Below, in pieces: positions 1-64,000 of a stretch of DNA of 64,000 bases; position 1 is the stretch's first letter, and each line of letters starts with the position of its first letter. The notes beneath the pieces were generated by a model. The model saw nothing but the letters and a program-made list of their open reading frames with translations. It had not been told where the DNA came from and did no database searches. The DNA lies in the NCBI GenBank assembly GCA_051313645.2, contig JBNRSN020000003.1:215822001-215886000 (forward strand), in the 5' to 3' direction. Position numbers and translations under genes: made by a program. This stretch comes from Centroscyllium fabricii (lineage: Eukaryota).

Positions 1-530
1 AACAGTGACCGCATATTCTATTTTCTCTTGGCTGCCAGGATTTCTTCTGTCTTCCTTTTTCCACTGCCAACTGGTGGTCACTTAGTCTGTACCTGGTGAG
101 GGTCTGTCTCTGCTTTATATTTCTGACAGTTGAGAGATAGTCTGCCGATTTTTAATCTCTTTTTAGGGCACGGTAACATTCTAATCTGCTTTGGCTTTTG
201 GTTACTTTATCCCAATGTTCCAAATATGTTTCTTTGCATTGTTTGATGATTTGGTTCACTCTAATTGGTGTTTGGAAAGCAGTGTTGATCTGAGACTGGT
301 CAAGGTTTGACTGAGTAGGGGTAGTTAGTCTCAATACCAACTGACACAGGGGACTCTTTTCTGGGTTCTGCTCTTGGGTTTGAAGGGCTTTAAACTGGAG
401 GATGTCTGGGGGACTAGATTTAAGGTGATTCCAAAAATGTAATGCTCTTTTTTGGATATTTATTATCAGTGGGTACCTGCCTAGTTCCGCCCTACATGCA
501 TTTGTTGGTGTTTTCCTTTGGGTGCGGAGG
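1..530 (-). mobile_element. Non-LTR retrotransposon ORF2 C-terminal fragment (RTE-X/L2-like), runs off the window edge
   Basis: ORF 152..553 KTPTNACRAELGRYPLIINIQKRA...W; past an in-frame stop it continues as ADYLSTVRNIKQRQTLTRYRLSDHQLAVEKGRQ...RICGHC, the start of a C-terminal zinc knuckle. Clade assignment is from memory of such motifs. Confidence 0.7.
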
Positions 531-705
531 ATGCTCACTCCACTACCATTCATAGGTACAATACCAGAAGGATTTCATTTTCTTATTAAAAGCTTTCTTA
601 AGGTTTACATTTCTTACAAAAAAGGCCTTTCTACTATCTGAATACTGAAAAGACAATGGCCTATCAATTCGGCTGTGCAGTGCCCATATTTTTGGTGCTA
701 ACTGG

Positions 706-1011
706 TGTGATGTAATAAAGACTTACCAAACTCTTAGTGAACATAAAGTGAGGCTTTATTCAACTTACAACATAGCATAAAGAGAGAGAGCTAGTTCACA
801 GTCACTAGCCTCCTAGTTCTAGAGTGTCTCTGTTTAAACTGGTGCTTAGGCCCCAGTATTTATACTCCCTGATCGGTGCCCTCAGCTGGCCGACCAGTAA
901 CTGTTCCTGGGTTGTTTGGACGTCCAACCAGTAACTCTTCCTAGGTTATTTAGGAAGTCGTGTGATATGGTGTACTAAGGCTCCAATATGGTGGGCAGGA
1001 AGCACACTCAC
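706..1011 (-). mobile_element. Possible degenerate LTR remnant
   Basis: TG start, minus-strand AATAAA (ctttatt ~753) and TATA (tttata ~859), ends in ACA followed by a pyrimidine run; no clean TSD found. Confidence 0.3.
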
Positions 1012-1542
1012 ACTTCCACCTGGAAGTTTGCCGCCTGCCATACTGGTGAAGGAAAGAAATAGACATCCAGGGCTCATGACTGAAACAGTCGTTAGACCCT
1101 TTGCATATGCAAATAAGGGGCCTAATGAGTGTTTAAGATCCCCAGCCAACACTGACTAAACTCAGTAAAACCAGACCTTGGGACTACCTGCTACCATAAA
1201 GCTAAGTTTTTCAAATTTACTTACCTGAATACAGAGTGCAGAGAAGCAAGACTGTTTCTCCCAACTCCACATTTAAAGAACGTTCAATGCCACTCCTGAA
1301 CCGTACCCCCCCAATCACCGCAGCATGAGACTCCCCCACCAGTTGCAGCCCAATCATAGTCTCCTGTTTGGCGTTTGGCTATTCACGCCATGCTGGAACC
1401 ACCGTAATGAAGCCCAATTTCCAATATCGGGGGAGTTTTGGGCATCATCATTCAGGTGCAGGGTACATAGCTCGCGCACGAATTTCTACCCCAATGTTCC
1501 ACAGTCATTATAGTGAGGCCAAATTTATATATGAACCCAACC

Positions 1543-1950
1543 ATGGCTCATTTGCTAGCACTCGTTCTCTGAGACAGAAGGTTGTGGGTTCATGCACTAC
1601 TCCAGGATTTGAGCAGAACATCTAGGCTGAAACCTCAGTGCAGTATTGAGGGAGCATTGCATTGATTTAGATTAGATGTTAAACAGAGACCCCACCTGCC
1701 TGCTCCAGTGGTTTAGCTGATGTTAAAGATCCCATGGAACTATTCAAAAAATAGCAGGGAGTTCTCCTGGACAACAGTCCTCTTTTAACCAACACCACCA
1801 AAATCAGATTAAGTGGCTATTCATCACACTGCCACTTACTGTATGAAAATGCCTGCTGCATTTGCCTACACACCAACACCCACTGCAGTTCAAAGTAAAA
1901 CCTTGTATGCAAAGTGATTTGAGATGTTTTATGAGACATGAGGAGGGGTT
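1543..1950 (+). mobile_element. tRNA-derived Deu-domain SINE (SacSINE1/AmnSINE1-like)
   Basis: tRNA-like head (ggctca...gaaggttgtgggttca) followed by Deu-core-like motifs ttagatgttaaac...gatgttaaagatcccatgg; homologous to the inverted copy at 27695-28058. Confidence 0.7.
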
Positions 1951-2739
1951 ATTGCTTTCTAACTACATAACAGGCAGATGGCAAAGCACTGATCAAGCCT
2001 ATTGCTTATATAAATATCAATAAATATAATCCAGTTACAAATAACCTATCCCCCCGCTATAATCTAAACATCAAAATAGCCATGAATAGACTACAGAGAC
2101 TCATAGTACAGTGTGGAGTCACAGGCAGCCTTTCCCCCCTCCCCATCCCTCTGGCCCATCAATTATCTCTGGGGCTCTGTTCAGAGCTCAGCCAAATACG
2201 ACATACCAGCGGTGCTGAGATGATGGACTGATACTGATGCCTTTCTTCAGCAGTGCAATGAGAGAAAACAAAAGAATGCTATTGGGAAGCAGAGCTATCT
2301 CAGCTTCCACAGAGCAAGTGCAAGAGCTTGTAGCTTTTTGGATTTTTACTTGTCTTCCCTGAACTAGATTTTGTTAAACTTGAAATATTTTTTGTCATGT
2401 TAAATGTACCATTTTTGACTCAACATTTAAGCCAGTTTACATGTAATCCAGGCTGGTGGTCAGAGTAGATTGGAATGTTAATTACTAAACAAAGAAGAAA
2501 TCATTGTGTACAAGCTCAAGTATTCCAGTCATTATGGTAGAATGGTTCCAAGGATGCAGCTAAAGAGTTGGCATCAATACTGCTTATTTATATATTTCTG
2601 CAGCTTTGAGTTAATTAGAAAACCCCATGGGAAGGGGGGAAGGGATGGGTAGTCAATACAAGGTTTCATTCATTGTGGATGACTAGTTATCGTGATTTCA
2701 CTGAACAATGATAGAATTAGAGAGAATTACCTGTAAAGT

Positions 2740-2912
2740 TAGCACAGAAACAGGCCATTTGGCCCAACTAGCCTATGCCAGTGTTTATGCTCCACACGAG
2801 CTCCTCCCACTCTTCTTCATCTAACCCTATCAGCTTAACCTTCTACTTCTTTCTACCTCTAGCTTCCCCTTAAATGCATCTATGCCAATCACCACAAATA
2901 CTCCTTGTGGTA
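2740..2912 (-). mobile_element. CR1 LINE 3' end fragment
   Basis: agcacagaaacaggccatttggccc is the reverse complement of the CR1 3'-terminal motif seen at 30280 and 62680. Confidence 0.6.
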
Positions 2913-3374
2913 TATTATTATATGAGGTAAAGGTCGATTTTCATTAAGCATCACTTCGGTGGAGCATAGAGAGGAAATTCAAGGTGGGAGTGAAGCATGC
3001 AGGTAACACTGCCCGCCTAATTTTGATTTCATTGGGCGAAAAATTCATCAGCGCACGAATTGGACGCTAAATTTGCCGATGTGCTAAAATTTAGCGCCGC
3101 TGTTATATTAGCACCGACGCGGCCGATATTGGCGCTAGCGGTGGCCTTGATGATTTTGGCACGTATTCACGGCCTTGCACGTCTTCCAGGCAGCCAATAT
3201 GCTTCCGCTAATGGCCGTTGCCGGGCGCAGCGCTCCCTCACTAACTGCTTGCTTCGCCATGGCCTCTGCAGCCAATGAGGCCTTAAAGGGGAAACAGAGC
3301 AGCAGCTGGTCTCTGTGCTCTCTGATCAGTTGCCGCTGGGGGATCACCCGACCCCCCGATCGGGGGGTGTTACA

Positions 3375-3611
3375 TGTGGTAATCTTGTAAATTCCACTGT
3401 AAATAGTTGATGGCACCTTGGTATTGTATTGTAGGCCAGGTTAGCCACACCCCTAACTCCTCCCCTCAAGTCAGAGCATATAGGTGAGGGCTGCCCTGCC
3501 CCCGCTCATTCTTCGCCTTGCACTCATCAGGAGACCAGCTCCATTGTTAGTTCATAAAAGCCTGTAGTTTAGGTAACTACTCGTCTTTGCGTTTTCATTG
3601 ACGATACGTCA
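3375..3611 (+). repeat. 5' LTR of Gypsy 1
   Basis: TGTGGT...CGTCA, direct repeat of 8168-8403. Confidence 0.95.
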
Positions 3612-3635
3612 ATTTTATTAACTAAATTTTAAAAC

Positions 3636-4610
3636 ATGGAGAGTAACGCAGTGAAACCGGATCGCCTCGACATAAATCCTCAGGCACCCGATGCTGTTAA
3701 CGACTTCAAACACTGGTTTGGCCTGGTCGAGGCCTACATGAAGGCCGTAAAGGCTATGAGTGATGAGGTCAAACTCCAGGTACTCTCATCACGGATCAGC
3801 GGCCGGGTGTACTCTTTTATCCGCGGACTCAAGATTTACGAGGAAGCGGCCAAGAAATTAAAGGACTGCTACATGAGCCCGGCCCACTCGGTCTATGCCA
3901 GGCATGTTCTGGCGACCAGCAGACAACGACTCGGTGAGTCAAATGAACAGTTTCTAGTAGCGCTCCAAGCCCTTGCACGGGCCTGTGACTGTCAGGCAAG
4001 GACAGCAGAGGAAGAGGCGAACCTCCTAATCCGAGATGCCTATGTGGCTGGACTCAGGTCCAACCAGGCCCGCCAGCAGCTGCTGGAGCAGGACACACTG
4101 TCGCTTGAGTCCGCGATAACTCTCTCTAATGCGGTGGACGGAGCGCTTCGAAAGCTGGAGGCGTACGGAGATCACGGCTCCCACTGTACCCCTGACCCCT
4201 GGGCGACACAGCGACAGGCCGAGACCCCCACGATGGCAGCGGCGACTGCGAAGACACCGGCGGGGCACAGATGCTACTTCTGCGGCCAAGGAAAGCACCC
4301 GCGGGCGCAGTGCCCCGCGAAGAATCATAGAATCATAGAATCATAGAAGATAGGAGCAGGAGTAGGCCATTCAGCCCTTCGAGCCTGCTCCGCCATTCAA
4401 TGAGATCATGGCTGATCTTTAGCAAGCTAGTACCCTGTCCCCGCCTTTTCTCCGTAACCTTTAATCCCTTTAGCTTGAAGAAATATATCCAATTCCCTCT
4501 TGAATATGTTTAATGAACTGGCCTCCACCGCCCTCTGTGGCAAGTAATTCCACAGGCCCACTGACCAGTGCCCGGTGCGCGAAGAAGGGGCACTACGCGA
4601 AAGTGTGAAA
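3636..4610 (+). pseudogene. gag: Gypsy gag (capsid plus zinc knuckles), interrupted by a CR1 3' end
   Basis: ORF 3636..4346 with LIRDAYVAGL and CYFCGQGKHPRAQCPAK; the second knuckle RCAKKGHYAKV resumes at ~4575. Confidence 0.9.
4322..4557 (-). mobile_element. 5'-truncated CR1 3' end
   Basis: Encodes LWNYLPQRAVEASSLNIFKRELDIFLQAKGIKGYGEKAGTGY, matching the C-terminus at 59054-59293; (ATTCTATG)n tail. Confidence 0.9.
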
Positions 4611-4814
4611 ATCCAACCCAGTCTCCACCTCCAGACTGAACAGCGTGGCCTGCGAGAACAGCAATGCCACTCCATGGCTCCAGGTACGGTGTTGCAGCAC
4701 GACCCAGCAGCGGTCAGCTGGGGGTAAATTGCGGGCGCCTCAATCCCCTTTAACTGTACGGCGGAGGCCGGCCGCGCGAGTGGAACAGGCGCTGCCACCT
4801 CAAACGCGGCCGCG

Positions 4815-5092
4815 ACCGGCCATGTGCGACCCCCCGGCGCCGCCATCTTGTCCACCGCGGTCGGCCGCGTGCGAACCACGGGCGCCGCCATCTTATCCAC
4901 AGCAGTCGGCCATGTGCGACCCTCCGGCGCCGACATCTTGTCCACCGCGGTCAGCCATGTGCGAACCACGGGCGCCGCCATCTTGTCCACAGCGGTCGGC
5001 CGCGTGCGAACCACGGGCGCCGCCATCTTGTACACAGCAGCCGGACAAGTGCGCATCACCAGCGCCGCCATCTTCTGAGCGGCCATCTTGCC
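4815..5092 (+). repeat. 45-bp tandem repeat (~6 units) in the gag-protease linker
   Basis: Unit gccgccatcttgtccaccgcggtcggccgcgtgcgaaccacgggc; translates as a 15-aa Pro/Cys repeat in frame with the protease. Confidence 0.9.
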
Positions 5093-5139
5093 AACTGCCC
5101 CGGCTGGGGCCCCGGATAGCGGAGGGCCCCCACTCACAC

Positions 5140-8086
5140 ACATACACTTTGGCCTCAGCCACCGTCGATCAGGCTAGGCCGCACAACTTGTCCAACTCCA
5201 TGATGTGGATTAAGGTGGACGGGCACGCCACTAGCTGCCTGTTCGACACCGGTAGCACAGAGGGCTTTATACATCCCGACACAGTGCGGCGCTACGCACT
5301 GCAGACCCAGCCCACGCACTACCAAATTTTCCTTGCCTCAAAGTCCCACACGGCGGACGTCACCGGCTACTGAAGCGTCACGCTCACGATCAGGGACCGC
5401 ATTTACCGCAACTTTAAGTTGTACGTACTCCAGCAGCTGTGCGCCCCAGTCTTACTGGGACTGGATTTCCAGTGTCACCTGAAGAGCGTGACGATGGATT
5501 TCGGTGGAACCTTGGCCCCCCTCACCGTCAGTAGCCGGGACAATCCCAACTTAACGCGGAGCTCGACTTGCGGCCTGTCCACATTAAAAGTCAACCCCCC
5601 CTCACTGTTCGCCAATCTCGACCCTAAATGCAAGCCTATTGCTATCAAAAGTCGGCGTTACAGTGCAGGGGACCGGGCGTTCATCAGGTCGGAGGTCGAC
5701 CGCATGCTGAAAGAAGGGATAATTGAGGCCAGCACCAGCCCCTGGCGGGCCCAGGGCATGGTGGTTAAGACGGGCGAGAAACTGCGCATGGTCATCGACT
5801 AAAGGCCTGTTCAGTGCCGTAATTGTCTATTGTCTATTGTCTATTGTCTACACTGTCAGACAAGGACAGCGGAGGAAGAGGCGAACCTCCTAATCCGAGA
5901 TGCTTATGTGGCTGGACTCTACCCCCTCCCCCGCATCTCGGATATGGTAAACCAGATCGCCCAGTACAAGGTCTTTTCCACAATCGACCTCAAGTCGGCG
6001 TATCACCAATTCCCCATCCGGCAATCCGACCGCCAGTACACCGCCTTCGAGGCGAACGGCAGGCTCTACCACTTCCTCAGGGTCCCCTTCGGTGTGAAGA
6101 ATGGGGTGTCGGTGTTCCAGAGGGAGATGGACCGCATGGTTGACAAGAACGGGTTGCGGCCCACCTTCCCCTACTTGGACAACGTGACCATCTGCGGCCA
6201 TGACCAGCAGGACCACGATGCCAACCTCGCCAAATTCCTGTACACGGCGAAACGGCTGAACCTAACGTACAATAAAGACAAGTGTGTCTTTAGTACAGAT
6301 CGGCTCGCTATCCTCGGATACGTGGTGGAAAACGGGGTCCTCGGCCCCGACCCACAGCGTATGCGCCCCTTGCAAGAGCTGCCCTTACCTCCCAACCCCA
6401 AAGCCCTGAGGAGATGTCTAGGGTTCTTTTCTTATTACGCGCAATGGGTCCCCAAGTAAGCGGATAAGGCCATACCTCTCCTCAAGGCCGACGTCTTCCC
6501 CCTCTCGGAAGAAGCCCAAACGGCATTCGCTCGGATCAAGTAAGACATCATCAAGGCGACCATGCACGCCGTTGATGAGTCCATTCCCTTCCAGGTGTAG
6601 AATGACTCTTCGGACTTCACCCTTGCCGCCACCCTGAACCAGGCAGGCAGGCCCGTAGCATTTTTCTCCCAGACCCTACAGGGACCCGAAACTCGCCACT
6701 CAGCGGTGGAAATGGAGGCCCAGGCCATCGTGGAGGCAGTGCGCTACTGGCGTCATTACCTGGCCGGTAAGCGTTTTACCCTGCTCACTGACCAACGGTC
6801 GGTGGCGTTTATGTTTAATAATAAAAAAAAGGGTAAGATCAAGAATGATAAGATCCTTCAGTGGCGGATCGAACTCTCGACTTACGAGTACGACATTCTT
6901 TACCGCCCAGACAAGCTCAACGAACCCCCGGATGCACTGTCCAGGGGAACGTGTGCCAGAACCCAGCTTGACCGGCTGAAGGCCCTCCACGATCGCCTCT
7001 GACCACTCGGGTGTCACCAGACTCGCCCACTTCGTCAAATCCAGTAGCCTCCCCTACTCCATCATGGAGATAAAGGCTATGACCAAAGAGTGACCTGTCT
7101 GTGCCGAGTGCAAACCCCAATTCTACAGGCCAGACACGGCGCACGTCATCAAGGCCACCCGCCCCTTTGAATGCCTGAGCGTGGACTTCAAAGGCCCACT
7201 CCCCTCCACTGACCGCAACTCGTATTTCCTTACGGTCATAGACGAGTTCTCACGCTTCCCCTTTGCCTTCCCCTGCCCAGACATGACGAGCACAACGGTG
7301 ATCAAACACTTCACCACGCTGTTCGCCATTTTCGGTCTCCCCAGCTACATCCATAGCGACCAGGGGTCGTCGTTCATGAGCGACGAACTGCGTCAGTTCC
7401 TGCTTCAGAATGGGGTTGCATCAAGCAGAACGACCAGTTACAACCCCCGGGGGAACGGCCAGGTCGAAAGGGAGAACGGGACCATATGGAAGGCGGTCAA
7501 CCTGGGCCTGAAGTCCAGAGGCCTTCCAGTTTCCCGTTGGCAGGAGGTCCTCCCAGAAGCGCTCCATGCCATCCGCTCTCTGCTGTGTACCGCCACTAAC
7601 CCCACACCTCATGACCTGTTGTTTTCCTTCCCCAGGAAGTCGACTTCAGGGACAGCACTCCCGCTGTGGCTCACAGCGCAGGGGCCAGTGTTGCTTAGGA
7701 AGCACGTCCGCGGCCACAAGACCGATTCCCTGGTGGAATGGGTGCGCCTGCTCCATGCCAACCCACAATATGCTTACGTGGCATTCCAGGACGGGCGCGA
7801 GGATACAGTCTCGATCAGGGACCTGGCGCCCACCGGGAGCACTTGGGCAGAACCCCCGGTCGAGCCTCAGCCCGACCAGCCACCACCCACCGAATACTGG
7901 CCCCCATATATATACACACCGGGGCCCTCAACACCACCGATCGACGACCCGGGATCGGACACCGCACCACTGGCACCATTGGCGGAGATCTCGATCCCGG
8001 CCCTGCAACCGGCACCAGCATTGCCGGCACCCCGGCAGTCCCCCAGGCAGATGCGACCGCCGGAGAGACTAATAACGCAATGCTAA
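5140..8086 (+). pseudogene. pol: Gypsy pol (protease, RT, RNase H, integrase) with several stops and frameshifts
   Basis: CLFDTGS protease; YPLPRI, DLKSAYHQ, PFG, YLDN in RT; EMEAQAIV, LTDQ in RNase H; DFKGP, HSDQGSSF, NGQVER in integrase. Confidence 0.95.
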
Positions 8087-8167
8087 TTGCTAATGGACAT
8101 ATAGAGATTTTTTTTTCACCAGAAGGCACGTTCACCCCGCCGGACTTGTTTTTAAAGAAGGGGTGAA

Positions 8168-8403
8168 TATGGTAATCATGTAAATACCACTGTAAATAGG
8201 TGATGGCACCTTGGTATTGTATTGTAGGCCAGGTCAGCCACACCCCTAACTCCTCCCCTCAGGTCGGAGCATATAGCTGAGGGCTGCCTTGCCCCTGCTC
8301 ACTCTCGCCTTGAACTCATCAGGAGACCAGCTCCATTGTTAGTTAATAAAAGCCTGTAGTTTAGGTAACTACTCGTCTTTGCATTTTAATTGAGGATACG
8401 TCA
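8168..8403 (+). repeat. 3' LTR of Gypsy 1
   Basis: Direct repeat of 3375-3611, AATAAA at 8345. Confidence 0.95.
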
Positions 8404-9304
8404 TTACACTGGAAAGCTCAGGGGGCTCTGACTTCCTGAAGATAAATTCTGGAAGAATGAAAACGGAGCACAGCGTGATTCCTGACAGAAGACCGCAGAT
8501 TCGGGGGCCGGCTCTCTGATCAGTTCCCAATTGGTGGGTCGCGGTGACCCCCTCTAGGTGGGTCATGGTGACCCACCTAGAGGGGGTCGCCGCGACCCAC
8601 CGATCAGGAACTGGTCATAGAGCCGGCCCCCGAATCTGCGGTCTTCTGTCAGGAATCACGCTGTGTTCCGTTTTAATTCTTCCAGAATTTATCTTCAGGA
8701 AGTCAGAGCCCCCTCAGCTTTCCAGTGTAACACCCCCCGATTGGGGGGTCGGGTGATCCCCCAGCAGCAATTGATCAGAGAGCCGGTCCCCCTCCCCGCT
8801 CTCTCATCAATTGGCCTCTCAGGCTGACTCCCCCCATCAGCTGGCCACGCTCGGACCGAAGAGGGAGGGTGGCCCTTTTAGCAGCGCTGCAGCGGCCACT
8901 CAAACTCACTGCAGCGCTTGCAAAAGCTGGCGCTGATAGCGCAGGGGACGGTGGAAAGGCGCTAAGCACAATATCGGGCGTAACCCACCGGCGGGCATTG
9001 CACACGCATTGATATGACGATTGTTGATCGGCAGGCAGCACAGCGCTGACGTTTACCCCTAGTCCAATTTAGCGCCCGGTGCTAATTTGGGCGCTACGTC
9101 TGCGCTGCCCCATTAGCGCCGTTTTTTGGCGCTAATGGGCCGGCGCTAAGGCGCCAATTTTTCGCCCATTTAAATTAATTGCAGAAAAATCAGGGGTGCT
9201 CTCTAATGGGCATGAGATCCTTCCTGGCCAATATATGAAATAATTTATGAATTATTTCTGAAACTGGTGCCAAAATCAAGCGATGTGTGATTTAAAAAAA
9301 AAAA

Positions 9305-9775
9305 AAAATTATTCATTGATGGGATGTGGACGTCGCTGGCTGGCTAGACCTGCATTTAGTGCCCATCCCTAATTGCCCTTGAGAAGACGGTGGTGAGCCA
9401 CCTTCTTGAACTGCTCCAGTCTTATTGTTTCTCGTAGTGGTTGTTTACAACTGAATGGCTTGCTAGGCCATTTCAGACGGCATTAAGAGTCGACCACATT
9501 GCTGTGGGTCTGGAGTCACATGTCGGCCAGACCAGATAAGGACGGCAGATTTCCTTCCCTAAAGGACATTAGTGAACCAGATGGGTTTTTGCAACAATCG
9601 ACAATGGTATCATGGTCGCCATTACTAAGACTAACATTTAATTCCAGAGTTAAATTGAATTGAATTTAAATTCCACCAGCTGCCATGGTGGGATTTGAAG
9701 CCATATCCTCAGAGCATTTGATTGAGCCTCTGGCTTACTAGTCTAGTGACATAACCACTACGCCACCGCCTCCCC
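9305..9775 (-). mobile_element. tRNA-derived SINE with a LINE-type tail
   Basis: Minus strand begins gggaggcggtggcgtagtgg (box A) ... ttcaaatccc (box B-like) and ends ggcaattagggatgggc...aatgaataa. Confidence 0.7.
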
Positions 9776-9804
9776 AAGCATTTCCACATTGGGGATTAAA
9801 TGTC

Positions 9805-10023
9805 TGTACATAGTTAAACATGTAAAATCCCCTTTAACTGGCAGCTCCTCTCCCTTTAAGAGAGAGGGAAAACAGTGGTCACATGACCAAGCCGTGACAT
9901 TGTAACGCGTTTCGCGGTCTTTTTAATTCATTCTGTTTGTCGGAGTTGAGTTGTAAAGACCTGTATTGAGTTAACCTCTTGATTTTGGCTGATTATTTTG
10001 CTGGGAGACTGTAGTCTCCCACA
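9805..10023 (+). mobile_element. Solo LTR
   Basis: TGT...ACA termini flanked by 5-bp TSD ATGTC. Confidence 0.75.
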
Positions 10024-10519
10024 ATGTCACATTTTAAAATGTTTACTATTGCTCCAATATTTTAGACCAGTTATAATTATTCATCTTTACAGGATGTAAA
10101 GTTTGGCTGCTATATACCAGTGGCTCTTCTGTAGAGATGAGAAGGAAGTTCCATGTTAATGCGTGAGGCAGTCACTGGCTGGGGACGAAGACTGGTCCTA
10201 AGTGAGCCAGAAGGTTCTTGTGGGGCCAGGATGTGCATTCTTGCTTACCTGTTTCTCGACCTTAAGCAGTATGAAGGACACACCACAAGCGTTATTTAAA
10301 GGGATCATCAACTACATACAAGCTAGTTACTGATTGATTTATTTTGGTTGGTGCTACAATTCTACACTTTTTGGTGTTTTCAATTGTTGCTTCAAGTTTC
10401 AAAAGTTTGCAGGGAGTAGTGTGGCAGGTGCTGAAGCTCTTTTTTTCTGATTTCAAGGCTTCTGGACAAATCAGTTGCTCTCAGACAAGTAGGCCTTTCT
10501 CTTGGAATCGAGTATGGCT

Positions 10520-11490
10520 GGGAGAATGAGCAGAGGCCTCGCAGAGCAGGACAAGCTGCTAGAAGAGGTCGGAGGTCGGGGGAGAAGGCCCCTTAGCTGG
10601 AGGCCATGTCTGCCCAGGGAGCAATTGTCCTACTTGAACATCAGCAACAACCAATATCTGAGATGTCTGCGCTTCACTGAAGAGGTCGTCACTGAAACCT
10701 GCCAAATGCTGCAACCACAACTGCAACCTCAGAGCAGGGCAAGGACCGCATTGCCAGTGGCTGTGAAGGTGACCGTGGCGATGAGCTTTTATGCGTCTGG
10801 CACCTTCCAGGCTGCTGCTGGAAATATTAGCAAAATCTCACAGTTTGCAGTAGACGGCTGCATAAGGGAGGTCGCTGAGTGTGTCTATTCAATGAGAGAT
10901 AACTTAATTTGATTCCTTCTTGCCAGAGAGAAATAGCGCAAGGGTTTGCAAGGATTGCAGGCTTCTCTATGGTGCAGGGTGCAATTGACTGCATGTACAT
11001 TACTTTGCGTGCACCTCATGTCAACTCTGCCATGTACCTAAACTGAAAGGGATTTCACTCCCTCACTGTGTTGCTGGTGTGTGACCATAGGCAGCGCATC
11101 ATGCAGGTCAGTGCCCGATGTCCTGGCAGCAGTCAAGATGCATTCATTTTGTGACAGTCCTTTCTGCCAGCTGTATTTCAGCCACTATGGAAAACCAAAG
11201 GGCAGCTATTGGGTGACAAGGGCTATCCGCTGACGACATAGCTCATGACTCTGATTCACAATCCATGCACACGTGCGCAGCATGCATACAATGAGAGCCA
11301 TGCTGCCACAAGAAATGTGATAGAGCAGACCTTTGGCATGCTGAAGCACCGAATCCATTGCCTGGACCGCTCTGGAGGAGCCCTGCAGTACTCAGCTGAG
11401 CAGGTCTCAAGATTTGTGGTGGCAAACTGCATGCTGCACAACCTTGCCATCATGAGGGAAAAGCCCTTTCCAGCACCTATCAGATGATAA
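10520..11490 (+). pseudogene. Harbinger (HARBI1-like) DDE transposase pseudogene
   Basis: LRFT..., FYASGTFQ, GAIDC, KGFHS, LLGDKGYPL, YNESHAATRNVIEQTFGMLK, CMLHN; multiple in-frame stops. Confidence 0.9.
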
Positions 11491-14425
11491 GCTGAGGAGC
11501 AGGAGCACAAGGAGGAGGAAGAGGAGAAGGAGGAAGGGGAGGAGGAGGAAGGCAGGCTGCAACCTATAAAGCCCCTTTCTGCCTGGGCTGTCTGTGAACA
11601 ACTAATTCAAGTGCGATACCAGTAACCTCAACCCCAATTCCCCATTCACCAACAGCCTCACACTATGTACCTTCCATCTGTCACTGACCATCACATTGTC
11701 CTCTTGACCACAATGCAAAAATAAAAGCCAACACAAAATAAACATTCCAAACCACATTTATCAATTAAATTATGCCCTATTGCAGACAAAATTAAACTAA
11801 ACACCCTTGTGCATTCCCTTAGTGCCTGCCTTCCATGTGCCTTTGCCTGTCCTAGTGCTCCTACACAGTGCTACCCCAGTGGCTGCAGCATGGCTGGTGG
11901 AAGGCTGCTAACTTTCAGTGGTGGAGACTGCAGATGGCCGTGGAGGACGACCTAAAGCAGCTCTGGGCCCAGAAGGCCCAGCTTTAGATTGCACCATCTT
12001 GGCATAGACAACAGAAGTCTGGGCTGGCTGGCTGACAGGCAACAGCAAGGGCACCAGCAAAGTGGCAGGAGTGGGAGAATGAATACTGTCATTCTGAGAG
12101 AGAGCAGCAGGTTTGTGCTCCATCTAGCCACTGCCACACCCCTGGAGCAGTGTCTCAGAAATCCTAGTAATCTGTTGGAGGACAGATTGCTGGACTGCTG
12201 TGACACCCTGCAAGCCCCTTTGAACACTGGTATCCAGAGCCATGTTGGCAGCTATCTGAGCTTCCACTGCAGCACTCAGACTTTGGGTGGCTGCTGCATG
12301 TGCTGCAATGGAAGATGAGATATTGGCCATCAGACGCTGCATCATGGTTGTCTCTACAAGTTTGTTGATGGAGTCGGCCATTACTTCTGTTAAATTCGTG
12401 ACTACTAATTCAGTTTAGGCAAGACTCGACTCAGGAGCTGTGGATCAACAGTCTTTATTCCAGGTCAGCAGAAGGGTAACTGGCGTCAAGTGCTCCACCC
12501 AGTATCTTATATACAGTGGTAGTTAGAAGTGGTACTGCAGTTGATTACACACGCAGTATTCCTCCCATCTTATTTTACTTGTACACGTATGATATTTACA
12601 CCAAGGGAGATCTAATACGGTTAGCTAACTATTTACATACAGTCTGATTTAACTATGTTAACTCTAATGTTCAGTCTCTGGGGGGTGTCCGGTCTCGCAC
12701 CGGATATCGTTTTTCGATGACCAGCGCCGGTGGGATCCTGGGCGCCTCTTCAGATGGTGCTGGCGGAATCCTGGGCGTCTCTTCAATTGCCTCTTCGTCC
12801 GAGGTGACATCCTCCAGTAGGTCGCCCATTGGTCGCCCAGGTGAGTCCGCTGGGTTGTTGGGTGGCAACGTACGTTCCACGGACACTGTGTCTCTACTAG
12901 CACCCACGATTTGGTCAACATGGCGCCTGATGTGTCCTTTGTCAGTGTCCACGGTGTACGTCAATGGCCCCTGTCTGGCCTTGATGGTTCCTGGTTGCCA
13001 TTTGTCGCTTCGGTAGTCCCGGGCCATGACTGGTTTTCCGACCACGAAACTCCTGGTTTCACTCTCCGCGACCCTGTGGAACACTCAGTTTTCCACATCC
13101 ATCCGGATGTTCGGCTTCAGTAGGTCCAGCCGAGTTCATAGCCTCCTGTTATAAAACAAAACTGCAGGTGCATGGTTAGTTACCGCATGTGCGGCGTTGA
13201 GGTAGGCAAACAGGAAATTATCTATCTTATGCTGTAGGGGCAGCTTCCCTTCCCCCATGGCTTTGATTGCCTTTTTAAACGTCTGCACAAATCTCTCGGC
13301 CAACCCGTTCATAGCCGGATGGTATGGTGCTGACGTATAGTGTCGGATCCCGTTCCTTTTTAGAAACGACTTAAATTCTTCTGACACGAACTGGGGACCA
13401 TTATTGGAGCAAATTTGCTCAGGAATCCCGTTCCTGGCAAACATGGTCCAGAGTACCGTTACCGTCTTTTCCGCGGTAGTGAATGACATCTGTATCACCT
13501 CCGGCCATTTTGAGTGGGCGTCCACGACTATTAGGAACCTGGTGCCCATGAACGGCCCCTCTGTATTTCTGCCACGGGGATGATGGCCATTCCCATGGGT
13601 GTAACGGTGCCTGAAGAGATGCATTCTGTACTTTCTGACATCCTTGGCATTCTTTTGCCAATAGCTCTATGTCCTTGTCTATTCCTGGCCACCATACATA
13701 CGCCCTGGCTAGGCTCTTCATTTTGACCCCCCCAAGTGTCCCTCGTGCAGGTCCGCCAGGACTTTCTTTTGTAGTTTCTTGGGTATAACCACTCTGGCCC
13801 TGCACATTAGGGTGCCCCGGCATACCGACAGTTGGTCTTTCCTTGCCGCATACGCCGGCCATAGGGTTTGGTCCGCCCTGGGCCACCCTTTTATCGTGGT
13901 TTCGTATATCTTTGCCAAAGTGGGGTCATTCCTGGTTTCGCGTTCAATTTGTTGGCTCGTTACCGGTAAGTTTTCGAGTACTGCCACATGATAAATTTCC
14001 AGGGGTCCTGTTGTGCATCCTCAGGAGTTTCGGGCATTGGCAGTCGCGATAGGCTGTCAGCATTGCCGTGCTGTCTTGTTCCCTTATATACTATCGTGTA
14101 CTGGTGTGCCCCCAGGAACAATGCCCATCTCTGTAGTCTCTGGGCTGTCATCTGAGGCACCCCTTTACTGGGATGAATAATTGAGATTAAGGGTTGGTGA
14201 TCCGTCAGCATGTGAATTTTTGGCCATGTAGGTACTGATGGAACTTTTTTACTCCCCACACGAGGCTGAGTGCCTCCCTATCGATCTGCGCATAGTTTTT
14301 TTTCTGCCGCCGTCAGTGATTTTGATGCAAATGCAATCGGCCTCTCTGTTCCGTCCCTACATTTGTGGGACAGTGCTGCCCCAATGCCGTATGGTGATGC
14401 ATCACATGCCAGTCTTATTGGCAGT

Positions 14426-14691
14426 TGATACCTTATCAATAACCTCAGAAACGAGAAGTTACGTGGTGAATAAAGGCTTTTATTCGCTAAAGCTTGGGCA
14501 TGCCCCAGCTAGTCGACTGCTCCCGGAATGATCGGGGGGAGGGAGATAGTCACCTTTATACCTGTCCTGGGAGGAGGAGTCACAGGCAGAGTCAGCCCGG
14601 GCATGCCCAGACAAGCAGTACACAGAGAACTATATACACAATGTTACAGGCCATGGATATGATACAAGTATATACATAGTGGTTTACCACA
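14426..14691 (-). mobile_element. Solo LTR related to the Gypsy 1 LTR type, inserted in Gypsy 2 RNase H
   Basis: TGTGGTAA...ATCA on the minus strand, TSD GCAGT. Confidence 0.85.
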
Positions 14692-16536
14692 GCAGTCTCG
14701 GGCCAAAGTGTGCTAGCACCTCTTTGGATGTTATGAGCTGCTTGCTTTTCTTAAACGCTGTCATGCAGGCCTCATCTCAGTTCCATGGTGCTCCTGCCTG
14801 TAGCAGTTCATTCAGGGGGTGTGACACGGTCGACAAATTGGAGAGGAACTTGTGGTAGTAATTTATGAGGCCAAGGAATGACCACAGTTGTGACACGTTT
14901 TCTGGGGGCGGGGCTTTTACTACCACTGTGATCTTTTCTGGGGATTTGGGTAGGCCCGCTCTGTCTATCTCATGGCCACAATATGAGATGCGGTCCTTAA
15001 AGAATTCACATTTTTGTCAGTTTTCCCACAGGCCATGTTCTTTTAGCCTATCTAGTACCTTTTCCAGGTTGGCCAAGTGTTCCCCATCTGTTTCCCCTGT
15101 CACTAATATCTCATCCAGGTAGCATTGTGTCCCTGGGATGTCTTGTAATACCTGGTCCATGGTCCTCTGCCATATAGCTGGAGCTGATGCTATCCCGAAT
15201 ACCATTCGGTTATATTGGTACAACCCTTTGTGTGTGTTTATCATCAACAGCTTCCTGGACTCCGGTTCCACCTCCATCTGCAAATAAGCTTGGGACAGGT
15301 CAATTTTACTGAAATGCTTCCCCCCTGCCAATGAGGCGAATATATCTTCGATCCTTGGCAGTGGGTACTGTACTATTTTCAAGACCGGATTGATTGTCGT
15401 TTTGAAATCCCTGCAAATGTAGACTTTTTTTGATTCCCCTTCCTTAATTGGTGCCTTCTTGATTACTGGCACTATGGGCGTTGCCCACTCGCTCCACTCT
15501 ACTTTCGATAAGACCCCTTCATCTTCTAGGGCCTTTAATTCTGCCTCCACCACTGGCTGTATTGCGCATGGCACCACCCGTGCTTTAGCAAATTGTGGCG
15601 TGGCACCCTGTGTGATTGTGGTTTTTGCCTGAATGTTCTTCAGTTTCCCCAACCCTTGTTGAAATACCTTTGGTGTCTTTGCCAGAATCTCGGCTAGTTT
15701 CCCCGCAACCGTTGGGTCCTTGTCGTTCTTATCTTTCTTCTTTACTTGGAGTTCGTTGATGGACCTCCATCTAGGTGGATCTTCCTGATCCATTCCCGCC
15801 CTAGAAGTGGTGGTCCCCCATTCTGTAGGACATAGAGGTACAAGCCTATTACTTTCATTTCATTATATTGTACCATGACGGGTAACCTCCCCATCGTCTG
15901 GAAATTCTGTCCCGTATATGTTTTGAGGATTACTGACGTGTCCTCCAGGCACACGCCTCTAAATAGCCTTTTATAGTCCTTTTCATTTATTACCGATCGG
16001 GCTGACCCCGTATCCAGTTCCATATTTATCTTTACCCCTGCAACCTTCAGGTTTATCCACATGATGCTGCAGTCTGTGGAGTTGCATATGTTGTAAACCC
16101 TGCGGCTACCCAGCCCCAATTCTTCTCTCCTGGCAGTTTCTGACTCGCTACCTGAGCTGTCCTCGGACAGCCGGTGGACTCTTCTGCCCTTCTTGGGTCT
16201 AGTCCGGTTATCTGGCATTAGGGGCTTCCTCCTTGACCTGCAGACTTTGGCTATGTGACCTAGCTTCCCACACTGATGACAGGTTTTATCCTTGAACCAG
16301 CATTGCGCCTGGTTATGTATGGTTTTCCCACAACGATGGCACTTGTTGGTGCTTGCCATCACCTTGTGTGTGTCACAGTATGTTGTCCCCTGCCTGATGT
16401 CCGCGGCCCCCAATGCAGCCACTTCATGTGCTGCAGCTATCTTTACCGCCTGCTCCAATGTGAGCGTTGTTTTTGTCAGTAATTTTTTTTTGTGTGGCTT
16501 CATTTAATAATCCACAGACAAATCGGTCCCTCGAAT

Positions 16537-17019
16537 TGTTAACTCACTCACTCTGCGAGGAGGACCCACCCTCCTGGGGGTCTGGGTTCTTACTTTAGGA
16601 GACTAAACACATCGGTCAGTCTGTCACTTTCTCAGTAATACACAAAGTCAGAAACTGTAAAATAATTAAAGTTTATTACCCAGTACTGGTACTTCACTCT
16701 GAGAGACACCTTGTGTTAGCACAAGTAATAGCAACCCAGCAGTGCACCCCTTGCTCGCTCTGAGACTGCTATTATTTATACAATACAAAGACCTTGCAAG
16801 AAGATTAAACGTACATGTTCTGCGAATAATTCTGAAAAACGACAACAACCAATGAAAAAATAGAGACAGCAAAAACCAAATTAAATGTCAACATCTTGTG
16901 CTGACTCTTATCTTTGCAGCTGCAATATTGTTATGTCTCTATAGTTTACCTCTTTGCTTCCAACCTTTTAACCCTTGTCAAACTATAATAAAGCAATCTA
17001 GAATTAGCCAAAGTTTAGA
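16537..17019 (-). mobile_element. ~480-bp LTR-like insertion in Gypsy 2 gag
   Basis: Interrupts gag between GLAD and RDRFVCGL; TGT terminus, minus-strand TATA (tgtatataaat) and AATAAA; far end and TSD imperfect. Confidence 0.55.
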
Positions 17020-18917
17020 AATGTAATCTGCTAGTCCATTTGCAAATTGGCAGTTCTTTGAGAGTCGTCTCAACTCCATTAGATATTCTGCCTGGGACTC
17101 TCCCTTATGTTGGTCGCGCTTGAAAAATCTGAACCATTCTGCCATGAACAGTGGTTTGGGGTTTAAGTGATTCTTTAAGGCTGTTTTCATCTCCTCCAGC
17201 GATTTGTCTGCCGGTTAATCTGGCATTGATAGGGTTCTTAATAACCCGTACGTCGCTGCCCCGATTGCATTTAGCAATGCCTTATCATTGTCTGTTACCT
17301 TCTTTACTTTGCAGTAAATTTCAAAATGCTCTATATATGCTTCCCAATCTTCCTTGTCCACGTTGAATGCCCCTAAGGCCTCTGACTTCTCTATTGTTTA
17401 GTTTGGATTTCTGTCCCCCCAAAATGGCATCTTTTCGTGCCCTTTTATGTCTTTATCGTGTCTTCCCAACTCAAAATGGTGTATTTTTGCACCTCAAAAT
17501 GGCGTCTTTACGCGCCCTTTTGTGTCTTCTCGCGTCTTCCCAACTCAGGATGGCGTCTTTTCGTGCTCTTTTTCGCGTCATCCCGACTCAAAATGACGTT
17601 TCTTTGCCTCTTCCTGACTCAAGATGGCGTCTTTTCGCGCCCTTTTTCGTGTCTTCCTCGCATCTGCCCGACTCAAAATGGTGTTTCCACGCGCCCTTTT
17701 CCACGACCACCCGCTTATACTAATTGCCTTACCTTCTCCCACCACTTCGTGTGAGGTCTGGCGTGGTACCTGGTGGTCGGCTTCCCTCGGGCTCCTTTGG
17801 TGAGCGCTGCCTCGGCCGCTGGTCCTCCCGGTCCGATGCTGGAGTGCAGGCCACTGCCAACGCTTCTCCCGATGCTGGAGTGCAGGCTGCTGCCAACACT
17901 TCACCTCGCTGCTGAACTGCAGGCTGCTGCAAACGGAAGTCCCCGATGCTGGCTGCTTGCCGTCCTGGTTACTGCCAATGCTGCTCCCAATGCTGGAGTG
18001 CTGGCCGTCCTGTCTGCTGCCTACCAACTCCGTGGTACTGGACTGTGGGGTGGGTCCTTAGCTCGATGTCGCTGATGCCAATTTCTGTCTTCTGTCGCCG
18101 TAGGTTCGACCGACCTCATCGCCAGTGTTAAATCCGTGACTACTAATTCAGTTTAGGCAAGACTCGCCTCAGGAGCTGTGGATCAACAGTCTTTATTCCA
18201 GGTCAGCAGAAGGGTAACTGGCGTCAAGTGCTCCACCCAGTACCTGATATACAGTGGTGGTTAGAAGTGGTACTGCAGTTGATTACATACACAACAACTT
18301 CCATGCTGGGGTCTAAGCTCTGTGCAGAGCCCTGTGCCAAGTTGGTGCCGGACTCCGCCATGCTCCTTGACATTGAATGCAGGCTTTCTGGCAGGCTTCC
18401 CAATGCACCAAGCATTTTGGTGTGTAGACCCATCAGCCTGGCCCATCAAAGTCCTCTGCAGCAGAACTCATGTGCAACCTCGGCCTCAAACAAGCTGGCA
18501 CCTGCACTACCCTTGCCCCCTGCCCTGGCTGCAGTGCATTTGTGCCGGTGTCTCACCATGTGCAGATCCTGTCTCTAATCTGTCCTCTATGATATGCACA
18601 GTGTCTGTATCTGAGCTGGTGGCTGCGAGTGTGAAATCATCATCAGTGCCTTCTTGGTCTTCCTCCACTGGGCAAGTTGCAGTTCTTGGGTATCTGAAAG
18701 GAAAAAGGGACATGGGTAAAGTTGTGGTGAGGGGAGAGGGGAAAGTTAGAGGTGCATGTTTGCACCATCTGTAGCTCATAAGTCAGAAGAGACTGTGGGA
18801 TGAGGGGGAAGTGGGATGTGAGAACGAGGATTCGGTATGAGGATACCGTCATCTTCAATGGATTCAGCCCTGCCGCTAGCCACGGGCTCAGCAATGGCCC
18901 TTTCCATAATGGCCAGC

Positions 18918-19178
18918 ACATAGAAACATAGAAACATAGAAGATAGGAGCAGGAGTATGCCATTCGGCCCTTCGAGCCTGCTCCGCCATTCAATGAGATC
19001 ATGGCTGATCATCCAAACCCAGCACCCTGTCCCTGCCTTGTCCCCATATCCATCGATCCCTATCGAGCCTGAACCGACACATATCCCACCCTATCCCCGT
19101 AACCCCACATATTCAATCCCCCTAACACTAAGGATCAATTTATCATGGCCAATCAACCTAACCCGCACATCTTTGGAC
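18918..19178 (-). mobile_element. V-SINE (HE1-like), 5'-truncated
   Basis: gtccaaagatgtgcgggttaggttgattggcc core end plus a CR1-type tail (TTTCTATG)n. Confidence 0.85.
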
Positions 19179-20604
19179 AGTCTCCTCTATGGGAGTTAGA
19201 ACATGAAGGCGCGCCTCTCGCCCTCCGACTAATTCCTGCTGTCTCCAGTTGTGCATCACCTTCTCATGCAAAAGAAAGGGATGTGTGTCAGTGAGTGTCA
19301 TGCAAAATATTTTGGTGATGTGGCTGCCATGGTTGAATAGCTGGCTGTGTGTGCAAGGTGTGAGATGTGGGTGTGAGGCTTGCAGCAGTGCTAAGTGTGT
19401 GAGGGTGAGGTGAAGCTGATGAATGTTAGGCATGAGTCCTGATTGATAGAGATTGCTGGTTGGTGGGTGATGGGGGTGTGCTGAAGTGAGTAGTAGTTGA
19501 GGCTCACGGTACAGTTGGTGGGGTATGGCATTTGATGATGCATTTACTGACCTTAACCAATTGTGTGAAGTCATTAAAATTCTTGCAGCACTGTATCGAG
19601 GTCCACGAGGCTAGACTCCTGCCATTGACCTCTGTGGCTATCTGTTCCCACTGCCTTCTTATCATATGTCTCGAGGGCCTCCTGTCCCCCTGAGGGTACA
19701 GGACATCTCTCCTCCTTTCTACCTCCTCCGCCAAGAGCTCCAGTGTAATGCCCAAAAATATTGGTATGCTCTCTCACCCATGGTCAGCCATTGTTGATTG
19801 TTGCACAGCGCACTATTCCCAATGATCTCAGCACCTCAAGCAACCATAATGCACCTTCCCTTTAAGAAGTGCAGGCTAGCTTTAAGCAGTGCTGGCTAGC
19901 TTTAAATAGTGCTAGGTAGTAACCACATTGGGCCCCCTGCTGATGCGTAGAGCCATATCATTATAATGAGCAGGCAGCACAAATTTGGTGTGCTGCTTGC
20001 ATTACACTGAATGGGCATGGGGTAATCGCACATCGCAATCCCCTCACCCATTTTCCAGGGCTATCCAATTTAACCCCTTAGATGTTGAAGGTAAGCGCCC
20101 TGAAACAGGAAGGTGCTCTGAGCAACGTTCCCCTGAGCTGCACAGATGATTCCACGCAGGCCGCTCGCCAGCTGTTCCGCTGGGAACATTGGCTCTGATT
20201 GCTCATTTCCACCATGGATCAGAAATGGCCATGGCTGTATCTGAACGGAAATGGAGCAGTAATCAGCGCACTACTATTTTTGGCCCTCTACCAACTAATT
20301 CCCAATTGGTGGCAAACCTACAAATTTGTCCCCCAACTTGTCCTAATGAGCACAAATAAAACCTACTAAAAATTTGTATTTTAAAAAATCAGCTAAAGTG
20401 TATAAGTAAGACTGGACCTAGTGGTTTAAGGGAATAAAATTATCAGTGCAATTTGCTTCCAGTATTGCTCACTAGCAAACACCAAACCGGTCATGTATCT
20501 TCTACAACAAGGACTAATGTGCCTGTAGTGATGACAAAACAATTTTGTAGTGAGGTCAACCCTGTTTCTGTAACTGCTGTGTAATTGAGGGAAGAATAAA
20601 AGTA

Positions 20605-23600
20605 AACCTCTGTTGAAGAAGGGTAATAGAAATGACCCTGGTAACTGTTACGTTTCCGCGTCACCACTGTTAGGTTACCTTTCTGTTCCTTCGAGGTGTG
20701 TGTGCGTGAGGCTATAAGACACAGGCACAGAGAGCTTTATAACACAGGTCTTTAATGATCAATCTCCCAGGTGGAAGCCCATCGATACATTCGGTACAGC
20801 GCCTTTTATACTCAGTTGCCTAAAGCTGCACTACAGTAACCTTCCACTATACAATACAAGTTCCAGTACAGCTGCTATGCCATTGGCTCACAGGCTGATA
20901 CAGCGGCATTGCCATTGGCTCACAGACTGTCCATCATAGCCTACTCACATACACCACACTCCTCCCCCCTTACATGAGCACATCACCCCTCTTTGTTTTC
21001 ATTAACATCTTAACAACAGTACAATGTTATTATTCATAACTAGGCAATTCTACTGTGCTCATGTACTAAAATGAACATACTACAATTTTACTTGTTACAA
21101 CATGGTTGTCTAGTGACTCCTTACTTTAACATGTAACACAACATTAATAAGAGTCAATGACTTTACTGTAACATTCATCCCAAGCCCTGATATTCGGCAT
21201 AAGGATCTTCCTCCGTCGTTGGAAAAGTGTCCATGTACAGTCCTTGAACGGGTTTGCCCGTTACTGGGTTAATCTTGGTGTTAGGATGATGGTATTCGTG
21301 TTCCCTTGGTTGCTGTTTAATTTCTGCAGCACTTCTTACTGCTGACTCATGTTAAAAGCTGTCCCCAAGGTTAAATCGTTCTTCGTTAAGAGAAGTTTCT
21401 GTGTGCCAGCAATTCACAAATAAATCTGTTTCTTAATAGTTCTGTTCGCTTCAAATTTAAAAAAGTAAACACTTTCCGGTCTTCTGCTATTTCAACCCTT
21501 TCTACATAAGTGTCCCAGTTCTCGATATCATTATCGAACGCTGTTACTGTAGGGACCTTTGCCATCTTCAGGTATCTTTTCTTTCAGTTTTCAAAAACTT
21601 TTCTTTCTTTTCAAAACTTTTCTTTCTTTTTCAAAACTTTTAAAAACTTTTCAAAACTTTTCTTCCTTTTTCAAAACTTTTCTTTCGTTTTCAAAACTTT
21701 TCTTTTTCAAAACGTTTTAAAAATTTTCTTCTAAAATGGCTTCTGCCTCGCTTTGAAAATTTTACAAAATGGCTGCTGCCTCGTTTTGATTTTCAAAATG
21801 GCGTTCGCCTTTCTCCTTTCCTAAGATGGCGCTCACCTTCCACGATGCTTGCAGCGCCCTTTACAACGCTACTTCAGGGTAAGGGAAAAAAAAAATGACT
21901 TCCTCAGCCCCTCTTTCCCTTCCCTCCCCATTCTTTCGGGTTCCTCCTGCAGGTAAAAAAAACAAAAAACGGCTTCCTCAGCCCCTCTTTCCCTTCCTCC
22001 CCGTTTTTGCAGGTTCCTGCCGTGATCCCCGTGGTCTCCTCGGTGGCCTGGCATTACTATGTCCCCAGCAGTGGCCTTCCCCACCCCCAGACACAGCGTT
22101 CCCCCTACTAAACCACCGGGGGCTTCCCGACTCACCCCGTGTCAATTACAGCGGCGTCAGTCTCTTCAACGCCTGGACATCGATCTCCTCTGCCGTTTGC
22201 TGGAGAGTCAACACTGACCCTCCACAGCTGCTTTGCTTGACGTTCCTGCCCTCAGGCTGCCTGTTTGCTGGCCAGCCTGTTTTTCAGGTTTGTCTGTGCT
22301 CTGTGTTTGGAGCTGCTTCTTGCCCCAGCCTCTGGTTCTGCCTCCAGGCCGTTTTTAAACAGTGATTTTCTGGCTGCTCCTTCTTTGGATTGCCCCAGTC
22401 TTCAGACTTTTTCTGAGAGTCACTGCAGGTCCAGATTTACCCTCTATCTCATCGCCACTGTTACGTTTCCACGTCGCCACTGTTAGGTTACCTTTCTGTT
22501 CCTTCGAGGTGTGTGTGCATGAGGCTATAAGACACAGGCACAGAGAGCTTTATAACACAGGTCTTTAATGATCGATCTCCCAGGTCGAAGCCCATCGATA
22601 CATTCGGTACAGCGCCTTTTATACTCAGTTGCCTAAAGCTGCACTACAGTAACCTTCCACTATACAATACAAGTTCCAGTACAGCTGCTATGCCATTGGC
22701 TCACAGGCTGATACAGCGGCATTGCCATTGGCTCACAGACTGTCCATCATAGCCTACTCACATACAGCACAGTAACTATAGACCGGTTAGTCTTACTTCG
22801 GTGGTCGGTAAGTTAATGGAAAAGGTCCTGAGGGATAGGATTTATGACCATTTGGAAAGGGGCAACGTAATCCGGAATAGTCAACACGGATTCGTGAAGG
22901 GTAAATCGTGCCTAATAAATTTGATGGAATTCTTTGAGGAGGTAACTAAGTGTGTAGATGAAGATAAGGCAGTTGATGTCATGTACATGGATTTTAGTAA
23001 GGCGTTTGATAAGGTTCCCCATGGACGGCTCATGATGAGAGTAAGGAGTTGTGGGATAGAGGGAAATTTAGCCGAGTGGATAAGTAACTGGCTAGAAGGC
23101 AGAGGGTGGTGGTGGATGGAAAATACTCGGGCTGGAGACCAGTCACCAGCGGTGTGCCACAGGGGTCGGTGCTGGGTCCTCTGCTATTTGTGATCTTTAT
23201 CAATGACTTGGAGGAGGGGGCTGAAGGGTGGGTCAGTAAATTTGCGGATGACACCAAGATAGGTGGAGTAGTGGATGAGGTGGAGGAAAGTAATAGGCTG
23301 CAGAGAGACATTGACAGGATGCAGAGCTGGGCCGAAAAGTGGCAGATGGAGTTTAACCCTGACAAGTGCGAGGCGATTCTTTTTGGTAGGACAAATATGA
23401 ATATGGAGTACAGGGTCAGTGGCAAGGTTCTGAAGAATGTGGAGGAACAAAGGGATCTTGGGGTTCATATCCATAAATCACTGAAGGCTGCCACTCAAGT
23501 GGATAAAGCTGTAAAGAAGGCCTATGGTGTGCTGGCATTTGTTAACAGGGGATTTGAGTTTAAGAACCGTGGGGTTATGCTGCAACTGTACAGGTCCCTG

Positions 23601-24143
23601 GTGAGACCACACCTGGAATATTGTGTGCAGTTCTGGGCACCTCACTATAGGAAGGACGTGGAGGCATTGGAAATAGTGCAGAGGAGATTTACCAGGATGC
23701 TGCCTGGTTTGGGGGGGTAGGTCTTATGAAGAGAGGTTGAGGGAGGTGGGGCTCTTCTCTTTGGAGCGAAGGAGGTTGAGAGGCGACTTAATAGAGGTTT
23801 ATAAGATGATGAAGGGGATGGTAGAGTGGACGTTCAGAGGCTATTTCCTCGGGTGGGTGTAACGGTTACAAGAGGGCATAACTATAGGATACATGGGGGA
23901 AGATTTAGGAAGGATGTCAGAGGCAGATTCTTTACCCAGAGAGTGTTCGGGGTGTGGAATGGACTGCCTGCTGAAATAGTGGAGTCGGACAATTTGGGAG
24001 CCTTCAAAAGGTTATTGGATAAGCACATGGAGCGCAATGAAGGTTGGGGGGGATAGCAGTATTTCATATCGGACCATGCTCGGCACTACATTGGGGGCCG
24101 AAGGGCCTGTACTGTGCTGTATTGTTCTATGTTCTATGTTCTA
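20605..24143 (+). mobile_element. 5'-truncated CR1 LINE (RT to 3' tail), interrupted by an LTR element
   Basis: PLLKKGNRNDPG|NYRPVSLTSVVGK spans the LTR insertion; QHGF, DFSKAFD, GVPQGSVLGP, FADD; (TATGTTC)n tail; possible TSD TAAACC. Confidence 0.9.
20646..22771 (-). mobile_element. Non-autonomous 2.1-kb LTR element (internally deleted Gypsy)
   Basis: 313-bp LTRs 20646-20958 and 22459-22771 (about 6 differences by eye), TSD GTAAC, PBS TGGCGATGAG, PPT aggggggaggag; only gag scraps remain. Confidence 0.92.
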
Positions 24144-25244
24144 AACCGTATCTTTCAACAGTTTGTATATTTTGTCCATATTGCTTGACATCTTAGGGTC
24201 ATCAGTGGGTTTTATTTTAATAAAATTATCAAATAAAATGGATAGCAAAGTATGCTATAAATTACAGCATAGCTCTCTTTTATGTTTACGAAAAAGTTAT
24301 AATGTTGTCACAGTTTTTGCCATTAATATGTATCTCCAATTCTCTTGCTGTCAATAGTTTGATATTGAAAAAAAAAACGATACCATCAAAAAGCTAAACA
24401 TACAATTACATACAGCAATTTTATTTTTTGTACAGCTCTGTCAGTGAAGGCTTTAATCTCATACAGACAAGATATTGATCTGAAGCCAATGTTTCTTGAA
24501 CAGCTAAAGGGGAATCAAATTATTAGCAACAAAATACATTAATCATGATGTATTTAATAACAGCATGTGCATGTTGTGTTGTATCTTTGGCAGGATTCCT
24601 AACAAGTTTAATGAGAAGTATCCTTTACTTGAGGTTGATTATTATGGTTGTTTGTTGATCCATTTTTACAAAAGATGATTATACTTTAAAGGTTTCTTGC
24701 CTGCTGACAAAGGTATAGTATACATATAGTATTAGTATGTAGTTTAGTATATGATAGCTTGTATTTCTAAAGCAAATGCTTAGAGGGCAAGATATGATAT
24801 TGAGAATTCTGTGATGCAGGTTGGAATTGCTGTTTAATGCATTGAGCACTGGCGCTGATGTCAATTTTACAGTCAAATATTTTGATCAAATCATGAAAGC
24901 CTATTTGATTATGTAGCAGCACAGATAATCATCAGGTTGTGAACAATGGTCTACCTTTCATTACCTGGTGTTTGCATGAAGTCAGGTGTACACAGCTTCA
25001 CTTAGATTGCCTAACAATCAGATGCAGCAGCAAAGCATGTAATGTTATCAGATCTAGACAAGGTTGCTAGTGGGGAAGAAGAATTGTGATGATCAGCTTT
25101 TCCCTCTGACACGTGTAGTGCATGAAAACTGGCACTGGATAGAGAAATTTCAGAAATGTTTACGGTTAGGTTTCATTTCCTCCTTGCTACAAGAGTATAA
25201 TGTGGAGATTTGCCAAAGCATAAAAGGGATGGTGGGAGTTCTCT

Positions 25245-25760
25245 TACCTTGATGACCCTGATCAGGTCATTGAACTTCTTGCGGAATCAGTCCACTTTCC
25301 TGGGAGTGAGAGAGGTGGCACTCAGTGGCACTGCCACCTCTTCCACATTGCTCTGTTGGCTGCTTTTGGGGGGTTCTTTCTGACGTATCGTCAATCAAAC
25401 ACGAAAGACGAGTAGTTACCCAAACGACAGGCTTTTATTCACTTACAATGGAGCTAGTCTCCTGTCGAGTTCAAGGCGAGAGTGAGCAGGGGCAGGGCAG
25501 CCCTCACCTATATGCTTCCACCGGAGGAGTTAGAGGTCTGGCTGACCTGGCCTTGCATACAATGTACAATGTCAAAGGTGAGCACATCCATATATACACT
25601 GGTGAGCACATCAATATATACACTGGTAATACGGTTACCACACTTTCCTCACATTCCCAGCAGTTGGTCTCTCCTCTATCCGCTCTCATCAAGGAGTATC
25701 TGCAGAACAGCATCTGAGCAATTCTGGGCTTGCCTCCTTCTGCAGCCACTTCCCTGATGC
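25245..25760 (-). pseudogene. Harbinger Myb/SANT exon-1 remnant
   Basis: RRQAQNCSDAVLQILLDE...RRDQL and RKKFNDLIRVIK followed by donor AAG|gtaag. Confidence 0.65.
25381..25642 (-). mobile_element. Solo LTR of the Gypsy 1 family
   Basis: Reverse complement of the 3375-3611 type LTR; TSD CTTTC. Confidence 0.9.
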
Positions 25761-26077
25761 ATTTGTTGTGAGCCACCTGAGAGTGAGATTGATACCATTA
25801 TGATGCCTTGAGAAAGCAAAGAAATTATTTGACAAAATTTAGAGCTGAAACATGCACACCTGTTGGGCTTCCAAGAACCTGCCGTCACCATACCCCAGCC
25901 CTCACCCTGCTTTTGGCTCTCCAATGCATATTTAGGTGAGCTAAACCCCCCAAATTTCGATGGGGTCAGTAGCATAAATCGCTGGTGGATGTAAGTCCTG
26001 GCCAACCAGCATGATGAAAGTGCAAAGCACAACACAAGTTTTTAGAACCAATTGACTCGAATTTCATTCAGCCGTTG

Positions 26078-26840
26078 AGGCCGGATTGGAGGCATGTGGG
26101 GGTTTAAAATCACGAAATCAGGGGGGCACGAACCCATCCCGCCTCCATGCCCGTTTTCCAGGAGGCGGGTATACGACCTGTGCTGGGAGCCACCTCCCCG
26201 AGGCGGGAAGGGGATTAGTGCCAATTAACTGCCTGTTAACAGGTGGTTAACAGGCAGTTTTTAGCCTAATCCCTATTTTTACCCCTCAAGTGTGAGATTC
26301 CTGATGGCTCCAAACCATGCCAAGTTAGCGAGGTGGACCTTCGGGCTGAAGGGCTTGGAGGGTTCGAGATGTCCGGTGTTCAGGTGAGTGATGGGTGCAT
26401 GAGTGCAGGGGTAAGTGTGTTTGGTGTGTGTGAAGTGTTTAAAGAGGTTTTACTTACCTTCACTTAATAATGCAGCCTTCCTTCCTTCAGGTCTCTGAGT
26501 CCCTCAGCTCACTGGCACAGAAAGCAGAATGGCTGCGAGCTGGCAAAATCTGCAGCCTCTGCTTTCTGTTCTGGAGAGATTTCTAAAGCAGCCTGAAAGT
26601 AAGGAATTAACTTAGTGTACAGATTGTCAGTATTTGACAGCTTCAAACAGCTGTCAAACGCTGATATTTCATTTGTCAAAAGCGCTTGACAGATGAAATG
26701 CCAAGGTGGCCCTTAATTGGCTTAACAAGGTCAATCAAAGGAAAATCAAGTGGGTTGGCCACAACTCGATGGAGGCGCGACTACAACTCCAAAAGTGGGA
26801 GTCCCGCCTCCTACTCGCCTCCATTAATAAAATCCAGCCC
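26078..26840. mobile_element. Harbinger-type MITE family D
   Basis: Right TIR AAAATCCAGCCC; colinear with 62715-63891. Confidence 0.75.
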
Positions 26841-27694
26841 AATGTGTTTTTCAACTTGTGAAAGAGGCAGAGACCACAAGTACCAGCAGGAAGTTTTTTG
26901 ACACTTAAAATTATATTGTCTCCTCCACTGTATAAGGACATGTAATGTAAGCTTGGATAATCTGAATGTCAATATCATATTGCATGTGTAATACAGTTAA
27001 CTTCAAGCCTGTGTAGATTACGAAGGTGGGCAAGGTTAGCTCAAGGTTCAAATGATTGCCAGAGATGGAAGCAGCAATAATGAATAGAGCCAATTTGTTT
27101 ATTGATACCAGAGTGAATACCATAGAGTACTTGAGAAAACACTGCACAACACTCCCAGGGCAGCTACAGTTACATGCATTCAGACATAATTCATTGTTAT
27201 ACCCCAGTGTGCCACGTGACCTTGCTATACCTGATGTAAGCAGGATAGAAGAGGAACAGCTTTTAAATTAGAAAGCAGCCCAAATGTACAACCCCGTATG
27301 CCATGGTGTGCACCCCTCAAAAGCATCAAAATAAGCCTGCAGTTCTCTTCTGTATTTGGGGAGTAAACCTTGTTGATGTGACAGCCCTGTGGGGTCAGGA
27401 GATCTGCAGCATTCATTGCCTCAGGGCTACTATTCACTTTATTATATGAAACAAGGGGTTACTTTTGTTCCCTGGGTTGCTCAATATCAATAAAATGCAA
27501 TATTTTCCCACAGCCTCTCCTGGTGTGCTTTCTGAATCAGCCTATTTCCTGCACTTCGCAGACAGTTTTCGAGAGGAAGTATAGCTGATCATAAAGATTT
27601 CTACTGCTATTTCACTGATCTCATATCATCAGTTTCTTCAAAAGTCAGACAGATTGAACACAGCAGTTTTCATGCTGTCCCAAAGAAAGTGCTC

Positions 27695-28058
27695 ACATTT
27701 ATATAGCAGCTTTCATGACTTCAGGACACCAAAAGCACTTTACAGACCATTGAAGTGTATGTTATAATGTATGCAAACGAGGCAGCCAATTTGCACACAG
27801 AAAGTTCCCACAATCAGTAATAATCTGATTTAGTGATGCTGGTTAAGGGATAAATGTTGCCATGAGATCTTTTACATCCACCTGAGCAGACAGACAGTGC
27901 CGGTTTAGTACCTCATCTGAAAGACAGCACCTCCAAGAGTACATACAGCACTGAAGTGTCAGCTTAGATTACGTACTCAAGTCTCTGGAGTGGGGATTGA
28001 ACCCACAATCTTCCAACTCCATGGAAACAGTGCTACCTACCACTGAGCCAAGACTAAC
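27695..28058 (-). mobile_element. Deu-domain SINE (SacSINE1-like)
   Basis: Inverted homolog of 1543-1950, with tRNA head (ttgaacccac, cactgagcc) and tail atttatatagc. Confidence 0.7.
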
Positions 28059-28239
28059 ATGGTACTTCATTTTAAAATACAGACCAATCTACCTGCTAAC
28101 TGACATGTACGTTAGTCAGTATTTACAGCGTTGTGTCTCCAGGTCAGCATTTATCAACAAAAATCAGTGTTTTGCTAGTCTCCCCAGAATGCTCCCCAAT
28201 TATCTTTAGTTCATCTGTATATCGAAGCATAATCACTAT

Positions 28240-28851
28240 GGGCGAAAAATTGGCGCCTTAGCGCCGGCCCATTAGCGCCAAAAATTGGGGCAGCGCCGAC
28301 GTAGCACCCAAATTAGCGCCGGGGGTCGCGGCGACCCACCAAGAGGGGGTCGCCGCGACCCACCAAGAGGGGGTCGCCGCGACCCACCAAGAGGGAACTG
28401 ATCAGAGAGCCAGCCGCCGAATCTGCGGTCTACTGTCAGGAATCACGCTGTGCTCCGTTTTCATTCTTCCAGGATTTATCTTCAGGAAGTCAGAGCCCCC
28501 TCAGCTTTCCAGTGTAACACCCCCCGATCGGGGGGTCGGGCGATCCCCCAGCGGCAACTGATCAGAGACCACGGAGAACAGCTTTTGCTCTGCTTCCCCT
28601 TTAAGGCCTCATCAGCTGCAGAGGCCATGGGGAAGTAAGCAGTTAGTGAGGGAGCGCTGCGCCCGGCAACGGCCATTAGCGGCAGCATATTGGTCGCCTG
28701 GAAGACGTGCAAGGCGTGAATTCTGCCAAAATCATCAAGGCCATCGCTAGCGCCAATATCGGCCGCGTCGGCGCTAATTTAGCGCCGGTGCTAAATTTTA
28801 GCACATCGGCAAATTTAGCGCCCAACCCGTACGCTGACGAATTTTTCGGCC
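28240..28851. mobile_element. MITE family A, inverted, with one core arm and 3 x 24-bp tandem repeat (28321-28392)
   Basis: TIRs GGGCGAAAAATT / AATTTTTCGGCC; inverse homology to 3034-3374 and 8575-8780. Confidence 0.85.
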
Positions 28852-28904
28852 ATGAGTCCTGTGCTGACTTGCGATCAAAGGAAACCTAGTGGTGTGCAAG
28901 TACT

Positions 28905-29025
28905 ATGGGTGGGGAGGGGCGGGGTGCTGGGTTTGGATGATCAGCCATGATCTCATTGAATGGCGGAGCAGGCTCGAAGGGCCGAATGGCCTACTCCTGC
29001 TCCTATCTTCTATGTTTCTATGTTT
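28905..29025 (+). mobile_element. V-SINE 3' tail fragment
   Basis: gggtgctgggtttggatgatcagccatg...ttctatgtttctatg as in the other SINE copies. Confidence 0.75.
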
Positions 29026-29099
29026 ACTTCAAATCTTTGGGGGATGATGTACTGTTGAGACTGATCAGATAGATTGTACTGGGGAAATATATGAGATAT

Positions 29100-29432
29100 G
29101 AAATGTATCTTGATTGAATTTGTTGAGGAGGTAACAAGGTGGGTCGATAATGGAAGTGCGTTTTATGTAGTCTACATGGATTTTAGCAGGGCTTTTGACA
29201 CGGTCCCACATGGCAGACTGGTCAGAAAAGTAAAAGCCCATGGGATCCAAGGAAAAGTGGCAAGTTGGATTCAAAATTGGCTCAGTGGCAGGAAATAAAG
29301 GGTAATGGTCAACGGATGTTTTGTGACTGGAAAGCTGTTTCCAGTGAGGTTCGACAGGGCTCACTACGAGGTGCTACCCTTGCTTTTTGTGGTATATATC
29401 CACGATTTAGACTTCAATGTAGGTGGCATGAT
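29100..29432 (+). mobile_element. CR1 RT fragment
   Basis: LIEFVEEVT...YMDFSRAFD...WIQNWLSGRK. Confidence 0.8.
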
Positions 29433-29452
29433 TATAGAGTCATAGAGTCATA

Positions 29453-30268
29453 GGGGGCTAAATTCGTCAATGCACGATTTCTGGCGCTAAAATGGGCGCA
29501 GCGATAAAATTACCGCCGGCGCTAAATTAGCGCCACGGTGCCTGATATTGGCGTTAGCGCTGGCCTTGCAGATTTCGCCGCTAATTCAGGTGTTGCACAA
29601 CTTCCAGGCGGCCAATTTTTTGGCGCGAATTGCCGTTCCCGGGCGCATCGCTCCCGAACAAACTGCTTGCTTCCCCATGACCTCTGGAGCCGAATAGGTC
29701 TTAAAGGGGTAGGGGAAGCAGAGAATCATGTTTTGGTCCCCCCTCACTCATCATCTCCCCGGTCTCGGGCTGCCCGACCCCCCTCCCCGCTCCCTCATAA
29801 ACTGCTCGATCTCGGGCTGCCCGACCCCCCTGCCCGCTCCCTCATCAACTGCTCGATCTGGGGCTGCCTGACCCCCTCCCTGCTCCCTCATCAACTGCTC
29901 GATCTGGGGCTGCCCGACTCCCCTCCCCACTCCCTTACCAACTGGCATATCTCGGGCCGAGGAGGGAGGGTAGCCCTTTTAGCCGTGCTGCAGCGGCCAC
30001 TCAAAGCTGCAGCAGCGCATGCCAAAGCGCGAAGCGGGGTAGACTGGCGCAAAAGCTAATTTCAGGTGCAGCCCAGCGGGCAGGCGTTGCACACGCATTT
30101 CAACGAGGATTGCTGATCACTAATTAGCGGCGCGCTAACATTTAGCCCGGCGCTGGGCAGGTGGCGAATTTAGCGCCCGGCGCTATTTTTGGTGCTAATT
30201 CGGTGCCGGCCCATTAGCGCCCATTTTTGGTGCTAATAGGCCAGCGCTAAGGTGCCAATTTTGCACCC
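29453..30268. mobile_element. MITE family A variant with 4 x ~47-bp tandem core (29764-29955)
   Basis: TSD ATA; degenerate TIRs GGGGGCTAAATT / AATTTTGCACCC; subterminal homology to 3034-3300 and 8850-9167. Confidence 0.85.
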
Positions 30269-30777
30269 ATAGAGTTTTACAGCACAGAAAGAGGCCTTTC
30301 GGCCCATCGCGTCCGTGCCGGCCATAAAGCCCTGTCTATTCTAATCCCATTTTCCTGCATTTGGTCCATAGCCTTGTATGCTATGGCACTTCAAGTGCTT
30401 ATCTAAATGCTTCTTGAATGTTGTGAGGGTTCCTGCCTCTACCACCCTTTCAGGCAGTGAGTTCCAGATTCCAACCACCCTCTGGGTGAAAAAGATCTTC
30501 CTCAAATCCCCTCTAAACCTCCTGCCCCTTACCTTGAAACTATGTCCCCTTGTTATTGACCCCTCTACCAAGGGAGAAAGTTCTTTTCTATTTACCCTAT
30601 CTATGCCCCTCATAATTTTGTACGCCTCAATCAGGTACCCCCTTAGCCTTCTCTGCTCCAAGGAAAACAACCCCAGCCTGAAGCGCTCCAGCCCAGGTAA
30701 CATCCTGGTGAATCTCCTCTGCACCCTCTCCAAAGCAATCACATCCTTCCTATAGTGTGGTGACCAGAACTGCACAC

Positions 30778-31192
30778 AGACCGGAAAACCCTGCAGCGGG
30801 TAGTCAAAACTGCCCAACGAATTACCGGTACACAGCTACCGTCAATGGAAAGCATCTAACTCAAACACTGCTTACGGAGGTCTATGAACATTATTAAAGA
30901 CCCCACACACCCCAGCCACAGTCTGTTCACCCCCCTGCCCTCCGGGAGAAGCTACAGAGCAATTCACACCCGCACGACTAGATTTCAGAACAGCTTCTTC
31001 CCCAGGGCTGTCAGACTCCTGAACTCTAAAAAGAAACTCCGGTACCTGCACGCCTGATAATGTACTTTACTGTATGCAATTTGCATGTAATTTATTTGCA
31101 CTACTCTCAGGAGAGTTGAGTCTTCGTCTCGTTGTATTGTACTAGTACTCTGCAATGACAATAAAACTTGAATTGAATTGAATTGAATTGAA
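30778..31192 (+). mobile_element. Rex1/Babar LINE 3' fragment
   Basis: DRKTLQRVVKTAQRITG...IIKDPTHPSHSLF.PLPSGR; AATAAA and (ATTGA)n tail; nearly identical to 53883-54290. Confidence 0.85.
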
Positions 31193-32271
31193 GTACTCCA
31201 GCTGTGACCTTACCAGCATTTTGTCCATCATAACCTCCCTGCTCTTATATTCTATGCCTCGGCTAATGAAGGCAGGTATCCCATATGCCTTTTTAACCAC
31301 CTTATCTACCTGTCCTGCTGCCTTCAGGGATCTATGTACATGCACACCAAGGTCCCGCTGATCCTCTGACTTTCCTAGGGTCTTACCATTCACTGTGTAT
31401 TCCCTTGCCTTGTTAGTCCTTCCAAAATGCATCACCTCACACTTTTCAGGGTTAAAATCCATTTGCCACTGCTCCGCCCATCTGACCAACCCATTTATAT
31501 CGTCCTGCAGACTGAGGCTTCCCTCGTCGCTATCTACCACCCCCCCAATTTTCATGTTAGCAGCGAACTTACTGATCATACCTTCTACATTCATATCTAA
31601 ATCGTTAATGTAGACTGCAGACAGCAGGGGACCCAGCACCAATCCCTGTGGTACCCCGCTGGACACAGGCTTCCAGTCACAAAATGACCTTCGACCATCA
31701 CCCTCTGCCTTCTGCCACTAAGCCAGTTTTGGATCCACTGTGCCAAGGTGCCCTGGACCCCATGGGCTCTTACCTTCTTGACCAGTCTCCTATGCGGGAC
31801 TTTATCAAAAGCCTTACTGAAATCCATTTATACCACATCCACTGCACTACCCTCATCGACATGCCTAGTCACCCCGTCGAAAAATTCAATCAAGTTGGTC
31901 AGACATGATCTTCCCTTGACAAAGCCATGCTGACTATCCTTGATTAATCCTTGCCTCTTCAAGTGAATCCTAATTCTGTCCCTCAGAATCTTTTCCAATA
32001 ATTTCCCTACCACTGATGTTAGGCTCACTGGCCTGTAATTCCCTGGTTTATCCCTACTACCCTTCTTGAATAATGCTACTACGTTAGCTGTTCTCCAGTC
32101 CTCTGGCACATCCCCTGTGGCCAGAGAGGTTCTGAAAATTTGTGTCAGAGCTCCTGCAATCTCTTTCTTTGCCTCACACAGCAGCCTGGGATACATCTCA
32201 TCTGGGCCTGGGGATTGATCCACTTTTAAGCCTGCTAAAACCGCTAGTACCTCCTCCCTCTCGATGGTAAT

Positions 32272-33088
32272 GGGCCAGAAATTCGGGTTTGCCGGTTGGT
32301 GGGCAACTAGGGCGAGCAACTCCCGGTCTAGAAGCCCAGCAACATCTGAGGGTTTTTTTTCTCAGAATTTCCGATTGGCTCCGCCCCCTTCGTTCGCAAC
32401 GTGGCAGTCCAGCCACGCTACGTGCGAAGTGTATGCCCCGCCCACAGATCCCAAATTTAAATAAAAAACGCCCCCCAGATCCCTAATTTAAATGAACAGA
32501 TCCCGAGTTGGACCTTTGTGAGAGCAGGTAAGTGCGGAGCTGCACAACAGACTCGCGGGGAGCAGCGCGGGGGCACAGCAGCTTCGCAGAGGAAGAAACG
32601 GAAGGTAAGTCAGCCATTTTTTCCTCTTAGATTTTTAAAATTTTTAAATTAGCTAGAGAGTTAAAAATTTCAGAAATTTAACTTTAAAAATTAACGATTT
32701 CAAACAGGTAAATTAACTTAAAATCGGATTTGTTAAATTTTTTTTAAAACTTTAACTTAAAAATTTAACGCTACCGATCTGGCCACACTACTCCCAAAAA
32801 CTGTAAAAAATTTAAATTAAAGTAAAAAAATTAACTTACCATGCTTAAGAACGTTTCTCTCTACCTCCCCAACAAGTTACTCCAGCTTTTTTCAAGTGCA
32901 TCTGTGGGCTCCGTTGCCCACAGAATCATGGAAAAAAATGACCCTTTTTGACCCTTTTTCAATCGGAAATTTTGGGTGCAACTCATTCCTGGGTATTATG
33001 CTGAGGGCCCTTCTCCCTCAGCATCGGAAATTTCGGATCCGTGGGCATCTCCGTGGGCATCTGCTTTAGGCATCGGAATTTCTGGCCC
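32272..33088. mobile_element. Harbinger-type MITE family C
   Basis: TIR GGGCCAGAAATTC / GAATTTCTGGCCC, TSD AAT. Confidence 0.9.
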
Positions 33089-33276
33089 AATATGTTCAAG
33101 TATGTCACAGTCCCCCTGCCTGATTTCTAAGCCTACATTGTCCTTCTCTGAAGTGAACACAGATGTAAAAAATTAATTTAAAACACCACCTACATCTTCT
33201 GGCTCTACACACAGATTGCCACTTTGGTCCCTAATGGGCCCTACTCTTTCCCTAGTTATCCTCTTGCCCTTAGCTA

Positions 33277-34022
33277 CTGAGAAATGTAGAGGAACAGAGG
33301 GACCTTAGAGTGCATGTCCACAGATCCCTGAAGGTAGCAGGACAGGTAGATAAGGTGGTTAAGAAGGCATACGGAATACTTTCTTTATTCGCCATGGCAT
33401 AGAATATAAGAGCAGGGAGGTTATTCTTGAACTGTATAAAACACTAGTTAGGTCACAGCTAGAATACTGCATACAGTTCTGGTCATCACATTACAGGAAT
33501 GACATGATTGCACTAAAGAGGGTACTGAGGTGATTTACGTGGATGTTGCTGAGACTGGAGAACTTTAGCTATGAGAAAAGATTCGATAGGCTGAGTTGTT
33601 TTCTTTGGAACAGAGGAGGCTGAGCGGAAACTTGATTGAGCTGTATAAAATTATGAGGGGCCTAGATCGAGTGGATAGGAAGGACCTATGACTCTATGAC
33701 CTATTTCCCTTAGCAGAGAGGTCAATAACCAGGGGGCATAGATTTAAAGTAATTGGTCGAAGGGTTAGAGGGGAATTGAGGAGAACTTTTTTTCATCCAG
33801 AGGGTGGTAGGGGTTTAGAACTTGAAAGAGTAGTAGAGGCAGAAACCCTCATCGTATGTAAAAAGTGCTTGGCTGTGCACTTGAAGTGCCATAACCTACC
33901 AGGCTGTGAACCAAGAGCTGGAAAGTGGGATTAGGCTTCTAACTCTTTTTCAGCCGTCACAGACATAATGGGCCGAATGGCCTCCTTCTGTGCCGTAAAT
34001 TTCTATGATTCTATGATCCTAT
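33277..34022 (+). mobile_element. CR1 3' fragment
   Basis: EQRDL...YCIQFW... with many stops; 3' motif gggccgaatggcctcc and (TTCTATGA)n tail. Confidence 0.85.
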
Positions 34023-34129
34023 GTATCAAGTGGTGATATGCTGAATGATTAATGTGAAATATACTGGACAGTGTGATGTAAGATGTACAACTAGGGCAGT
34101 GAGATATACATACCAACTGTCAGCGTTAG

Positions 34130-34425
34130 CAGAAAGCTCCAAGGAGTATGTCAGTGAGCCTGAAAACTACCGGTAAATCTTGCTCATATCAGTGGCTCTT
34201 CGGGTTGTTGTGACAGGTAAATTAGAGACCTGCAGAGTAAAGAACAGGCTGCATTTTGCTCTTAAGAGGAGTGCATAGATAAGGTTGTGGCTTTATGCGA
34301 CATTTTGGAACATGGTGAAGCTCAGGAGCAACCCATTTCGATTGCTTTCATTGATTTTAGAAAGGGTTTCAATCTCATACCTCATGTGGCCTATTTGAAG
34401 AAGGTGGAGAATCACAGGGAGCATC
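34130..34425 (+). mobile_element. Old RTE-clade LINE RT fragment
   Basis: PENYR..., EQAAF...CIDKVVALCDILE...PISIAFIDFRKGFNL resembles RTE RT domains 1-3. Confidence 0.55.
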
Positions 34426-34824
34426 CTTAGGATTTTCTGCTATGGACTGGACAAACAAGGCACCACCAACGGCACATGGGCTTGCACGTTTTATCTCACT
34501 AAGTCTGTCTACAGTTTAATTTACAAAAAGCTAATATTCTATGCACTTTTAATGTAACCATTTCTTTTCTGAGGTTTGCTATGGCCTTTGCATTTCAGTT
34601 TTCACAGAAAACAGCCTGAATTGCAAAATATGATCCCCAAAACTGTGGGAAAAATTCAAAAATATCATTCTGCCTGAAACTATTACTATGCTACTATGTA
34701 ATATAAACAGTATTTAACTTATTCATATATTACATAAATTACATAAAATGTACAGCACAAAAATACTAAAGAACTCTAAAGCAATGGTCCTTTTCATAGA
34801 CCTAGATTCCTGGCTATACTGCAG

Positions 34825-34962
34825 TTGCACTCCTTCCATGGCAAGAACATCTTTCCTTAGATAAGGCAACCAAAACTGCACACAATACTCAAGATGTGGC
34901 CTCACCAAGGCCCTGTACAACTGCAGGAAGACATCCTCTCTTCTATGTTTCTATGTTTCTAT
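34825..34962. mobile_element. Short CR1 insertion with inverted body and sense tail
   Basis: Minus-strand LQLYRALVRPHLEYCVQFW...MEGVQ joined directly to a plus-strand tcttctatgtttctatg tail. Confidence 0.7.
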
Positions 34963-35199
34963 GTTGTCAGTTGTTTTTTGAATTGACAGTTTTTTGAAGC
35001 TGTCAGTTTTTGTGAGTTTTCTCGGGTGGCATGTATGAGAATCAAGAGGGAAACCGACAATACCAACATCCAAACCTGGGATTTAAAACTTACTGAGGGT
35101 GAAATTGGCCTACGCTAACAGTGCAAAATGTACTTATAGCAAATTGAGTCATTTTACACTATGCCTGACTTTGCTTTCCATTAACTTCAATTAATCACT

Positions 35200-35459
35200 T
35201 GGACAAATATCAACTGATCAGAAGGAGCTAGAATGGATTTGTAAAGAGTAAATCATGTCTAACAAATCTTGGTAAATCTTTTGAGGAGGTCACTAACATG
35301 GTAAATAAGGGAATGTCTATGGATGTTAGTTATATGGACTTCCAAAAGGCATTCGATAAGGTTCCACAAAAGAGAATCTTAGCAAAATTGAAAGCGCATG
35401 GAATTGGAGGCAACCTATTGACATCGGTAGAGATTTACTTTAGTGGTAGGAAATAGAGT
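35200..35459 (+). mobile_element. Old CR1 RT fragment; continues at 48492-48540 after the 13-kb nested block
   Basis: KSCLTNL...YMDFQKAFDKVP...GRK*R|VGIRGKYSNW. Confidence 0.75.
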
Positions 35460-36861
35460 TGTGGGAATTAACGAATTCCTACGAAAAAACAGATCTACAC
35501 AGGAGCACAATCAAACAGGTCTTTACTTCAAGAAATCGCTGCAGGGACTGCCTGGGCAGCCCTGTGGTTGATGATGTGATGCCATCACGTTTGCCCGTGT
35601 TTTCCCATGCTCTTAAAGGGGCCACGCCCCTTACACACAAACACTATACACAAAACACAGTAATGCCTAACACAATGGTACAGGTTTAGGCTGGTGTTAG
35701 GACATCGTTAAAGGGAATTATATACAGTTAGCCAGAGTCATTCAGTGGGCAGACGCGGACCACGGTTCCGTCGATGTTGGTAGGAAGCCCCCAGAACTCG
35801 CAGTGGTTGACCGTGCACAAGCTCCGCTGATGAAGAGTGAAGGTCTTCTTTGGGGGCCATGCGAAGGCCCAACAGGACCCACAGTAGATTGTCTACCCAT
35901 CCTGCCTCCTGGAGGCTGGCCCTCAGGGTGGCTTTCATTGACCAGTGGAAGCATATGCAGAGGCTGTTCGGCTGTGGGTGGTAGGCTGTGGTGCGGTGCA
36001 ATTTGTCACCGAGTCCTTGGGCCTGTCAGATGAAATATCTGCGGGCACTCCAAAACGGGCAATCCAGGAGGAAATGAACGCCCTGGCCATGTCTGCCGAA
36101 GTAGTGGATGACAGGGGAACCGCCTCCAGCCATCTGGTGGGGCGGTCAATCATGGTCAGGATGTGTGAAAAACCATGGGAGGGTGGGGGAAGTCCTACCA
36201 GGTCCACTTTGACATGGTCAAAACGTTGCTCTGGAGCTGTGAAGGTGGCCAATGGAACTTTGATCTGACGCTGAACCTTGTCCCTTTGGCAGACCATGCA
36301 GGTGTTGGCCCAGTCGCAGACATCTTTGTGCATGCCATGCCATACAAATTTCGTTGATATCAGTTTCTGGGAGGCCTTCATTCCTGGGTGTGACAACCCA
36401 TGTATGGCGTCGAAGACTTTGCTGCGCCAGACGACAGGCACAACAGGGTAAGGATCCTGTATGGAGACGTCACACAGCAGCGTGGTGCCTGCCGACTGGA
36501 ACTTGACTTCGGCCAGCTGGAGGCCAGTGACAGCCATTCTTCTGTATGCCTGGACTTCCGGGTCTGAGATTTGATCCGCTGCCATGAGGGTGTAATCGAT
36601 GCCCAAATGGACCGTATTGATGACCGCGCTGGAGAGGCAGTCTGCCACCAGTTTGGTCTTACCGGCCACATGTTGTACATCCGTGGTGAATTCGGATATG
36701 CAGGTCAGTTGCCTCTGCTGTTGGGCTGACCACGGCTCGGCGGTCTTGGCCATTGCAAAGGTTAGTGGCTTATGGTCCACAAAGGCGGTGAAAGGACGTC
36801 CTTTGAGGAGGAAACGAAAATGGCGGATGACCAGAAAAAGGGCGAGCAACTCCCGGTCTAG

Positions 36862-37196
36862 AAACATAGAAACATAGAAACATAGAAACTAGGAGCAGGA
36901 GTAGGCCATTCGGCCCTTCAAGCCTGCTCCGCCATTCAATGAGATCATGGCTGATCATCCAAACCCAGCATCCCGCCCCTGCACTCTCCCCATATCCCTC
37001 GATCCCTATCGAGCCTGCATCTACACATATCCCACCCTATCCCCGTAACCCCACATATTCAAACCCCCTAACACTAAGGGTCAATTTATCATGGCCAATC
37101 AACCTAACCCGCACATCTTTGGACTGTGGGAGGAAACCGGAGCACCCGGAGGAAACCCACACAGACACGGGGAGAATGTGCAAACTCCACACAGAT
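36862..37196 (-). mobile_element. V-SINE (HE1-like)
   Basis: V-core gtgtggagtttgcacattctccccgtgtctgtgtgggtttcctccggg; apparent TSD CTAGA. Confidence 0.9.
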
Positions 37197-38896
37197 AGTC
37201 CTAGATGCTGTATGCTCTCTCGCTCTGCCATAGTTGACGGTTGAAGAATGCCAACGGCTGCCACGTACCACTCACCTACTGCTGTTGAACCGCACCGACT
37301 ACGTAGTCCGACGCGTCAGTGGTGAGTGCGATGGTGGCTCCTGGCAGCGGGTGCGCCAGCATAGTTGTGTTGGCTAAGGCGGTTTTGGTGTCGGCGAATG
37401 CTCGCGCCATGTCATCCATCCAGTCCACCAGGTTATTGCCAGTCTTGCCTTTGAGGGCCTCATACAGGGGCTGCATGAGTAGTGCTGCTTTAGGCACGAA
37501 GCGGTGGTAGAAGTTTACCATGCCCAGGAATCCCTGCAGGGCCTTTACGTTCTGCGGGCGTGGGAAGGATGTCACCTTCGAAGGTAAAGGAACCGTTCCC
37601 TCTGAGGTGATGCGATGCCCCAGGAAATTGATTTGGTGCAGGCTAAACTGACACTTGGCCGGGTTGATAATGAGGCCGTGTTGGCTGAGGCACTGAAAAA
37701 GGGTGCGTAGGTGACAGTTCCATGGTCGTGAACTCCGCCTTTGCGACCGCCAGCTTGCCAGGTTCGAGACATCGGGCCCACGCGTAGGCCGGGAGGCCGC
37801 TGGTGGTAATGTGGTGTTCCACACCATGTTTCGTGGATGTGGAGGAGAACGTGGGTCTTGGCAGGCTGGGGACTTCTCCGAGCAGACGAGTGAACTCATC
37901 AGGAGTTGGGAACATGCAGGAAACGATGCGTGACGTAGGGTTACTGCAGCAACACAGGAGAGAGTGAAAAGTTGCTGCGTTGATCAGCCACTGGTTCCTA
38001 ACGTCGACCAGGAGGCTGTTGGTACACAGAAAATCCACGGCGAGGAGGGGCTGGGAAACTTTGGTCGTAACAAATTCCCAGTGAAAACGCTGCCCCCCGA
38101 GGCACACCTCCACTCGCTGTCTGCCGAAGGTCCGAATTGCTCCACCATTGGCCACTTCAAGGGCGGGGCCGTGATTCACCGTCTGCACATCAAGGGCGGA
38201 TGTGGGTAAAATGCTGCACTGCGCACCGGCGTCGCACAGAAAACGGCGACCGGAGAGAGTATCAGTGATGAACAGCAATTTTCCCATGTTGCCGACTGCC
38301 ATCGTGGCCGCGGGGTGTCTCTTAGACCCGTTTCTCAGTGACCGCGGTGTCAGTTGCTCGTTTTTTTTGGGGGGGGAAGCTGCAGGGAGGGCGGTAATGC
38401 TTCGCCTTCGTGCCGAACTGTGCATGGTAGAAACACAGTCCTGTCGGTTGACGAGCTGGGGCAGCGTCTGTGGGGGATGGGTGCCTCGTGGTGGCGCAGC
38501 ACTGCCGAGTTACTGGGAAAATGTTGTCGGCCGCCGGAGCGAGTGCTGTGCAGTCTTCAGTTTTGGATCTGGCCAGGGCAGCTTGTACCTGTTCAGGCAG
38601 TTGGCTGAGGAATATTTCACGAAAAAGGAAACATTCTCGTTTGGAACCCAGGAGTGTGACCATCTGGCTCAACAACTCTGAGGGCTTGGAGTCCCCGAGC
38701 CCGGGCATAGCGAGTAATCAATGGGCGCACTCCGATTTTACTTCAGGTCTTTACTTCAAGAAATCGATGCAGGGACTGCCTTGGCAGCCCTGTGGTTGAC
38801 GACGTGATGTCATCACATTTGCCCTCATTTTTCCGCACTTTTAAAGGGGCCATGCCCCGCACATACAAATACTATACACAAAACACAGTAATGCCT

Positions 38897-41800
38897 TGTA
38901 GAAATCGACGGATTTCTATCAAAAAATGAGGTCCACATGCGAGCACAATCAAAACAGGTCTTTACTCAATGCAAACGTAGCAGGGACTGCCTGGGCAACC
39001 CTGTGGCCGACATGATGATGTCATCATGTGTACAAACGATTCCCACGCTTTTAAAGGGGCCACGCCCCATATGTACAAACATTATATATACAGTACAGTG
39101 ATGCCTAACACCATGGTCGAAGAGCAGGCTGGTGTTAGGACTTTGTTAAAGTGAATTGTGCACAATTAAATAGTTGTACCATCACATGCGCTCCCCCAGA
39201 ATTCGCCTTAACAAATAAAGTCAAACGGTGAGGGGGTCTGACAAGCCTGTCAGAACGGCTACTGTATTCTCGAGGTGGAGGTTGCTGAGCGGCTGGCGGT
39301 CTGTTGGTCTGTAGTAATGACGACAGGCAGCCTACCTCGCTTCGGCGGCTGTGCTGTCTGGACGGGCTTGAGTCGGTCGACCGAGGCGTGGTCCGGTTTA
39401 CCACTGACGTCGACGATAAACATTTTGTCTTCTGTTTCCAAAACACGGAAGGGACCTGTGTATGGGGCCTTGAGCAGATCCCTGTGTGCGTCGTGATGGA
39501 TAAACACATATTCAGCCTTGTGGAGCTCCTTAGGCACGTGGGACCTCTGCAGCCCGTGATGGGAAGTGGGCAACAGAGGAAAACCTTTGGCAGCCTCCTG
39601 GTGCTTGGCTAGCTGGGCAGATGTGGACCACGGCTCCATTGCAGTTGGAATGAAATCGCCCAGAACCCTCAGCGGCTGACCGTACACCAGCTCCGCCGAT
39701 GAAGAGTGAAGGTCTTCTTTGGGGGCTGTGCGAAGACCCAACAGGACCCACAGTAGCTTGTCAACCCATCCTGTGTCTTGGAGGCTGGCCTTCAGCATGG
39801 CCTTCATTAACCGGTGGAAACGTTCGCAGAGGCCTTTTGCCTGCGGGCGGTAGGCTGTGGTGCGGTGCATTTTGACACCGAACCCCTGAGCCACCGCGTT
39901 CCAGAGTTCCGAGGAGCACTGCGGTCCCCTGTCAGATGAGATATCAGCGGGAACTCCGAAATGGGTAACCCACGAGGAGATGAACGCCCTGGCCACGATC
40001 GCCGAAGTGGTAGATGAGAGTGGGAAAGCATCCGGCCATCTGGTGGTGCGGTCGACCATGGTGAGGATGTGTGAAAATCTATAGGAGAGTGGAAGCGGAC
40101 CTACCAAGTCCACGTTGACGTGGTCGAAACGTCGCTCCGTAACCATGAAGGTGGCCAATGGTGCTTTGATGTGCCGCTGAATCTCGGCCCTTTGGCAGAC
40201 CACGCAGGTGTTGGCCCAGTTGCGGATGTCCTTGTGCATGCTGTGCCAGACGAACTTCACTGACATCAGCTTCTGGGAGGCCTTCATTCCAGGGTGTCGA
40301 AGACTTTGCGGCGCCAAGCGGCCGGAACAGGTTGGGGATCTTGTACTGAGACGTCGCACAGCAGTGTGGTGCCTGCTGAGTGGAACTAGATGTCAGCTAG
40401 CTGGAGGCCGGTGACAGCCGTACTATACGCCTGTACTTCTGGGTCTGCGTTTTGATCCGCTGCCATGAGGGCATAATCGATGCCCAAATGGACAGTGTTG
40501 ATGGCCGCGTGGGAGAGGCAGTCTGCCACCAGGTTATCCTTACCGGCCACGTGTTGTATATCCATGGTAAATTCGGATATGTAGGTCAGCTGCCACTGTT
40601 GTCGGGTTGACCATGGCTCGGCAGTCTTGGCCATAGCGAAGGTTAGTGACTTATGGTCGCCGAAAGTCGTGAAGGGCCGCCACTCAAAGAGGAAATGGAA
40701 ATGGCGGATAGCCAGGAAAAGGGCGAGCAACTCCCTGTCGAACGTGCTGTAAGCCCTCTCGTTCTGCCGCAGTTTACGGCTGAAGAATGCCAACGGCTGC
40801 CAGGTGCCTTTCACCCACTGCTGTTGAACCGCACCGACTGTGTAATCCAATGTGTCAGTGGTAAGGGCTATGGTGGCTCCTGGTAGAGGGTGTGCCAACA
40901 TAGTCACGTTGGCCAAGGTGCTTTTAGTGTCAGCGAACGCTCGGGCCATCTCATCTGTCCAGTCAACCAGGTTCTTGCATGTCCTGCCCTTGAGGGCCTA
41001 GTACAGGGGCTGCATGAGTAATGCCGCCTTGGGCACGAAACAGTGGTAAAAATTTACCATGCCCAGGAACTCCTGCAGGGCCTTCACTTTCTGCGGGTGT
41101 GGAAAGGCTATCACCGCCTCTACTTTCGCAGGTAAAGGCACCGCTCCCTCCGATGTGATACGATGCCCCAGGAAATCAATTTGGTGCAGGCCAAACTGAC
41201 ACTTGGCCGGTTTGATGATGAGGCCGTGTTGACTGAGGCATTGGAAAAGGGTGCGTAAGTGACCGATATGTTCTGCCTCAGTCGGACTGACAATCAGCAT
41301 GTTGTCTAGATAGACGAAGAGGAACTTGAGGTCCTGCACCACGGAGCCCATCAGGCGTTGGAAAGCTCGGGCGGCATTCTTTAAACCGAATGGCAATCTC
41401 AAAAATTCGAAGAGGCCAAACGGGGTGATGACTTTGGTCTTCTGGACATCCTGTGGGTGAACTGGGGCCTGGTGGTAGCCCCGGACGAGGTTGACCTTGG
41501 AGAAGACGGTATTACCTGCCAAGTGGGCAAAGAAATCTTGAATGTGGGGGGATCGGGTACCGATCCGGTGTGGTGGCATCATTAAGACGTCGATAGTCGC
41601 CGCAGGGCCGCCATCCACCGCCAGGCTTTGGGACGATGTGGAGAGGTGAAGACCAGGGACTATTCGACGGCGAATAATTCCCAACCGGGGGCCGTTGGTG
41701 GTAATGTGATGCTCCACCCCATGTCTGGTGGATGTGGAGGAGAAAGTGGGCCTCATTAGGCCGGGGAATTCCATGAGCAGCCGAGCAAACTCATCAGGCA

Positions 41801-43211
41801 TCGGGAATGCACAGGAGACGATGCGTGCCATCGTGTTACTGCGGTAACACGGGAGGGAATGAAAGATTGCTGTGTTGATCAGCCGCTGATTCCAGACGTC
41901 GACCAAGAGGCTGTTGGTACACAGAAAATCCGCACCGAGGAGGGGCTGGGAAACCTTAGCCATGTCAAAATCCCAATGGAAGCATTGGCCCCCGAAGCAC
42001 ACTTCCATTCACCGCCTGCCGAAGGTCTGGATTGCTCCGCCATTGGCCGCTTCAAGGGTGGGTCTGTGATTCCCCGTCTGGACATCGAGGGTGGACGCGG
42101 GCAAAATGCTGCACTGGTGTCACACAGAAACCGATGACCAGAGAGGGTATCAGTTATGAAAAGTAGTTTTCCTGCGCTGCTGACCGCCATTGCGGCCGCG
42201 GAGTGCTTGTTAAACCCGGACTGCTGTGGCCACAGCGTCAGTTGGTCAGGTTTTTTTTGAGAAAATGTGCAGGGAGGGCGGTAGCGCCTCGCCTCCACGC
42301 CGAACTGCGCATGATAAAAGCACAGCCCAGCAGTCTGACAAGCTGGGGTGGTGTCCGTGGGGGCTGGGAGCCTTGTGGCGGTGCAGTAGTGTCGAGTGAC
42401 CGCAAAGATTTTATCGGCCTCAGCAGCGAGGGCTGCGCAGTCGGTGATTTCGGAGCTAGCCAGGGCGGCTTGTACTTGCTCAGGTAGCTGACTGAGGAAT
42501 AGCTCCTGGAATCGGAAGCATTCCGGTTCGGAACCCAGGAGTGTGACCATTTGGCTCATCAACTCCGAGGGCTTAGAGTCCCCGAGCCCGGGCATCGAGA
42601 GTAGTCGGCGGGCGTGCTCCGATTTAGTGAGCCCGAAGACCTGCAGCAATCACGCTTTGAGTGTGTCATACTTGCGCTCCGCAGGGGGGTTTTCCAGCAG
42701 GCTGATGATCCGGGAGGCTGTGAAGCTGTCAAGTGCGGAGACCACATATACGAATTTGGTCTGATCCGCCACGATGTCTCGCAGGGCGAACTGGGCCTCG
42801 ACCTGGATGAACCACGTGGGCGCCTGCTGCTCCCAGAACTGTGGCAGCTTCAATGGAATGGCATTGGCTGCCTTCCTGCGTAATAGTCTGTGAAATCGTT
42901 CACAAGACTCGGGGTCACCACTGTAGAAATTGACGGATTTCTATCAAAAAATGAGGTCCACACGGGAGCACGATCAAAACAGGTCTTTACTCAATGCAAA
43001 TGTAGCAGGGACTGCCTGGGCAGCCCGTGGCTGCCGTGATGACATCATCACATTTACCCGTGATTTCCCGTGCTCTTAAAGGGGCCATGTCCCATATGTA
43101 CAAACATTATATACACAGTACAATGATGCCTAACACCATGGTCGAAGAGCAGGCTGGTGTTAGGACTTCGTTAAAGTGAATTATGTACAATTAAACAGTG
43201 GTCCCGCCACA
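38897..43211 (-). mobile_element. CsRn1-clade Gypsy B (inner), near full length, frameshifted
   Basis: 290-bp LTRs 38897-39186 and 42922-43211, TSD GCCT, PBS TGGTGACCCCGA (tRNA-Trp), gag KLPQFW..WF.QVEAQF and CFYH motif, RT, RNase H and integrase ORFs. Confidence 0.95.
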
Positions 43212-43295
43212 GCCTAACACAATGGTACAGGTTTAGGCTGGTGTTAGGACATCATTAAAGGGAATTATATACAGTTAGCCAGAGTCATTCAGCAT

Positions 43296-43885
43296 CAGCG
43301 CGGAGTGGAGCAGACCTAGGGGTGTACCAGAGGCGGCAGAGCAGCGAAGTGGCGGCTACAAAAGGCGCTGAGGAGCGAGGCCCAGACCACAGCGGCAGCA
43401 TGGAGTGGAGCGGACCTAGGGGTGTACCAGAGGTGGCAGCAGCAGCGAAGAGGCGGCTACAAAAGGCGCCGAGGAGCGAGGCCCAGACCACAGCGGCAGC
43501 GCGGAGTGGAGCGGACCTAGGGGTGTACCAGAGGCGGCGGCAGCAGCGAAGAGGCAGCTACAAAAGGCGCCGAGGAGCGAGGCCCAGACCACAGCGGCAG
43601 CGCGGGGTGGAGCGGACCTAGGGGTGTACCAGAGGCGGCGGCAGCAGCGAAGAGGCGGCTACAAAAAGCGCCGAGGAGCGAGGCCCAGACCACAGCGGCA
43701 GCGTGGGGTGGAGCGGACCTAGGGGCGTACCAGAGGCGGCGGCAGCAGTGAAGAGGCGGCTACAAAAAGCGCCGAGGAGCGAGGCCCAGACCACAGCGGC
43801 AGCGCGGGGTGGAGCGGACCTCGGGGTGTACCAGAGGTGGCGGCAGCAGCGAAGAGGCGGCTACAAAAGGCACCGAGGAGCAAGG
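43296..43885 (+). repeat. ~6 x 101-bp CpG-rich tandem monomers (CR1 5' UTR)
   Basis: gacct anchors at 43313, 43413, 43514, 43615, 43716 and 43817. Confidence 0.95.
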
Positions 43886-44136
43886 CGAGCTGAGGCCCAT
43901 TCAGCCGCGGGTAGAGAGGTGAAAAATAATCAAAGGGTGACATCACCAGAAAGCAGGTAAGTGATTGGCTGGTGAGTATTTTCTCTCTAAATTCTTCTAA
44001 ACGTAAAGTTTTGTGGTTTCTAATGTCTCTGTTGTGTTGCGGGGATTGCTGTTAGGCAAGGGCACTTGAATAAAACATTAAATCGAAGTAAAATTGGTGG
44101 GAGTCATTTAATTTTAAGTAAATTAAAGGGTTAGTC

Positions 44137-45081
44137 ATGTCAGTTGAGCTCATCCCCGTGTTATGCTCCACCTGCACTATGCGGAAATTCGGGGTCGCTA
44201 CCAGTGTCCCTGTTAACCATGTGTGCCGGAAATGTATTCAGCTGCAGGTACTAGCTGACCGCATTGCGGCGCTGGAGCTGCATATGGATGACGATTGGAG
44301 CATTCACGGTGATGAGAGGGTCGTGGATAGCACGTTTAGAAAGCTGGTCACACCACAGGCAAGGGCTGCACAGGCAGAAGGGAAATGGGTGACCATCAGG
44401 CGGAGTAGTGGAAGTAGGCAGGTAGTGCAGGGGACCCCTGTGGCCACCCCCCTCGCAAACAGGTATACCATTTTGGATACTGTTGAGGGGAATGACTTAC
44501 CAGAGGAAGGCAGCAGAAGCCAACATCCTGGCACCAGGGGTGCTTCTGCTGCACAGGAGGGGAGTAAAAAGAGTGGAAGGGCAGTAGTTGTAGGGGATTC
44601 TATCATAAGGGGAACAAATAGGCATTTCTGTGACCGTAGACATGACTCCAGGATGGTTTGTTGCCTCCCTGGTGCCAGGGTCAAGGATGTCACTGAATGG
44701 CTGCAGGGCATCCTGAAGGGGGAGGGAAATCAGTCAGAGGTTGTGGTTCACATTGGTACCAACGACATTGGTAAAAAGCTGGATGAGGTCCTACAGCAAG
44801 AATTCAGGGAGCTAGGTACCAGATTAAAGAGCAGGACCTCAAAGGTTGTGATCTCTGGATTACTCCCTGTGCCATGGGCTAGCAAACATAGGAACATGAG
44901 AATAGAGCAGATTAATGCATGGCTAAAGAGTTGGTGCAGGAGGGCGGGCTTCAGTTTCCTGGATCACTGGGCTTGCTTCTGGGGAAGGTGGGACTTGTAC
45001 AATCCGGACGGTTTACACCTGAACCAGAAGGGGACCAATATCCTTGCCGGGAGGTTTGCTAGCACTGTTGGGGGGGATTAA
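44137..45081 (+). CDS. CR1 ORF1p: zinc finger, coiled coil and SGNH/GDSL esterase (open 314-aa frame)
   Basis: CSTC...CRKC; GDS, HIGTND and DGLH esterase blocks. Confidence 0.88.
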   Translation: MSVELIPVLCSTCTMRKFGVATSVPVNHVCRKCIQLQVLADRIAALELHMDDDWSIHGDERVVDSTFRKLVTPQARAAQAEGKWVTIRRSSGSRQVVQGTPVATPLANRYTILDTVEGNDLPEEGSRSQHPGTRGASAAQEGSKKSGRAVVVGDSIIRGTNRHFCDRRHDSRMVCCLPGARVKDVTEWLQGILKGEGNQSEVVVHIGTNDIGKKLDEVLQQEFRELGTRLKSRTSKVVISGLLPVPWASKHRNMRIEQINAWLKSWCRRAGFSFLDHWACFWGRWDLYNPDGLHLNQKGTNILAGRFASTVGGD

Positions 45082-48000
45082 ACTAAAATGGCAGGGGGTT
45101 GGCAACCTGAGCAGGGAGACTAAGGAAAGGGAAACAAGGATAGAAGCAAAAGACAGGAAGGAGAGAAACAAAGGTGGCAGTCAGAGAAATCAAGGGTGGA
45201 ATTCAAGCATGACCATAGTAAATAATAATTCTAAAAGGTCTAAGAACATTAAAAAAACAAGCCTGAAGGCTTTGTGTCTTAATGCAAGGAGCATACGCAA
45301 TAAGGTGGACGAATTAGCAACACAAATAGAGGTTAACGGATATGATATGATTGGAATTACGGAAACATGTCTCCAGGGGGACCAAGGCTGGGAACTCAAC
45401 ATCCAGGGGTATTCAATATTCAGGAAAGATAGACAAAAAGGAAAGGGAGGTGGAGTAGCATTGCTGGTTAAAGAGGAGATTAATAAAATTGTAAGGAAAG
45501 ACATTGGCTCTGATGAAATGGAATCTGTATGGGTCGAACTGAGAAATACCAAAGGGCAGAATACATTTGTGGGAGTGGTGTATAGACCCCCAAACAGTAA
45601 TGCTGAGATTGGGGATGGCATAAAAAGGGAAATCAGGGAAGCGTGCAATATGGGCACAGCAGTCATCATGGGTGACTTTAATCTACATATAGATTGGACT
45701 AATCAAATCAGAAACAATACTGTGGAGGAGGAATTCATGGAGTGTATACGAGATGGTTTCCTGGACCAATATGTTGAGGAACCAACTCGGGATCAGGCCA
45801 TCTTAGACTGGGTATTATGCAATGAGAAAGGATTAATTAGCAATCTTGTTGTACGAGGCCCCTTGGGTCGGAGCGATCATAATATGATCAAATTCTCGCT
45901 TAAGATGGAAAGTGAAGAAATTGACTCAAAGACTAAGGTCCTGAATTTAAGTAAAGGGAACTATGATGGTATGAGGAGTTTGCACATTCTCCCCGTGTCT
46001 GCGTGGGTTTCCTCCGGGTGCTCCGGATTCCTCCCACAGTCCAAAGATTTGCGGGTTAGGTTGATTGGCCATGATAAATTAACCCTTAGTGTTAGGGGGA
46101 TTGAATATGTCGGGTTACGGGGATAGGGTGGGATATGTGTCAGTGCAGGCTCGATAGCGATATAGGGAGAGGGCAGGGGCGGGGTACTGGGTTTGGATGA
46201 TCAGCCATGATCTCATTGAATGGCGGAGCGGGCTCGAGGGGCCAAATGGCCTACTCCTGCTCCTAGTTTCTATGTTTCTATGTTTCTATGAGTTGGGTAG
46301 CATTGATTGGATGGTGTCACTCAGGGGGTTGACGGTGGATGGACAATGGCAAACATTCAAAGATCGAATGGAAGAATTACAAAATTTGTTTATACCAGTT
46401 TGGCATAAAAATAGACCAAAAAAGGTGACTCAACCATGGATAACAAGGGAAATTAGAGATAACATAAAATCCAAAGAGAGGGCATATAAATTGGCCAAAA
46501 AAAGCAACAGACCTGAGGACTGGGAGCAGTTTAGGATACAGCAAAGGAGGACAAAGGGATTCATTAAGAGGGGGAAAATAGATGATGAAAGTAAGCTCGC
46601 GGCGAACATAGAAACTGACTGCAAAAGCTTTTATAGATATATTAAGAGGAAAAGATTGGTGAAATCAAGCGTTGGTCCCTTGCATTCCGAATCAGGGAAA
46701 TATATAATGGGGAACAAGGAAATGGCAGACCAATTAAATACATATTTTGGTTCTGTCTTCACAAAGGAGGACACAAATAACCTCCCAGAGATGTCAGGAA
46801 ACTTAGGGACTAATGAGAGGGAGGAACTGATAGAAATCAATATTTGTAGGGATATGGTGTTGGGGAAGTTGAAGGGATTGAAGGCCGACAAATCCCCAGG
46901 GCCTGATAATCTACATCCTAGGGTACTTAAGGAAGTGGCCCTGGAGATAACAGATGCATTACTGATCATCTTCCAGAACTCGATAGACTCTGGAACAGTA
47001 CCCATGGATTGGAGAGTAGCTAATGTTACCCCACTATTCAAAAAAGGGGGTAGAGAAAAAGCGGGGAATTATAGACCAGTAAGCCTGACATCGGTAGTTG
47101 GGAAAATGCTGGAGTCCATTATTAAAGATGTAATAGCAGTACACTTGAAAAATAGTGACCGGATCGGACAGAGTCAACATGGATTTACAAAAGGTAAATC
47201 GTGCTTGACTAATCTACTGGAATTTTTTGAGGATGTAACTGGTAAAATAGATAGGGGAGAACCAGTAGACGCGGTGTATTTGGACTTTCAGAAAGCTTTC
47301 GATAAGGTCCCTCATAAGAGATTAGCGTGTAAAATTAAGGCTCATGAGATTGGGGGCATGGTATTGACTTGGATAGAGAACTAGTTGGCAGATAGAAAAC
47401 AGAGAGTTGGAATAAACGGGTCATTTTCCGAGTGGCGAGCAGTGACTACTGGGGTACTACAAGGATCGGTCCTAGGACCACAGCTGTTCACAATATATAT
47501 TAATGATCTGGATGAGGGAATTGGATGTAATATCTCCAAATTTGCAGGTGACACAAAGCTGGGTAGGAGGGTGTGCTGTGAGGAGGATGTCGAGAAACCC
47601 CAATGCAATTTGGACAGGTTGGGGGATTGGGCAGATACATGGCAAATGCACTATAATGTGGATAAATGTGAGGTTATCCACTTTGGTGGCAAAAACAGGA
47701 GGGCAGATTATTATTTGAATGGCAATAGATTGGGAGATGGGGAAGTGCAAAGAGACCTGGGTGTTCTTGTGCACCAGTCACTGAAGGTAAGCATGCAGGT
47801 GCAACAGGCGGTTAAGAAGGCAAATGGTATGTTGGCTTTCGTAGCAAGAGGGTTCGAATATAAGAACAAGGATGTCTTGCTGCAGCTCTACAGGACCTTG
47901 CTGAGACCACACCTCAAGTACTGTGTGCAGTTTTGGTCGCCTCATCTGAGGAAGGACGTTCTTGCCATGGAAGGAGTGCAGCGAAGATTCACCAGGCTGA

Positions 48001-48380
48001 TACCTGGGATGGCAGGAAAGACGTATGGGGAGAGATTGAGACGATTGGGCTTATACCCACTGGAGTTCAGATGATTGAGAGGGGATCTCATCGAAACCTA
48101 TAAAATTCTTTCAGGCCTGGACAAACTGGATGCAGGAAGGATGTTTCCGATGAAAGGGGAGTCCAGAACCAGGAGCCATAGTCTAAGGATAAGGGGAAAG
48201 CCATTTAGGACTGAGATGAGGAGGAATTTCTTCACCCAGAGAGTGGTGAACCTGTGGAATTCTCTGCCACAGAGGGCAGTGGAGGCCAGTTCATTGAATA
48301 TATTCAAGAAGGAGTTAGGTATATTTCTTCAGGCTGAAGGGATCAAGGGATATGGGGAGAAGGCAGGGACAGGGTACTGA
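45078..48380 (+). pseudogene. CR1 ORF2 (APE endonuclease and RT), interrupted by a SINE and stops
   Basis: LNARS, GITET, YRPP, GDFN, SDH; QHGF, DFQKAFD, GSVLGP, FAGD (FADD mutated). Confidence 0.92.
45976..46290 (+). mobile_element. V-SINE (HE1-like) inside CR1 ORF2
   Basis: V-core and tail, TSD TATGAG. Confidence 0.9.
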
Positions 48381-49184
48381 ATCTGAAAAGATCAGTCATT
48401 ATCTGATTGAATGGCGGAGCAGGCTCGAAGGGCTGAATGGCCTACCCCTGCTCCTATCTTCTATGTTTCTATGTTTCTATGTCCTCCCACAGAGTAGGCA
48501 TTAGGGGTAAGTATTCCAATTGGTAGGACATCACATGACGAATGATGTTCCGTCAGGCAAAATCAGCATTGTAGTGCTACAATCAATATTGTTGCTACCC
48601 AACATTTCCATAGTTAGGTTAAAAAGGATCGTAACCTAACATCAGGCTGGGGAACATGCATTTCTTCTGTTTTTAATGGGCTTGCAAATCCAGAGAGGCT
48701 CTCTGTGGCGAATCATTTGAATGCTGGGTCTTCTGATGCTCACAGCTAGTTGTTTGGACAAATGTTCAGCAAAACAGATGTAAATATATTTCAGATAAAA
48801 TCTTGTAAGAAACACCAAATCCAGAACAAACAGCTCATTTCCATCTCTATCTAACAATGAACAGAAGTAATTATGAATCGCCCTTGTGCAAGCACTCAGT
48901 GCCTGTATTATATACTCATTGCCTTATCCTCGTGCTCCCACAAAGTGTTTCCCCTGTGGCTACAGCTTCAGAGGTGGAAGACTGTTGAGCTTCCATCGAG
49001 GATACTTCAGATGGTCATGGTGAGTGACCTTTAGCAGCTGTAGGACTTGAGGGTCCGGCTGCAGACTGCAGCACCTCTGCATGGGCTGGGCAGTCTGGTC
49101 CAGCTGACTGTGTAGCACTAACAAGGGCACTGGCACAATGGGTGGCTGGGTGTAGCTATGCTGTCACCGAGAGAGGACAGTAGG

Positions 49185-49413
49185 TGTAATGATATTGAGA
49201 CTTCCGGCAGGAAGTCGGATGAACTCTGCTTATGAACTTCCAGTGACATCACTTCCTGTACATGTCACTTCCTGTGTAGTAGTATAAATTCTGCTGCTAT
49301 TCAGTCTGAGATAGTGCTTCTCTATGTAAATATGTTAAAACTCTCAACTCTGTAAATAGCTGATTAAAGCTTTGCTTAAAGTATTTGATGTGTAAGTCGC
49401 TTTTGTCACATCA
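49185..49413 (+). mobile_element. Solo LTR
   Basis: TG...CA, TSD GTAGG, TATAAA and ATTAAA. Confidence 0.85.
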
Positions 49414-50384
49414 GTAGGTACGTCTCAAATAGAACCAAGGCCACTCTCCTGGGACTGCGATTTCAGCACTCCTGCATCTGTGCAAGAGCAAAGTGCCAGA
49501 GTGACATGATGCTCTGGAAGCCCCTGACAACAGTGGCCCCCAAGCCAAGATAGCAGCAGTCTGAGCTTCCATGGCAAATGTGACAGCTGTCTGGAGAGGC
49601 TCCATGATGGCGGGCACCGCTGTCAGGTTAATGGAGCTGCCTGCCATGGTCATGTTGGACAGAATGGTCTCCAGGCGTTGCGTAAAGCTTTGGCATAAGT
49701 TGGAGCTGGACACCTCCATACTCTGCAACATTGTCCGTCAACACACTGGCAGGCTGCCCAGTTCACCTAGCATTTCCTGGTATCTGCTCATCAGCCTTCT
49801 TCAGTAAGCGGAGTACTCAAAGTCAGCATCTGAGTCCTCTGCAGCAGACCTAGTATACAATCTTGCCCTCCAGCGAGCTGGCATCTGTGATGTTCTATCA
49901 CTCTGCCCTAGCTCTTGCACATTTGTGGTCGGTGATTCACTATGTGAAGGCGCCTCCTCTAGCCTAGCCTCTAATGGTTGTGAGCTGGTGCTTGCGAAGG
50001 TGAGAGCAATTGATGCAGCATCTTCAGGAGGGCTGGCCTCCTCTTCTTCTGCTGGAAGATGGGTGTCCACATTTCCAGCACCTGAAGTGAAAGAGAGGGA
50101 GATGGATTAGCTTTTAGTGTAAATGGAGAGCAGAGAGGAAGAAGTGTTTGGTGAAATCATCTGCAGTTTATCACGCAGAGTGTGTAGGGTAAGATAGAAG
50201 TAAGAAGAGGAAAGGAGGATAAGGTGTGAAGAAATCCTGTGCAACGTCTCCTCCAGCATTGCCAGTCACCACAGCCTTAACTCTGCTCCTGCTCACACTG
50301 GTAGTGACAGAGGTATGAGCACAGATTAAGAGAACAGTATCCTTATCTTGACAACTCTGGTGAGGGCATGTATTGGTAACTTGG

Positions 50385-51473
50385 GTACATAACTGGCCAA
50401 GGGATAGGAGGCAGCGAGTAGTGGCAAATGGATGTTTTTCTGATTGGAGAGAAGTATGCAGTTGGGTCCCCCAAGGTTCGGTATTATGACCATTGCTTTT
50501 CTTATTATGTATAAATAACCTGGACTTGGGTATAGACAGTATAATTTTGAAATTTGCGGATGATACAAAACTTGGCAACAGAGTAAATAGTGAGCATGAT
50601 AGTAGCAGACTACGGGAGTACATAGACAGACTGGTAAAATAGGCAGACACATGTCAGATGCAATTTAATGTGGATAAGTATGAAATGATGCACTTTGGGA
50701 GTAACAACATGGAGAGGCAGCGTAATCTAAATGGTATTATTTTGAGGAGGGTGCAAGCGCAGTGGAACCTGGGATGCATAATCACAAATCTTTGAAGGTG
50801 GCAGGGCAATTTGTTAAAGTGGTTAAGAAAGCGCATGGGATACTTACCTTTGTAAATAGGGGCATTGAATACAAAAACAAGGAAGTCATGCTAAACCTTT
50901 ACAAGTCTCTGGTTAGGCCTCAGTTGGAATATTGTGTACAATTCTGGCACCACACTTTGGAAAGGATGTCAAGGCCCTGGAGAGGGGGCAGAAGAGGATT
51001 ACCAGGATGATACCAGGGCTGAGGGACTTCATTTATGAGGACAGATTAGACAAGGTGGGATTGTTCTCCTTACAGCAGAGAAGGTTAAAGGGAAACCTAA
51101 CAGAGGCATTCAAAATTATGAGGGGTTTTGATACAGCAAGTAGAGAAAATCAGTTTCCTCTGGCAAGTGAGTCGGCAACCAAAGGTCATAGATTTAAAAT
51201 AATTGGCAAAAGAACTAGAGGGGAAATTAGGAGAAATGTTTCACACAGAGGGCTGTTAAGATCTGGAATGCACTACCTGAAAAGGTGGCGGGATCGGATT
51301 CCATAGGATCTTTCAAAAGGCAATTGGACATGTACTTGAAGAGGACTAATTTGCATGATTATTGGGAAAAAGCTGGGGTGTGGGACTAAATTGGACAACT
51401 CTTTCAAAGAGTCAGCACCGACACAACAGGCTGAACGGCCTCCTATTGTGCTGTAAGATTCTATGATTCTATG
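50385..51473 (+). mobile_element. Old CR1 3' fragment
   Basis: KFADDTK, LVRPQLEYCVQFW, (ATTCTATG)n tail. Confidence 0.85.
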
Positions 51474-52024
51474 ATTTAACCTTTTGCGACATTGCAACCA
51501 TGTCCTTGAAGCTAAGCTCGTGACATTGACCTCCTTTGCAGCCTCTCCCCATCCTTCTCCCATTCACTTTCTGCACCAGGCCCTCTAAGGTAGCATCAGG
51601 AAACCTTGGTGCCTTCTGAGGGCTTGCTGCAACCATTTCTCTCTTTAGAAACTTTCCCTGTTGTCTGCAGCCAGAGTGCAGCTCCCCTTTAAGAGGTGCT
51701 GGCTACCTTTAAGTGGTGTCTGGCCAGTGGGTTGTGGCTATCTGGCCTCCCAAGCAAGCATGCAGCCAATGAAATAGTGCAGGTAGCGCTGGCTGAACAT
51801 CGGAGTCATGATAATGAGCAGGCAGCACGAATATTAAGTTGTGCCTGGAACAACACCAACAGGCACATGCAGTGTGCCCTCTGCATGCTCCTCTTTGATT
51901 GTGAATGCATTTCTAGGCCATGCTATCTATCTTTCTTAAGTTTGTTTGCATGGTTCCTTTGCTATTAAAATAAAAAAAAGAAAATGCTACAGAAAGAAAT
52001 GGACAAGGTGAGCTTAAAAATATC

Positions 52025-52884
52025 GGGCCAGAAATTCCAGTGTGCCGGTTTGTACGGGTGCAAGGACCATGCGGACACCTATAGCACCGCACCACCATTG
52101 CACTTTTTTTACGTCCAGACCTTCCTGTTGGCTCCGCCCTGTTCCTGCGCTGCGTGGCAGTCCAGCCACGCTAGGAGCGCAGTATATGCGCTGCCGTCGT
52201 GCGTGCGTAGCACTGATGCCCCGCCCACAGATCCCTAATTTAAATATAAAACGCCCCCTGCTTCACAGTCGGACTTCTTAGAGAGCAGGGACGTGAGGCC
52301 GTTATTAGGACGATGCCCACTGCTGCACCCACAGACTCGGCAGTGAGTACCGCGGCCAGAGCAGCTTTTCAATGGAGGTAAATCTTAGCGATTTTTTCTC
52401 TTAGTTTTTTAAATTAAGGAAATAGTTAAAAATTTCAGAACTTTAAATTTAAAAATAAGCGATTTGGAATAGGCATAGCAATTGAAATTCAGATTTATTT
52501 ATTTTTTTTAAACTTTAACAGCCAAATTTAATGATAGCGATCTGGCCACATTACTCCAAAAAATTGATAAATACTTAAAATTAAAGGTAAAAAAGTCAAT
52601 TACCTTGTTTAGGAATGCACTGCTCTCCCTCACGCACGAGTTACTATTGCTTTTCTCCCATGCAGCTCAAGGGCCACTTGCCCACAGATTCACGCACCAA
52701 TTATCACCCTTTTCAATTGGGATTTTTGGGTGTAACTGACTCCTGCGTGCGATGCTGAGGGCCCTTCTCCCTCAGAATCGGAAAGCTCCGATCCGTGCGC
52801 ATGCCACGTGCGATCGATTGCACGGGGCATTTGGCCCCCCTCCGTGCGGGTGCAGCTAGTCCCAGGCACCCGAATTTCTGGCCC
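52025..52884. mobile_element. MITE family C, second copy
   Basis: TIR GGGCCAGAAATTC, TSD ATC, colinear with 32272-33088. Confidence 0.9.
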
Positions 52885-53751
52885 ATCATTTTTTTCATTT
52901 CCTGTTTAGTACCCTCACTGATCCCACTTTTACCTGTGTTTCCTAGCAACGATGCATTCACATGAATCAGAACATAATAATGTAATTTTTCAAATGTCTT
53001 GGTGGATAATAAATAAATAAAATATGATGAAAGAGGATTAAATTGTTTATTCATCCAATAAAAATCCATGGCACTTAATGATGGCATACAATAACTGAGT
53101 CTCAATTATTATTGGTTCTCAAAGGGGTCCATCAAGTTATAACTGAATACATCCACACATGCTATTTTAATCTGAATCATTATCCTAGTTTCTGGTATGA
53201 AGCCCCATCTAGAAACCTTGTCGAAGAGCACCGTTAATTGCAGAAGTCTTCTGTGAGATGTGAGGTGGAACTGCAGGGTTGTCTCCATGACGACCAAAAG
53301 GACTGGATCAGTAATAAGTTGTTGGATGGTTACAAGCTGCTCTCAGCAGGTACCAATAGTTAGAGAATTGTTTTTCAGCAGGCTGACGCAGCTACAGAAA
53401 CATTCTGAAAATCTTAAAATGATAGCAATATTAGCCATTTCAGCTGCGTTAGGTTCTGCATCAGAATTTATTTCCCCCACTATATTATGAAAAATTATAT
53501 GATAAATGAGAGTTTGCCTTGACTAGAGATGAAATGATTATGACTTTCCAGCTCTACTATTCAGATAAGCCTGAATATTAGCAAAATGCAGACTGGGTAG
53601 ACTTTTATTAAAATATTGAAAAGTTCCTACAAGGTGCTGAAAAATGAAGAAGTAACCTATTTCTAGAGTGAAAGGGTGAAAGTCACCCTCTTCTTCTATC
53701 TGGAGTGAAGTATTTGTAAAACTTTATCAATTAGCCCAGTGTCACCATGAT

Positions 53752-54290
53752 GTCTGTACTTCCTAAGGAAGCTGAAGAAAGCCAGGCTGTCATCCGGCAT
53801 CCTCTCCAACTTCTACCGCTGCACAATAGAAAGCATACTGACAAGCTGCATCACTGTCTGGTATGGTAATTGCACTATCTCGGACCGGAAAACCCTGCAG
53901 CGGGTAGTCAAAACTGCCCAACGAATTACCGGTACACAGCTACCGTCAATGGAAAGCATCTACCTCAAATGCTGCTTACGGAGGTCTCAGAACATTATTA
54001 AAGACCCCACACACCCCAGCCACAGTCTGTTCGCCCCCCTGCCCTCCGGGAGACGCTACAGAGCAATTCGAACCCGCACGACTAGATTTCAGAACAGCTT
54101 CTTCCCCAGGGCTGTCAGCCTCCTGAACTCTAAAAAGAAACTCCGGTACCTGCACGTCTGATAATGTACTTTACTGTATGCAATTTGCATGTAATTTATT
54201 TATTTGCACTACTCTCGGGAGAGTCGAGTCTTCGTCTCGTTGTATTGTACTAGTACTCTGCAATCACAATAAAACTTGAATTGAATTGAA
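53752..54290 (+). mobile_element. Rex1/Babar LINE 3' fragment
   Basis: LYFLRKLKK...FYRCTIESILTSCITVWYGNC...; (ATTGA)n tail. Confidence 0.88.
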
Positions 54291-54621
54291 TGTCATTACT
54301 TCTTTTACCTTATAATGGATTCCAAATTATTATTTTCCAACACATTAAAAGGTGCAGAGCTCCAAAGTCACAATGTTCCTCTGTGCTCTCGTGCAGCTCT
54401 CAAAAACTTTACGTGGACTTTTTCTATGTTGTGAAAACTAGGTGCAGCCTAAAAAAATGGAAATGTTGCAATTGTGGTACTAAATTGTTAAATTAAAACT
54501 AAAAAGCATCTATCTGTTACAATAATAAAAACTAGTAATTTTTACTAGGCGGACCTGCAAGGAGTCAGCAGCAGCGAGGAGGCATAAATACAGCGGGAGG
54601 CCGAGGACAGCACGGACCTGC

Positions 54622-54892
54622 TGACGTATCGTCAATTAAGACAAAAGACGAGTAGTTACCTTAACTATAGGCTTTTATTAACTTTATAATGGAGCTAGTC
54701 TCCAGTCGAGTTCAAGGCGAGAATGAGCGGGGGCAGGGCAGCCCTCACTTACAAGCTCCCACCTGAGGGGAGGAGTTAGAGGTGTGGCTGACCTGGCCTT
54801 ACATACAGTATACAGGTATGTGTGACCCCACAGTGTACAAGTCCCACCAATGCACTCGCAACTATATACAGTTGGTAATAACGGTTACCACA
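54622..54892 (-). mobile_element. Solo LTR of the Gypsy 1 family
   Basis: TSD CCTGC; homologous to 3375-3611. Confidence 0.9.
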
Positions 54893-55295
54893 CCTGCGAG
54901 GAGTCGGCAGCAGCAACGAAGAGGCATACATACAGCGGGAGGCCGAGGACAGCGCGGACCTGCGAGGAGTCGGCAGCATTAAGGAGGCAGATACAAATCC
55001 GGCGAATTCCAAAATAACAGCAAAATCAAAGAGTGACGTCACAGGACTGCAGGAAAGTGTCCGAGAGCGCGAGCGGTCAAACAACAACAACTGCGAAACC
55101 GCTAAAATCACCTCACAACCAGAGAAGTAGCTGATTGGTAAATAGGACCTGGTGAGTATTTCTACAGTCCAGTCAATAAAGTTAAATTAATGTCTCTAGG
55201 TTAGAGTAAGTAGTGTTTAAAGGGAAGTAAGGTCCCTAGTATATTTAATATTCTTTAATATAAAGGAAGTAAAGGGAATAAATTAAGGGTAGGAC

Positions 55296-56238
55296 ATGGC
55301 AGGGCAGCTCGGCTGTGTGGAGTGCTCCTCCTGTGCTATTTGGGAAGTCAGGGACACTTTCGGTGTCCAGGGCGAACACATGTGCAGGAAGTGTCTCCAG
55401 TTGCAGCGACACAAAATCCGTGTTTCGGAGCTGGAGGTGCAGCTGGAGTCACTGTGGAGAATCCGTGAAGCTGAGATCTTTGTAGATAGCATGTTTAACA
55501 AGTTGGTCACACCGCAGGTAAAGAGTGCACAGGCAGACAGGGAATGGGTAACCATTAGACAGAGTAAAATAACTAGGAAGGTAGTGCAGGAGTCCCCTGA
55601 GTCCATCTCCCTCTCCAACAGATTTTCCATTTTGGATACTGCTGGGGGAGATGGTTTCTCAGGGGAATGCAACAGGAGCCAAGTCCGTGGCATTATGAGT
55701 GGCTCAGCTGCACAGGAGGGGAGGAACAAGAGTGGGAGAGCAATAGTGATAGGGGATTCTATCGTAAGAGGAACAAGTAGATGTTTCTGTGGCCGCAGAC
55801 ATGACTCCACGGTAGTATGTTGCCTCCCTGGTGCTGGGGTCAAGGATGTCACTGCACGGCTGCAGGGCATTCTGAAGGGGGAGGGCGAACAGTCAGAGGT
55901 CGTGGTTCACATTGGTACCAATGACATAGGTAAAAAGTGGGATAAGCTCCTGCAACAAGAATTTAGGGAGCTAGGTAGCAGATTAAAAAGCAGATCAAAG
56001 ATTGTAATCTCTGGATTGCTCCCAGTGCGACGTGCTAGTGAGTATAGGAATAGGAGGGTAGAGCAGGTGAATGCATGGCTAAAGGTGCCAGAGGGAGGGC
56101 TTTAGTTTCCTGGATCACTGGGTCTGCTTCTGGGGAAGGTGGGACCTGGACAAGTCAGACGGGTTGCACCTGAACCGAAATGGGACCAACATCCTTGCAG
56201 GGAGGTTTGCTAGTACTGTTGTTGGAGGTTTAAACTAA
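55296..56238 (+). pseudogene. CR1 ORF1 (zinc finger and SGNH esterase), one frameshift near 56085
   Basis: CSSC..CRKC, GDS, HIGTND; DGLHLN...GGLN* in the shifted frame. Confidence 0.9.
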
Positions 56239-57325
56239 CATGGCAGTGGGATGGGATACAGAGTGGAGCTATAGTAGCAGGTGATGCACAGCCAAATATA
56301 GAGGAAAAAACAAGTCAGCCTGGACGGCAGAGCAAATATGTATTGGGACAAGGGAGTATGGCAAGGCTGGATGGCATTTATTTTAATGCAAGTTGTCTTG
56401 TGAGTAAGGCAGATGAATTAAAGGTGCTGAACACATGGGAGTATGATATTGTTGCTATCACAGAGACATGGTTGAGGGAGGGGCAGGACTGGCAGCTCAA
56501 TATTCCAGTGTATAGAATCTTCAGGCGAGACAGAGGGGGGAGTAAAAGAGGAGGGGGAGTTGCAACATTAATCAAGGAGTCAATTACTGCTGTAAGGAGG
56601 GATGATATCTTAGCAGGTTCCTTTAATGAGACCATATGGGTAGAACATAAAAACAATAAGAGAGCAAGCACTTTGTTGGGAGTGTACTATAGGCCCCCAA
56701 ACAGCCAGGGGGAGATAGAGGAACAGATATGTAGGCAAATCTTAGAGAAGTGTAGAAATAATAGGGTAATAATAGTAGGGGATTTCAACTTCCCCATTAA
56801 CTGGGATAGTCAGAGTGTGAAATGCTTAGAGGGTGTGGAATTCTTAAAGTGCATACAGGAGAGCTTTTTGAGCCAGCATGTAGAAAGTCCTACAAGAAAG
56901 AGGGTGGTACTGGACCTAATTCTAGGGAATGTAGCCAGGCAAGTGATAGAAGTGTTAGTAGGAGAGCATTTTGGTGACCGTGACCATAATTCGGTGAGAT
57001 TTAAGTTAGTCATTGAAAAGGACAAAGATGGACCGGAAATAAAGGTTCTAAATTGGGGGAAGGAAGATTTTAATATGATAAGGCGGGATCTGGCCAAAGT
57101 CGACTGGGATCAGCTACTTGTAGGAAAATCCACATCAGAGCAGTGGGAGTCTTTCAGCGAGGGAATAAAGAGAGTACAACACACCAACATGTTCCCGTAA
57201 AGGCCAAGGGTGGGACCAACAAGCCCAGGGAACCCTGGATGTCAAGGGATATACAAGAATGGGCTAGGAAAAAAAGGGAGGCTTTTGGCAGATACAAAGG
57301 ACTAAAGACAGAGGAAGCCCTAAAA

Positions 57326-59420
57326 AGCCCTAAAAAGGTGACTCAACTGTGGATAACAAGGGAAATTAGGGACAACATAAAATCCCAAAAAAGGACATAT
57401 CAATTGGCCAAAAAAAGCACCAGACCTGAAGATTGGGAGCAGTTCAGGAAACAGCAAAGGAGGACAAAGGGATTAATCAGGAGGGGGAAAATAGATTACG
57501 AAAGTAAGCTTGCGGCAAACATAAAAACCGACTGCAAAAGCTTTTATAGGTATATCAGAAGGAAAAGATTGGTAAAATCCCAAGTCGGTCCCTTGCAGTC
57601 CGATTCAGGGGAATATATAATGGGGAATAAGGAAATGGCAGACCAATTAAATTCATGTTTTGGTTCTGTCTTCACAAAGGAGGACATGAATAACCTCCCT
57701 GGGATAGCGGGAAACATAGGGACTAATCCAAGTGAGGAGCTGACAGAAATCAGTATTTTGAAGGATATGGTGTTGGGGAAGTTGAAGGGAATGAAGGCCG
57801 ACAAATCCCCAGGGCCTGATAATCTACATCCTAGGCTACTTAAGGAGGTGGCCCTGGAGATAGTAGATGCTTTAAGGATCATTTTCCGGAACTCGATAGA
57901 CTCAGGAACAGTTCCCATGGATTGGAGGGTAGCTAATGTTACCCCACTACTTAAAAAGGGGGGTAGAGAAAAAGCAGGGAATTATAGACCAGTAAGCCTT
58001 ACATCAGTAGTGGGCAAAATGCTAGAGTCCATTATTAAGGATGTAATAGCGGAGCACTTGACAAATAGGGACGGGATCGGACAGAGTCAACATGGATTTA
58101 CAAAAGGTAAATCGTGCTTGACTAATCTATTGGAATTCTTTGAGGAAGTAACTGGTAAAATAGATGGGGGAGAGCCAGTAGATGTGGTGTACCTTGACTT
58201 CCAGAAAGCCTTCGATAAGGTCCCACATAAAAGATTAGCATGCAAAATTAAGGCTCATGGGATTGGGGGCAAAGTATTGACGTGGATAGAGAACTGGCTG
58301 GCAGATAGAAAACAGAGAGTTGGAATAAACGGCTCATTTTCTGAGTGGCAGGCGGTGACTAGTGGGGTGCTGCAGCGATCTGTCCTGGGACCCCAGCTGT
58401 TCACAATATATATTAATGATCTGGACCATGGAATTGGATGCAACATCTCCAAATTTGCAGACGACACTAAACTAGGAGGGGGGGTGGGCTCTGAAGAGGA
58501 TGTCAGGAAGCTCCAGTGCGATTTGGACAAGTTGGGGGAATGGGCAGATACATGGCAAATGCACTATAATGTGGATAAATGTGAGGTTATCCACTTTGGG
58601 GGCAAAAACAGGAGGGCAGATTATTATTTAAATGGCAATAGATTGGGAGATGGGGAAGTGCAGAGAGACCTGGGTGTTCTTGTGCACCAGTCACTGAGGG
58701 CGAGCATGCAGGTGCAACAGGCGGTTAAGAAGGCAAATGGTATGTTGGCCTTCATATCAAGAGGGTTCGAGTATAGGAATAGGGATACCTTACTACAGCT
58801 GTACAAGGCACTGGTGAGACCACACCTTGAGTATTGTGTACAGTTGTGGTCGCCTCATCTGAGGAAGGATGTTCTTGCCATGGAAGGAGTGCAGCGGCGA
58901 TTCACCAGGATGATACCTGGAATGGCAGGAATGACCTATGAGGAGAGATTGTGTAGTTTGGGCTTGTACTCACTGGAGTTTAGAAGATTGAGAGGGGATC
59001 TCATCTAAACATATAAAATTCTGACAGGCCTGGACAGGTTAGATTCAGAAAGAATGTTTCCAATCGCGGGGGAGTCCAGAACCAGTGGCCACAGTCTAAG
59101 AATAAGGGGTAAACCATTTAGGACAGATATGAGAATACATTTCTTCACCCAGAGAGTGGTGAGCCTGTGGAATTCCTTGCCACAGAGGGCAGTGGAGGCC
59201 AGTTCATTAAATATATTTAAGAGGGAATTGGATATATTTCTTCAGGCTAAAGGGATTAAGGGTTACGGAGAGAAGGCGGGGACGGGGTACTGAACTTGAA
59301 AGATCAGCCATGATCTCAGCCAAAGATCAGCCATGATCTCATTGAATGGCGGAGCAGGCTCGAAGGGCCGAATGGCCTACTCCTGCTCCTATCTTCTATG
59401 TTTCTTCTATGTTTCTATGT
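57326..59420 (+). mobile_element. 5'-truncated CR1 (same family as 43293-48481) nested in ORF2 of the other CR1
   Basis: Sequence switches to KKVTQLWITREIRDN matching ~46420; intact FADD; own tail; host resumes at 59421. Confidence 0.9.
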
Positions 59421-60480
59421 ATAGAACGTGCAGGGGGTACTTAAAAAAGAAATTAGGAGAGTGAAGAGGGGTCATAAAAAAACACTGGTGGGCAAAATAA
59501 GGGAAAATCCCAAGGTGTTTTATAAGTATATTAAGGGCAAGAGGATAAGCAGGGAAAGAGTAGGGCCCATTAGGGACCAAAGTGACAATCTCTGTGCAGA
59601 GCCGGAAGATGGTGAGGTTTTAAATGAATATTTTGCATCTGTGTTCACTATGGAGAAGGACGATGTAGGCAAAGAAATCAGGCAGGGGGAATTGTGATAT
59701 ACGTGAACAAATTATTATTGAGAGGGAGGAGGTACTAGCGGTTTTAGCGGGCTTAAAAGTGGATAAATCCCTAGGCCCAGATGGGCTGTATTCCAGGCTG
59801 CTGTGTGAGGCAATGGCGGAGATTGCAGGGGTTTTGACACAAATTTTCAGAACCTCTCTGGGCACAGGGGACATGCCAGAGGACTGGAGGACAGCCAACA
59901 TAGTACCATTATTCAAGAAAGGTAGTAGGGATAAACCAGGGAATTACAGGCCAGTGAGCCTGACATCAGTGGTAGGGAAATTATTGGAACAAATTCTGAG
60001 GGACAGAATTAGCCTCCACTTGCAGAGGCAAGGATTAATCAAGGATAGTCAGCATGGCTTTGTCAGGGGGAGATCATGTCTAACCAATTTGATTGAATTT
60101 TTCGAGGGGGTGACTAGGTCTATGGATGAGGGTAGTGCAGTTGATGTAGTCTGCATGGACTTCAGTAAGGCTTTTTACAAAGTCTCGCATGGGAGACTGG
60201 TCAAGAAGGTAAGAGCCCATGGGATCCAGGGTAATTTGGCACATTGGATCCAAAATTGGCTTAGTGGCAGGAGGCAGAGGGTGATGGTCGAAGGTTGTTT
60301 TTGTGACTGGAAGCCTGTGTCCAGTGGTGTACCGCAGGGGTCGCTGCTGGGTCCTTTGCTATTTGTAGTGCACATTAATGCTTTAGAAATGAATGCAGGA
60401 GGTATAATCAGTAAGTTTGCAGATGACACGGAAATTGGTGGAGTGGTGAATAGCGAGGAGGGAAGCCTCAGGTTAGAGGA

Positions 60481-61868
60481 CATAAGAACATAAGAAATAG
60501 GAGCAGGAGTAGGCCAATCGGCCCCTCGAGCCTGCTCCGCCATTCAATAAGATCATGGCTGATCTGATCCTAACAACCAATCTACTATCACAGAAGCATC
60601 TCCTGCATCTAACAGAATTAGACACACGAAATAGGAGCAGGATCAGGCTACACGGTCCCTGGGCCCACTCCACTACCCACGGGGCCATGACCGATCTGAA
60701 CCTAGACTCATGTCCAAATTCCTGCCCGCTCCCCGTAACCCTTAATCCCTTTTACTACTAGGAAACTGTCTATTTCTGTTTTAAATTTATGTAATGAAGT
60801 AGCTTCTACAGCCTTTTGGGGCAGTATGTTCCATGGACCTACTACCCTCTGAGTGAAGTAGTTTATCCTCATCTCAGTTTTGAAAGAACAGCCCCTTATT
60901 CTAAGTTTATGCCCCAGAGTTCTAGTTTCACCCATCATTGGGAACATCTTCCCCGCATCCACCCGATCCAACCCCTTCACAATCTTATATGTTTCAATAA
61001 GATCTCCCCTCATTCTTCTGAACTCCAATGAGTAGAGTCCCAATCTACTCAACCTCTCCTCATACGTCCAACCCCTCATCCCTGAGATTAACCGAGTGAA
61101 CCTTCTTTGTACTGACTCGAGAGCGAGTATGTCCTTTCTTAAGTATGGACACCAAAACTGTATGCAGTATTCCAGGAGCGGTCTCACCAATACCTTGTAC
61201 AACTGAAGCAATACCTCACTATTTTTATATTCTATACCCCTAGCAATGAAAGCTAACATTCCATTGGCCTTCTTAATCACTTGCTGCACCTGCATACTAA
61301 CCTTTTGAGTTTCGTGCACCAGGATCCCCAGATCCCTTTGTACTACAGTACTTTCCAGTTTCTTGCCATTAAGATAATAATCCGCTCTATGATTTTTTCT
61401 GCCAAAGTGCATAACCTCACACTTTCCAGTATTGTACTCCATCTGCCAAATCTCTGCCCACTGATTTAGCCTGTCTATGTCCCCTTGCAGGTTCTTTATG
61501 TCCTCCTCATTCACCACTTTCCCTCCTATCTTAGTATCATCTGCAAACTTTGATATGTTACACTTGGTCCCCTCCTCCAAATTGTTAATATAAATTGTAA
61601 AGAGTTGGGGACCCAGCACTGACCCCTGCGGAACACCACTAGTTACCGATTGCCAGTCTGAGAATGAGCCATTTATCCCAACTCTCTGCCTTTTGTTAGA
61701 AAGCCAATCCTCTATCCATGCCAGAATATTACCCCCAATTCCGAGATTTTTTTATTTTAAGCAATAATATTTTGTGTGGCACCTTGTCAAATGCCTTTTG
61801 AAAGTCTAAATACACTACGTCCACTGGTTCCCCTTTATCCACCCTATATTTTACTTCCTCAAAGAACT
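60481..61868 (-). mobile_element. 5'-truncated CR1 (third family) with a doubled 3' end
   Basis: ORF 60708..61619 RT C-half with FADD; (TTCTTATG)n tail. Confidence 0.9.
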
Positions 61869-62714
61869 GATATAGATGGGTTGGTCAAATGGGCAGAATA
61901 GGAGCAAATGGAATTTAACCCTGAAACGTGTGAGGTGATGCATTTTGCTAGGACTAACAAGGCAAAGGAATACACAATGAATGGTAGGATCCTAGGAAGG
62001 TCAGAGGATCAGAGGGACCTTGGTGTGCATGTACAAATATCCCTGAAAGCAGCAGGACAGGTAGATAAGTTGGTTAAAAAGGCATATGGGATACTTGCCT
62101 TCATTAGTCGAGGCACAGAATGTAAGAGCAGGGAGTTTATGATGGAGCTGTACAAAACGCTGGTAGGGCCACAGCTGGAGTACTGTGTGCAGTTCTGGTC
62201 GCCACACTATGGGAAGGATGTGATTGTTTTGGAGAGGGTGCAGAGGAGATTCACCAGGCTGTTACCTGGGCTGGAGCACTTCAGCTATGAAGAGAGACTG
62301 GACAGGCTGGGGTTGTTTCCTTAGAGCAGAGAAGGCTGAGGGCTGATTGAGGTGTACAAAATTATAAGGGGCACAGATAGGGTACACAGAAAGGAACTTT
62401 TTCCCTTCGTTGAAGGGTCAATAACCAGGGGAAATAGTTTCAAGGTATGGGGCAGGAGATTTAGAGGGGATTTGAGGAAAAACTTTTTCACCCAGAGGGT
62501 GGTTGGAATCTGGAACTCACTGCCTGAAAAGGTGGTAGAAGCAGGAACCCTCACAACATTCAAGAAGCATTTAGATGAGCACTTGAAACGCCATAGCCAT
62601 AGCATACAAGGCTATGGACAAAGTGCTGGAAAATGGGATTAGAATAGACAGGGCTTGATGGCTGGCGCGGACACGATGGGCCGAAAGGCCTCTTTCTGTG
62701 CTGTATAACTCTGT

Positions 62715-63891
62715 GGACTTGATTTTGCCAGCCCTGGGGAGGCGGGTTTAGAGGTGGGACTGCCGGGAAAATGGCAGAATTTGGAGGCCCCGCCACCAAC
62801 CCACCTCCATGCAATCTTGCCAGGAGGCGGGTAGCCGACCCGCGCCGGGTCCTGCCTCCGGCGGGAAGGGGATTAATGCCAATTAACTGCCTGTTAACAG
62901 GTAGTTCAGAGACAATTTTTTGGCTAATCCCTATTTAGAGACCTGAAGTGTGGGCTTCCCGATGGTTCCACACCTCGCCAGGGTCAGCGAGGTGGGCCGT
63001 CGGTCTGCGGAGGTTGAAGGGGCCGAGATGTCCAGTATACAATTGAGTAATGGGTGCATGTGTGCAGAGGTAATTGTGTGAGGTGTGTGTAAAGTGTTTT
63101 AATAAGTTTTACTTACCTTTTCTATGTTACTTCTTCCTGCAAACACACAGAAACACAGAAGATAGAAGCAGGAGTAGGCCATTCGGCCCTTCGAGCCTGC
63201 TCTGCCATTTTGATGAGATCATGGCTGATCATCCAAACCCAGCACCTCCCTCCTACCCTCTCCCCATATCCCCCGACACCCCCAACTATAAGAACTATAT
63301 CTCACACACATACTCATGGGCAATTTTTAGTATCTCCAATTCACCTAACTTGCATGTCTTTGGGTGGTGGGAGGAAACCGGAGTACCCGGAGGAAACCCC
63401 CACGAACACGGGGAGAACATGCAAACTACACGCAGAGGTCCCAGGCCAAGCAGGATTCAAAACTAGGAGCTCCTTATTGCGAGGCAGCAGTGCTAACCAC
63501 TGCGCCAGCGTGTCGTCCTCCCTTCAGGTCTCAGGAGTCCCTCAGCTCACCGGCACAGAAAGCAGAATGGCCACTGAACTGTCAAAAGCTGCAGCCTTCT
63601 GCTTTCTGGTCAGGAAGGCTTTCTAATTGAGTCTTGAGTAAAGACACAACTTAGAAGACAGATTGTCAGTGTTTGACAGCTTCACAGAGTTCTTGAAAGA
63701 TGAAACGGCACTCGCTGACGTCACCTGTAACTGGCTTTCCCTTAATTGGCCTGCTGAGCCCGTTGGGTGGGCTTAACAAGGTCAATCAAGGGAAAATAGT
63801 GTGGGTTGGCCACAAGTCGATGGAGGCGGGACTAAAACCCAACAACTGGGAGTCCTGCCTCCAAAAGCTCCCCATTGACAAAATCCAGCCC
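62715..63891. mobile_element. MITE family D with a nested SINE
   Basis: TIR GGACTTGATTTT / AAAATCCAGCCC, TSD TGT. Confidence 0.85.
63140..63512 (-). mobile_element. Full-length V-SINE variant with tRNA head
   Basis: Head tggcgcagtggttagcactgctgcctc (box A), V-core, CR1-type tail. Confidence 0.85.
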
Positions 63892-63903
63892 TGTGACTTG
63901 ATA

Positions 63904-64000
63904 GGCTGGATTTTGTTATGGGGTGGGCTAGGGTCGTGTCATCTGCTTTTCGTGTTATCCACCTAATTCCAAATCGATGTGGGAGATTGATGTGATTTTC
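63904..64000. mobile_element. Start of another family-D-like MITE
   Basis: aggctggattttg TIR-like start; runs off the window. Confidence 0.5.

Follow-up and report, generated by a model that had tools for sequence, protein, structure and literature searches.

How does an LTR retrotransposon begin minus-strand DNA synthesis if the slot behind its 5′ LTR carries no TGG and is instead complementary to the element's own LTR? This question is raised by a Ty3/Gypsy element at positions 3375-8403 (+) of the window, the 64-kb stretch of DNA that was analyzed here. Tf1 of fission yeast has been demonstrated to self-prime, its chromovirus relatives and a plant copia lineage are inferred to do so, and the original prediction had proposed self-priming for this element as well. 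The element displays the TG...CA LTRs, target duplication, polypurine tract (PPT) and gag-PR-RT-RH-IN order of Ty3/Gypsy elements (Table 1), and a Pfam search detected PR, RT, RNase H and IN in Gypsy order. The window copy is dead: gag is split by a 237-nt repeat, RT contains an insertion, and the aligned parts of pol hold seven stops and one frameshift. The RT insertion (near 5805-5909) is a microsatellite with a short duplicated piece of gag (5852-5919). A 45-nt tandem repeat, also carried by sister copies, lies between gag and protease (4765-5119). The dispersed repeat that hosts the element (3330-3374 and 8404-8450) has an inverted copy just downstream, at 8536-8790.

Table 1. Features of the retrotransposon copy, in window coordinates
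Feature	Position	Strand	Remarks
Target-site duplication, left	3370..3374	+	TTACA; the host site is another dispersed repeat
5′ LTR	3375..3611	+	237 bp, TGTGG...CGTCA; 92.9% identity to 3′ LTR
TATA-like box (putative function)	3477..3483	+	CATATAG; sister subfamilies have TATAAAG in that place
Inr-like motif	3505..3511	+	30 nt after TATA-like box; predicted start A3508, 41 nt before conserved AG
Predicted self-primer	3547..3559	+	AG at 3549-3550, poly(A) hexamer region, AAA end; one mismatch to slot (3553)
RCC motif and short RCCT...AGGY stem, directly after predicted cut	3560..3574	+	
Primer-binding slot	3613..3625	+	Single A (3612) between LTR end and slot; no TGG
gag to first zinc knuckle	3636..4325	+	Knuckle at 4272-4322; 92-94% identity to best genomic copies
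Later insertion between both zinc knuckles	4326..4562	.	Dispersed repeat family D7, 237 nt
Second knuckle, PR, RT, RNase H, IN	4563..8086	+	Stops, frameshift, insertion near 5805-5909; no chromodomain
Polypurine tract	8154..8167	+	
3′ LTR	8168..8403	+	236 bp; exact complement of slot at 8339-8351
Target-site duplication, right	8404..8408	+	TTACA

The reverse complement of positions 3613-3625 is found exactly at 8339-8351 in the 3′ LTR and, with a single mismatch at 3553 (12/13), at 3547-3559 in the 5′ LTR. When up to one mismatch was allowed, the 13-mer occurred three times in the 64-kb window, always within the element; the mean in shuffled sequences was 0.06, and none of 100 shuffles reached three occurrences. 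These matches and the lack of a TGG agreed at all coordinates with the original prediction, as did its placement of the gag ATG, which starts 24 nt past the 5′ LTR. Ordinary primer-binding sites had been claimed for other elements of the window, and with regard to the TGG this was borne out by the three further LTR pairs whose junction is intact, in which a TGG follows 1 to 2 nt after the LTR (20644-22771, 12388-18293, and 38897-43211 [minus strand]). No tRNA genes were found within the window, and an Rfam search of it gave one chance-level match only (E value of 1, in RT). Since 11 of the 13 pairs are A-T, an AT-rich chance match had to be considered as an explanation of the complementarity.

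We therefore turned to copies and relatives of the element, as a chance complementarity had been expected to be lost in diverged relatives. In the 7.2-Gb source genome (G000), the 5′ end of the element gave 4,737 candidate places, of which 40 were scored and the closest 30 analyzed. The slot matched the copy's own 5′ LTR at 13/13 positions in 23 of these 30 copies and at 12/13 in the other 7, including the window copy; the 5′ LTR mismatch is a trait of the window copy. A wider set of 180 loci from the same genome was reduced to 109 by dropping 44 loci (no junction with at least 9 pairs) and 27 duplicates. Among the remaining loci, 63 paired at 13/13, 38 at 12/13 and 8 at 11/13. Searches with diverged gag queries revealed four further families in this genome, and two additional gag searches mostly repeated known families.

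Outside the source genome, a search with the window integrase returned 989 longer proteins. Among the named matches were Seison, Trichuris, a tunicate, a crinoid and a shrimp as well as rays and catsharks, which would suggest a cartilaginous fish as the source. Single open reading frames (ORFs) on contigs of about 4 kb accounted for many of the homologs. An alignment of 65 homologs led to 64 metagenome loci and 7 genome-bin loci. The same layout and pairing were present in 32 of the 34 outside loci that had DNA upstream of gag. Pairing was read by eye in L061, L066, L071, L077, L084 and L090, where the LTR end had been mis-set automatically or a mismatch was present, and also in L088. L064 and L127 are without an LTR-gag junction, and when 21 loci that are partial or degenerate were scanned, no clean junction and 3 unrelated matches were obtained. 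No relative was found in the viral contigs that were searched. Loci L125 to L131 are animal-type retrotransposons on contigs of bacterial genome bins and probably represent host DNA. In L084, gag is preceded by two tandem copies of the LTR end and slot (94-294 and 3956-4100), which reflect either an assembly artifact or a duplication.

Covariation was assessed in 22 hand-picked family and subfamily representatives, 8 from the source genome (five of them close kin) and 14 from outside. The LTR end of 14 of the 22 was set by a CA+ATTT motif and not by an LTR pair, so that the first three pairs were preset and the rest were free. Twenty-one representatives pair 11 to 18 nt (median, 14) with their own LTR, starting at the first base of the slot, and the single exception is a copy with one changed base. 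Pairings across families reached 11 nt in only 6 of 462 combinations, and 60 dinucleotide shuffles per LTR gave a maximum of 10 nt. The slot starts with TTT, not TGG, in all 22 representatives and differs by family. In an alignment of 15 rows, 192 of 195 cells of the inner 13 pairs were paired; 10 of the 13 pairs change on both sides, and the other three are invariant A-U. For the helix of 18 pairs, neither the observed pairing nor the observed covariation was reached by any of 500 shuffles, although the representatives are related to each other and such shuffle counts are not probabilities. When the register was slid, the paired fraction fell from 85% to 30 to 46%.

Changes on both sides were also evident at the subfamily level. 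Sister subfamilies of the source genome vary at two primer bases, -9 and -8 relative to the primer 3′ end, where 48 copies displayed five dinucleotide types (TT, TC, TG, CG and CT), and the slot matched in 44 of these 48 copies. In contigs of a related organism, both partners of a single pair were changed (T3548A and A3624T), although the two changes were not shown together on one molecule. Pairing is thus retained in diverged relatives, with compensatory changes. The slot-LTR pairing is not due to chance: cross-family covariation, subfamily co-changes and the 13-mer shuffles refute this explanation, which we regard as vanishingly improbable. Given that the slot covaries with the LTR in a family-specific manner, one tRNA is an unlikely partner as well.

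The proteins point to a compact, chromodomain-less Gypsy clade of animals that is encoded by one ORF and has a mostly YxDN RT. Full-length polyproteins had a median of 1,218 amino acids (aa) (n = 57), and two zinc knuckles were present in 61 of 72 long clade proteins; the LTRs measure 163 to 302 bp. The RT motif of the window copy reads YLDN (6172-6183) and not YxDD, and among the 104 readable homologs, YxDN was found in 79 and YxDD in 25. A chromodomain was detected neither in the window ORF nor in 7 full polyproteins nor in the precomputed domains of 120 homologs, and no Tf2-type SH3 domain was seen in the clade proteins examined.

The junction has a constant geometry. Between the CA of the LTR and the slot stands a single A, the primer segment ends with AAA in 22/22 representatives, and RCC follows the primer in 20/22. 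An AG occupies positions -11 and -10 in 20/22, and a pyrimidine follows it in 20/22. From the primer end to the LTR end, the loop measures 23 to 65 nt. An RCCT...AGGY stem reached a summed length of 91 over the 22 representatives, compared to 63.5 in shuffles (0/500 as high), with few families being significant singly. In predicted folds, the helix had a mean pair probability of 0.79 to 0.99 in 21 of 22 representatives; the exception was L128 (0.01). The 86-nt core of the window element folded at a z score of -2.47, while longer leaders were no more stable than shuffles (z scores of -0.99 and -0.56).

An overlap of the primer with AAUAAA had also been predicted. This was correct for 16 of the 22 representatives, in which AATAAA or ATTAAA terminates the primer, but the overlap is not universal: among the other six, one is a point-changed copy and five have GTTAAA or TTTAAA, and two of these five carry a canonical hexamer further downstream, outside the duplex. 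From this geometry, it is reasonable to suppose that the helix may hide the 5′ poly(A) signal, which would fit the 16 of 22 layouts. The hexamer of the 3′ LTR is also predicted to pair, with U5, and the masking may therefore not be specific to the 5′ side. A canonical hexamer within the helix, together with a gag ATG that follows 16 to 45 nt after the LTR in most families, could also be taken to mean that the fold is regulatory only, either hiding the 5′ poly(A) signal or setting translation of the nearby ATG, while a tRNA or other RNA primes elsewhere; the bipartite primer-binding site reported for Ty1 and Ty3 (PMC5371799) offers a precedent. We consider this improbable. The helix ends one base from the LTR CA in nearly every family, which is the start site of minus-strand synthesis, and no TGG is present. 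A fixed register and an invariant AAA|RCC edge would be needless for a regulatory hairpin, and five intact representatives lack a canonical hexamer in the helix.

Together, these observations provide good support for the proposal of self-priming without a chromodomain, with complementarity that is kept and covaries in diverged relatives. At a probability of roughly 85%, judged from sequence, the clade with the LTR-covarying slot primes minus-strand DNA by its own RNA and without a tRNA, and the window element is a decayed copy of it. In the full-length RNA, the LTR segment would fold back onto the slot. Cleavage at AAA|RCC, for which the RNase H of the element is the probable enzyme by analogy to Tf1, would free a 3′ OH one base from U5, from which RT could copy U5 and the remaining R up to the cut. 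A poly(A) site typically lies 10 to 30 nt from its hexamer. As the end of the hexamer usually coincides with the cut, the 3′ RNA copy would be expected to run 10 to 30 nt beyond the cut, which would provide the overlap for strand transfer. The Tf1 primer stays attached to the cDNA, and here, too, an attached primer would serve as the template from which plus-strand synthesis restores the slot; LTR changes would in this way be passed to the slot, giving stepwise co-change. The same helix would, less firmly, hide the 5′ poly(A) signal.

The two LTR copies have an identical sequence and are indistinguishable from DNA, so the primer might instead be the 3′ copy of R, on the same or a copackaged RNA, cut or trimmed to AAA, with the RNA priming from its own 3′ end. 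The primer does always end with AAA, and an upstream start would give a long R for transfer. After transfer, however, a primer in an RNA-DNA hybrid would presumably be degraded and the slot would not be rebuilt; the cis helix at the 5′ end, moreover, is predicted to form readily. Priming from the 3′ copy thus appears to have only a small chance of being correct. A search of the source genome for poly(A)-tailed retrocopies found none that matched the search pattern, a result that says nothing on the 3′ end, and no RNA run was listed as containing the stretch.

Within self-priming by the element's own 5′ leader, the primer could be the 5′ end of the RNA or an internal piece of it. A TATA-like box and an Inr with a spacing of 30 to 31 nt are shared by the window family and three sister subfamilies, and they place the predicted start 41 to 43 nt before the AG. 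This promoter spacing leads us to lean slightly toward an RNA that begins some 40 nt ahead of the duplex in the window family, with an internal piece serving as the primer. In a plain Tf1-type arrangement, which is a subcase of self-priming, transcription would start at the conserved AG (as an Inr) and the first 11 to 13 nt would be the primer, while the upstream TATA-like box and Inr would drive another transcript or none. Several features agree with such a start. TTAG(T/C) resembles an Inr and is placed exactly 11 nt from the cut, which is the length of the Tf1 primer; a capped 5′ end would form a natural stop for plus-strand synthesis, while no comparable stop is evident for a primer that carries a 40-nt leader; the support from TATA and Inr comes mostly from related shark subfamilies, and 13 of the 22 representatives, among them most outside families, had no TATA-like box anywhere in the stretch scanned; and alternative starts are known in Tf2 (PMC5341516).

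Other features argue against a start at the AG. The duplex continues beyond the AG in 19 of 21 representatives, with a pyrimidine as its 5′-most base in 16 of 21. Pairing includes position -12 in 20 of 22 and position -13 in 21 of 22, with changes on both sides; positions -14 to -17 are paired in 9 to 14 of 22, compared to about 5 further out. In the chromovirus controls described below, pairing stops at 11. A TATA-like box at 26 to 34 nt before the duplex was found in none of the 22 representatives. The Tf1-type start is therefore possible but, in our judgment, unlikely, and an internal primer is slightly preferred for the window family.

Two candidate explanations of the primer region were rejected. 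L107 begins exactly at the primer 5′ end; it was not accepted as a transcript start since its LTR end falls at base 55 and assemblers commonly use words of that length. The conserved AG was not accepted as a splice acceptor, as the next base is a pyrimidine in 22 of 24 LTRs, a strong tract was seen in only 1 of 24, and the slot pairs across the AG. Separately, 7 of 24 LTRs (L105, L130, L088, L077, L140, L144 and L160) contained strong sites resembling 3′ splice acceptors at 28 to 52 nt upstream of the primer end, compared to a shuffle mean of 2.2 (3 of 1,000 shuffles as high). Three of these are the Inr of related subfamilies, which leaves four independent sites. Such sites might reflect splicing into the LTR, in cis or in trans, or else a terminal exon.

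As a same-genome control, we used elements of the source genome with a Tf2-type SH3 domain, i.e., sushi-type chromoviruses (L264:2875-7866, L265, L269, L273 and L274), which represent two families only. A chromodomain was present in 3 of 3 controls tested, and their RT motif is YLDD. An exact self-duplex of 11 nt that starts on a purine, with a loop of 153 to 218 nt, was found in four of six readable controls. Three of these four have TATTTAA at -30, a motif that was read by eye and afterwards widened for the scan of the clade. Flanking "pretzel" helices reached a P value of ≤0.05 in 0 and 1 of the 22 representatives and in 2 and 0 of 4 controls; among the controls, only one of the flanking helices was thus recovered. 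RT identity is 47 to 74% within the clade and 26 to 35% (about 29%) between the clade and the sushi-type controls. In the RT tree, the clade formed one separate branch with a support of 100/100 that was not nested in the chromovirus branch; this tree excluded near-duplicates and four rows labeled SH3-type (from L264, L266, L268 and L275) that are in fact neighboring copies of the self-priming clade. A sister relation of the clade to sushi-type elements was not rejected (AU test, P = 0.149; 4 outgroup rows), and a separate origin of self-priming is therefore not demonstrated. We tentatively suggest, as a possibility somewhat short of even odds, that an animal-wide clade with a mostly YxDN RT evolved its own self-priming, in which the primer is cut inside the leader at the hexamer and a single helix would prime, hide the 5′ poly(A) signal and set the overlap for transfer.

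These results add a large chromodomain-less animal clade of likely self-priming elements, with thousands of candidate places in the source genome alone. Primer-binding-site finders that are based on tRNAs would classify such elements as defective. If these elements do use an internal primer that is linked to the poly(A) signal, the solution would be unlike that of Tf1 and would offer a testable link between 3′-end processing and priming. The clade also bears on whether self-priming is ancestral or has arisen repeatedly, and its natural compensatory pairs and YxDN/YxDD variants constitute ready comparisons. Tested directly in this work were the subfamily-level compensatory changes, the chromovirus control from the same genome and the promoter spacing that favors an internal primer. 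The literature searched, whose coverage stops short of key older papers, contained no account of self-priming in such a clade. The available text of mollusc and annelid surveys (PMC6238403 and PMC8556966) and of pufferfish Gypsy surveys likewise held no description of primer-binding sites that we could find.

Several known lineages resemble the clade in part. The Mag lineage has, like the clade, two zinc knuckles in gag (PMC2577118). In the RT tree, the elements of the source genome that we label Mag-type by their RT motifs form their own branch, with 25 to 33% RT identity to the clade, and their member in the window has a TGG slot. In Cigr-1 elements, the LTRs measure about 245 bp, a single ORF spans about 1,210 codons and gag is echinoderm-like. 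These sizes resemble those of the clade, and a tunicate is among the clade relatives; by size, the clade would probably belong to Cigr-1. The Cigr-1 clade of Ty3/Gypsy is known from Ciona intestinalis, molluscs and annelids (PMC6238403 and PMC8556966).

With respect to priming, the plant TAR (Ty1/copia) and Tcn1 lineages have been predicted to self-prime on the basis of at least 10 complementary bases located 0 to 5 nt after the LTR (PMC6317226). The slots of the clade conform to this definition, with at least 10 nt complementary to the LTR and a start within 0 to 5 nt of it. TAR resembles the clade in that the trait was proposed outside chromoviruses. Unlike the clade, TAR and Tcn1 belong to another superfamily or to chromoviruses, occur in plants and fungi, and are described in the available part of that source without a link to the poly(A) signal. 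Dictyostelium Skipper is presented as being without LTR complementarity in the accessible text of PMC5006619, and bivalve TRIMs are presented as having no clear primer-binding site in that of PMC6934838.

The closest parallel is provided by Tf1/Tf2, Tj1 and the Tf1/sushi group. The first 11 bases of Tf1 RNA in Schizosaccharomyces pombe are described as pairing with the primer-binding site, with RNase H cutting between bases 11 and 12 (PMC7175516); the 5′-end primer is also covered in bioRxiv 10.1101/2022.12.06.519325 and PMC4600332. Like the clade, these elements have no tRNA site, their slot after the LTR CA pairs with an LTR segment, and a conserved base is placed 11 nt ahead of the predicted cut. 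The clade differs from them in being without a chromodomain or Tf2-type SH3 domain and in having a duplex of 11 to 18 nt instead of 11 nt. Compared to the sushi-type controls, it also has a far shorter loop, a poly(A) hexamer that usually lies in the primer and no TATA-like box at -30.
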